From NCBI GenBank assembly GCA_025603075.1, contig MU626282.1, positions 1 through 64,000 of the forward strand: a stretch of 64,000 bases of DNA, written 5' to 3'. Below are positions 1-64,000 of the stretch, one piece after another. Position 1 is the first letter of the stretch; each line of letters starts with the position of its first letter. A program made the position numbers and the translations under genes. Source of the stretch: Neoconidiobolus thromboides FSU 785. Its lineage: Eukaryota > Fungi > Entomophthoromycota. The notes under the pieces are model-generated. The model made no database searches. It was given only the letters and a program-made list of their open reading frames with translations, and was not told where the DNA came from.

Positions 1-212
1 TATTAAGAAAACTTAGTGGCTTTATTAAATGTTCGAGATATCAGGGATTAATTCAGTTAAAAAGCCTCGAACTATTATACTCTGTAAACTCTTTTATACT
101 CTGAAAAGTATAAGTATCAAAATGAGAAGATAATATTCTTTTGGGTGGAACTAGAAATTCTCATAACAAATCAAAATAATTAACCATGGGACTGACGAAG
201 CGATATTTCACA
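1..212 (+). mobile_element. Partial solo LTR (runs off window start), same family as 53220-53682, with an internal deletion of about 65 bp
   Basis: Position 1 aligns to 53408; about 11 differences in about 172 nt by eye; ends in the same terminus GCGATATTTCACA at 212; lacks the segment equivalent to about 53581-53645. Confidence 0.8.
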
Positions 213-735
213 GCTTTGAAATTTAATGTTTTTTCAAGTACCCCCTCAGAAACTGTCCCATTTTTAATATTGATTTGGGGTATTATAATTAATTCAATAT
301 GAAACCTACAGAACCAACACTTTAAGTACACAATAATATAGTATTTTTAAATATAATCGAGAATGATAAATACTTATTAATTACTATTGATTAAAAGATA
401 GACGTCCAAAGTTTAGTCTTTCAATTTTCGGGACAATTTATATTTGCACTGTATACTTGAATTGGAGAGTATTTAATATCAAAATATTAGAACGTTGAAT
501 GGAAACTTAGCTTAAGTAAATGCTTAAACCTTTTAGTGCTTTTCTATAAGAAGTATACTGGGGAATATAAGAAAAGGCAACATTGATATTTACAAAACGT
601 CGGAATGTACAATAAAATGTTTTCATGATTCTAACAAAGTGTTAGAAATTATATTATAGATACAATCTATATATTATAACTACCAATACAACTAAATAGA
701 AAATGGTGAGCTTATGGACTATAACAATTTCTAAG

Positions 736-840
736 ATATGGGGATGTACCTTTTTGGTTTCATCCCTTTTTTATTTTTTTAAGCGCTGTTTGAGTGGAAA
801 TATTGTTAGTAAAATTCTTGAAAAAAATATATCCCCATAT
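736..840. mobile_element. ~105-bp MITE-like element, copy 1
   Basis: ATATGGGGATGT ... ATATCCCCATAT termini; core AAGCGCTGTTTGAGTGGAAA. Confidence 0.9.
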
Positions 841-1475
841 TTTCAATAAAATAAATTTAATGCCTATTTTTGAAATCCAAATTAAAAATCCAATCCCAGT
901 AAAAAGTGACTTGCTTGTGAGTCTTTTTTAATGAATTGGATAATTTATTGATGTTTTGATTTTAGAAAAACAGCCAGATCGAAATCAAAGAAAGTTAAAC
1001 ATAGTAGGGTTCTATAATAGCATACTGAATAAAACAATAAGTAAAATTTGTAAGAAGTAACTATTTCTATAAAAATAAAGGCTTGTAAAGAAATAGCTAC
1101 AAGTTTGATAATTCAAGATTGAATTGCTTTGAATTCATGAAGTTATTTAGCTATTACAAAAAATTCGGTAATTTTTAAAATCAGCAAAATGTAGAACAAT
1201 AGGCAAAAAACTTTGATTTTTAAAATTTTAATCGCAACAGCTCCTTATTAAGTAATTTGCAATTTAAAATACAGTTTTAAGAATATTCAATCACGCATAT
1301 AATTGTAGTGTATAATTGTAATATTATAAGTGTGGTATTACAGTATAATTTAGAAAATTAAGTATTAAAATATATCATTAAGATAATGGTTTAATACTAG
1401 TATTTTATAGAAACTTAAAGTGAAATAAAACTGAGACAATTAGAAAACATTAGACTTTTATATTAATCTAATATA

Positions 1476-2225
1476 TTAAAGGGAAGCGTAAATGGCAAGA
1501 GAAGCTAAGAAAAAGGTAGGAGTGGAAAGGGTGAGAGCGGAAGAGCTTCCTTTTCCAGAATCAGAGTCTTTGCTATCAGATTTTGATTTACTATTTCCTG
1601 GTTTGCAAGCACCATCAACACATTTAGCTTCGAGATGGGCAAGGTTAGTTTTACAAGAATCAGTGGAAGTAACAAGCTCAGTAGGACAAGTTTGAAGTTT
1701 TTGTGGGTTAATATTAATTCTTAAATTACCGGTTTCTTTATTAGGGCTAACTAACCAGCATACGATTTTATTGTTGGATTCATTATCTCCAATTGGAAGC
1801 TCGATCTTCAAGTTGAACAAACTTTTAACTTTGGTATATTCTTTGATTGTCCAATCTCCTAAGATAGTTTTATAAATTGGATCAGCTTCTCCATCAAGGC
1901 CCTTAGTGTCATGTTCAATCTTTCCATCCGAACCAGAAGGAATAGTAATGGTGAATTTTTTAGATTGACCACATTTTAAAAATATGATGTCTTTGGAATT
2001 AGTAGAGTTAGAGTAATAGACAACTTCATATTTCCCTGCAATTTCGGTGGTATCAGTGTTAGCAGCTTTACCTTTTGGGGCATCAGATTCTGAGCTATCT
2101 TTTGACTCATCATCTATATTCAATTAAATATTTAATATTTTAAATTGGAAAATTTACTTACCATCAGCTAAGACGAAAGGTACAGATAAAAGGACGATGC
2201 CAAATAATAATTTACTGAAACGCAT
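1476..2225 (-). CDS. Secreted, probably GPI-anchored orphan protein; exons 2225-2162 and 2113-1476
   Basis: Exon 1 encodes signal peptide MRFSKLLFGIVLLSVPFVLA-D and a GTAAGT..TAG intron joins it in frame to the ORF. Cys-containing body, Ser/Asp/Lys-rich linker, hydrophobic C-terminus GSSSALTLSTPTFFLASLAIYASL. Confidence 0.85.
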
Positions 2226-2943
2226 TTTATTTTATTAATTATTTAAAAGATGAAATAGTTGAAAGTATTTATTTAATTTATAAATTTGGAACTTTCTTTG
2301 ATTCTAAATTTAGCTTAATTCCAATTTCTATCCCTTAATTTGCCATTTCATTGGCTACATCAAGTCATTTTCGTTACCAAGTTCCTGGTCCTATTTTTTT
2401 GAAAGTCATTGCCAATTAAAAGGCTGCAATGGTTTAGTGAGATCATTTTTTGCTTTTTTTTCTATTGTGTCATTTTGTTCAAAACATTAATAGATTTCAT
2501 AATACATCTATTATTCAGTAAATAATCAAATTGTATGAGAGCGTGTGTAATTAAGTAATTCTGTTAATAACATTCTTTAGGAATAGAAGTTAAGAAAATA
2601 CAGACAATAATTTCGTATTTTAAAATTGTCTATTTTTGAATGGAAAACCATACTTTATTTTAATAATTACATTTATACATAAAATATGGCTAACAAAAAA
2701 GTGTAATCGATTTTGTGATTTAAGTCAACTATTTATTTTGTCATTGTGTTTTTATTACACTTTTATTTTTAACAAAATAAAATTATGAATTACATTTATA
2801 TTATCTCGTAACTATAACAGTTTTAATTTATCACATAACACTTTTACAGTTTTATGATTATCATATTGTTAACCTATTAAAATTATAACAATTTCCCTTA
2901 TGAATATTTTATAGTTTGTCACTATTTTGATTATATGAATAAA

Positions 2944-3044
2944 ATATTGGGAATGTATTTCTTTGTTTAAAATTTGCTGATAAATTTTCCGCTTAAATAG
3001 CGCTTAAAAATGGAGAAAATAATGAAACAAAAAATATCCTCATC
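2944..3044. mobile_element. MITE-like element, copy 2 (diverged)
   Basis: GGGAATGTATTT ... CCGCTTAAATAGCGCTTAAAAATGGAGAAA ... ATATCCTCAT. Confidence 0.85.
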
Positions 3045-3395
3045 ATAAATGTACTATAGTTTATGAATTAAATTAAACTAAATTAAATATATTAGAATAT
3101 AAATACTAAACCATTTTTATTTGGTGAACAAAGGGATAAATGTAAAAGGAGAGATGGTTTATCTATAAGTGTTATAAATTATAAGTAATAAAAAGGACTA
3201 TTCTTTATTAAATTTCATCAACAGAACATATATGCTTCCATGTGTAGAATACACTTTAAAGGCAAAATTTCTAAACTTATAAGAATTTAATAACGTCACT
3301 AGTTATTAATCATTTACCGTAACAACATATATAATTGATTATGTATATATACTTATAATTGAGTGTTTAAAGTTAATAAGAATAGAAAAATTACG

Positions 3396-3500
3396 CTATG
3401 GGACTGTTTTTTTTGGTTTCATTATTTTTCCATTTTTTAAGCGCTATTTGAGTGGAAAACTGTTGGTAAAATTCTTAAATAGAAAAATCCATCGCCATAT
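3396..3500. mobile_element. MITE-like element, copy 3
   Basis: TATGGGACTGTTTT ... AAGCGCTATTTGAGTGGAAA ... CATCGCCATAT. Confidence 0.9.
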
Positions 3501-5496
3501 AGATACTATTATAAGTATTAGGTTTTTTTGATTTTTTTCTAGATTTATTTTAACTTTCAAGAATAAGCAAAAAACTTATGTGTAGTTATTGCTAAAGGAA
3601 GATGGATAAATCTTTAATATTAGTTCATGTCATTAAATTTTATTTTAATGCCTTCGATATTTTATTTATATACTTTTTCAAGTAAGAAAATAGACTATTT
3701 TAGTATTTTCAAAATTAAATTTAAAAATCAAAATTAAATCATTCATGCAATAGATATACACATATTAGTTATCTCATTTTTAGCAACTCTCCCTACAACT
3801 AATAATAATAATAGTAATATGTAGTACCCTTATTAAAACATAAACCACTAACGTTTATAATACATTACCCGGGTTAACCTAATACATACCCAATTCAAAA
3901 GTAATATACAGGTATGCTAATAAACCTGAAATCTAAGTTATAAAAATATCGATAGTTCCAAGCATTAAACCCATAAATGTGGAGGAATAAAATTAAACCG
4001 GGTAGATAGGAGAATAAACTGGCGACTTAGCTAAGGGGTTGGTAAAATGGTCCCACCTTTTAAGTTTATAGAAATAAGAACTTAAAATGACTATTTACAT
4101 ATTAAATATTACCATGTTCTTGGATAACCTTATATAGTAAATTTAATTAAGGTGTATTTTAACAAAAATTGAAGCAATTTTATAAAGTGGAAAATAAATG
4201 GGGGTTGTAAGTTGTGTTAAAAAGTTTGTTATTTAATAAAGTTAAAAGTTATTATGCAATTCTTTTTAAAAGAGTGATAGTTTAAAGGAGTTGATTTCAT
4301 AATACAATGTTCTTTTATAAGGATTTCAAACTTTCTGCTAAAAGAAAAGATTATTGAATACTTATAATACTAGTTAGTAACAAATAGATAAAATTATTGA
4401 TTAGCTTCATCAGTCACTTATTATTTACAATTTATATAAAAAGAGGTAATTGTATAAAGGATTTAATAGTATAAAAGAATATGTTACCTTAAATCATTTT
4501 TAATATCCTTGATAGTATTTAATACTAAATTAAAATTTATTAAATCATTTCAACTTTGTTAAAAATAAATATTTATTTAAAAATAGGATAAAATAGAAAT
4601 TAAACCTATAGCATTACTTCAATTCATTGTTAAACTTTAAAAGTTATAATTATTAATATGAACCTTAAATATATTTTAATAAAACAATAGTCATATACAT
4701 ATGTAATAATTCATATAGGCTTGTTTACTAGGATAGTAGGACCTTTAACCAAATGGGAGAAAAACGAAAATAAAAAAGATCAGGAGGAATATTAATTTTT
4801 AATATTTAGTGTGAAGATTTAACAAGAAAAAACCGGACTGCGTATTAAAGAATCAGATGGCAAAAAAATAAGGAGAAAAAAAAAGGCAAATATGGGGTTT
4901 AATGAATTTTTTATCCTTGGTTCTGTATACTAATACTACTATCATTTTGTAGTTTTTTAAAAAAAATTAACACATTTATTTTTTTGATGATTTTTTACAT
5001 AGTTTGCTTATATTTGTTATAGTTTTAGAAATCAAGGTATAATGTTTAAGGTGTGGGTACCAGTTACTTTTTTGAAATTATATAAATAGATTTCAAGATT
5101 TCAAGATTTCAAGAGAAATACGTGAATATATACAATAAATACTTATATTTTGAAATAATAAGTTATGTCACATATTAAGTTAACAAGGTAAAACTTATGA
5201 TATAAATTAAAAATAATATTACTAACCCTTAAAATAAACAATGAATTGATGTTGGGGTTAATAATTGTTGGTTATGTTTGAGTTGAAATTATTGGCCCAA
5301 TTCTTATTATGAGCTAATTAAATAATATTTATCTATCTAATAGTATAATATTATTTAGCTTATCCTTATGAAAGTAGGATTTTTTTAATGTTTAAGGGCT
5401 TGACTTATCTGTAAGATACTTAGAAAATTTAAAAAGTATAAATAGAAATAGAAATACAGCATTAAATTTTAATACTCATTTAACTTAATTTAAAAT

Positions 5497-6231
5497 ATGA
5501 ACTTTAATAAATATAATCAATTTCAACATGTCATTGAATTCAGTGACTTAGAACCAAGTAGTAACTCAAATCTTGAGATGAATAGTATGATGGACTTTGA
5601 ATATCCTTTACTATTCAGCCCCCCTTTCTTTCCAAATATGGACCATTTTGAAATGCTTTCACCAAAATTAGAGTATTTTGAGCAGGACTCAATGTTTACT
5701 GACGAATGCATGAACCTTCCTAGTGAGAAAGTGTTTGATGCGGCAACTATGAGACAGTTGCCTTATGGTGAAAAGGGAAAGGGTCAACCATTAAAAGAAA
5801 AGAGGATGGTGAGGACTTATGAAGAAGAGATCAAACAACATTTTAAAAACGGTAAAAAGGAAGAAACAATTGAAGCTTTGGTGAAGGCCGAGGGAAGACT
5901 CTTTAAATGCAAACATCAGGGTTGTTTAAAGAGATTCAAAAGAATGGAGCACCTAAAGCGTCACTTTATTTCTATTCATACTAATAACAGACCCCATAAA
6001 TGTACGTTTCCAGAATGCAATAAGGAGTTTGCTAGATCTGATAACTTAAAGCAACATTTAAAAGTTCATTATAATAATTCAAGTTATATGACTAATGTTA
6101 AAGTGGAGGGTAGTATCAATAGTGTCTTTAGTTTAGACTTAAGTAATAGTAATGATTATCTTGATTTAATGGACCCTAATTCACCATCAAATCCAGATTC
6201 TAAATCAAAGTTTAATGTGATCTATTATTAA
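5497..6231 (+). CDS. C2H2 zinc-finger transcription factor (two fingers, Msn2/4-Seb1/SteA-finger-like)
   Basis: CKHQGCLKRFKRMEHLKRHFISIH and CTFPECNKEFARSDNLKQHLKVH; acidic N-terminal region. Confidence 0.9.
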   Translation: MNFNKYNQFQHVIEFSDLEPSSNSNLEMNSMMDFEYPLLFSPPFFPNMDHFEMLSPKLEYFEQDSMFTDECMNLPSEKVFDAATMRQLPYGEKGKGQPLKEKRMVRTYEEEIKQHFKNGKKEETIEALVKAEGRLFKCKHQGCLKRFKRMEHLKRHFISIHTNNRPHKCTFPECNKEFARSDNLKQHLKVHYNNSSYMTNVKVEGSINSVFSLDLSNSNDYLDLMDPNSPSNPDSKSKFNVIYY

Positions 6232-6325
6232 TACTTGTTGAGTTTATGTGTTTTTAGTTAATATTTATGTAGTTATTTTTCAATATGAAATAATGTTAGT
6301 GTTTTAATAAATTGATTTTTTTAAT

Positions 6326-6419
6326 ATTTTTTATTTTTTATTTTTATTTTTATTTTTATTTTTATTTTTATTTTTATTTTTATTTTTTATTTTTATTTTT
6401 ATTTTTTATTTTTTATTTT
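6326..6419. repeat. (TTTTTA)n-type microsatellite
   Basis: About 94 bp of T5-6A units about 100 bp after the zinc-finger gene stop. Confidence 0.9.
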
Positions 6420-6970
6420 GATATTAAGTATCTACTAATATTAAACTTATGACTTTAATTAGACTAATAATGGTTTTTGATACTTTATATATTTAAAGCA
6501 TATAATGATCTAAACGTTTTTTCTAGCATTGTTTTGACTATATTAATAGCAGATAACTAATTATTGACAAATGAATCTATAAAATATGGTAATTTAATTT
6601 AATAATCAGAACTATCTGAAACCATTTTTATAAAATAATATTAATACTATTAAGTATCCTTTTTCTTGTTTCTGGTACTGTTGTGTCAAATAAGATGTTT
6701 ATACGATAGTAGAGTAATTTTATAACTTATGTACATTGTATAATTATTGTAAACTTTTTAAACTTTAACTACTATTTTATTTTGTAAATAAAATTTATCT
6801 AATAATGACTTACTAGAGCGAATTTATTTAGCATGAATTATAAGGGATAAAATTCATGCAATCAAGTTTGAAGGGCATACATTCAAGAAAGCAGGATAAA
6901 TCAAAAATAGAATATTTTTTATTTATCCTTAAAAATAAAGTACCACATGATAACTAGCAATCATTCAACT

Positions 6971-8548
6971 TTATAATAAACTAGTCTTATTAATCTGGGC
7001 CAATCTCATAGATTGACGAATACCAAAATCCAGCATAATTTCTTCAGAACCACCAGGTATAGAAGCAGCACGAACATCTCTATAAAGCCTTTCTATTTTC
7101 TCCCCTTTACCGCCTCTAGTATACGCTAAGCCACCAAAAATTTGTGTAGCTTCAGTTGCGCAATAGGCATAAGTCTGGGTAGCTTGGGCCTTGAGTAAGG
7201 CAATTGCCCCTGAAAGGTGAGTAATTTGTTTTTCAACTGTAAATGTATCATATTGATGGGTCACTGCTTCAAGCCAGTGATGGGTAGCTTCAATATTACG
7301 CACCATATGAGCCAACTTGTTTCGAATTACTGCATGATCAATCAACCGTTTTCCAAATGTTTTACGTTGATGAGCATACTTAAACGCCTCTTCATAGCAT
7401 ACTCTAGCACTCCTATTTGATTGAGCTATAATCAATAGACGTTCATTATTGAAATTATACATCATATATTTGAACCCTTGATTTTCTTTTCCGATTAGAT
7501 TGCCTACTGGTACCTTGACATCTTTTATTGTAACAAATGCTGTCCCTGATCCCCAAATACCAGTACAATGCATCTGTTTCGTTTCCAATCCCTCCATACC
7601 CCTTTCCAGCAACAAAAGGGAGATCCCTGCCATCCCCGGCTTATCACTTGTCCTCACAGCAACAGTAAAATAGTCTGCAAATGTACCATTAGTTATCCAT
7701 TTCTTTTGTCCATTAACGATAAAGTGCTTTCCATCCTTACTAAGTTTTGCGCTTGCTTGTATGTTTGCTACATCGGACCCTGCATATGGTTCAGTAATTG
7801 CCAAACACATAAATTTTTCTCCATTTAAGCAAGGTTCGATAATTCTATTCTTAAGTTCTTTTGATCCAAAATAAGCCACAGGTGGGAGCCCAATGGCCAT
7901 ACCACCATTGAGAGCTGCTGTTAAACCACTGCTACCACATCTCGAAATTTCATCAACAACGATCATAGAGTGAAATGAATCAAACTCATTAGGTTCAATA
8001 ATCCCCATAATTGGTTTCTTTTGGTATCTACGCACAATATTTTTACCACACAAGGCAGCTGTTATACCAAGTTTCCCAGCTTGCATCAATACCTGTTTAG
8101 GGACTGAATTGGCTTCACTCCATTCATGGGCATATGGCATCAACTCTTTATCAGTAAATTCACGTAAAGCTTTACGTAGTTTACGATGTGATTCTTTGTA
8201 GTAGAAAGAGTTCCAGTTCTGATACCAAGATGGATCACCAAATGGGATCAAGTCGCCAAAAGCAGTTTCGGACAAACTAGGGTTAATTTGGTTAGCAGCC
8301 ACCTTTGACTCAAGTTGACCAATACAAAGCTCTGAAATGTATTTTTCAAGCACTTTTTTTGAGTGAAAGGCGTTAAATTGAGAAGTTGCATCCGTACCAG
8401 CTACTTTTAATAAAATTATTTTGCCACCTGGATGCAATGATAGAAATTTAGTTACATCAAATACTTTATTGTCAATTATTATCCAGCAATCTTCTTCTTT
8501 GTTATGCTTTTGTATCTCACTGAGTGAGATTGATTTTATAGTTGGCAT
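6971..8548 (-). CDS. Acyl-CoA dehydrogenase with N-terminal cytochrome b5-like domain
   Basis: HPGG heme motif and DATSQF in the N-terminus; CLAITEPYAGSDVA, NGQKKWITNG, ATQIFGGLAY and IPGGSEEIM ACAD motifs; single exon. Confidence 0.95.
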   Translation of the reverse strand: MPTIKSISLSEIQKHNKEEDCWIIIDNKVFDVTKFLSLHPGGKIILLKVAGTDATSQFNAFHSKKVLEKYISELCIGQLESKVAANQINPSLSETAFGDLIPFGDPSWYQNWNSFYYKESHRKLRKALREFTDKELMPYAHEWSEANSVPKQVLMQAGKLGITAALCGKNIVRRYQKKPIMGIIEPNEFDSFHSMIVVDEISRCGSSGLTAALNGGMAIGLPPVAYFGSKELKNRIIEPCLNGEKFMCLAITEPYAGSDVANIQASAKLSKDGKHFIVNGQKKWITNGTFADYFTVAVRTSDKPGMAGISLLLLERGMEGLETKQMHCTGIWGSGTAFVTIKDVKVPVGNLIGKENQGFKYMMYNFNNERLLIIAQSNRSARVCYEEAFKYAHQRKTFGKRLIDHAVIRNKLAHMVRNIEATHHWLEAVTHQYDTFTVEKQITHLSGAIALLKAQATQTYAYCATEATQIFGGLAYTRGGKGEKIERLYRDVRAASIPGGSEEIMLDFGIRQSMRLAQINKTSLL

Positions 8549-8780
8549 TTTTTTCGGAGTTGTTCAAAAGAGGTTGAAACAATTTTGATTAGATTTTGAT
8601 TATCTTTAAATCTCGAAAATTGTATTAACCTTTTTAATGTTCATAGAATTGTTGAATTCAAAGCTGTTGGACTTAGTTATAAAATAGTAGGTTTATTGCT
8701 AAATTAAGTAATTCCAAAGCTATATTTGGGTTTGAGCTACTTAAATCTAATCATCTATCCTGTCAATGTAACATTGAAAA

Positions 8781-8880
8781 ATTGAGGATATATTTTTTTC
8801 AAATTTTTACTAACAATTTTCCACTCAAATAGTGCTCAGAAGATGGAAAAAGTAATGAAGCCAAAAAAACGCTCCCAATT
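8781..8880. mobile_element. MITE-like element, copy 4
   Basis: TTGAGGATAT ... CCACTCAAATAGTGCTCAGAAGATGGAAA ... CGCTCCCAAT. Confidence 0.85.
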
Positions 8881-9545
8881 ATTAAACCAGTTGAAGACAT
8901 TTAAGAGAGAATAGAATAAATATCAATACTATGATTGTAGTAAAGGAAATGTAAAGCATCTTGACATATTATAGTGAAACAACACAAATAGAATATTAAA
9001 AATTACCAATTAAATACAGGATGTTTGTTGAATTTATTATTCGAATATTCGATGGTTCATAACAAGATTAAGTTGTTTTACATCTTTAAATGTCCTTTTT
9101 ACAAAGAAACGTTGAATTAAATATTTTATAAATATTTAACTCATATGAGGAACTTCGATATCCATAATGAGAAAATAAATTAATACTATTTATTTAAAGA
9201 TTCTAATATCTATTTATATACAATTTGATAAAAAAAGTGATTTGATTGATACCAAAAAATAGGTAGCTTCTGCTTTAGTAATATATGATGTTATATAATA
9301 AAATTATGGTAATTGTTGTATGGCATAAATAAGTATTAGATCAAATCAATTTTGCTTTTGACATTTATTAAAAATAATTTTTCGTATATAATAATATTTT
9401 GTATGTTTATTGTGTATTTTTATTGTGTATTTTTCTTTATAATTATTACAAAACAACAAAATACTGTAAAACATCAAAAATATCATATTATTTTTATTAT
9501 CGTAAACAAATGATATATCAATAAACTAAATAGGGCCTCCAACAA

Positions 9546-11084
9546 TTAAACATTTTTAACATTAAAAATGGCTAATAATGGGAGTAATAAGTAAATGATA
9601 AAGAAATCAATAGTCATAAAGAAGGATGTGAAAATCAAATGAATGATACTCAAACTTGAACTTGGAACAACTTTAGCAGGTTCTTCATCGACTTGAAATG
9701 GTAGCTCAATATTCAAATTCTTTAATACTTTTAAACTAGATAGTAATCCATCCTCATGGAACCCATACCCAGTCCAAGCACCAACAAAGGAAAGTTGACG
9801 ATCTGGTTGATTCTGTATTAAATTCAACTGTTGTTGAGCTTCAATTAGCTAATAGACAATAATTATGTAAATAAATATTTAGAAAATAATAGTGAGCTTA
9901 CTTCCATACTATAAATAGGATGATGATAGACCACTTGTTTAATAATAGAATCTTTGCGTGGAGGTATTGTAGGATTTAAAGTAACAAAGAAATTGCTATA
10001 TTTAGAAACATCAATGGATTGTAATATGTTCATCCAGTATGTTAAACATATATTTGATCCCTCGTATTTTTCATTACATATATAATTCCAGCTACTCCAG
10101 GCTAATTTATTTATTGGCATTAACTAAACAAATAGGACTTGAGAAAATAAAATAAAAATTTAATGATAAAATTACCGTCTCATCTTTATGTAAAAATGCA
10201 ATATTTTCACTATACTTAACTTTTGATAAGATATATCTTTCATTGACACTAGCGTTAGCCCCCAATAATTCCAATGACTGATCACCATGGGTAGCCATAA
10301 TAACGTGATCAAAATACTCTTCACTACCATCCTTAGCCTTTACTAAAACTTGATTTCTTCCTTCATTAATTACTGGTTTAACCTCTTCGATTGCACAATT
10401 CAATCTTTTATCATCAAGCTTTTCGAGTACTTTACTCACATAACTTTGTGAACCATTTTTTATAGTCTTCCATTCTGGTCTACCTTCCACTTGCAATAAG
10501 CAATGATTCAACATAAACTGGATTAATGTTCTGGCTGGAAACTCCATAAAGCATTTATCTGGACTTGTAGACCAGATGGCGGCTGACATGGGGATTAAAT
10601 AATCTTGTATAAAGCCAGGGCCGTATTGATTTTTAGTTAGATATTGATTAATTGTCCATTCAAAATTGGTAGTCAAATATCTTGGTGCTAAATAATTAAA
10701 TCTCATAATATCATAAATCATTCTGTAGAAACGTAGGTTCAATAAGTTCTTAGGCTGACAAAATAAGGTCAACAAGTTTGTACCACTCCATTCTAAGTTT
10801 CCATGCTGTTTGGAAACAGCAAAACTCATGACAGAAGGGATGTAGTCAACTTTTAATAAGCTTAGAAATTTCAAAAAATTGGGGTAATTTAATTCATTAA
10901 ACACAATGAAACCGGTGTCAATTGATACTTTGTCTCCATCCTCGGTAATGTGTTCTGCCGTGTTAGTATGGCCACCGAAATAATCTCCTTTTTCATATAA
11001 AGTTACCTTATGTTCACTGTATTCTTGGATAAAATAGGCACTGCTTAAGCCGGAGATGCCAGAACCTATAACTGCTATTTTCAT
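9546..11084 (-). CDS. NAD/FAD-binding flavoprotein, COG2907 / amine-oxidase-like; exons 11084-10176, 10123-9902, 9848-9546
   Basis: KIAVIGSGISGL dinucleotide-binding motif, GGHTNT, IDTGFIVFNELNYPNF, AWSSWNY, LTYWMNILQ, YHHP, GAWTGYGFHEDG; two GT-AG introns join the three ORF pieces in frame. Confidence 0.92.
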
Positions 11085-12147
11085 TTTAATTTTTAAAAAT
11101 TTTTATGACTCTGTCAATTACCCTTTCATTTATACTCATTTTGATCTCCCTGAATATTACACATAATCTCGATTTTATTGGATCGTAATTTAAGGGAGTA
11201 AATTTTGTGATATGGGGATCGAATATATTCCATGATGGGTAAAGTTGATAAACCGGTTAACTTGAAAAATAAGAACTTCTAGTAAAATTTTTGTAAGAAT
11301 AATCTCAAAATTAAACAAAAAGACGATTTTCATAAAAATTATTATCTATTTCAATATCTGGTGAAAAGGCAGTAGAAGAATAAAATTATAGGTTTAAATG
11401 AACCCCATATACGTTCATCTATTAGCCTTTAATGATTATAATTTAAATTAAACTATTCATATACTTATTAAGTGAATAGGAATATAATCATTTAATTAAG
11501 TCAAATCTCAATAACTCAATTTTAAACTTTAAAAATAGGTGACTTATTTTTTACACAAGTTATTTTACTGCTTTTTACAATATTCCATTAAAAATAAAGT
11601 AAAGTGAACTTAATTAGTATTTAGCTCTAGTCTTTACACGAATTTACTACTAGTCATCAAATCTATATAAATTAACTAAAAAATCTACAATAGCTATCTA
11701 AAAGTGAAATATTATCAAAAATTACTATCTTCTTTTTACAAAATAAATTAAGGTACTTTACTAACATAATTTCAATTTTAAACTGATTTCAAACTTAAAC
11801 TGAACTGAACTGAACTAATTTGCAGCATTTTTAATTTAAGGTTTATTTGACCTTAATTTTACTCAAGACACCTTAAAAAACTAAAGTATTAAATTACAAA
11901 TTGTTTTAATAATACAAAGATAAATTAAACTAGATAATAGATAATAATAAAATAATGATAGAGTAAAATTAAAGCTCCATCTTAAATTAAATTTAACGTA
12001 AACAATTCTAATTAATAAGCATCAAGCTTTTAAAAAGCTGAGACTGGGATAAAAACCAAGCAATAGTTATGATTGGATACTACAAAAAGTGAAATAAATT
12101 AAAAATAATAACTTCACAAACTTTTTTATAACAAACAAATTGTAACG

Positions 12148-12826
12148 ATGACCTTAATAGAGGTACAAAAGAACCCACCATTGACACAAAATTTGGATAC
12201 TTCATGTCAGGTTAATTTAAATTCTTCTTGGACAAATTATAGGGGTAAGCTTAATACTTGCTTTTAGCGACTAGTTTAATGATTTTTTATTCATATTATC
12301 TCAATTTAACAGGGGCTTGGACTGTACACTTTGCAGTAATATTAGCCTTAAAGGTGATTTATTCCTGTATACCTATCATATCAAAGGAGCTGAGTTGGAC
12401 ATTGACTAATGTCACTTATAACTTTGTAATTATTGTTTGATAAATTGATATTTAATTTAAGCTAACGGATTTAAATAGCTAAGTTTTTGGATCTTTCATA
12501 CAATGACAGGTATTCCGTTTCAATTTAATCAAGGGGCTTACGACCATTTAACTTTATGGGAACAGATCGATAATGAAGCTCAGTATACTGCTACGAAGAA
12601 ATACCTTACTGCGTTACCAATTGCATTGTAATATTTTATTATTTTAAGAGAGAGTATTATTAACTAACCTCAAAAATCTAGGTTTATTTTAAGCACACAT
12701 TTTAGCCGTTACGATTTAGCTATGTTTAGTGTTAATTTATTGTTTTTATTAATTACCTTGATTGCTAAACTTCCCTCAATGCATAAGGTCAGGCTTTTTG
12801 GTATCAATCTAGTTCAAGTGGAGTAA
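12148..12826 (+). CDS. ORM1: ORMDL/Orm1-family regulator of serine palmitoyltransferase (4 exons)
   Basis: Spliced translation includes SWTNYRGAW, SWTLTNVTYN, GIPFQFNQGAYDHLTLWEQID, KKYLTALPI, AKLPSMHKVRLFGIN. Confidence 0.92.
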
Positions 12827-13287
12827 TGGTGGGTTATTGATGAGTTATCTCTTATTCAATGACTCCTTTTTTCTTAGTATTTGATAATGAGTTATTTTTA
12901 GTTTATTTTATGTTGTATGATTTATTATTCTATAGTATGGTTGATTATTATTAAATCCTTTATGCGTATTTCAGTTTTTTGTTTTTATAAAACTATTAGT
13001 CTTTTGATAAGTTATATGGGAGTTTGATTGATTTAGTTATGTTCTTATTGATTGATGCTAAGAGTACCAATTTCTTTAATCAATATTGGTATTTTGTATA
13101 ATCTAGTAAAGTTTGATTTAATTTTTAAGCCTCAATAGGCTAATTAAAGAATAATCTAATGAAAAATAGCAGTAACAAAAAGTTTACAGAAGATTAAATG
13201 AAAGCTGAATTTTATTGTTTAAAATGAATTACAATTTAAAATTTTTATTAAAGAAACGCTTTATTTTTGTACTTAGCAAATAGCAAA

Positions 13288-14986
13288 TTAAGCAAAATAT
13301 TGTAAGGATGTTTTCTTTTTAGCCATAACCTCTTGGATACCTACATAATAAAATAAACGATTACTCAAAAACAGTTATTTTAAAACTTACCATCCATAAA
13401 ATCTTCATGTTTCAGCGCTTTTCCACCTCTTCTAAGGGCAATCATACCTGCTTCAACAACTACTGCTTTACATTGTGCTCCATTAAATTCATCACAAGAA
13501 CGTGCTAATTCTAAAAAGTTGACATCGCCTTCAAGTTGCATTTTACGTGTATGAATGCGCATGATATCCGCTCTAGCCTCTTCATTAGGTAATGGGAATT
13601 CAATTTTACGATCTAAACGTCCAGATCTTAATAAGGCTGGATCAAGAATATCAATTCTATTTGTTGCTGCAATAACCTAAACAAATAAAAATAAGCTAAA
13701 TGTGAATATAGTTATAACAAATTTTTACTTTAATCCTTGAGTCTGAGCTAAAACCATCTAATTGATTAAGTAATTCCAACATAGTTCTTTGTACTTCACG
13801 ATCACCACTCTTATCACTATTAAATCTCTTAGTTCCAATAGCATCTAACTCATCAATGAAAATAATGCAAGGTGCTTTTTCTTTAGCAAGGTTAAATGCA
13901 TCTCTAACTAATTTAGCACCATCTCCTATAAACATCTAAAATGATACAATGAATTTAATTAATATTTTATGACATGATTCTATATTTACTTGAACTAACT
14001 GTGGTCCTGCAAGTTTCAAAAAGGTAGCATTAGTTTGTGCAGCACAGGCACGCGCTAATAAAGTTTTACCAGTACCTGGAGGCCCATACATTAAGACACC
14101 TAAAATTTTATTTAAGTCGAAATTCTATTTACTTAATCGTTGATATTACCCTTTGGAGGTTTAATTCCTAAGTTAGTGAAACGTTCAGGGTTGTTCATAG
14201 GGAGTACTAAAGCCTCAACTAACTCATCGATTTGAGTAGTTAATCCACCAATATCACCATAATCTTCTATTGGTTTTTCATCCACTTCCATAGCTTTAAC
14301 TCTCTGATCATATCTAATTTGAATTTTAAGTTTGAATTCTTTTATACTATAAAATTTAGTTACTCCGTTGGTAAAGTTTCTAAAACTAAATAAGAATCCT
14401 TATTGACACCAATTAAATCTCCTGGTGCTAATTTATCGTTATCAACTAACCCAATAATTGGCAAAAAGATAGTCTATTTCAATTTTATTAAATAAAACAA
14501 ATAAATTTACATAAAAATCTTATTTACCTGCCTAGTTGAAGTTTTAATAACTGCTGATTTTCCTTTAACAGCAGTTTCATCTTCATCAGTTACTCCATCA
14601 TCTATTATTTTATTTGTATCATCTTCTAAGATCTAAAAAATAATTTTTAATAAAATAAGCGTTTACTTTAATCTAAATTAAGCATTACTTCAACTACATT
14701 ACCAACTAAATAAGGTAACTGTTTACTCATCTCAATCTTATCTTTATTTTCTTTAATTTTTTCAGACATTGAATTTTGTTCATGTTGTAAACGAGAGAAC
14801 TCAGACTTCATTACCTAATAAAATACTTAATTCAAATTTAACCATCTTAAAAAAAGTAATTACTTTGATATCATTATCTAATAAGCGACAACGATTTGAG
14901 ATTTCTGAATTACTTAAGCGTAAAATTTCTTCATCAAGATCTGAAAAATGTTCTTCAGTTAGTAAAGTTTCATTCAAGGCTGCCAT
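13288..14986 (-). CDS. RPT5: 26S proteasome AAA-ATPase subunit Rpt5/PSMC3 (multi-exon)
   Basis: [65 protein letters not shown]-terminal [10 protein letters not shown]. Confidence 0.95.
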
Positions 14987-15512
14987 CGTTATCTTTTATT
15001 TTTTATTTTATTAAAATGAATTGAAATTGCTTAGAGTCCTTCTTTTAAGATTACGTGTTTCTTGCTTGAGATTATTTACTTCAGTTTTATAGGTTTTTAT
15101 TGGCTACAAATTTACTTTTTGCACTGCATTTTAAGCGAATTTACAATATCGAGTTCACTATATTTAGTTAAATTTTTATTATTGGATTGTAAATTAGATA
15201 GTGGAAGTTATTTATTAGATTGATTTTTAAATAGTAAATTTGTTTACTTGTAATAGTACATAAAAAAAGTAATAATAAAGTTAGAAACGTTTATACCTAA
15301 ATTCTTAATATTATATTTTATTTAATAAAAGCAAACTGTTATATTACTGACAAAATTTAATGATAGAGTTGGTTTCAAACCTAAAAAATGAGTGGAAGGC
15401 AACTAAAATATACAATAAATTTAAACAAACAAACAATATTAAAAAGCTATATAAAGAAGTGTATCAACATTAAAAAATATACCAAAATAGCTTCTATTTC
15501 TATTTAATAACA

Positions 15513-16589
15513 TTAAGCGCCAATCTGTTCTTTATGACTTTCTTTTAACTTTTCAATAAATTGTTTAGAAATAGTAGCTGTAAGCTGATTACATCTTATT
15601 AATTGTTCAGGCTCAAGTGGTGTACCACCTGGTTTTGAAAAGGCACAAATTTCTTGAAATAAATTCATCGATATAGAAAGTGTACCATCTTTAATTTGTT
15701 CTTCAATATTGGTTGGATCAACAACGAATTGTTCACTATAAAAAATCATCAAAACCTTTTACTTATTTTAGTAATATTCATGTTAGTAGTCTTACCCTTG
15801 ATTAAAAAATGCAAAGGTTACTGAAACTGGAAAATGGTGAATGGTTAATGGAATTAATGCTTTTTCTTGGGCTGTATGCTAATAAAGTTAATACATTATA
15901 AAAATAAAGCTTATTATTTTATTTACGATGGTAAACTCGTCACCTTGTACAGTAACGTCAGGACGACGAAAGTGTAAGAGGGAAGCTAGAGTAGCCAAAC
16001 AACCAGCATCAATTAGATTACCATCATGATTATTGAAATGTAAATCAACCCTAATTTCAAATACCTAAATCTTTATAAGACAAACACGACTTTATGAAAA
16101 AAAAAATACTTTTTCTCCAGCTTTAATACACAAGCTTTCCAAATCTAAAGCCCTCGATTTTTTAATTGTTTTTTCTAAAAATCGAGAAATAGCTATTTCT
16201 TCATCGGATGATCTATTTAAACGTTAAATCATTATATTTTAATTTATTAACACTTACTTTCCAAGTTCATATTTAACATTTGAGATGGGGTGTAATTCCG
16301 AAAAAATTTTAAGAATACCTTCAGAACCTCTAGTTTCTCTAGGAGTTACCACTGTACATGAAGTTCTTGCTAAAACCCTATTTATTTATTGAATTTGAAA
16401 TTTGACTATTTAAATTAATAATTACTTTGTTTTTCCTAATTGGATAGATACTGAACCATAAACTTTTTTATCATAAACTATCTGTATTTCACGAACATCA
16501 TATTTTCCACGTCCATCAGAGCGTTTGCCTTTAGCTACACTCTTCAATAAAAATTCTTTTTCGTTTTCACTTAATGTGTTGAATACCAT
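15513..16589 (-). CDS. RRP45: Exosome complex RNase PH-like subunit Rrp45/EXOSC9 (multi-exon)
   Basis: KRSDGRGKYDVREIQI, YGSVSIQLGKT, SRALDLESLC, HFNNHDGNLIDAGCLATLASLLHFRRPDV, IPLTIHHFPVSVTF, VVDPTNIEE. Confidence 0.9.
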
Positions 16590-16719
16590 TTTAACACAAT
16601 TTTGATATTTTTATTTTTTTACTATTAGTAGGCTATGATTTAATTTGAGGATTTTTATTGGTTAATTCAAGTATTTGAATAGAATTTTAGATCTATTTAC
16701 TTTAGTTTATTTTTTCAAT

Positions 16720-17895
16720 ATGAAAACCAACCATTTGGAATTTTGGGGCAATGCTACAAATATGAATTTGAATAATATTGTTTATTCAAATATCAAATTA
16801 TCTATGTATTATAAATCATTAAGGTAGTATCTTATCAAAAGTTTTTTAAAAAAGAAGCTAATAATTTAAATAGTGAAATCACCGAAGTTCATGAGCTTAT
16901 TGATGAGATTTATAACTCAGGTAAAACTATAGTGTTAATTATCATAATAATATTAACTAAATTTGTATTTTTAAATAATCAATAGTGGATTATTTAGGTA
17001 TGTTTTAAGTAAGAAAATTGCAATTGAACTTTAGAATTGAGTTTAAACTAATTTTTTAATTTAACAGAACCTTTTACAACCGGTTCAGTACCTTCAAGTT
17101 GCTATTGTTTGTTATTTAAAATGTGGAATATGAAACTTAATGGTAAACAGATACGTACTTTTGTGGATAGTAAGGACTCGCCGTAAGATATATTTTTAAA
17201 ACTAGCTTTAACATACTAAGAATTTCAATAGTTATATTCGTGCATTAGGGTTTCTTTATCTTCGTTATGTTTGTAAACCAGAGAATATTTGGGCTTGGTT
17301 TGAGGACTACTTAGAAGATGAAGAGAGCTTAAATCTAACAAAAGGCCCTAATCATAAAATAATGTAATTAATCATTTTTAAAAGTAATTCAAAAACTAAT
17401 TTCTTTAGTACAATTGGTAAATTATGTCGCTTATTATTAGAAGATATGAAATTTTGTGGTACTTTATTACCTCGTATACCAGTACCAATTGCTCGACAAA
17501 TTGAAAAGTCATTAGGTGAAAAGAACAACAATGAAAAGTAAATTTTATTTGTATTTAATTAGTCAACTTATTAGTTATGTCTTAGGAAAGAAAGTAAATA
17601 CAAGAATAGATCACGATCTCCAGATAATCTGAGAAGACACCGTTCACCAGATAGAAGAAGACGTCGATCACCTTCACCTCACCGTCATAGACGAGATTCC
17701 AGATCACCAGATCATCGACGCTCACGTAATTATGATCGAAGGGATCGTTCCCGCTCTAGGTCCCCTAGATCTAGCCATCGTTATCCAGATTCCAAAAGAG
17801 ATTATTATGATAGAGAGTCAAGAAGTGCAAGTGGAAATGGAAATCAAGATTCTAAAGGGTATAAAGAAACTAGAAGTATTCGTAGATACGATTAA
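16720..17895 (+). CDS. PRP38: Pre-mRNA splicing factor 38B-like with RS/RD-rich tail; includes 12-nt micro-exon 16986-16997
   Basis: FWGNATNMNLN, HELIDEIYNSVDYLEP, CYCLLFK, DSPYIRALGFLYLRY, GTLLPRIPVP; Arg/Ser-rich final exon. Confidence 0.9.
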
Positions 17896-18421
17896 AAATT
17901 GAAGGATTTTGTAGTAAAATTCAATGTATTTAAACACTGTACTGCATTCTCTATTTAGTCTTCTACAATAAAATTGCTAGATATAGTGTTAGATAAGTAT
18001 TGTTGCTTATTAAAATTAATTTTATAGTAATAGTCTTATTTAATTATGTTTCATAAATTATAAACCATTTTGCTATCTAAATGAAATTTTAGACAGGGAC
18101 TCAAAAAAGATGTTTGTCTTAAATAAGTTTAAATAACCGAGATCATTTAATAGTACAATAAAAATAAATAGCTATGACTTTGATTCCTATAAAGATAATC
18201 ACGATCTTACCATCTTATAGTCACCCTTTACTCATAAACTTATTAATAATTCATACTCAAATCATCAGATTATATTAACGTTATAAACATGATCTTATAA
18301 ATACACCACCAATCATACTCACTAAATGTGACTTATGACATCATCTGATTTTAAATGGTAAATTAAGCTCAGAAACAAAACATATAAAATGAAATAATGA
18401 AATATTTTTCATAAGAATAAG

Positions 18422-18902
18422 ATGGATTACAAAGCAAGCGTACCAAGCATTGTGAATAAAAAAAGAAAATTAGATGTTGAAGAAGGTATTTTTTTTGAAA
18501 CTATGCCGTTTCATATGACTGAAGAGCAAACTATATCACCTGGAGAACCTCAAAATTCAAGTGTGGAGATACATAACATACCATTGAATGTAGTCTGCAG
18601 ACCAATACCTCCTGTTCTTGATGATTCTAAAGTCGAGATATTTAGAAGGGATCTGGAAGTAAATCTTTTCAAAAAAACTTGAAAGTAAAGTTAAACTTTT
18701 TTATTAGAATGGTGCCGACTTTCCACCCATTGATGTACATGAAATAGAACATGAGGGGAACTTTTATTACTATGCTTTTGGAGGTTGTCATAGATGGAGG
18801 GCTCATCAACTTTCAGGCAAGCAAAGCATCAAGGCGAAGATCATCCCTACTGATAAAAAAGTGCTCAATATTTACCTTGGGGCCTCAAATCCTTTCAAAT
18901 AA
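18422..18902 (+). CDS. SRX1: Sulfiredoxin; exons 18422-18658 and 18708-18902
   Basis: RPIPPVLD, PPIDV and the catalytic motif YYYAFGGCHR. Confidence 0.92.
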
Positions 18903-19013
18903 TTCTTATTAAACTTTCAATGTATTTTTTCATATTTTTGAGCTTTTAACCAATTATAATTTAGTTCACTAATTTTAAAGTGATATCTTTTTTAAATTCC
19001 AAAGGTTGGAATA

Positions 19014-20682
19014 ATGTATTTGAAATTATTCGCGCTATCATCAGCGTTAAAAGTGCTGCTGTTTAATGGATAGTAAATTGAAAAGTTATATAACATGAAA
19101 TAAAATATTTAAACTTTAATAGTCATTCCACCGATTTTGAAGTTCATAGAAATTGGCTAGCGATTACATATAGTCTTCCGATAAATCAATGGTACTATGA
19201 AGTAAGTAATAATTAGAAGCTAATGAAATAGAGTTGTAATTATGAAATCCAGAAAACAAGTGAATGGACATTAGATTATCCTCCATTTTTTGCATGGTTT
19301 GAATATTGTTTATCACATTTTGCTAAGCATTTTGATCCTAAAATGTTAGTGATTAATAATTTGAATTATAAATCTACTGGAACTATTTATTTTCAACGAT
19401 TTTCGGTTATCGTTTCGGAACTAGTGCTAATATATGCTTTGTATAGGTATTTACTTATATTATATATCAGCATTTATTACAATTTCGTTTTTAAAACTTA
19501 GACTTTCAAATCTTAAGGAATATAAATCAAATAGCTTAAGTAAAATAATGGTCGTCCTTACTTTTTTGAATCCATGTTTATTAATTGTGGATCATATTCA
19601 TTTTCAGTATAACGGTTTTATGTTCGGTATATTATTGTTGTCTTTGGTAGAAGCTATTCAAGTAACTTTAGTTGTTTTGCTATTTATAATATTAAATTCA
19701 ATTGCAATTCTAGACTAATTACATTTCCAGTGGTATTTTGTTTGCGATACTACTAAACTTTAAACACATTTTTTTATACCTTGCACCCGCCTATTTTGTT
19801 TTCTTACTTAGAGCTTATTGTATGAATGTCAACCAAGGAGGTTTAGCAATAGTCAGTTTTTTGAAAAGGTTGAGTTTATTGGGCTTATGTGTCATTTTCG
19901 TATTCTTGATTTCCCTATTTCCATTTGTTTATTATGAACAATTGCCCCAACTACTTTCAAGGTTATTTCCATTTCAGCGAGGATTATCACATGCTTATTG
20001 GGCACCTAATGTATGGGCAGTTTATTCCTTTATTGATCGATGCTTATTATTTATATTATCGAAATATGATTCAAGTTACCAAAATGTGGCATCCGTTACT
20101 CGAGGCTTAGTTGGGGACGTTCAATTCGGTATCTTACCTCAAATTTTACCTAAACATACCTTTATACTTACTTTATTGGCCCAATTACCCATTCTAGTTA
20201 AACTATGGATTAACCCAAATACCAAAAATTTTCTAAACTCAATTGTTTTATGTGGATTCGGCTCCTATCTTTTTGGTTGGCATGTGCATGAAAAAGCAAT
20301 TATGATGGTTTTGTTACCATTGAGCTTCATATGTATTGAGAACAGAAAGTTAAGAGCATTTCATCTCTTCATCAATGTGGTAGCCAATTTTTCGCTACTT
20401 CCCTTAGTATTTTACAAGTTGGAATCTATTATTGTTAGTATTATTTTACTTATTTGGGCTATTTGTGCCTCCTCTTTACTTAATTCAGTACCATCATCTA
20501 TTTTGATTAAAGTTTATTATGCTGGTTTCGCGGGGCTTAATGCTATTTTATTAGTTAGCTTTTTTGAAGTAGATATGTTTTTGAAATATTCATTTTTACC
20601 CCTACTTTTAACTTCAATCTATTGTGCTATTGGTATCATTGGCTCTTGGGCTTACTTTTATTTTTATGCTCTTAAATTGTAG
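19014..20682 (+). CDS. ALG8: Dol-P-Glc glucosyltransferase ALG8; exons 19014-19072, 19123-19201, 19253-19446, 19502-19661, 19714-20682
   Basis: [67 protein letters not shown]. Confidence 0.95.
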
Positions 20683-21152
20683 AGTTTTTATGCTTGAGGA
20701 TGAGTTTTTAGCAGATTTTGGTAGTGAAATAATATGACAATTGCTTCTTTAGTGCTATTTTGGGTTATGTTGCTTTTTAAATCTAATAAAAGCATCACTT
20801 AATAAATTGGAAAGAGCATATATGGGGTTCAAATATTCAAATAGTAATTTAATGGAATCATGTTTATATCATTAAGTTTTACTTAGAATTAAAAACAATC
20901 CATAAAATGTAAGTTCTTAAAAAATCTTATCCAAAAACATAATGTTCTAAAGTAAGAGAGATATTTACTAAAATAAGCCATGAGCTAAGAAAATTTATCC
21001 AATTAAAAATGATGACTTGAAAGCAGCCAATTACCTTAAGTCATATATTGAATATAGAAAATAAGAAAAATAAAAAATAAAAAATAAAAAATATAAAGCT
21101 ATTTATTTTGTTTGTTTCGTTCTTAATTTCATTTCGAAAGTATTATTAAAAC

Positions 21153-22927
21153 ATGATAAAAAACCATCATTATTACACCATGCTATCCGTAGTCACTAGA
21201 ATGCTGTTAATGCAGTTTAGGTAAGTTTATTATGGTTTAAACTCAAGGTGATAACTAATAAATGAATATTTAGTTTATACAAACAGCCTATTATTATAAC
21301 TAATAATATAACAAGTTTAGACATCTATAATCATGTAATTTATAATTTGTAAAATAAATCAAAGTAATTAACAATAATTTAATAGAAGGAGAGTATTTGC
21401 GAATTAGGGAATAATATGAGTGAATGGGTGAAATACACTATTGATTATATTCATTTTTTATTTCGATTAATAGCTATTAATCTCAATTTGAATGAATTTC
21501 ATATCAAATTAATTCAATTTGTATTTTATGATTTTATATTTATTTATTCTTTAATTAAGTAAGTTTTTTCAAATATTTTAAATATTAAACTAACTTTATA
21601 AAATAGATATTTTGAATCTAATACCATCAAAAGAATTCAAAAACATAACCCGTTGATATATTTAATTGTATTGAATCATTGCTTATTGACTATAAAAAGT
21701 GATAATTATTATTATGGTTTATTAGCTGGGACGTTATTATTATCTTTAAGAGAAATGATTCAGGTAATAAAATTTATTTCAATTAAAATAATCAAAATAA
21801 TTTTAATCTCGTAGGGAAATTACATGAATAGTAGTTTATTATTTAGTATTTTGATAAATTTAAATGATTTATTTATATATCTACTACCTACTTACATCAT
21901 CTATTTATCAGCCCCATTTGTCAAATTAATTCAAAGCACTAGAAGCTCAATTCCCTTTTACAAATTGATATTTCTATTAATGAACATTTATTTACTTACT
22001 ATAAATTCCACACACATTAATAATATACTTTACCTATCCAATGATTCTTTTGCTCAATTATTTCCATTTCAGACTAAGTCTCTCACTAGTCATTATCTAT
22101 CTAACTTTTGGTTGATATACTCATATACAGAACATCTACTCCAGCAATTAGCTATCAAACTTTACCAACTATCAACAAACATTCCTTATTTCGAAAAATT
22201 TTATACTTGTTTTTTCCCAATATCAAATCAGAAGCCGTTCTACTCTTATGAAGATGCATTATATCTACTACTTACAGACCCTCATGTAAATACTGTATTT
22301 GATATGTTTAGTAAAGCAATGCCTAAATCCCCTGAGGAGTATAACTATTTACTTGAGATTATCAAGCTAGTTCAATTCAAGTGGTTGGCTCAAATTTATC
22401 CTAATATTGTGATATGGTCTGGCATGTTGATTCAAATACCCAGTTTATGTCAATTAATATGTAGGCGAAATAAGCAATTTTTTATTAATTGTGTATGTAT
22501 CAGTTTGTTTTCAATTAGTTTATTTCAGTATGTTAGATTTGAGAATTTGATGGGTTATTTGCTAATGATAATAAGTGCTTTGTACATTTCAGCGGATAGC
22601 GGCAAATGTAACTTTATTTATCTAGGTTGCAATCTATTAGTGGCCTGCTATTATTTACTTGAAGTCAATGATATTAATGTGTTTTTGACTGTTACTTTAT
22701 TAGTAATAATAACGACTTGTTTAATTTATTTTACTAAACATTCAATTGTAATCAGCAATTTCTATTTAGTTTTGGTTATCATTTTAGTAGTGCCAATTGT
22801 GGAACATTTACTTTACCTTCTAGACGTTGAGATTTTGAAATTGCCATTTTATTTTAACCCACTTTGCATTGCCCTTGTTCACACTTTGCTTTTTGTTAAG
22901 CTTTGTTATTCCATGATTTTTGAATAA
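21153..22927 (+). CDS. Highly diverged tandem ALG8 paralog, 523 aa, intact frame; exons 21153-21220, 21274-21334, 21386-21558, 21607-21763, 21815-22927
   Basis: Four GT-AG introns with the same positions and phases (2,0,2,0) as ALG8. Colinear similarity: LNHCLL..GTLLLSLREMIQ vs [18 protein letters not shown]; FSILINLNDLFIYLLPTY vs [18 protein letters not shown]; QLFPFQTKSLTSHYLSNFWLIYS vs [23 protein letters not shown]. Confidence 0.85.
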
Positions 22928-23135
22928 TAAATAATAAATAATAAATAATCATTTGAGTATAAAATACGTATTTGAATTTCAATCAAACTGATAAATAAAT
23001 AATTTATTAAATTTAGTGTCAATTCTAACACTCTAATTTTTATAGCCTTAGCTTAACATTTAATTAATTGAAATGAATTCTATCTTCCACCAGGATACAA
23101 AACATAAATGAAGGAAAAAAATTGGTAATAAAAAG

Positions 23136-23451
23136 GTGAAAATAAAATTTTAAATTTCTTAATTTTCAGCTTAAAGAATATAAAGAATACCACTTTATAG
23201 TGATTATTCCTTTAATATGATGCAAAGAAGATCACCTATATGACTATGTAAACGCAGCAGTACATATTGCTGAAGATAGAGGTAAAACAATAATCAATAG
23301 AGGGTTAATTGTACTCCATGAACTGAATTATGTTAACTTTTTAAAATTATTGAGCTTATTAAAAGTCAACAACGTCGTCCGTGTAATGGACTTCGCCATT
23401 TTTAAGTAATATAAAAGCTTAGGGTGGAGCAGGACAGATTTAATGATATTT
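23136..23451 (+). pseudogene. Decayed 5' fragment of the COG2907 flavoprotein gene (paralog of 9546-11084)
   Basis: Translates as VNAAVHIAEDRGKTIINRGLIVLHELNYVNFLKLLSLLKVNNVVRVMDFAIFK*YKSLGWSRTDL, colinear with TNTAEHITEDGDKVSIDTGFIVFNELNYPNFLKFLSLLKVDYIPSVMSFAVSKQHGNLEWSGTNL; GTG instead of ATG, stops, GxGxxG lost. Confidence 0.85.
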
Positions 23452-24829
23452 ATTATGTCAATCTACGGGTTTATTCATAATTATAGATACAACACTTGTA
23501 AAAGCTATCCCAAAATTTCAAATGAGCAACTTTAGATCAATTTTTCAGTAGTTAGTAGCTAAAAAGTAATCATTGGAGTTAACCACTTAAAATTTCAAGA
23601 CACTCTTTCTAAGCACTTCGTGAGCAAGTGACATATTAAAAACTATTTATATTTCAAAGATTAGCACACGCTTACTCCAAACCAAATATATGAGGAGTCC
23701 ATTATTTATAATTACGTCCCAATTATTCGTTGTGAGAAAGCGCAATCTAAGCTACCAAAATATAATACTAATGGCTGATAGTTAATGGGTGTATAGTCAG
23801 ATTTCTATAATACCTATAGTTTTACTGATGCAAACTTTCATACTTATTTTTCTAGCTTAATATATTATTTTAATCAAATTATGGCTAAAGTCAGACATAA
23901 GGAACTTTTAAGAACAATTTTCCGTTCAAGCTTAGCCCCTACCTTTTTGACTGACATATCCGTGAAAAAACAATCATAATTTTTTTGTTGTAATTGAGTT
24001 TTATCTTTTTTGTAAACGATAAGCTAAACGCTTTTATCCATTGATGTTATTGTACTCAACCTTTATTGCTTCTATTTTTTTCCTATGAATTAGAAACTAT
24101 CATTATCAGTATAATTTTCTTATTTAGATTATTAATATATTGTCACTGCTCAATCCAATGTCATCTTCTACGTTTACTAGAGTTCATTATACCAGGATTG
24201 CAGTGACTGGTTATGTTTTATTAGCCAGATCTACAAAGTTGTTTGCTTTTAAGACACTCCTTTTTTCCGCTGCTTTTAACTTTAATCTATTATGGCACTG
24301 ATATTATCAGCCAGTGGACTTCTTTTGTTTTGTGCTTTAAAGAGACAAGCCTCTACGATAGAGGATGGATTTTCAATAAATCTTAATAGTAAAACAAACA
24401 TAAATCATCGTTCTGATGCTATTTAGTTACTGTTATCAATAAAGTACTTTATGTAACTAGTGAAAACATTCAATGATATTCATCATTGAATAATGGAAAG
24501 TATATCGAAAATTAATATAGTGATTTTTGCACATTCATATTAATACTCCTGTATTTGTATATTAATAAGTTTTTAGTTCATAGAGTGTTTAATGACTATT
24601 TTTATATTCATTAAAATTAATAGCATAGCTAATTATATTCGAAAATTTGTTAATAGTGTAATTTAAGGCAAAGTTTTCAAATTATACTTGAAGCTATTAG
24701 ACAGTTAAAGTGTAATCCAATTTTTTATGACATAAACGTTGGTAGGGTTCAGTAGGCTGAGAAACTATGAAAATCCTATAATAAATTACTTTATCATTCC
24801 CTCTTTTAAAAATAAAATTATATGTTAAA

Positions 24830-25500
24830 TTTACACTATCCAAATATAATTCCAAGTCAAACTGATAAAAATAAAACACACTCTATTAGATCTTTGAATA
24901 AGGCTCATATTCTACCAACACATTCTCTAAGCCCTATCAAAAATAGTATAACCTTTAGATTCCTTTCAAATTTTTCCTACTTTCTAACCATGTTCAGGGT
25001 TAGAATGAGCTAGATTCTTTGAATGTGATGATAAATTTTACAAAACATTGATGATTACTTCAACAAAGACCCGAAAGCTATTATTAATATATTCAAAAAA
25101 AACCATATGTATTGCCCCTTCTGGTATATAGTAGTCATCTATTATTTTCCTTCGCTTAGGCATTAATCTTAGTGGATCACTGTCAACTACTGACATTATC
25201 CTTAAGCCTCCATGGGTTACTGCATTAAAATAATCCTACTCAGATTTGCACTTACTATAAGTAATAGATTCTTTATCTGGAAACCCAACATATAGGGATG
25301 TCTTTTTTGGCTTCATTACTTTTTCCACCTTTCAAGTGCTATTTAAGTGGAGAAATTGTTAGTAAAATTGTTAGACACAAAAATACATCCCCATATATTC
25401 CTTATTTAGTCTTTTAAAATACCACTGGCTGACCAAATAATAAATAAAGTATCCTATATCTATTAAATAATTTACCAAAATCAGTAGTCGCTTTTGACTA
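24830..25500 (-). pseudogene. Decayed cytochrome P450 C-terminal fragment interrupted by MITE copy 5
   Basis: Minus-strand reading ITYSKCKSE*DYFNAVTHGGLRIM (K-helix ExxR position), IDDYYIPEG, HSNPE, FDRA*RMCW*NMSLIQR (degenerate FxxGxRxCxG) in the canonical P450 order; several stops. Confidence 0.55.
25290..25396. mobile_element. MITE-like element, copy 5
   Basis: ATATAGGGATGT ... ACATCCCCATAT. Confidence 0.9.
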
Positions 25501-25526
25501 CCATACAAGCGAATATGAAACATTAC

Positions 25527-25632
25527 ATATGGGGATGTATTTTTTTGTTTAAGAATTTTACTAATAATCTTTCCACTCAAATAGCGCTTAAAAAGTGGAA
25601 AAGTAATGAAACCAAAAAAAACACTCCCATAT
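25527..25632. mobile_element. MITE-like element, copy 6 (near consensus)
   Basis: ATATGGGGATGT ... TTTCCACTCAAATAGCGCTTAAAAAGTGGAAA ... ACACTCCCATAT. Confidence 0.92.
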
Positions 25633-26230
25633 CCTAGATGGAATCTAGAAACAGTCGTTTTTATAATAAAACATATTTATATTTTATTATAATTGTATAT
25701 TTGATTCCTCAATAATTCCTTTTTCATTTAATTTTTTTCAGCTATTTGGGCCCTCTGTCTTAATTGATTTATTTGAAATTGTAGCTCTATTACAATTATT
25801 TTTAGTCTTCATAACCCTTTGATGAGAAAATTAAATTTGACTAATGCTATTTTAAAAAAGGGTACTAAATAATACATCATATAAATGTTTGACGCTACTA
25901 AATTGACAGTAATTTAAAAATGGAAACAAATATACTCATAACTTTGTAAATATTATACTTGAATAAAATCTATCATTATACTAAAACACTTGATTTAATT
26001 GCATTATTTGATCACTTCACTATAGGATGATACTTGTCCTTTAATATATTAAGTGTGTTTCCACACAACAGGTCTCCGACCACTTTGTAATAATATATCA
26101 TAATTATTTATCGTAATGCAAAAAATTACAAAAGCGAGATAACGGAAGTAAAATAAAAGATTCATTTTTTCATTTTGAGTTGTAAGCTCATCAACTTTGC
26201 CTATAAGTATCTCAACATTGTTTTTAGACT

Positions 26231-26337
26231 ATATGGGGATGAATTTTTATGTTTAAGAATTCTACTAACAAATTTTCCGCTCAAATAGCGCTTAAAAAGT
26301 AGAAAAAGTAATGAAGTCAAAAAAAACAGCCCCATAT
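26231..26337. mobile_element. MITE-like element, copy 7
   Basis: ATATGGGGATG ... CCGCTCAAATAGCGCTTAAAA ... CAGCCCCATAT. Confidence 0.92.
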
Positions 26338-26856
26338 ATTTTACATCTTTGATTGCTTTTTCTGAAAAATAAGGGGTAATGGCTTTTTTATATATCTTAT
26401 TAGTTATTTAATAAATTATTTAAGGACTATTCTTTGATAATGAAAGCTTCTTTTTCTGATAATACTGTTAACTATTTGCATACAAAATTTCATTACTATC
26501 TACCTTGTACTAAAACCAGTTTCCTTCTTTATAAGATAAACATTATAAGCTTGATTTTTGATAGTTATATGTTGAATATATTTTATTAGATGCCGATTCT
26601 GAAGCAAATGTAACTTTATTTGAATCTAATTTAAATTGATATTGACAAATTATTGGAATTTAGATTCCTCACTTAACTTTACAAAATTCCCATATTTGTT
26701 ATGTATATCTAAACAATAAATATGAAATGTACCAGTTATTATATAGATAATATCTATAAGTGAAAATATTAAATTTATTAGTGGACCAGTACTTCTTTTA
26801 AACGAATAAAGCCCTTACTGTAGCTTACTTTTATAAAATGAGTTAAAAGAAAGAGT

Positions 26857-26962
26857 ATATGAGGATGTATTTTTTCGTTTGAGAATTTTACTAAGAATTT
26901 TTCCACTCAAATAGCGGTTAAAAAATGGGAAAGTAATGGAATCAAAAAAAACATCCCCATAT
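26857..26962. mobile_element. MITE-like element, copy 8
   Basis: ATATGAGGATGT ... ACATCCCCATAT. Confidence 0.92.
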
Positions 26963-27184
26963 GTAAAAAATAAGTATAATAAAGTAGGGAAAATAAACTA
27001 CAAATCAACATTGAGACTATAACAAACATTTTTCTATTTATTCTTAATATTACTTTCTTTTATAGTTTTTGGACACTTTTATGGTTCAATAAATGAATTA
27101 TCAAAATTTTATAGTAGCTAGAGTTAATTCACATTGTTATTGCATATTTATTGAGAGTTTACAAGTTTTAAAACTTTCATTAAT

Positions 27185-27291
27185 ATACGGGGATGTTTTT
27201 TTTAGCTTCAGCATTTTTTCCATCTTTTAAGCGCTATTTGAGTGGAAAAATTGTTAGTAAAATTTCTAAATACAAAAACACATCCCCATAT
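27185..27291. mobile_element. MITE-like element, copy 9
   Basis: ATACGGGGATGT ... AAGCGCTATTTGAGTGGAAA ... ACATCCCCATAT. Confidence 0.92.
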
Positions 27292-27462
27292 TATAAGTGA
27301 AAAACAATATATTTGAAACCTTTTGAGAAATTTTATATTAGTAAATCAAGAGTCTGGTTGATGTTAAAGGGTTTTAATTCATTTAATTTTAGTTTTCAAA
27401 TCTTCAATCATACTTTTGTTTAAAGTATATTAACTTGTTATCTTGTTATTTAAAAATAATAT

Positions 27463-27535
27463 ATATGAGGATGTTTTTTTGATTCCATTGCTTTTTCATT
27501 TTTTAACCTCTATTTAAGTAGAAAAATTCTTAAAA
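27463..27535. mobile_element. MITE-like element, copy 10 (truncated), just upstream of the tRNA gene
   Basis: ATATGAGGATGTTTTTTTGATTCCATT ... CTATTTAAGTAGAAAAATT; second terminus missing. Confidence 0.7.
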
Positions 27536-27577
27536 AAGTACGTTGGAATATATTAGTTTATTGTGACAATGGAAGTA

Positions 27578-27660
27578 GATCAGGTGGCCGAGTTGGTCTA
27601 AGGCGCCGTGTTAAGGCCGCGGTCTCTTCGGAGGCGTGGGTTCGAATCCCATCCTGATCA
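27578..27660 (+). tRNA. tRNA-Leu, anticodon AAG, intronless
   Basis: Acceptor stem GATCAGG/CCTGATC, D-arm GCC..GGC, anticodon stem CCGTG/CGCGG with loop TTAAGGC, variable arm with TTCG loop, T-arm GTGGG-TTCGAAT-CCCAT. Confidence 0.97.
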
Positions 27661-27955
27661 TTAATTTTAGTCATCATACTAATGACAAAATTTTATTTTA
27701 ACTATTTGAATAGTAATTGTTATTTTCATCTTGCTTAAGAATGCATATACCACTCACTCTGATGATAAGAGCTTGCTATATAAAGTAAGGACATATTTAT
27801 TTTTAACTAATATAAAATCATAAGCATCAGTAATCTTTATTCTTAATGCTAATGATTAGTAATTCAATCTATGATTTTGATGATGTCAGAACTCATTTAT
27901 CAACTATAAATACATTTAAAAATCAAACTCAATAATATTAAAAAAAAATAACAAG

Positions 27956-29113
27956 ATGAGTCAAGCAACTGTTAGTACTAAAACTTATACCTTATCCAGT
28001 GGCCATAAAATGCCAGCTATCGGATTAGGCACTAGTAAATTTTAATTTAATTAAATATTTTTTCTTAATTAAATAAACAAATTAGAAAAAGGAGATGACC
28101 GTGAACAAACTATTAGAATTATTCAAGATGCTATTGAATCTGGTTATCGTCATATCGATACAGCAGCTATGTGTAAGTTCCTTATTATCATTAATTTTCA
28201 AAAACCTTTATAACATCCCCTTAATAGATGAAACAGAGGATATGGTAGGTGAAGCTATTCGTCGTAGCGGAGTTAAAAGAGAAGACTTATTTGTAACTAG
28301 TAAAGTATGGTGTACTGATTTAATTAAAGAGAGAGTTCTACCAGCATTTGAAAAAAGTTTAGCTACTTTAAATGTAGACTATATTGATTTATATTTAATT
28401 CATTGGCCAATCGCTTTTGAATCTCCTCAAAGTAGTCCACCTAAAGTAATTGAAAATTATGATTTTGTAGAGACTTGGAAAGAGTTAGAGGTAAAGTAAA
28501 TTCTATAGAACTTAGTACCTTTTAATAAATTATAAATAGAAATTAGTAGAAAGTGGAAAAGTTAAATCTATTGGCGTATCTAATTTTAATATTGAAAAAT
28601 TAGAAAGATTATTAAAACATTGTAAAATACCACCAACTGTTAATCAAGTAGAACTTCATCCATATTTAGCTCAACCTGACCTTAAAAAGTTCTGTGATGA
28701 AAATAAAATTATTTTAACAGGTTATTCTCCTTTAGGTAGATCAATTGAACCTAGAATTGATCAAGATAAAGTAGTAAGTTAAATAATAATAATATGTTTT
28801 TAATAATATTCACTTAAATTTAGATTGTTGAATTAGCTGATAAATATCAAGTATCATCAGCTCAAATAATCTTGAGTTGGGCCGTACAAAGAGGTACTGC
28901 AGGTAAATTAAGAATACTAGTATTGAAAATCATTGGTGTAGTTTTATTAATTATTATTTAGTTGTACCAAGATCTGCTAATAAAGAAAGACAATTAAAAA
29001 ATATCACTTTAGTACAATTGGATGAAGATGATAAGAAAAAAGTAGATGATTTAAATAAGAATCATCGTTATATTAATCCAGAAAAAATGTGGGGTGTTAA
29101 AAATGTATTTTAA
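27956..29113 (+). CDS. Aldo-keto reductase (multi-exon)
   Basis: [54 protein letters not shown]. Confidence 0.95.
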
Positions 29114-29349
29114 ATATATATTGAAATAAACAATGTGTTAAGTATTATTTTATTATTTTATTATTTTATTTTTATTTTATTTTTAATATCAAAGTAATAT
29201 TTTAAAACTATGATTAAAACTCGTCAAGCCTCATTTTAAAATCTAATTTTTTAATGAAATTTACTAAGTTTAGAAAATTCTAATCTCTTTTTTTAAGCCA
29301 AACTTTCAATTCATTTTAAAAATTTTCCACAAAATTTTCAATTTCCAAA

Positions 29350-31308
29350 ATGAATTTGAACAAACGAGTGATAGCGATCTTTGGCACAACAGGAGTAGGA
29401 AAAACGAAATTAAGTATCGAATTAGCTAAGCGGTATAATGGAGAAATAATTAATGTAGATGTAATGCAGGTAATTCAATTCTCATTTCAATAATAACAAT
29501 TATATCTTATGTTAAAACAATAACAAAAATATTTATAATGTGAAATGGAAATTAATAATTAAATCAAATATTTTAGATGTATAAAGGCTTTGATATTATC
29601 ACTAACAAAGCTACTTTAAAAGAAAGAGATTTAATACCTCATCATATGATGGATTTTGTATCAATTGAAGAAGAATATGATATCCAACAATTTGAAAATG
29701 ATGCATTGAAAAAAGTAAATTTAATAAATTTTAAATTAATTAATCTTTTTATAAATCAACTAAACAATCTATTCAATTTATTATAGATAGATATGCTTCA
29801 TTCTAAAAACAAAATACCTATATTAGTAGGTGGTACTCATTATTATTTTCAATCTTTATTATGGGAAAATAATATTATTAATAAAAATTCCCTTCCTTTA
29901 TCAAATTCACTTTCCCCTTCCTCCACTATTCCTATAGAAGATATTAGCAAACTAAAAACTCATTGGTCAACATTAGATAATCGATCATTATATACTGAAC
30001 TTGAAAAAGTAGATCCAGAGATAGCAGTTCAATGGCATTATAATGATCGACGACGAGTATTAAGGGGATTAGAAATTTATCATTCAATGAATCAAAAGCA
30101 GAGCGAACTATTAAAATCTCAAAAAGAAAAAAAGAAATTGCGATTTAATACACTAGTATTTTGGACATTTAGTGAGAAAAATGAGTTAGATAAAAGATTA
30201 GATGATAGAGTAGATAGTATGGTAAAGGTAAGTTAAAAAGAAATAGAAAGAGAGAATTAAAGTATTTGTTAATTATTTATAACTTAATATAGGAAGGGTT
30301 AATTAATGAAATGAATGAATTGTATAATTGTTTAAACAAATTACCTAGTGATATTGGAGAGTATGACCGTGGTATTAAACAAGCTATCGGTAAGTTTACT
30401 GTATATTATTTATTATCATTTATTATTATTTATTATTTTAGGGTTTAAAGCGTTTGATCCTTATTTTCAATTATTAAAACAACAAAAAGAAGAAAAGGAA
30501 CAATTTGAAGTTGAGTAAGTATTACATTTTCTTTTACTAATATCAATTTATTTCAATAATACTAATCTTAATTTATTGTTTTATTGTTTTATTTATTAAT
30601 TTGATTTATACTTAATTTAGATTGCAAAAAGTAACTCTATCTTGTCTTGAAGTAATGAAACAACAAACTCGAAAATATGCTAAAAAACAAATTAATTTTA
30701 TTAAAAACAAATTAATGCTGTTAATAAAAAATAGTGTCCAAAATCAAGAAGCGATTTTTCCAAGATTATTAAATGCTACTGGTAAGTAAAATTAAATTTC
30801 AAAAAAGGAATATTGTTGAAGATTTTATAACAATAAACACTTATAATAATATCTTTGTTTATTATAGATTTAAATCAATGGGATAAGAATGTATTAAATA
30901 GAGCAATTGAGCTATGTGATAGTAAAAATTAATTGAATTTTTTAAAGTTATTTAATAGAATTCTTTTTTTTATTTAGAAATATTAATACAAAATAATACT
31001 TTCATAGAATTAGATACTGAATTTCAATCTTTATTTAATAATTGTGAAAATAATAGGTAATCATATTAATACTGATTTATTAACTTATTCACTTAAATAC
31101 CTCTTTACCTTTTAGTTATATTAAATTTGAAAATTGGAAAAAAAGAGTTTGTGAATCATGTTCTTTAAGAATAGATAAAACAACAGGTAGCTTAGTGGAA
31201 CCAGTAATAATTAATGGAGATCAAGAATGGGAAGCTCATCTAAAAAGTAAAATGCATCGTAAACAAAAAGATTTTAATAAGTATAAAGCATTAGTAAAAT
31301 TAGATTAA
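29350..31308 (+). CDS. MOD5: tRNA dimethylallyltransferase with C-terminal zinc finger (multi-exon)
   Basis: GTTGVGKT P-loop, [45 protein letters not shown], final CESC...[10 protein letters not shown]. Confidence 0.93.
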
Positions 31309-31441
31309 TTTAATAATAATAATAATAATAAATATACAATGAAATAAACATAAACATAAAAATAAACATAAAAATAAAATATATAGAATATAATTTAATT
31401 TATAGTATTGGATTATTATTAATTTATTAAAATATTATTAA

Positions 31442-34400
31442 TTATTCTACCCATGGATTTTCATTTTCATTTTCATTTTCATTATGACTATTATTCAATA
31501 ATGAAGTAGTCATTGTTTCAATATCACCTTCTTCAATTAATTGATTTAGCCCATTAAAACTATTATGATTTTGATGATTCATGGTGTTTCTTCTACTACT
31601 CTTTTTATTCAATAATACCGCAGATAAACGATTAATCTTATTTGGATCTTTACCTGGTACAAAATAAGATAAAAACAAATTAATCCAGAAAGGTACAATC
31701 AATATTGTTACTGATAATATTAATGTTAACCAAAATTTAGATTGATAAAATAAACCAGCAATTTCATACATTTTTAATAATGGTATTTCTACTGATGCTA
31801 AATAAGTAGTTATAAAATAAGTTAATATGGTACCAAATACTACTATCATATTTAAATAAGTAAAATGATTTGTATAAATTGCAATTGTTAATTGAACTGT
31901 TACTACAACTATTGAATAAGCCATGAAAGATAAAGATAAGCCAGAATGAGGGGCATCAAATATAATAGTATTATCCATTTCATTGACAACAGAATAAAAA
32001 AAGACTGATAAAAATAAAGTAATTAAACCTTGTAATATTGCCCAACCAAACCATTTAAATGTCGAATTAACAAATAAATAATGTGGATCTCTACCATTAG
32101 TAAATTGATATAATTTAGGTTCATTTAATAAGATGTTTTCTTCAATATCTTTATCTAATACATAAAATAAAATAGGTAATCCTGTATATAATATATTATA
32201 TAATGAAAGTGAATAGGTAGTTAATAATGAACTTCCTGAAAACCCATTAAATAATTGATAACCTGCTTGTAATGTAGATACAAATAAACTCTTATAAAAA
32301 CAATATAATGCTACAAATTTAACTCGATGTAATGAATATCTTCCATGAACTAAAATTAATCGATTTAAATGATAAAATCGAGATATTGAAATATCACATG
32401 CTCTACTAGCTTGTAAACCTTCTCTACCTCTTAATCCAATCCCTATATTGGCTCTTTGAATCATTCTTACATCATTACCACCATCACCAATGGCTAAAGT
32501 AACTTTACCTTGACTTTTAATCATATCTACCATTTCTCCTTTTTGTTTAGGTGTTGCTCGACAACATATTACTGTATGGGCTTGTAACGCTAATTTTAAG
32601 AATTTAGTTTTTAATGTAATATTTTCTAATATCCATTTTAAACATTGACCATCTAATACTAAAGACAATATAGGTTGACTTAATTCATTGTGGTGTAATA
32701 TTGGGGTAATAGGGTGTTGTTGTTGATTATTATTATTATTGATATGAGCTATATTATTAATTAAATCTAAATTTTTAATTTCAAATTCAATCTTATTTAA
32801 TAATAAATTGGGATCTAATTCATTTGCTGATAATATAACAGTATTTCCATTATCACTTGGTAATAAATGACAAGATTTACCAATTTGTATAGCAGTTATT
32901 AATTTATCTCCAGTTAACATCCAAATTTTAATGCCTGCTTTACGTAAACTAGCTATAGTAGTAGGTACATTTGTTTGTAATTTATCTTCAATTCCAGTAC
33001 ATCCTAGTAATTCAAAGGAATGTTCAATATTACAATAACTTTGTTCAATTAATTCTTCTCGTTCATTGATTGCTGTTATTGCTTTTTGATGTTCTTTTTT
33101 CCATGATATATATTCTTCTCGGGTTATTTGTTTATAAGCAATCGTTAATGTTCTTAATCCCATACTAGCATAATCTAATAAATGTTGCTCTGTTAAATCC
33201 AATATATCATTAGATTGACATAAAGGTAATAATGTATCATCAGCTCCTTTAGTTAAGACTAATATGGGACTATCTTGATCACAAAAAGGTTCAATTCGTT
33301 GTAATATAATCGACATTCTTTTTCTATTGGAAGAAAATTCTAATATATCCAATAATTTATATTTATAAAGAGGTAAATTACCCACTTTTAAACTTAATAT
33401 TTTATTTTGTTCTTGAATAAATTCAAATCCAACTTTATTTGCTGCTTCAACTAAGGCTTCTTCATCGGGTGAATTACCTTTATATTCCATTTGATTTTTA
33501 GTTTCATTAAATTTAGGAATTATTTTATGACATAAACTTAATACTTCAAAAAATTTCAATAATTTATAATGATATGGATCTAATTGAATATTTGGTTCTT
33601 TTAAACTTTTAAATAATTGTTGAATATGTTTATCTAATATTAAATTCCATATACAATTTCCAGAATATGATAGTCTTCCAATATCTGATGATGCAATATA
33701 TGATTTACCTGCAATAGAACAACATTTAAATACCATAATGTTTTCAGTTAAAGTTCCTGTTTTATCAGTCATTATATATTCAATTTGTCCTAATTCATCT
33801 GGTATTGAAGTGTTTTTTGGAATAGCTGGTCCTCTTGTTTCATCTAGCATATGAATATCCCAACCGATAAAACAAGAACACATAAATTTAGTTAAATCCA
33901 TACTAACTTTTAATGAAATTGGTATTACTAAAGATAATAATAATAACATTCTTAATGGTATTGTTATATGATTTATAAAATTATCTTCAAATTGTTGATT
34001 GTGATGATTATAATATAAATAATCATGTTTTTTTATAAATTCATTAAATTGTAATCGATTTCCAATTGTACCTAAAACAAAAAAAATATTAATATTAATA
34101 TTTATAATAATATAATAATATATCTACCTAAAAATAATACTAATAATAATTGTAATATAAATACTAATATTGATGCTCTTTCAATTTGTAAATCCAATAT
34201 AGTTAATTTCTGATGTGAATTTCCTTTATTTAAACCCAATTTTGTTTCTAGACCAGTATAAACAGCAACGCCATAAACAAATTTAGTATTTTTTAATATT
34301 GTACCTTGTAATAACAATTGATTTGGATTTAATGGTATAATATTACCGTCTAGTATTAATCTTGCATCAAAATTATAAAGATGAGCATTAGGTTGTGGAC

Positions 34401-35272
34401 ATTCAATAATACCATTCAAATTACAAAATTCATCTAATTCCATTTCCATTGTTATTTTAGGACAATGAATTGTTTTTAGATTCGATTCTCCATCTAAATT
34501 CGATGTTAACAAATAAGCTTCTCCATATGCTTCATCACTTTTTAATAATACTAAATCACAAGGAATTTCTTCATCTTGTGAAATTTTCACTATATCTCCT
34601 ACTTTTATTTGTCCACTCTGTATGGGTTTTAAACTACCATCACTGCGTAGTTTAGAATAATATCGTTCATTGAATTGTTGATCTGCTTTCCATCGTTTAT
34701 AATCATCATAAATCTCTTTAATTCCAGAAATACTAAAAATAATAATCAATGGAGTCCATGTAGTTATTGGATTAATAGGTGTCTAAAGAATAAAAAATAA
34801 AGTTAATTAATTTATTAGTAATATTGTTATTTTATTAGTAATATTGTTATTTTATAATACTTACCAATTGTTTAATTAACTGTAAACAAGCAATTAATAA
34901 AAAATAAAAATTCATAAACCTCCTATAAAAAAAAAGTATTATTTATTAAATTGTTTATACCATTTTAATATTAATAACAGAAACTTACCCAAACTGTTCC
35001 CAGAAAAATATTGGCAAAAAAGTCAATAGACTATACTTTGTATTTAATACTTTATTATTTTTAAATTTATTTAATTGATTTAACTCTCGATTGATTTTAA
35101 TACTATCGCTTGTATCAGCTTCATCTAAATTAGGAAAAGGCACTATTTTAATAACTCGTATTTTTTTATCTTCTAAATCTTCTTTTCTGAAATTAGGTAA
35201 TCGACTAGTGATAGGTTGTAACAGTCGTTTAACATAATCAACGATATTAAATTCAATATGAAAATTATTCAT
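31442..35272 (-). CDS. P4-type ATPase (phospholipid flippase), multi-exon
   Basis: NTKYSLLTFLP, LDGESNLK, DKTGTLTEN, SPDEEALV, WMLTGDK, AIGDGGNDV, LILVHGRY. Confidence 0.95.
34811..34850. repeat. Perfect 20-bp tandem duplication in a P4-ATPase intron
   Basis: TTTATTAGTAATATTGTTAT x2. Confidence 0.85.
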
Positions 35273-35532
35273 TTTATTTATTTATTAAAATAAAAGTAAA
35301 TTAAATAAAATTAAAGGATTATTTAAATTTATCAAGAACATAAGTTAACTTCATTTATTCTCATTAAAAAATATATATTTTATTTAATTGGTTTATTCTC
35401 CCCCGCTTTAACCTATAATAAGCCATTTGAATTTGAACTAACGGAATTAAGCCACTGTCAAAAACCAGCTCATTTTTAAAATACTAATATTTGAAAATAA
35501 TGATTAAATAATGAGATCAATTGACCATTTAT

Positions 35533-36324
35533 CTATGCTTTTACTTCCAATTTTATAATTTCATTAAAATCAGTAATTGCTTCTAATTCAATATTGGGCA
35601 AATGAATATTATTAGTTAATAAATTTAGTGCTTTTGTATAAGTAATTTCTTTTTTAAATAAAGTAGAGAATAAGTGTTGTTTCATTGAGGTTTCCTGTTC
35701 AATGGATTTAAGGATGGGTGTGAGAAGGGTATCTATAACAAGAGATGAGTAAGTGATTGATTACTTTGTACAATATATATAATGATAATCTGAATCTTAC
35801 TTAAACTATTCATTGAATGTGTTAAAAATAATATTTCATCTTTTAACTTTAAATTGTTTTCTTCAATCTTTTTTAATTGTTGATAAGTTGACTGTATTTT
35901 ATGAAATTGATTTATCTAATTAAAAAATAAAAATCATCATTATGAATAATTAATAAAATGAGTAAATAAATTTACTTGTCTATCAATTACAATTTTAAAA
36001 TCTTTATTGTAAATCAATAGATATTCTTCCTTTAATAAATCTAATTGTTTGATAATTCCACTGCCTTCTCTTTCTGCTTTATTAACTAGATCCAAATGCC
36101 TATAAAATTATCAGTAAATACACTAATATTTATAAATCATACTTATTAATATATTACCAGTTATCAAACTTTATAGTCAACCAACCATTACTTAATTTGA
36201 TTAAATCAGTATTTAATTCCATAAAAAATTCTATATTTTTTTGTATATTTAACAATTCTCGTTTATATTCCGAAATTACTTTGATTTGTTGAATACTCAT
36301 TCTAATCTTGTTTTGTTCGGCCAT
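35533..36324 (-). CDS. Hypothetical coiled-coil protein of about 200 aa, at least 4 exons; 5' end uncertain; absent from the ORF track
   Basis: Three GT-AG introns join MAEQNKIRM...KFDNW / HLDLVNKAE...VIDRQ / INQFHK...MNSL / NTLLTP...LEVKA* into one open frame. Confidence 0.6.
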
Positions 36325-36725
36325 ATCTATGCTCTGTATATTCTATATATTTTATATACTCTATATAATGTCTATTGAATTCTGAAGAAAATCTGAAATT
36401 ATTGAAGCTAATAAAATTTGGCTCAATTATTAATAATAAAAACTTGAATTATTGGTCAGTCTACTCTATTTTACAAATTTGCGTCTGAAATTCTAACCGA
36501 ATTGTTTAATTGGTTAAGTTTAATTTGTTCATCATCTGACAAAGCAAAATTTGGATTCCAATTGAAAACTTACTAAGAAAAGTAAGTTAAATGATAGATT
36601 TAGATAATCAAAATAATCAAAATAATAAATATAAATAAAAGTAATCTTTTGGTCCTTTTTTTGAGACTTCTTTGTTTACAATTTATAATTCTAAAACTAA
36701 ACTAACAAAAAGAAGAAGCTATAGG

Positions 36726-38028
36726 ATGTTAAAAAATGAAATGGACAAACAGAATTTAAATTATATAGTAAAATCTTTACTTGCTGGTGGTGTGGCTGGC
36801 TGTGCAGGTAATTATATTATATTATATTATATTATATTATATTATATGTATAGCTACAGTAAACTAACGAGCAATATCTAATTATAGCCAAAACTCTTGT
36901 AGCCCCCTTAGATCGTGTTAAGATATTATTTCAAGTATCTAATCCAAAGGTACAAAAACATAGTGGTAAGTAATTATATCTAAATCGTATATAACTTCAA
37001 AAAAGAAAGCATTCGCATTAATAACGATTACTTAATTTAATTTATTAGGTAGTTTTAAAGGAATATTTGGTGCTATGAGTGATATTTATAAATCACATGG
37101 TACTTTTGGTTTATTTCAAGGCCATTCAGCTACTATTTTAAGAGTGTTTCCTTATGCTTCTATTAAATTTATGGCATTTGAACAGTTTAAAGTTGTAAGT
37201 TTATTGTTATGTATTATTGTATTATCTATTTATTATTGTTATTTTATTTTATATTAATTTTTATTGAATATTTACTAATTTTTTATAATTATTATATAGA
37301 TTGTTTATAAATTCAATTATTTTGAAAAAAGTGTATCCCATTTTATAGCGGGTTCATTAGCAGGTAAAAATTTAGTAATTATTGATTTTTAATAAGTTTT
37401 GAAATTAAACTTAAAATGAATAGGTACTACTTCAGTAATATTTACATATCCACTTGATATGATACGAACAAGAATGGCATATGAATTTGATCACCCATTA
37501 AGAATTGGAGAAACAATACGAAAAATTTATAATGAACCATTAACAATAACAACTAAAAATCGGTATTTATTAAATTGTGGTGGTCTTATTAATTTTTATC
37601 GAGGATTTTTACCGACTTTATTAGGTATTGTTCCTTACGCTGGTGTTTCTTTTTGGGCTCATTCTAAATTAACTACTTTCTTTAAAACTAAATTATCAAC
37701 TATTGCAGTTGATCAAACAATATCTAATCAAGACAAAGTTCATTTAAAAGCTTGGGCAGAATTAACTTGTGGTGGATTAGCTGGCGCAATTGCCCAAACT
37801 TGTTCTTATCCTTTAGAAGTTATACGGCGTCGTATGCAAGTAGCTGGAATCGATTCCAAATTTATTAATAGAAAAGGTATTTTTAATACAGCTCAAACCA
37901 TATTAAAAGAAAAAGGTTTAAGAGGTTTCTTTGTTGGTCTTTCAATTGGCTATATTAAAGTAACGCCAATGTTTGCTATCTCTTTCTTTACTTATTCAAA
38001 AATGAAACAATGGCTAAAAATTGATTGA
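36726..38028 (+). CDS. LEU5: Mitochondrial carrier, CoA transporter Leu5/SLC25A16-42 type
   Basis: [69 protein letters not shown]. Confidence 0.9.
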
Positions 38029-38219
38029 GTGAGTAAAAATGAAAAAGTATTAAATTTATAAATTGAAATAAATAATTGTGTTTTTTTATTTGATTTCTAT
38101 TTCGAGTTAGTAATAATAAAGAGTTTACAAAACAATAGAAATTGAATTTAAAATATGAAATTTATATAAAAAAGTGAGATGGGAAAATTGATTGAAAAAA
38201 AGATCTAGAACGTTAAAGC

Positions 38220-39321
38220 TTATTGAAAAGCAACACCAAATTTAGTTACTTGGACACTACCACCACCTGAAGCAAAACCAGTACCATCGTGAGTTAAATA
38301 AATTAAATCATCAAAGGTACATTTAATACCACATTTACTACATTGATTATGAGGTGCAATAAATTTAGTAGTACAATTATTACAAAATACATGACCACAT
38401 GGACTTAATAAAATAGGTTTCATACTATTATTCAATTGTTTAATACAATTAGGGCATTCACTTTCATCACTTTCACTTGTTTGTAATTGTACCTTAATCA
38501 TTTTTTTTAATCTAAAACAATAAAAGTAAAGTTATATTATGTTCTACACAAATAATAAATAAAATAGCCTTACGTAATACTATGTAATTCTCCTGCAGTA
38601 CAATGTGTCAATTTCAAATTTTTAGGTGCTTCAATTAATTTACTATCCATATTTGGAGTCATTGAAGGTATCCAAAAAGCGGGTAATTTAGAATCTTCAT
38701 ACCCAATACCTAATTTTCTACTTTCAACTTTAACACTTTTAGGTACTTCATCCATATCATCCAAATTTCTTTTATTATTGCTTGATTGTACTCCTTTAAT
38801 ACTAGTTGTTTCTTTTTGTGTTTTTTCAAAAGCTTCAATCTTTTCTTGTTCAATTTGTAATTGTTTTGACGCTTCTTTTTTCTAATTCAATTTATTGAGA
38901 TTAATTTAAATTAGTAAATTAATATTAGAAATTACTTGTTTTTCTGCTTCTTGTTTTTCTGCTAATTTAGATTGTTTTAATAAATTAGCTCTCTGCGTAA
39001 CTATACTTTCAACTACACATTCTTTGCATGCTATATGCCCTTTGGAACTAAAATCAATCATTAGTTTTCATCTTGGATGTAAGTTTTAAATTCTTTAATC
39101 TTACCAGCTCAATGGCATCCTTGCTTTTTGTAAACATAGATAACAGTGATCAAATTTTCTCAATGAATCTTTACCTAAACGTTGCTAATCAAAGAAATTA
39201 GTATTTTTATTGAAATAAAAGCAAATTCAACACATACTTTTTTTGATCCATAATTTGTTTTACTCTTTTCGGAATAAGTGAAGTGTCCTAATGCTGTATT
39301 GTTTTTACTATGACGTGCCAT
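38220..39321 (-). CDS. NOSIP: Nitric oxide synthase-interacting protein-like RING/U-box E3 (multi-exon)
   Basis: MARHSKNNTA, QRLGKDS, CYLCLQ, GHIACKEC, LPAFWIPSMTP, CGHVFC, GTGFASGGG. Confidence 0.9.
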
Positions 39322-40143
39322 TGTAATTCAATATTAAAAAAGAAATCGATTTAAATTTTGGTTTGGACATTAATCTGATTTAATCCTTTTTGATTGAATC
39401 AAAAATTCACTTAATTTCAAGTTTTTCATTTCAGTGATTTCAATTTAGTCCCAATTTTAATATTAAACTCTTCACTTTCTCATTTCGATTTTACTTCAAA
39501 ATCCAAGGAATCAAAATATTGAAAGAAATCCAACTTTAATATATATACATGAAACAGTTTTGTAATGTCATTGCTTTTTTTATTTTTTAAGTATAATTGA
39601 GTAGAAAAGATACTAAGAAATTTCTTCAAAAAAATCATCATAATATTGATAAGAAATGCCTCTCAGGTATGGTTGGTCAGCTTGTAACTTTTTCAGAGAA
39701 TGAAATTAAAAAGACAATGATCGAATGATAATTTATTCAACTTGAAATCTAGTTGTTATGATTTGCTCCATTGATGCTCTAATTGATAATAAGTCTAGAG
39801 TTCAATCTCTATTAAAAGTATTTCCTTTTTTTATTGTTTATTTTTATCAAATGCTAGGTTTAAATTAAAGTTTTTTAATAAAGCATAACGCAAAGTTATT
39901 GAAAAACTATCAAAACTATTTTTTATAAATTACTAGTAATTAAAGATTAGAAATTGTTAAAATTTTATACAAATTGTTATTTTTATACAAAATAGTTGAC
40001 ATTCTAGTAAAATTAGTGCAACTTTATTACCTAATCAAGTAAATTAATTTTATTCGCTGGTTCTAATTTGAATTTCGTAGTTTAGTAATTTATGCTTAGT
40101 CATTCAAAGTAAAGTTCAAACTTTTAATTTTTTAATTTTAAAA

Positions 40144-41845
40144 ATGTCTACTACATTAACAATAACCTTTCCAAACCCCAATGGCATTGGTATTAAAAAT
40201 CATCTATTTAAAGGAGGCCCAGGTACTTTATTAGCTCAGATAATAGAAGATGTTTGTAATAAATATCAATTGGGTGAACCGGATGGTTTTGCTTTAGAGT
40301 AAGTTAAAATTAGCTATATCTATTTTAATTAATTATTACTTTTAGATATAACAAAAAAATTTTAGACTCTTCTTTATCATTAAGGTTCTCAAATTTAAAA
40401 ACAAATTCAAAATTAAACCTTGTCAAAGTAGCTTCAAAAAAGAAAAGTAAGTTTATTACAAATATTGAAATTCGTTTAAATTTATATTCTATTTAGATGG
40501 CAATTCATTTGTAGAAATAGCATTACAGTGGGATAGTAATCGATTTATTGAAAAATTTAGAACCAGTACTACTTTATTAGATATGTTAAATCAATTCGAT
40601 AAAAAATACAATAAGTAAATATAGTTGTAAATTTAATTATATATTTTAATAATTTTTTTTAGTGATTCAGAATCAAATTTATTACAATGTGATGATCAAG
40701 GAAATTGGCTATCTCCCTCATGTCATATCTTAAATAGGGTTGTTTTTGGTCTTAAAGATTTATCTACTACAACTTTTCAAAGTTTAGGTCTTCAAAATGG
40801 TAACGCTTTAGTCCGTTTGACTTTTAAAAATAGCTTGGATAATATACAATTAGTCAAAGAAAAATTGAATGAAATTGATAATATGAATAGTCGAGGCGTA
40901 AATACCGAAAATACTTTAAATGATTTTAAATTAAAGCCTGAAATTAAGCCTGGAATGAACTTACTTGCTGATAAAAAAGAAAATGTATTAGTTAATCAAA
41001 TAATCGAAAGTAATATTCAACAAGGGAATGTAGCACTTAAAGCAGAGCATATTGAAAATAATGTTCAATCAAATCAAACAGCTGATAACTTTGGTGCTAA
41101 TGATAAAGGTAGAGATACTCATGTTTACCTTGCTCCGCCTAAAGGGTTACCCTATTCTAATCAAATACAGTTACCTGACTCAGCATTCGAATTAAGTCCA
41201 ACCGAGTTAAAATTGATGGTATCTCAACAACAAAATTCTACAAAGAAGATAATAGAAGGAGCACCATTGATGACAAAAGCTATGAGATCACAAGAAGAAC
41301 AAAAGAGAAGAGCCAAATACCCAAAGACTATTATAAGGATACGTTTACCTGATGGCGTTATTTTACAATTTACCTTTGGATCAGAAGAGTCATTTAAAGA
41401 ATTAATCAAAGAAATACAAAATTGTTTTATGGATGCTACCGCACCTTTTTACTTAATTCAATCCCCACCTTTAAAAAAGTTTAATAATTTAGAAAATAGT
41501 TCGTTCTATGATTTAAATTTATTCCCTGCTTCTCTTTTACATCTTAAATTTAATGACGCTAAATTTGGTACCATATCTTCTATCTTTTTAAACCAAGATA
41601 TTTTAAGTTTGGCCCAACCTTTACCTGAGTTACAGAATATTTCTGAGACTCTCAAAGCACCTCACACCTCCTTACAGAACAGTTCTAGTGCAGTAACGTC
41701 CATTTCTAATACTACGGACTATCTATCTTCAACTTCAACTCCAACTCCAGCTCGAACTCAGGATAAAGTAGAAGAAAAAGCTAAGCCTAATGATACAAAA
41801 TCTAAAATCTCAAAATGGATTAGGTTAAGTAAGCCTACTAATTAA
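40144..41845 (+). CDS. UBX-domain protein of the TUG/ASPSCR1 (Ubx4) family (multi-exon)
   Basis: N-terminal ubiquitin-like part (LDSSLSLRFSNL), FELSPTELK, PLMTKAMR, YPKTIIRIRLPDG, LFPASLL. Confidence 0.85.
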
Positions 41846-41924
41846 ATAGTTTATTTTTAGCTATTTTATTTTTATTTTTTATTTTCTTTAAAATGGTTAT
41901 AAAATATATTCAAGAAACAACTTT

Positions 41925-43085
41925 TTATTTAAGTTCATCCAAAGCTACTTTTAAATTAAATTCTTGTTGTCCATCGACTTTAACTAAAGCTCCTTTTTCA
42001 GTAATAATGGAAGAAATTAAATTAGCTGGAGTAACATCAAAAGCAGGGTTCCAAACATTAATTTTTTTATGACCAACTTGTACATCTACCAATTGGTTAT
42101 TTTTATCTAACCCAGATACTCGAGTCAACTCATCACTCTTTCTTTCTTCAATAGGAATATCCTTACCACTTAATGTATTCAAATCAATCGATGTGGTTGG
42201 AGCAGCTACAATAAACGGTATGTTGAAGTGTTTTGCAAGGATAGCCAACTGATAAGTACCAATCTTATTTGCAGTATCTCCATTATGTGCTACTCTATCT
42301 GCTCCTACAATAATAGCATCTACTTTAGAACCAGAAATTAAAAAGGCTGCCATACTATCTGTAATTAATGTGGAAGGCATATTTTCATAAGTTAATTCGT
42401 AAGCAGTTAATCTGCTTCCTTGATTATAAGGACGTGTTTCAGTACAATAAGCATGTCCCAATCTATTCTTTCCATGTAAACTACGTATGACTCCTAAAGC
42501 AGTACCATAACCAGCAGTAGCTAAAGACCCAGTATTACAATGGGTTAATACATTGATCTTTTCTTTATTTGGGTAATATTTTGACAACCAAGTTAAACCT
42601 GCTTCACCAATAGCCATATTATCTTTAACATCATTGACTAACATATCTTCAGCTGCATTTGTATAAGTTTCAATGATCTTGGAAGCAGTTTCATTTTCTA
42701 AATCTTTAACTAAGTTCCACAACTTTTCAGCAGCATCAAATAAATTGACTGCAGTTGGCCGAGAAGTCTTCAAATATTCTAAAGACTCATGAATAAAAGT
42801 GATAGCATCTTTAGCGCTTCTAAAATCTGAACTTCTTTTATGTAACTCGACTGCTAAAGTTAAAGCAGCAACTATGGCAATGGCTGGTGCGCCACGTACC
42901 TATATTTTTTAAAATCGAATGAGATTTGAATTTTCATAAATTACCTTCATACTTCTAATTACATGATGACCATCTTGGTTGGTTTTAACTTCCTCATAGA
43001 CAGTTGTATGTGGTAATAACAACTGATCCAATACCTTCAATTCTCCCCTTTTATAGTCAATAGCTTTTAAGGTTGCTTCGCTCAT
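41925..43085 (-). CDS. MRI1: Methylthioribose-1-phosphate isomerase (2 exons)
   Basis: [68 protein letters not shown]. Confidence 0.96.
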
Positions 43086-44088
43086 TAAAAATAGTTGTTT
43101 CAATTTGTTTTTCGAAAATTTAAAGCATGCTAAAGTTAATCCAATCAAATTTTCATATAGTATTGTGTATTTTTTTTATTACTATTATTTTATATATTAA
43201 AACAAATATAATTTGTTCCAAAAATTAAGGCTATCAAAATCGATAGGTCCTTTGAACATTTTTTAAAACTAATGTTTTTATAAATGTTGATACTGGGTTA
43301 TTGGCAACTTGTACTCAGTAGTTACTTCATTATACAAGGTAACAACCTCAGACAGAGACGGTAAAGAAAAATTTAGTCTAAATTTTGTTCCTTTTATAGT
43401 TTCAATTTTGGAGATTATAAAAAAATCCTCAAATCATCTCAGAGTTCATAAATTTAGCCTATGAAATTGAGCATAATTTATAAAGTGATGATTTTGATTT
43501 ACCTTATTTAACTCGAATTTTCTTGATTTTTTTAGTACTATGCACATAACTACTTTGAAATGATAAAGTTCTTATGCATATAATAAGGCTCACTTGTGAA
43601 GCATTGATGTAGCAATATGGTTTATAAATAAAATAAAATAAATTTTATATTAGTTCATTCCAAATAGATATCAAAAAATAAACATATCATTTTCTAATAC
43701 TATATAGTATCATTTATGATGAAATCGAATATGAATTATATATCTAATATATAATACTATATCATTAGTTACAATATTAGAAAACAAATACATACATAAA
43801 AATGATGTTGATTATACAAAATCTTTTTATTTGGTTTGACAATTATTTATTTATTTTTTTGTGCTAAATTAGTAGATTGTAGCAGATAAAAGCAAATTTA
43901 TTAGAAAATGTATTAAAAAATAATTTAAAATGCACTCGCAATTCAACTATGATTAAATAATGCTTAAACATAATGTTGTTACTAAGGTTACTTTTGAACA
44001 TATCTGGCATTATTTGGATTAGCAGGATATTGCAGAAACATATTAAAAGTATGATTGATGAGCCATTCTTAACTGTCTTTGATAGCTA

Positions 44089-47000
44089 TTAAAAATTTGT
44101 TAACTTTTCTTCGCGCTTTCCTTCTTTTTCGTTATTTTTAAATTTACTATACTCAACTGTAAGGTTATCAATCAACTCTAAAATATCTTTTCTTTTGATA
44201 GAAGACGGTATCAATCCACTCCATGCGTCATCATCATGGTGATTTAAAGTAATATTTTCATATTTTTCTGGGTTACTTAAAAACAGCCTTACATATTCCA
44301 AAAGGTATACTCCACAATCATAAAAGTTTTTTTGCAATGGTACTTTTGGTATAACTTCTTTTTTGAATAACCATGGGAGCACTGTATCTAGCTCATAATT
44401 CAATCTATCTTTTGCTTGTCTTGCTATGTACTCCCTAAGTATTTTTTTTGCTTCTAACTGTTTACCACCTAATGAGTCAAAAACTGCTAACCATGGAGGG
44501 CTTATTTTTTCGATTTCCTCGTTCCTTTCTTCTTCTTTTTTAATATTGTGAGTTTTTAGTATATCCTCTATTTTGTTGTATTTCTTTCTCTCAAACTTCT
44601 CAATGTCTTTTACGGTTTCAAATGCTACTTTCTTCAGTGGATGCTCTCTCTCTAAAGCTATTATATCTGCATTGATAAGTGTATCTAAGTCATTTTCCAA
44701 TTTATTAAGACAGTCAGCCTGCTTTACTATTAAATTCTCAGCTAAATTGTCTTCATTACTACTCTCATCACCAGAAACGCTTTGCGCTTCATTTAAAGCC
44801 TCCTGAAGCCTATCTCTTAGTTTCGATTTCTCGTCTATAAAGTTGTTAGATGAATCTAGTATCTTATCCTCAATTTTGCTCTCTTCATCATAGTTAAAAT
44901 AGGGAAACTCACCTGAGTCGGAAGATAATATGTTGTCATTTGGGTCTATTGATTCAACTTTGCTTTCGCTTTCCGAATTGAGCGCACCGTTAGGGGATGA
45001 TTCAAGCTTTCTAATAGCTTCTGAGTCACGAGACTTTTGAAATATATTACTCTTTTCTTCTATAATAATTTCTAAATTATTGCTATGATCATTTTTTTGA
45101 ATTCTAAATGCTTTACTAAAATCACTTTCTTTTGATTTGTTTAAAATATCAAGAGATGAATTTGACTCAACTTTTTTGGTTCCAATATCACTATGCTTAT
45201 TACTGTCTAGTTGTGCTAATATCGATCGGATATATGATCCACCAGGGGGTTTTAAATTCGAAGAGAGTCTTGGTATAAATCCATCCTTCGTTTCAGAATT
45301 TGTCGCCTGGATGTCAATCTCTTTTCTATTAATAAGCTCATGGTACTCTTCAAATCGATCAAGCCCCCCAATAATTACAATATACCAATGGAAATTTTCA
45401 TTAATTGGTATAAATAGATATTTACTTTTAAAAAAGTCAATTTTTCTCCCCCATTTTTTAACACTGTTAAATGCTTCATCTGGATTGTTTGGGAATAACG
45501 ATAACTTTCCATATAAGAATGAAGATAAACTATGAACATGGTCTTTCAAATCGGGGCGGTACTTTTCAAATTGATTTAAAATATATCTTAAATAAAACTC
45601 AATAACATTATCATTTAGAAATGTATTTGGTCTTAATAGTCGTTGATCTTCTGTATAGATACTGACTTGATTATGCCCTTTAAATGGATACACAAAATGT
45701 AACTTGTTTTTAGGTTTCTTTTTATCAGTATTTACAATTGGGTCTGGATCTAAATCTACAATATCGTTACATTGATTTCTTCGAAGGCCATAGCTCCGTG
45801 TAATACTGGAAAAGGTTGTATTCATCTTATCTTTTAAAAACGGTCCACTATTTTGTAGTATTTTATCGGTTGTTGGAAGTTCATCATCTGATTTACTGTT
45901 ATTTTTCCTGGAAAGGTAATCATCGTTTGGACTCAGAGGACTTGATTCTTTGCTTAATTCAGGATACTTATGACTCGTAGATTTGCTAATACCAGGATTG
46001 AGGATATTTTTAATTGCCTCACTAATATCACTATAATTTCTTAGTTTATTAATACCATAGTTCTCAATAGATACTCCGAAATTTAAAACGACTTTTTCAA
46101 TGCCCTTTAAAAAACTCATCATATCTTTATAACTAGAAAAAATCAATCCAACGTTTATTTTATCTAATAATGAATACTAAATTTATTATATTTTTAGTTA
46201 TAAAAAAATATTTACTTTCATCTTTAATCTTAATAATGTTCTCTGTATAACAGATTTTAATCACCAAATCCCCTTCAATAGCCATAAAATTTACCTCTGT
46301 CAGCTCCCTCTTAGGCTCATTATTAAGTGATTCGTTTTCAAAACTAACTACTTTTAAGATCGGAAGCACCATATTTTCTTTCAGAACTAAAACTGAATAC
46401 ATTATCCAATGATTTTTGCTATCGATCTCCGTTCTATGGCTCTCATTAGAAATAATTACACCTTTAAGTTTATGTTCAGTATTATCAGGTTTGGTAGAAT
46501 CGAAAGGTTCAGTTATCTTTTGATAGATTTTATTCAAATCTGTAGCTGAGTCTGGCCCTAGTATTTCTTTGTTATATTCTTGTTTATTGGTATAGATTTT
46601 GTTTTGATTTATTAATGAAGGTTTTGTTTTTGGTTTAGCAGCATTTACATAATGAGAATTAGCATCCTTTAAACCATTTAATATTAATATATTCAATGAA
46701 AAATATTGATTACTCTATTACGCATTTGTGAACTACTGCTGAATTTACTAGGAGATACATGTGATCTTCCACTAAACTTTGCTCTGAGCTTTCCTATTTT
46801 GTTGTAAATATTTGAGCATACTTCAAATTTTATTTTAACACATCTTACCCTCAGGAGATTTAGAAAGGCTCTTTGAGTTATTAAATTCTTTAAGTAATTT
46901 GTTGTAATCTTCCAAATTACTTATTCTGCTACTGCTTTCGTTTATAGATAGCTTTTAAATGGTTAGATAAGCACTTCTAATTATTTTGTTGAGATTTTAC

Positions 47001-47799
47001 CTCTGGGATTGGCTTTGATGAAACTTCAGTTCCTAGTGGGTTAGTACCCCTTATCAATCCACTAATATTGGTTGAGTATCCATTTCTATGGTGAGATGTA
47101 TTTGCTCTTTTTAAATGTCCCATTTGTTTCTGAGGGGCCTAAAAACATAAATTAGAAAATATTATAGAAATTAATGTTTTTTATATCAACAATTCAAAAC
47201 CAATTCAAAATATTTAATCATATAAACTTGTAATTGATCAAATATATAATCAATTTTATTATTTCCAGCTAAAATTCGAATTAGTAATAATTTATGTAAT
47301 TAGCACTTACCCTTGAGCAAGTAGGCATGTCAATTGGATTTCCTCTTGGTTTGTTATTTACAACTACTTTTGAAACCGGTAGATTTGTAAAACCTCTCAT
47401 TGGGTTAAATTTGGGCGTATTCTTGATTTTTTCAATAGCACTAACTGCTTTATCTTCATTTAGATTTACATCAGAAAGCCTTCTTTTCCCTCTTAAATGA
47501 CTCCCAGTAATATCCTGTCTTTGAAACTTTAAATATTATCCTTCATATTTATAAAATCAGTTACTCTTCTAATAAAGATTCTTGAAACAAAATTTCATTC
47601 TTTATTTCATTTCCAACATGTGTAGAATTGGATTCTTGCATACGTGAATTATTATTATTTAATCTTCCTGACCTTGACCTAGGACTCTTTTTATTAAAAT
47701 ATATTAAAATTCCACGATAAAGCATAAAATATTTTTTAAACTTACATTTAACAATTGAATATCTTCCTCTTCGTCACTTATTGGAAAAATTCCACTCAT
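44089..47799 (-). CDS. Ulp2/SENP6-7-like SUMO protease (multi-exon; internal exon boundaries approximate)
   Basis: FLNDNVIEFY, SSFLYGKL, FIPINENFHW (His), FDSL (Asp), LQKNFYDCGVY (Gln/Cys); upstream exons from ATG 47799. Confidence 0.88.
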
Positions 47800-48118
47800 T
47801 TAGGTAAAAATAAGTTTTACTTTTTTTATAAAAATCATTCATTTTGCAAAAAAAAAACTAACCAATTATTTTCTAATTACCTATTTGTTTTGGTAAATTA
47901 ATAATTTAAGGTTAATCTGCCGAAGTTCTTACAAGCTTATTTGGTATATGAGCTTGATATGCTTAGTGTATTTATAGGGGGTGCAAATAGTGACTGTGAT
48001 ATACAAAAATAGTAGAGAGTAATAAAAACTAGGATCGTGGTCACTTCATACCGACTATCTATTTACTTTAACTAGATAGAATGCAGTATTAAAAAAACGC
48101 TTCATCTATACTCAAAAG

Positions 48119-48222
48119 ATATGAGTGTTTTTTTGACTTCAGTATTTTTTCTATTTTTTAAGCACTATTTAAGCAGAAAATTTGTTAGTAGAATTCTTAA
48201 ATACAAAAATGCATCCTCATAT
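48119..48222. mobile_element. MITE-like element, copy 11
   Basis: ATATGAGTGTTTT ... AAGCACTATTTAAGCAGAAA ... GCATCCTCATAT. Confidence 0.88.
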
Positions 48223-48407
48223 ATAAAAAAAGTTAATAAAATTAACTAAATGTTTTGAAGTTGAAATAAATTAATTATAGTTAACATTATTTTTGGTAAT
48301 TTATAAAAAAAATTAAATATTGATATATGTGTAGTTCAACTACAAAACAGTAAATATAAAATATTAAAATATATGAATGTCTAATATAAGTTTTTATTGA
48401 CGAATTT

Positions 48408-48995
48408 TTAGTTAAAAATAGCTGTAGATATCTTATTTTTTATGTTAAAGAATCGAGTGGTAGTAAAAGTACGATTGTGTTCTAACCAAAAATCATAACG
48501 TACAAATTTCTCATTTTTGATAAAAAACTGGATGTTGACATTGTCTTTGATTACATTCCACTGTTCAACTTTCCCATACAACTCATCCATACCATGGCCT
48601 GTGAATATTGCGTTATTAGTAATAAGCAATGATGGATCAATTAATGGAAAAGCAGGTGTTTTAAAGCGAAAATATTTAGCATCTTTGTTTCCTAATTCTA
48701 CAACCTTATTACTAACACCTTCACTAGTGACATTGCCAAAATCAAAGGATGAACTCATCAATATTCCTCCATCATAAGCACCATCAATACGAATCTTTTT
48801 ATCCTTATAAGAATGATAAAACATTCCAGCGGATACATGGCTCATGCTGATATTATTCCATTTGTGCTGCATAAAGTTGGCGGAAAAATTTACGTTAAGC
48901 TTGGGAGGTAATGGCTGATTAAAGTCGCCATCATAAACTTCTTTGGAGCAATAGATGCCGCTAGCTAATAAGATAATTATGTTAAAAATTTTCAT
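48408..48995 (-). CDS. Small secreted beta-rich protein (195 aa); ependymin/LolA-like fold suspected
   Basis: Signal peptide MKIFNIIILLASGIYC; PLPPKLNVNFSANFMQHKW, KKIRIDG, YDFW; N-glycosylation sequons NFS, NIS, NVT, NRT. Confidence 0.8.
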   Translation of the reverse strand: MKIFNIIILLASGIYCSKEVYDGDFNQPLPPKLNVNFSANFMQHKWNNISMSHVSAGMFYHSYKDKKIRIDGAYDGGILMSSSFDFGNVTSEGVSNKVVELGNKDAKYFRFKTPAFPLIDPSLLITNNAIFTGHGMDELYGKVEQWNVIKDNVNIQFFIKNEKFVRYDFWLEHNRTFTTTRFFNIKNKISTAIFN

Positions 48996-49921
48996 ATATA
49001 TTGGAATTTTTTAATCAGTATATTCAAAAAAAAACCTTTATATACCTATTTGATATAATATGCACTGTTTATTGACGTACAGTAACAAGCCTTGGTATTA
49101 AATCTGGTTTAACCATTTATTCTTTAAAGCTTAACAAACTATTATTCTTTAAAATCAAATAAGTCACCTATTCTTTTTTATCATCCTTAGTCCTAAGGGC
49201 GGATTTCATTTTAAAATAATGCTTATAAGTATCCTTTTCTTTTTGACATTTGTTTACTTTGAGTCTAAATTTAAAGATCTGTTAGCTAAATTTTTAAAGA
49301 AAAACATACATTATTTTAATAAATAGCCTTTTATGCTTTTTTCTAAAAAAAATACTTCAAAAGTAAAGCCCTCTAAGAGATTTATTAATAACTCATAATC
49401 AGAGAGGAAAAAGTAATAGGAAGAAAACAAAAGCCAAGGAGAGTTGTTTATTCTTTAATAACTGAAAAAGTGCGAAAAGGTTACCGTTATATATTTAAAG
49501 CTAATGGTGACTTTTTAATAAAAAGCACAAAAAACTAAGCGAAAAGTATTAGCTATATGTTAATTTATTCTTTTTAGATATAAGTAACTTACACACTATA
49601 TGAGTCTTAACTCTTAATAAGATTGAACTAAAAGACAAAATAACCTCACATAAAAATTTATACATTAAGTTAGCAATAGTTGAATATGAAAATATTAATT
49701 TTGTATCATAAATATAATGATGACTCATTTTTACAGTAACAAATAGTTAATATAAGTATTACATTATATTCACTTATTTAATGTAGTAGCTTCTAAAGCT
49801 ATCCATTTTCAAATTAGCGTATCCATGTCATATAAATAAGAGATAAAAAAGGCAATACATTTACTATATTAAATCAACCTTACAAAAAAGGGAAATTACT
49901 ATACAAGGATAGAGCATTAAC

Positions 49922-50024
49922 ATTTGGGGATGTTTTTCGGCTTCATCACTTTTTCCATCTTTTAAGCGCTATTTGAGTGGAAAGTTTGTTAGTAAAATTT
50001 TGAAAAGAAAAAATACATCCGTAT
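49922..50024. mobile_element. MITE-like element, copy 12
   Basis: TTTGGGGATGT ... AAGCGCTATTTGAGTGGAAA ... ACATCCGTAT. Confidence 0.88.
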
Positions 50025-50294
50025 CTATTAAAACTGATGTTAGCTTTCTTGAGAAAGCACTTAAATCAACGCTATAACCTCGAGTTTTTATTATATCTAT
50101 AAAATTGTTATAATATAAATAAAATATAAAGCAATATGAAATTTTTTGATTAATCATAGTTTGCCCGTATTTGCAAAATATGGTTATAAGTCCAATACCA
50201 GGGAGCTCCTATATTTAAAAAATTGGTTGTTATATCAATAATAAGCGTTTAAACTAAAGTATTGATTAGTTCAAACTACAAATTATTGAAAAAG

Positions 50295-50398
50295 AAAAGG
50301 AGTATTTTTTTTAATTTCATTATTTTTTCCATTTTTTAAGCGCTATTTAAGCGGAAAGATTGTTAGTGAAATTCTTAAGCACAAAAATACATCCCCAA
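50295..50398. mobile_element. MITE-like element, copy 13
   Basis: GGAGTATTTT ... AAGCGCTATTTAAGCGGAAA ... ACATCCCC. Confidence 0.88.
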
Positions 50399-50879
50399 AA
50401 GCTAGTCTATTTTATAACTATTATATTAGAAATCTATACATTTTTAAAGGATTTAATGACTTAATGGTTTATCAGCCTATATAAAGTAACATTTGTAATA
50501 TTGAGTTGACAATTAACAAGTAAAACCGTAACTAGGAAGAGTATGTAAATAAAAATCCTCTTGTATGATACTTTAAAAATGTATATAGATTTTAATAAAA
50601 CTCTTCAAGTATCTTAAAGTCAAAATATAGCAAAAATTTCAACATTATTATTTTCACTAATCAATCTGAAAAGTCAGTAATAAATGATGCTTTTTTTGAG
50701 AATAATGAAATTTTAAATTTTAAAATGCGTACTGTCCTTTTAAAAATGTATAAACCATAAACAAAGATAGTGTATAGCTCAATTATAAAATAGATGACCT
50801 GATGTGTTAAAATAAATTGACATTTAGCTACTAGTTTTCTTAACTTTTACTGTATCTAAAGACGATTTAAGGTTGCAAT

Positions 50880-51327
50880 ATTTAATATTAAAGAATTGGG
50901 CAGTACCATAAACATGGTTGTATTCTAGCTAAAAATCATAGTGTAGAAAGTTTTTATCTTTAATAAATTTCTAGATATTAATGTCGTTCTTAACTATATT
51001 TCATTGCTCAATTTTTCTTTATAACTCATCTTTACCATAGCCTGTAAATATCGCATTAATAGTAATATCTAACAATAGATCAATCAATGGAAATGTTAGT
51101 ATTGGAATTGATAATATAGTCCTTTTTTTCCATAATTTTGCGATTTGATTACTAACTCCTTCACTAGTAACATTAGTAAATTCAAATAACAAACTGATTA
51201 ATGCTCTTCCTTTATTAGCATCGTCAACCCGAATTTTCTTATTTTCATATGACAAATATGACCTTAAAAAAAGTCTAATATTCAAAAAAATTAGCGCAGT
51301 CAAATTCAGCATATAGAAATAAGACAA
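50880..51327 (-). pseudogene. Pseudogene paralog of the secreted protein 48408-48995
   Basis: KKIRVD, FTNVTSEGVSN, FPLID, NAIFTGYGKDEL*RKIEQ*NIVKNDINI*KFIK..HYDF*LEYN..FFNIK; four in-frame stops at positions of Y, W, Q, W in the intact gene. Confidence 0.88.
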
Positions 51328-52740
51328 TAAAAATTGTAATTAATAGTAGATATTTCTTGATACCTTTTCTACTTCTTGAATTACATCGATCCTTGTGTTG
51401 TCAAAAATTATCCATGATTTACATATGCTTTCGTTTTTATTAAAGATAACAACTAATTCTATAACGAATATAGCAAAATTAACACCTTTATATATTTCAT
51501 TAGACAAATGTTAATGTAGTATGTTATCTGGGAATATTGCAGTTATTAATGTCTGGTTTTATCCCTTATAGCTAGAAAGACTGTAGTGTTATATTTTCTA
51601 AATGATAATTAAAACCTGATTCATGAATACATATGCACTTTCGTTGATAGTAGAAAAGCCATTGACGAAGTGAGCTGTGCATTCCGCTCTTCTAGATGTT
51701 GCTAGTACTTCATTTATTTTATTTAAAACAACTTGAGCTTTAAAATATTACTTTTGATAAATTCAGCGCACTGTTTATTAAATTCTTTACCAAATCAACA
51801 TTCATTGAACTACATAGTATTTCCTGTATTTGCTTCATAGCGCATTTATTGTCTTCTTCATAACTCTTTTCAATCTCAAAAATTATCTGATCTATCATAC
51901 CAAAGCTATTTCTATGTTTATTCTGTTCCACTTACAAACCTCTTTTGGCCCTGTAATTTCTGTGCTATATTTTGATTCATTATACTATAGTTGTTTTATA
52001 CAAATGTATCGTCACTATCCTAAACTACTATTACTTCTATTATTTTAAGGCCCTTTGTCTCCTTTATTTCTTAAGCAATATAGTGATTTATTATGCTAGC
52101 TTCATGGTACTACTCAAGAAAAAATAATTTCAAAAGAAATTGAAGAAGTAGAAACAACAATGTCTCAAGATGATGACGAAGTGGTTATACAAAATGATTT
52201 AGCATGCTATACTATATAGGTATTTCATTCTCATTCTCCACTCTCCCTATCCCAAACCCTGAAATTTCTTCCAACTTCTTTCCACCATAAGTCATATTTA
52301 TAGAATTTCCCGGACTTTCCATAACTGGTTTATAGTTACAGTTGTTTCATAAATCAATTGTTGCCCCTTTTTCTTTTCCAGCATAAATTATATTGTTAAT
52401 TACTTCTGCATCTGAAATGATTGCCTTATAATTACATTTATTGTGTAATGACCTGACTACTTTTTTTGGACCCCTTCCTCCTTTAATAACAACATCTGCT
52501 ATCTGATTGTATCAATAAATAAAAAGTTTGTTGAGTATTTTATGCTCATATCATGGTCTTCCATTAGTATTAGTAAATGTTTTTGATTTCACTACCTACT
52601 TCAATATACATTTAAGAGCTTTTAGTACAACACTGTATTCTAATCAAAATTAGAAAATAGTTTGAAAGCCAGAAAGATGTAAATTTAAAACTAAAAAATA
52701 GAGTTCTAACTTCAAAGCTAAAAAATATCATACTTTCAAC

Positions 52741-52847
52741 ATATGGGGATGTATTTTTGTATTTAAGAATTTTACTAATAATTTTTCCACTCAAATAGCG
52801 CTTAAAAGATGGAAAAAGTAATGAAGCCAAAAAAAACACTCCCATAC
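52741..52847. mobile_element. MITE-like element, copy 14
   Basis: ATATGGGGATGT ... ACACTCCCATAC. Confidence 0.92.
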
Positions 52848-52902
52848 CACGGTCATCTTAGTAAAACAATAAAAATAGAAACAAATCTTTACTAAATAAT
52901 AC

Positions 52903-52975
52903 ATATGAGGATTTTTTTTGATTTTATTATTTTTCAAGTACTATTTGAATTATAAAATTTTAAATAGAAAAATAA
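52903..52975. mobile_element. MITE-like element, copy 15 (degenerate, internally deleted)
   Basis: ATATGAGGATTTTTTTTGATTTTATT ... CTATTTGA ... AAATTTTAAATAGAAAAAT. Confidence 0.55.
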
Positions 52976-53193
52976 ATAAAATGATATACAATAAGCATTT
53001 TAGTAATTTAAAAGACAAAGCAGTAGTTAAATTAATGTTTTTTAAATATATGTTAAATGATTTTTAAAATGCAGCAAAAAAGCAAATTTATCTAATATAT
53101 GTGCTTAGTACATAGAAAAAAACTAGAAAAACAAAGGTAGAAAAGGATTTAATAATAAAATTTATATGAATTACATAAGTTTTATATTAATAC

Positions 53194-54084
53194 TGTGAAA
53201 TACCGCTTTTTCAGCTCTATGTGGAATCTGGTACTCAGGGTTTGGAGTCAAGAACAGCTATTGCTGGGTTGACTACACTATAAGTCGAAAGGTCTTATTT
53301 TATGTGACTAAGATAGACTTGGGTTATGAAGAATAGCATGTAATAGGCTACGGACTATGTAAGACAAATAGAATAGACAATACTAACGTAAAACCTACGT
53401 AAAATACTATTAAGAAAATTTAGTGGCTTTATTAAATGTTCGAGATATCAGGGAATAATTCAGTTAAAAGCCTTGAACTATTATACCCTGTAAACTCTTT
53501 TATACTCTGAAAAATATAAATATCAAAATGAGAAGATAATATTCTTTGGGATGGAGCTAGAAATTCTCATAGCAAATCAAACTAAGAACGTGGAACTGAT
53601 TTTCTCCGAACTCGAGAACACAACAGCTTAGGCGATTGTTATGCTATAATTAACCATGGAACTGACAAAGCGATATTTCACATATATGATTGATTATAAC
53701 ATAACAGTCACTTAAGTTGTTGTGTTCTCGAGTTCAGGCACAATCAACCCCAAGATTTTATTTTGATTTGCTATGAAAATTCCTGCCATGTGATTCCGAA
53801 GGACATTATCTTCCCGTTTTGGTATCCATACTTATTGGAGTATAAAAGAGATTTTAGAACATAGCAACCCAAGGCTTTTTGGATTTTTCCCTGATATTGT
53901 ATCTTTATTGAGGCCACTAAGTCTTTCTGATAGTATTTTACATAAATTTTACAGTAATATTGTCTATTCTATCTGCCTTACATAATCTACAGTATATTAC
54001 GTGCTATTCTTCATAATTCAAGTCTATCTTGGCCATATAAACTGAGACCTTTTTGACTCCAACTACTGAGTGCCAGATTTCACA
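53194..54084 (-). mobile_element. Older solo LTR (about 424 bp: 53194-53219 plus 53687-54084), split by an inserted LTR
   Basis: Termini TGTGAAAT ... ATTTCACA; right part is the reverse complement of the inner LTR; the missing end segment is found at 53194-53219 (TGTGAAATACCGCTTTTTCAGCTCTA). Confidence 0.75.
53220..53682 (+). mobile_element. Younger solo LTR (463 bp) in opposite orientation inside the older one
   Basis: TGTGGAAT ... ATTTCACA termini; flanks TCTA / TATA form a near-perfect 4-bp duplication; about 94% identical by eye to the copy at 1-212. Confidence 0.78.
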
Positions 54085-54607
54085 CTTTATAATTAATTAT
54101 AATATAAGAATACTTAATTTGTTTATAAAATTGATTGCAATCTTATAATTAATTTAGCTATAATTTACATGGTATGATTAATTTAACTATGATTTATATG
54201 ATATGATCAATCCAAAGTTTTACTTTGATTTGCTATAATTTTATCACGATCACAAAAAACATCATTCTTTTATTTTAATATCTATATTTGAAAATTATAA
54301 CAAAGAATTATAACTATTATTATATTTTTTATATACAGCTATTTAATTAAAATATACAAAGTTTTTTGAATTATTTCTTAATATTGCTCCATTTAACAAA
54401 GCTACTAAATTTTATATAAGTTTTATAATAACATCTTTTATTTTATTTGTTTTATATAGTTTATAGCTTATTTTATACAATCTCTATTAGTTTAAGTTTA
54501 TTTTAGTTACATAAACTAAGATTTTTTGACTTATAGCCAGCTAATCAAGCAAAAAGTACCTTTAACTCAAATTACTAAAGTACTAACTTTTATAGTTTTT
54601 TCTTATT

Positions 54608-54711
54608 ATATAGGGATGTATTTTTGTGTTTAGAATCTTCTAATAATTTTTCCACTCAAACAGTGCTCAAAAGATAGAAAAAGTGATGAAGCCAAAAAAA
54701 CATCACCATAT
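54608..54711. mobile_element. MITE-like element, copy 16
   Basis: ATATAGGGATGT ... CCACTCAAACAGTGCTCAAAA ... ACATCACCATAT. Confidence 0.9.
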
Positions 54712-54895
54712 TAGTTTTTTATTTGACTTTAAGTTTTTTGAATTCAAATTAATTTTTAGATTAATTTTGAATCCAATTTGAACATCCCCATATATTTACA
54801 TATTAGTCGATTTTAGTAAAGATCCATAATTTAGCCTTTAATTTTATTTAACTTTTAGTATCAAGCAATTAAAAAAATTCAGATCAAAATTCTAA

Positions 54896-55020
54896 AATAG
54901 GGAGATGTACTTTTTTGTTTAAAATTTTTATTAATGATTTTTATCAATAATCTTTTCACTCACTCAGATAATGTTTAAGAAATGGAAAAAGTGATGAAAC
55001 TAAAAATGACATCTCCGTAT
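54896..55020. mobile_element. MITE-like element, copy 17 (longer, internal duplication)
   Basis: GGGAGATGT ... TTAATGATTTTTATCAATAATCTTTTCACTCACTCAG ... ACATCTCCGTAT. Confidence 0.75.
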
Positions 55021-55240
55021 AACTGTCTCACAGAATTTTGTAGTAAGAATATTTTGGAATATAAATTTATTATAGTAATTTATATTTTCATTATTATGTG
55101 TTTGCCCAAAAACGATAACTTACAAAATTCTAATAACTTTTATTAATAATCAAAAAATACCAAATAAATACAAAAATATCAAATTTTATTTAAAGATAAA
55201 ATATATCATAATAATTAAAATAAACTAATTGTGGTGTCTA

Positions 55241-56482
55241 TTAAAACGGCAGGGTTTGAATAATATATAAATAGAACGCAACTAACAAGGTCATAATGGG
55301 AAGACAAAGTATATATGAGTACAAAAGTAGCATAGACATTTCTTCTTCAAATTTGTTAACGGATTGACATACATTCAATAGGTTGATAGCTGTTGGAGTG
55401 GATACTAAAATCATCATAGTCAACACAAATACTGGGTCGTCGCCTAGATAGAACCATGGTTGTGCTAAAATAAGTAAACTTATCACCACCAATGGTCCCA
55501 AGAAAAATCGAGTTACAATAACTAAACCTACAGCTCGGAAATCAACACTTCGAGATTCTTGCAGCAACATGGATATATTACAACCTAAACCTATAAGAAC
55601 AATAGGAATAGCAGCTCCACTACATACTTTTAATGAATTAGCAACTGCTCCGAATATAGGTGATGGACCATATAATAATCCTTTAAGCTGAGGAATAGAT
55701 CCGACTAATAAAGCAGCAAAAATTGCAACTAAGGGTGGATTAAAAAAGTTATAAATACTTGAGAATACTGGTCTAATGAAATTTATGAATCTTTGACAAA
55801 GTGGGGTATTTTCTTGGTTATTCTTAATTAATGGTGTTGATTCATCATCAATTATCTTATAACTGTTTCCGCCTGCTTCAACAATTTCATTTACTTTATC
55901 TTCTGGGTTTTGAATTAAAGTGACGCCATAACTCCATCTTACAATATTAGAAACTGCAGCAAATAAAACAATATACGTAATCCCTCTCCCTTCAATTTCT
56001 TCTAAAGTATCTTTTTCATCCCAAAGGAGATGGTGAGCAATGGAGCTAATAGCTATACTTTGAATCAAAGACATTGGTAAAGAGTTACTATTTGAAGTAA
56101 TGGAGGCCAAAGTGACAAATTTGCGCATAGGTTCAGGTAAACCTAAAATCTTTGAGCCAAGCTTTGATATACTCCAACATACTAAAAATAAGGTGAAATA
56201 AACAATAGGGATTGGCCACATACTTAAATATGTAGTTAAAGTGGCATTTGATGCCATCTTGGTAAATAATAAACATGGGGTAAAAAACTGTACATTAATT
56301 TTTGATAATCCCTATAATTCGGCTATTAATACATTATACTGGTAATTGTTACTACTGAAACTTACTTTATGGATAGTTTTATCAATTAGGCCTTTTCTCA
56401 TTAAGATAAAACCAAATAAGCAGGTACAAGCTACTTGTAAAATAGCTTGTAGGGAAGAAGTAATTAAAGGAAGGATCTCCAT
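55241..56482 (-). CDS. Auxin efflux carrier (AEC/PILS-like, Mem_trans) family transporter; 2 exons
   Basis: Exon 1 MEILPLITSSLQAILQV; FTPCLLFTKM, NSNSLPMSL, RWSYG, FNPPL, AIPIVLIGLG, TPTAINL. Confidence 0.9.
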
Positions 56483-58129
56483 TCTACAACAGAAACAGAA
56501 AATTATTTAAAAAAGTTTATCGATAAAATATAAAATATAAATCATTTTATTTTGCTTATATACTTTTTGCAAAAAGAATAGTTTGTATCAGATAAAATAA
56601 AGATTATTTAATGTTTAGGTGTATCTCTTTATCTTATCTAAGCTTTCTTGGCTCTATTTGGAAATAAATTAAAATAATTAAATGAACTATTGGTTAAATT
56701 AGGTTTTACTTTAAAACCTTATTCTAAAGCTCAATCAGCCAAGTGTTTGTAAGAATTGTATAAACCCGTCTTGATTTGCTAAGCTTCTATATAGTGATGA
56801 TCATTTTTTAACTGTATACTAAATTTAAATTGTTATTAATATGGTAAATATATCATGCGTATAGAATATATACCTCTTTGTAATATATAAAACTGTATAT
56901 TACATTAAACACGGTTATATTTAATAGCCAAACATAGTTCCTCTAATATATATTAATTATTAATAAAGCGGAAAAACATTAATGACAAAATATAAAAGTG
57001 GGTTCTAAGTAGAATTTTGTAATAATTTAATAATGCACATATAAAAAGAATATTCCTATTTATCCTATTTAGAAACTGTGTTAAGAATGGCATCATAAAA
57101 CAAATCATTGACAACCAAATAGCTGATGATAAATTAAATTTTATAGCTTATCTGAAATTGATATTGCACGTGGAGCTAATGCTATAGTATTATTGGATAA
57201 ATTGAATACAAGGTTAAAATTTTGTCTTTACTTCTTTCAAAATTTATCATAAAATTACTAATAAACGTTTTAATAATATACAGTAACTAGAGAGTAAATC
57301 TAGAATGTAAAATAGGTATATAGACATTACTTTATAATATAATAATTAATATATATATCAAACAAGTTACGGATAATAATAAGCATAACTGTAATATTGA
57401 ATAATTTATTAATATAAAATTTATTAGTGTAAAGTAAAAAAGCATCTAATTTAGAGCATATAACCGAGAAGTATGATATGAAATGTGATATATATGACGG
57501 TGGAACTGAGGTCATAAAAGAATTCTTTAACGATAACATAATATTAAATTAAGACTTAAATGGATAGGGTAAATAATATTTGTTAATAAAACGTCAAGTA
57601 ATAAATAAAGAATAAAACATGATTTGTATAACATTTTATTTACCCATGATTCTTTATTTAACTATAAATTTAATTAAACTTTCGGGTTTATTATGACTAT
57701 TCTGATCATTTTAACCATTTATGAGCTTTACATAAGTCTCTGTATAATTGTTCTGTTACAGCTGTTAAATCTTAATCGTACAGTGACTAATTGTTCATTT
57801 TAAAATAAAATTACGAATTGACCTCCAAATTGCCATAATTATTAAATTATTGATTATAAAAATTACCGCTAGTCACTACATAAGTAATTTAATAGATATA
57901 ATATTGAGATCATAATTATTGTTATCTTATTAAATCCTCAAGGTTTTTATTTTTAATATTTCTATAAAATTTTATTTTTTGCTTTTGAGTATAACCTAAA
58001 ATTTCATGTTATAATAAATATGTATACCATTATTTTGTTGATGTGATAAGATTGAAAATATTTTTCTTAACTTCTTTTTATGATATCTTAAATATCTTGG
58101 AATAAACAAAGTTATTAATTTTAATTATA

Positions 58130-58235
58130 ATATGGGAGTGTTTTTTTTGACTTCATTATTTTTTCCATTTTTAAGCGCTATTTAAGCGGAAAAATTGTTA
58201 GTAAAATTCTTAAATACAAAAATACATCCCCATAT
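58130..58235. mobile_element. MITE-like element, copy 18
   Basis: ATATGGGAGTGT ... ACATCCCCATAT. Confidence 0.92.
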
Positions 58236-58331
58236 GATATATTTTTTGTCTAGCAATTTTACTAGTAATTTTTTCACTTAAATAGCACTTAAAAATAAAA
58301 AAGTGATGAAACCAAAGAAATATCCTCATAT
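58232..58331. mobile_element. MITE-like element, copy 19, inverted relative to copy 18 and sharing ATAT 58232-58235
   Basis: ATATGATATATTTT ... CACTTAAATAGCACTTAAAA ... ATATCCTCATAT. Confidence 0.85.
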
Positions 58332-58663
58332 TAATTTGAATTTTATGTTTTCTATAATTAATTTTATATTTTGCTTAAATACTTCAAAACTTTAATTATT
58401 CATTCTAGTAAATATAATTTAAATTTTTTTTAAAAGCAATAGTCAAAAATTAATTTCATCAATATTTAAAACAAATGATAGTTTTAAAATATAAACAATA
58501 AACTCAAATTAAAACAGATAATATATTTGAAGAAATAGTAATATTTAAAAAGCCATTTTTATTAAAGGTGATGTATAAAGGAGCAAATACTAATCATTTA
58601 CTTAAAATCATAGTAAAAATGAAAAATAGCAGCAGAGTGTATTAATCATTAATATCAGCTTAT

Positions 58664-61600
58664 TTAAATGAAATAATCAAGTTCATAACGTTGATAAGTA
58701 TTATTCTCATCATCTTCAACACGAGGGTAGTGTGCAACTAGGGTGTCAGGGGAGTAGATATAAGTATTATTGTAAAACTTCCAATAAATTTCACGAACTT
58801 TACGTGCTGGATGGAAAAGCCCTTGTAATATATATTGAAGGATACGTCCAGATCCAAGTGAAACGCGGAGACCATCAACTGCCTCGCTTACGGCTGAGAT
58901 AACATGTGGAGAAGTTTCAAAAACATTGGGCCAGACAAAGTTAAGAAGATGTAAAAGAGCATCTTCACATCCTAAACCATATACACCAAGTGCAAGATGT
59001 TTAACAGTAGTGCAAGCAGTTTGACGATGAACAAGATCTCTATCCATTAATGCATCTTCAAGGATTGGAGTGACAGCATAAATATAATCTTTAGCCATTT
59101 CACCAATATATTCGAATAAGAAAGATAATGTTTTTAATACACCATTTTGAACATTAAGCTCTGGAACACGGTATTCATTCATAAGAGCAGGGAGTACTGT
59201 GAAAGGAGCACAGGTTTCAGCAACAATGGCAATAGCAACAGTAGTACATACACGATTTTGACGCTCCTGAACTTTAAGATTGTTAAGTAAAATTGCAAGA
59301 ACATCCTGTGGCCCAATAGCTTTAGCAATATACCCAAAAGTATTAACGGCAGCACGACGAATCCCTTTTTTATGAGCCTTAAGCATGTCTAAAAGCTCAA
59401 TACAAATACGCATCCATTCTCTAGCAGAAACAAACTCTGCACCTCTATCAGCGATACGACCGACTAAATCAATACAATTTTCTTGTACTTTTTCATGTCT
59501 ATTTTTAAGAATCGGTGTTAAGCGAGGAAGAAGATCTTTAATTGGAGGAGTCATACTAGCCATACCAATTACATTGATAATACCCTTAAGAGCACCAAGG
59601 ATAGATCCTAACACTTCAGGATATTCTTCTCCTAAATATTCATATAATACTACACCAAGTTGCCCCATAAGCTTTTCTTCTCCACATGTACGCATGACAA
59701 CAGCAATTTTAGCAATTAAATCAGCGGCTTGTTGACGAACTTTGGCTGATTTGTTATTAAGGCGCCAAAGGATAGCAGAATTAATTTGTGGTAAATATGG
59801 TAAAGCTCTACGACCGAAAGCATTGACTACAGAACCAAATCCATTCAAAATTACGGATTCTTCTAAAGTTTGTTCTTGGAAAGCATAAAGGATACCATCA
59901 ACAAGGGTTTCCTCTAATTTTGTATCAATATCGGCAACTCCTAATGAGACAACTATCTTTTCAATAGTTTCCATGACCATTTTACGATAAGGTTCAGATT
60001 CATCCTTCAAATCTAAAGCAATTCTTGATACGATTTCAGATACACCAACTTTGTTTGAAAGCTCGACTGTAGTTTCAACAAGTTGTTTATAATTACGACG
60101 ATCTAAAGCCATACGACGAACCCAGAAATGACGGAAAAAGTCTGGTAAAATGTCTTCTTTAATATATTGTGGAGTAACACCATCTGTAGCAGCACATTGT
60201 TTAACTACTTTGAGGACTATTTTTTTCATTTCTTCATCAGGGGTTTGAAATTCACGAATTAAAATTACCATAACTCCTTTAGTATAGTAACCTGCCCACT
60301 CGGTATCCATTAAAGGAATAAGATAACCAATTGCTTTTAAAAAAGCAGCAAGACCTTTACCACGATGTTTTCTAGTGCCATTCCAAAGAGGTTTGATGAC
60401 AGGACCAAATGATTCAATACCGTATGGTGCAGCAGCTTCTGCAAGAGCTGCAATAGCAAGAGCGGTAATAGTACGTACCTTTTGCTGTTCATCATCTAAA
60501 CCATGCTGAATAGTCTCAACTAATCCTCTTAAATGAGGCAAAATTGCGCATCCCATTAAAATAGAGATTTGTTGAATGATTTTGATACCAGTATGACGAG
60601 CTTGCCATGATTTTTTGGATTTACATACAGCTTTTAAGAAAGGTAATAATACAGGAATACCTAAAGAGGATGCAACAACAGAGAACGCACGAGCAGTAGT
60701 GTTACGTACGTATTCATCAGTGCTATCGATATCTGGGCGCATAGTAGCAATCATAGTTGCTAAACCAGCTGCTTTCGATAAATTACTAATAATCTCACGA
60801 CCTTCGACACGTGCATAATAATCTTCATCAATTAATAAAGGCTCAATTACTACTAAAATTTGATGTACAAATGGACGAACTAAATCATCTAATTTATAAA
60901 GAATTCTGTCGATAACTTTGACCAAAAGATGGCGTTCTTGATCTTCAAGTGCAGTAGACATAAGTAATGGCAAAATCTTTTTTAAAAGTGGACCAGCTCC
61001 AAAATCACGAGCCTTATCGGTAATAGTACGTAATGCAGATTTACGCATTGGTGGAGTACCATTTTTGATCTTTAATAATAACTTTAAAATTTTACGCTCT
61101 TTAAGCTCTTCAACTGGTAGAGATTCTTCATCTGCGTTGTCCAACAAAGTCCCGAAATATTTCATATCTTCAGTTTTAAAGAATGGGAGGCTTCCAACTC
61201 CAGGAATTTCAGTTGGGGCGTCAATGCTGGCGGTCATTGTCATTTGTTGATCTTCCATCATCATAAATCCACTAGTACCAGCCATTGGGGTTGGGGTTGC
61301 TGTTAATTTTCTTGCAGGTGTGTGGATGGGAACATAAGATGCAGGGGGTTCTAAAATCTTATAACCAGTTGACGGGAGTAATTTGTCAAGATAATCATCA
61401 GTCATAGGTAAATTTCTAGCCTCAATTTCCCGTTCCCATCTTAGAGCATTAGATACCTCTGGGGTCATTGAGCCTAATGGTACTCCACCAGCCACGCCAT
61501 ACCCTGGGTTACTTGGAGTAGCGCCTTCTTGAACAATACCAACTGGAGTCTCATCCCATCTTGACTTATTTCTTTTCCCCGGGGTTTCTGAGACTGAACT

Positions 61601-62285
61601 TCCCGATGTTTTGGGAGTTTCATCCCATCTTGAAGAGCTTTCATTCGCAGGAGTTTCGTCCCAGCGGTTTCTTTTACGTAAAGCATCTTTATCAGAAGCT
61701 CTTGGAGTTTCGTCCCATCTACTGGATGAGCGACTTGATACAGAAGATGAATCAGATGCAACTGGAGTGGGCATATCCCATCTACGTCTTTTTGGAGCTG
61801 TATCTTTTTGTGCTTCCTTTTCTTTATCTCTGATCGCCTTCATTACTCTCTCTGCTTCACGATCAAGTTCCACACTTTTCATAACTTCAGAATATACTCT
61901 TGCGTTACTCGAATCTTGATCTTTACTAAAAGCATCTACTCTTTCAGGGGAAAGATCACGTTGAAATCTTCTAGCACGATAATCATCTTCTCTCTCGGCT
62001 ATTACCTTGCTAGTTTTTTTATCAACATTCGCAAATGGATCAACATCATGATCTATTAAATCATCTTCCCCTGGTAAAGGTAAACTGGTTTCATAATTAG
62101 AACGATCCTCAGTTGTATAAATATCTTGATCGAAACTCACCTTCCCCACCATAGAGACTCTATTAAGATTTTCTTGTTGCCTTTTATTGGCTTCTCTTTC
62201 GAGTTCTTTAGCCTTCACTTTGGCCTCAAGATCTATTAAACTTTTTAGTACGTTTTACATTAATAAATATTAATTTACCTTCCAT
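58664..62285 (-). CDS. SF3B1: U2 snRNP splicing factor SF3B1/Hsh155; 7-nt first coding exon (ATG GAA G) plus one intron
   Basis: RWDETP repeats, [25 protein letters not shown] repeats, [10 protein letters not shown]. Confidence 0.98.
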
Positions 62286-63424
62286 TTTCAATAAAAAAAA
62301 TAATTTTTTGAAATGACTTAGGTTAAGATTTATGCTTATTCAGCTATCCAATAGCATTCGAATTTAGTATCGCGTAGTTCAAAAAAAAACCAATGATTAA
62401 AGCCTTTACGGGTAAAAATTAGAAACTTACCCAAATGAACAAAGATGGAAGGGAAGGCGTTTCAATTAAAAGCTTATTTTGGTTTTGTAGATGATAGTGA
62501 CCTTCCTTTCAGCGTTTTGCTCACTTTTATAGCTAAAATTTAAAATCGCTGAAGTAAAAAGGTATTCTAACATTTTAGTTAATTAATGGTACTAAATTAT
62601 AGCTTCAATAGCAATGAAATTAATAGAGCGTAAGAAATCCTCTTTTATTATTAGGTATTATAGCTTATGATTTTTAAAGTTACTTTAAAGAATGTTTTAA
62701 TGGACAGTGGTATTAATTAGGTAATTGAGTTGTGGATGAAACAATATTTTTTGTCACTTTGTCGTGGTAGATAGTGTAGCTTAATGTTTAATCACTTAGA
62801 TTGAAGTGGATACTCGATCTTAAAATATGTTCCCATCAAACGGTCTATATTTTTGAAGCCAAGCTATAGTCGATAATAAGTCCTAATAAGTTCTAATAAA
62901 TGAAACATTTTTGCTTGCGAACCCTGTATTATGTTTTACAATCTTTGATCTATTGAAACTTTATTTTAAGATTGTAATCTGAGCTATTGATTAAATTATA
63001 GTCAAAGTTTAAATACACAATAGTAAAATTTTAATTAAACTTTAATTTGCTAAATCTGAAGATAAAATAAGATGTTTAAAAATCATCACTATATGTGGTT
63101 ACTTAGAAAAATAATAGCAATTTTGATTTTTAAATAATCTGAAATATAACCAAAAAACAAGTAAATCGTTTTGATTTATAGTTAGCTATTTACAAACATT
63201 GAAGATAGTATTTACTATATTCTAAGATAGGCTAAATAGACCAGATATTAAAAAAGCTTATAGTCAAATCAATCACTCTGAATCCTTTAAAACAACCTTT
63301 TTAACCAATGAATTTTATAATATATGTTTCTTAAAGTACAATAATCTGCTAGGAAATGCTGCAGCCCATTTTTACAATAAGGCTTTATTTTAATAATCTT
63401 TATATCATAGTCATAAAATTCAAA

Positions 63425-63530
63425 GTATGAGGATTTTTTTTTGACTTCATCACTTTTTCCATCTTTCAAGTGCGCTATTTGAGTGGAAAAATTGTTAGTA
63501 AAATTCAAATACAAAAATACATTCTCATAT
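63425..63530. mobile_element. MITE-like element, copy 20
   Basis: TATGAGGATTTT ... GCGCTATTTGAGTGGAAA ... ACATTCTCATAT. Confidence 0.9.
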
Positions 63531-63626
63531 GAAGTGTTTTTGATTTTATCAGTTTTTCCATTTTTTAAGTGTTATTTGAGACGAAAAATTGTTAAAATTG
63601 TTAAACAAAAAGACACATCCCTATAT
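63527..63626. mobile_element. MITE-like element, copy 21, direct tandem with copy 20 and sharing ATAT 63527-63530
   Basis: ATATGAAGTGTTTT ... AAGTGTTATTTGAG ... ACATCCCTATAT. Confidence 0.85.
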
Positions 63627-64000
63627 ATACATTTGGAATGATTTCTTTATAAAGCTAAGATTCAATAACGAAGTTTTTACCCTTTAATTTAACGTTTTGA
63701 TTTTCTTTAAATGTATTAACCCCACAGATTTAATATTTAAAGTATGATAATTGAGGTTGCTCTTTATTTAATTTGTCTAGCCAATAATAGCATAACCTTG
63801 TTAAGTGGCAACTTTTTTTAACAGTAGCACAAAACAATGATCAGAAGCACATGTCAATAATCTAAAATAGCTTACAATTTTAAGTTTACCAAATTATGGA
63901 TTATTTGATATACTTGGAATGTACATCATGTTATGTATGGATGATTATGTATATTTAAATTGAAAAATTCACAACCTTTTTTTCTTTATCGATTGTCAAT

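Follow-up and report, generated by a model that had tools for sequence, protein, structure and literature searches.

A stop-free tandem duplicate of ALG8 in Neoconidiobolus thromboides FSU 785 that lacks active-site residues of its family

Introduction

In the genome of the fungus Neoconidiobolus thromboides FSU 785 (Entomophthoromycota), the ALG8 gene is followed by a second, highly divergent gene of the same layout. The question raised by this locus is whether the second gene still encodes an enzyme, is a dying duplicate, or encodes a protein retained for another role. ALG8 is the Dol-P-Glc:Glc1Man9GlcNAc2-PP-Dol alpha-1,3-glucosyltransferase. Its Pfam family is PF03155 (Alg6_Alg8), and its CAZy family is GT57. 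The analyzed stretch of DNA (the window) comprises 64,000 nucleotides, positions 1 to 64,000 of the forward strand of contig MU626282.1 (assembly GCA_025603075.1). The second gene, here called the ALG8 twin, already has an NCBI entry, where it is a hypothetical protein that bears the Pfam domain. An initial annotation of the window, made without database searches, described it as an intact paralog devoid of the signature motifs of ALG6 and ALG8; the present analysis follows up that description.

Analysis procedures

Database searches and fold predictions were run with individual exons or with the public 464-aa gene model (P0001) as query, and the joined 523-aa translation was used in local scripts only. 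Retention of conserved residues was scored in a multiple alignment of the twin, the genome's ALG8 and 29 full-length ALG8 representatives, with columns conserved to at least 93% counted as near-invariant. Trees were built from 29 ALG8 representatives, the genome's ALG8, a partial ALG6 and the twin. For the neutral simulation, the ALG8 coding sequence was mutated at random toward the base composition of the twin, to 23.5% identity. In the constraint test, one pairwise aligner served both the pair of twin and ALG8 and the simulations, which were neutral, purged of stops and of the same identity.

Gene structure

The local DNA has a G+C content of 25-30%. The features of the locus are summarized in Table 1.

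Table 1. Coordinates of ALG8, its twin and the decayed third copy in the window
Feature	Position	Strand	Remarks
ALG8, parent copy	19014..20682	+	5 exons, 486 aa; family motifs including GWHVHEK all intact
ALG8 exons	19014-19072, 19123-19201, 19253-19446, 19502-19661, 19714-20682	+	Rebuilt from the sequence
Spacer, AT-rich, 470 bp	20683..21152	.	From the ALG8 stop codon to the first ATG of the twin; GC 0.23
ALG8 twin, whole gene	21153-22927	+	5 exons, 523 aa, stop-free
Twin exon 1, 68 nt	21153..21220	+	Ends in phase 2; donor GTAAGT
Twin exon 2, 61 nt	21274..21334	+	At the place of DFEVHRNW; encodes unrelated residues (..LYKQPIIITNNITSLDIYNH)
Twin exon 3	21386..21558	+	SEW kept (21419-21427); Asp-Tyr of DYPP kept as DYIH (21443-21454)
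Twin exon 4	21607..21763	+	KSDNYYY (21695-21715) instead of DHIHFQYN; flanking helix well conserved
Twin exon 5, 370 aa + TAA	21815..22927	+	C-terminal helices colinear with ALG8
Landmarks in twin exon 5	NLND 21857-21868; LFPFQ 22058-22072; NFW 22103-22111; VRFEN 22532-22546	+	
49-aa insertion in twin exon 5	22175-22321	+	
Fifth intron of P0001, 53 nt	22703..22755	+	Shifts the frame; would delete the last three helices
ALG8 3' fragment, pseudogene	23640..24397	+	C-terminal half; no N-terminal exons

The initial annotation had placed the twin about 470 bp past ALG8 and had joined five exons into one open frame of 523 aa. The distance is indeed 470 bp, and the rebuilt coordinates agree with that frame, which has no internal stop. 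An in-frame stop codon stands two codons 5' of the ATG at 21153. All eight introns of the two genes are of the GT..AG type and 48-55 nt long (50, 51, 55 and 52 nt in ALG8; 53, 51, 48 and 51 nt in the twin), with phases 2, 0, 2, 0 in both. The four introns had also been said to match those of ALG8. This holds for all four phases and, as to position, for introns 1, 3 and 4, which fall at the identical aligned residue in both genes (LL../, IY.L../ and IQ/.NY, with the slash at the junction); intron 2 lies 9 residues farther from the SEW anchor in the twin. A 9-aa insertion where twin exon 3 begins would account for this offset. The donor of intron 2, CAT/GTAATT at 21334/21335, is the only one that keeps the frame, and P0001 uses it as well. 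An alternative donor, the GT at 21349, was rejected, as it brings a stop into exon 3. Twin exon 2 has no Pfam match, and the AlphaFold pLDDT is below 50 there.

The last exon of the twin matches, with 100% identity, a hypothetical protein of N. thromboides FSU 785 in NCBI (P0001), and this public JGI/NCBI model agrees with the rebuilt gene at four junctions. Translation of P0001 begins at the second Met (21180), and the model has a fifth intron in addition, with plausible ends (GTAATA..CAG) and a sequence CTAAA that resembles a branch site; the protein terminates 24 residues after it. This intron is probably a mis-prediction or a minor splice form. The unspliced 523-aa form is favored over P0001 because the frame, if not spliced here, continues for another 74 codons, over which the other two frames hold 7-11 stops, because the ALG8-family HMM aligns the twin colinearly up to residue 519, and because the model of exon 5 has confident tail helices (pLDDT 70-90).

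Directly 5' of the twin, the DNA at 21060-21095 is A-rich and periodic (AAAAATAAAAAAT-like); right behind the twin's stop codon, at 22925-22950, comes a repeat of the type AATAAAT. Farther upstream, the public 619-aa protein P0003 (window 18422-20682, plus strand) joins a sulfiredoxin gene to ALG8 through an intron of about 140 nt that bypasses the sulfiredoxin stop codon (..IPTDKKV/GIMYLKLF..). Since local introns are about 50 nt long, against about 140 nt there, P0003 looks like a fused gene model and not like a genuine fusion protein.

Family membership

The twin scores above the curated cut-off of PF03155 (25 bits), with 36.1 bits (E 5e-9) for exon 5 alone and 56 bits (E 4.7e-15) for P0001; the short N-terminal exons have no Pfam match. 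The corresponding values for ALG8 are 298 bits (exon 5 alone) and 539 bits (public model P0003). An HMM built from ALG8 only gives 79 bits on the twin. BLASTP aligns the twin to the adjoining ALG8 with 30% identity over 223 aa (E 5e-18), and in the multiple alignment the identity is 23.5% over 438 columns. Against the genome's ALG6 the twin gives nothing below E = 1, while ALG8 and ALG6 match each other at 5e-20. ALG6 also differs in intron layout, with one exon that runs from before DFEAQRHW to past DYPP.

A HMMER search of 1.84 billion representative proteins returned the twin itself first and all others at no better than E 3e-12. Among the 104 other matches, every one that spans the motif regions carries the ALG8 signatures, including HVHEK. 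A search for orthologues had been proposed with the initial annotation; neither an orthologue nor a close relative was found in these proteins or in the other searched collections, and a word-based search of 5.8 billion clusters returned P0001 itself only. An assembly-wide search with the twin DNA and the exon-5 protein detected no additional copy and showed that the 49-aa insertion is not repetitive.

Judged by pairwise and profile scores, the motifs of the matches, the intron layout and the adjacency, the twin is clearly a local tandem duplicate of ALG8, not of ALG6, and an orphan in public data. The relationship proposed at the outset, a tandem paralog of ALG8, is thus borne out by profile, BLASTP, introns and adjacency. 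Assignment to another GT-C family, which the same annotation had raised as the competing outcome, was discarded: Pfam, up to E 10, lists PF03155 alone. The ESM-Atlas feature neighbors of the twin are PIG-U, PIG-M and ALG3, which is a lead only.

The end branch of the twin in the mixture-model tree has roughly ten times the median length of the family, at about 10 substitutions per site. A quick tree placed the twin beside the ALG6 outgroup, a case of long-branch attraction, and the tree was not used for placement. The twin and ALG8 are saturated for dN/dS.

The assembly (24.6 Mb) contains one ALG6, one ALG8 and one ALG10, plus the ALG8 twin; ALG6 and ALG10 are each present at a single locus. 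The genome's ALG6 (contig C103, L004:1978-2424) reads ..HYFRYN.. in place of the family's HFQYN, and its other motifs (DFEAQRHW, DYPP, FPLQRG and QVHEK) are intact.

Active site

Conserved basic and His residues of GT-C enzymes hold the phosphate groups of dolichol. Only 27 of the 81 near-invariant ALG8 columns are retained in the twin; by class, 20 of 48 non-polar, 6 of 32 polar and 2 of 21 ionizable columns are kept. Yeast ALG6 (PDB 6SNH/6SNI) is the only solved member of the family. A phmmer search with P0001 as single sequence against solved structures gave no match, and the Alg6 residues could be mapped only by way of a family profile. The ALG8-family profile matches yeast ALG6 chain 6snh_X with E 1.4e-61 and places the Asp of DFEVHRNW at 87, the Asp of DYPP at 117 and the His of HVHEK at 396. 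The numbering of this chain is offset by 18, so these are native Asp69, Asp99 and His378. The roles of the residues are taken from papers citing Bloch et al. 2020: D69 is given as the catalytic base of yeast Alg6 (PMC12653191), His378 and Asp99 are described as essential in the same enzyme (PMC10859629), and the catalytic base of this GT-C class is located on the first helix of the first luminal loop (PMC13503287).

At the position of Asp69 the twin has Gln, in both the multiple alignment and the intron-guided alignment, and the entire 8-residue motif is replaced; the loss of the catalytic-base position in the first luminal loop, implied by the initial annotation, is therefore supported. The position of His378 is occupied by Phe395. 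The motif replacements listed in the initial annotation were recovered for DFEVHRNW (..YKQPIIITNN..), DHIHFQYN (KSDNYYY), NFKH (NLND) and HVHEK (VRFEN). That of DYPP was recovered in part: both Pro are gone, but the Asp is kept as Asp63 in DYIH, the counterpart of Asp99 in yeast Alg6. The Glu of HVHEK is kept as well (E396), as are the motifs SEW..DY, LFPFQ and N.W..Y. The basic and His residues that have disappeared are, in ALG8 numbering, K181, H182, R247, R253, H257, H354, H356 and K358. Other acidic residues in the first luminal loop of the twin are D39, E45 and E49. The loop after FPFQ..N.W, counted from W to the next conserved L, has 91 residues in the twin and 39 in ALG8; a gain here had been noted before, but it amounts to about 52 aa and not to about 60 aa.

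With the counterparts of Asp69 and His378 and nearly all conserved charged and His residues of the substrate site lost, the twin is very probably inactive as a Dol-P-Glc transferase, being unable to transfer glucose from that donor. We infer from the number of basic residues lost that transfer from a dolichol-phosphate sugar of any kind, and not the ALG8 reaction alone, is disfavored. A relocated catalytic base among D39, E45 and E49 would still be formally conceivable.

Open frame and constraint

A third copy of ALG8, about 700 bp downstream of the twin, provides an internal neutral control. This fragment (23640-24397) is 38% identical in protein to the C-terminal half of ALG8 and, within 220 codons, is interrupted by 8 stops and 2 frame changes, which agrees with the earlier remark that a nearby duplicate had decayed. 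At the DNA level it is 65% identical to ALG8 20261-20732, including about 50 nt beyond the ALG8 stop codon. The twin and ALG8 give no match at the DNA level; the twin has therefore diverged at least as far as the fragment.

The coding frame of the twin has no internal stop, whereas 52-62 stops occur per frame in the remaining five and shuffled coding sequences contain 39 on average; the chance of a stop-free frame of 523 codons at its composition is about 1e-17. In the neutral simulation the mean number of stops was 32 and the minimum 19, and none of the 300 runs was stop-free. The suggestion that a frame free of stops at such divergence reflects selection is upheld by these figures. The four GT..AG introns are intact, the indels are all in frame, and no disabling change was found. 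From 20683 to 23700, in any frame, the last exon of the twin is the sole ORF of at least 60 aa. The locus is single-copy and continuous in the assembly. An origin of the open frame from chance or from long neutral drift is excluded. GC3 does not discriminate (0.267 in the twin, 0.269 in ALG8 and 0.30 in the pseudogene, with an intron GC of 0.175). Look-ups of the exact products (P0001 and the exon-5 ORF) found no other contig, hence no transcript and no second isolate or assembly.

The replacements themselves are conservative. The hydropathy correlation of twin and ALG8 is 0.565 (simulated 0.349 +/- 0.044), or 0.67 after smoothing (simulated 0.37 +/- 0.09), and for non-identical pairs it is 0.384 (simulated 0.132 +/- 0.051); the mean BLOSUM62 score of non-identical pairs is -0.23 (simulated -0.77 +/- 0.085), all against a simple simulation model (uniform sites, no transition bias) that calls for a loose reading of the effect size. 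For three of these measures (the correlation before smoothing, that of non-identical pairs and the mean BLOSUM62 score) none of 150 simulations came up to the observed level, and the multiple alignment gives the same outcome as the pairwise test. The replacements have thus preserved the pattern of a membrane protein, with the polar active-site residues free to change. Frame integrity and conservative replacements together point to past selection on the twin.

Predicted structure

AlphaFold2, run on P0001 with 42 aligned ALG8 sequences, gave a model with a pLDDT of 71.8 and a pTM of 0.75, which, being guided by a true ALG8 alignment, shows compatibility with the fold and is not independent proof of it. 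The low-confidence parts of this model are residues 15-51 (first luminal loop) and 293-310 (insertion); for the N-terminal 50 residues of the twin the pLDDT is below 50. The top-ranked Foldseek match of the model is yeast ALG6, and the predicted structure has the GT-C fold with the helix arrangement of ALG6.

Interpretation

The reading to which we give somewhat better than even chances is that the twin is a non-catalytic GT-C membrane protein, derived from ALG8 and kept intact by selection. It would have originated in a lineage-specific tandem duplication of ALG8, followed by divergence to about 24% identity with the gene still intact and spliceable. The product would be a multi-pass membrane protein with the GT-C fold of ALG6 and ALG8, and the canonical pathway is carried by the intact ALG6, ALG8 and ALG10 elsewhere in the genome. 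The twin may be located in the ER and may owe its action to the fold and to the enlarged luminal loop, with binding of a partner protein or of a lipid as one conceivable mode. With the predicted fold of an enzyme kept and the catalytic residues lost, it would qualify as a pseudoenzyme. A more specific proposal, advanced tentatively and with somewhat less than even chances, is that of a pseudo-glycosyltransferase born from ALG8, which preserves the fold, is catalytically dead, resides in the ER and is kept by selection for a non-catalytic job. The protein might associate with the enzymes of glucosylation or the oligosaccharyltransferase, or modulate them; alternatively, its enlarged luminal loop might bind a dolichol-linked ligand. 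ER location, inactivity and any present function of the twin are what we infer, not what was observed.

That the twin is a dying or recently dead gene, long under selection but with its function since lost or marginal and its stops not yet accrued, appears unlikely, although far from negligible. It would suit an orphan of one genome that borders a stretch of decayed gene relics, the ALG8 pseudogene among them, that has diverged to an extreme degree with a degenerate N-terminal region, and for which the look-ups of exact products turned up no transcript; strongly relaxed constraint would also fit the extreme branch length. The pseudogene, however, sets a narrow limit. Its 8 stops in 220 codons correspond to about 19 in 523, so that a fair chance of being stop-free would leave the twin a neutral time of at most about one sixth of that in which the fragment decayed. 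All eight splice sites of the twin are moreover intact, its indels are in frame and its replacements are conservative. With long neutral drift excluded, the twin, if dead, died recently.

The initial annotation had offered two roles, a non-catalytic one and that of a transferase with a different donor or acceptor. The former appears to be the better reading; an active GT-C transferase of new specificity, with its catalytic and binding residues relocated, is improbable. The retained predicted fold, the kept D63 (counterpart of Asp99) and E396, the new acidic residues of the first loop and a fourth luminal loop larger by about 52 aa could all be accommodated by such an enzyme, but the base, His378 and nearly all conserved Lys, Arg and His positions, of the kind that would bind the phosphates on the dolichol-linked donor and acceptor, are now uncharged, Pfam matches no other GT-C family, and no conserved clade suggests a stable new activity. 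Very improbable indeed is that the long open frame is an artefact of annotation or assembly, or due to chance. The public model departs from the homology-based one at both ends; the single-copy, continuous locus, the minute probability of so long a stop-free frame and the colinear homology to ALG8 across all five exons nevertheless speak against it.

Comparison with known systems and significance

Among soluble enzymes, dead paralogues are a familiar phenomenon; for the large GT-C membrane glycosyltransferases few are known, and a literature search found no paper on a dead paralogue derived from ALG8. The direct parent shares with the twin the tandem arrangement, the positions and phases of four introns (with the offset of intron 2 given above), colinear helices and a PF03155 score above the cut-off; the twin differs from it in the low identity, the lost motifs, GWHVHEK among them, the loop enlarged after N.W and a profile score of 56 against 539 bits. 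From yeast ALG6 it is set apart by the absence of counterparts of Asp69 and His378. By analogy, the proposed role would resemble that of PIG-U, a subunit of GPI transamidase that has the GT-C fold and serves as a scaffold. PIG-U, however, is an ancient protein that is conserved throughout the eukaryotes, has PIG-M and not ALG8 as its relative, and works with known partners, whereas the twin is an orphan with no known partner. Other examples are the AdoMetDC prozyme and the DHS paralogue of trypanosomes, dead paralogues that regulate their active twin (PMC5201418, PMC3663545). They likewise combine duplication of an enzyme gene, loss of catalytic residues and retention of the fold, but they are soluble and their heteromers and activation have been demonstrated, whereas any such part for the ALG8 twin is hypothetical.

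The practical weight of the finding is modest, as it concerns one little-studied fungus, with no orthologues found in the searched collections and no transcript in the look-ups of exact products. If the twin is made and functional, it would offer a young example of how a transferase of lipid-linked sugars becomes a non-catalytic membrane protein, and would be a young counterpart of PIG-U. Parent, twin and decayed third copy, side by side in N. thromboides, form a natural series that may reveal what a protein must keep of this fold after it has ceased to be an enzyme.
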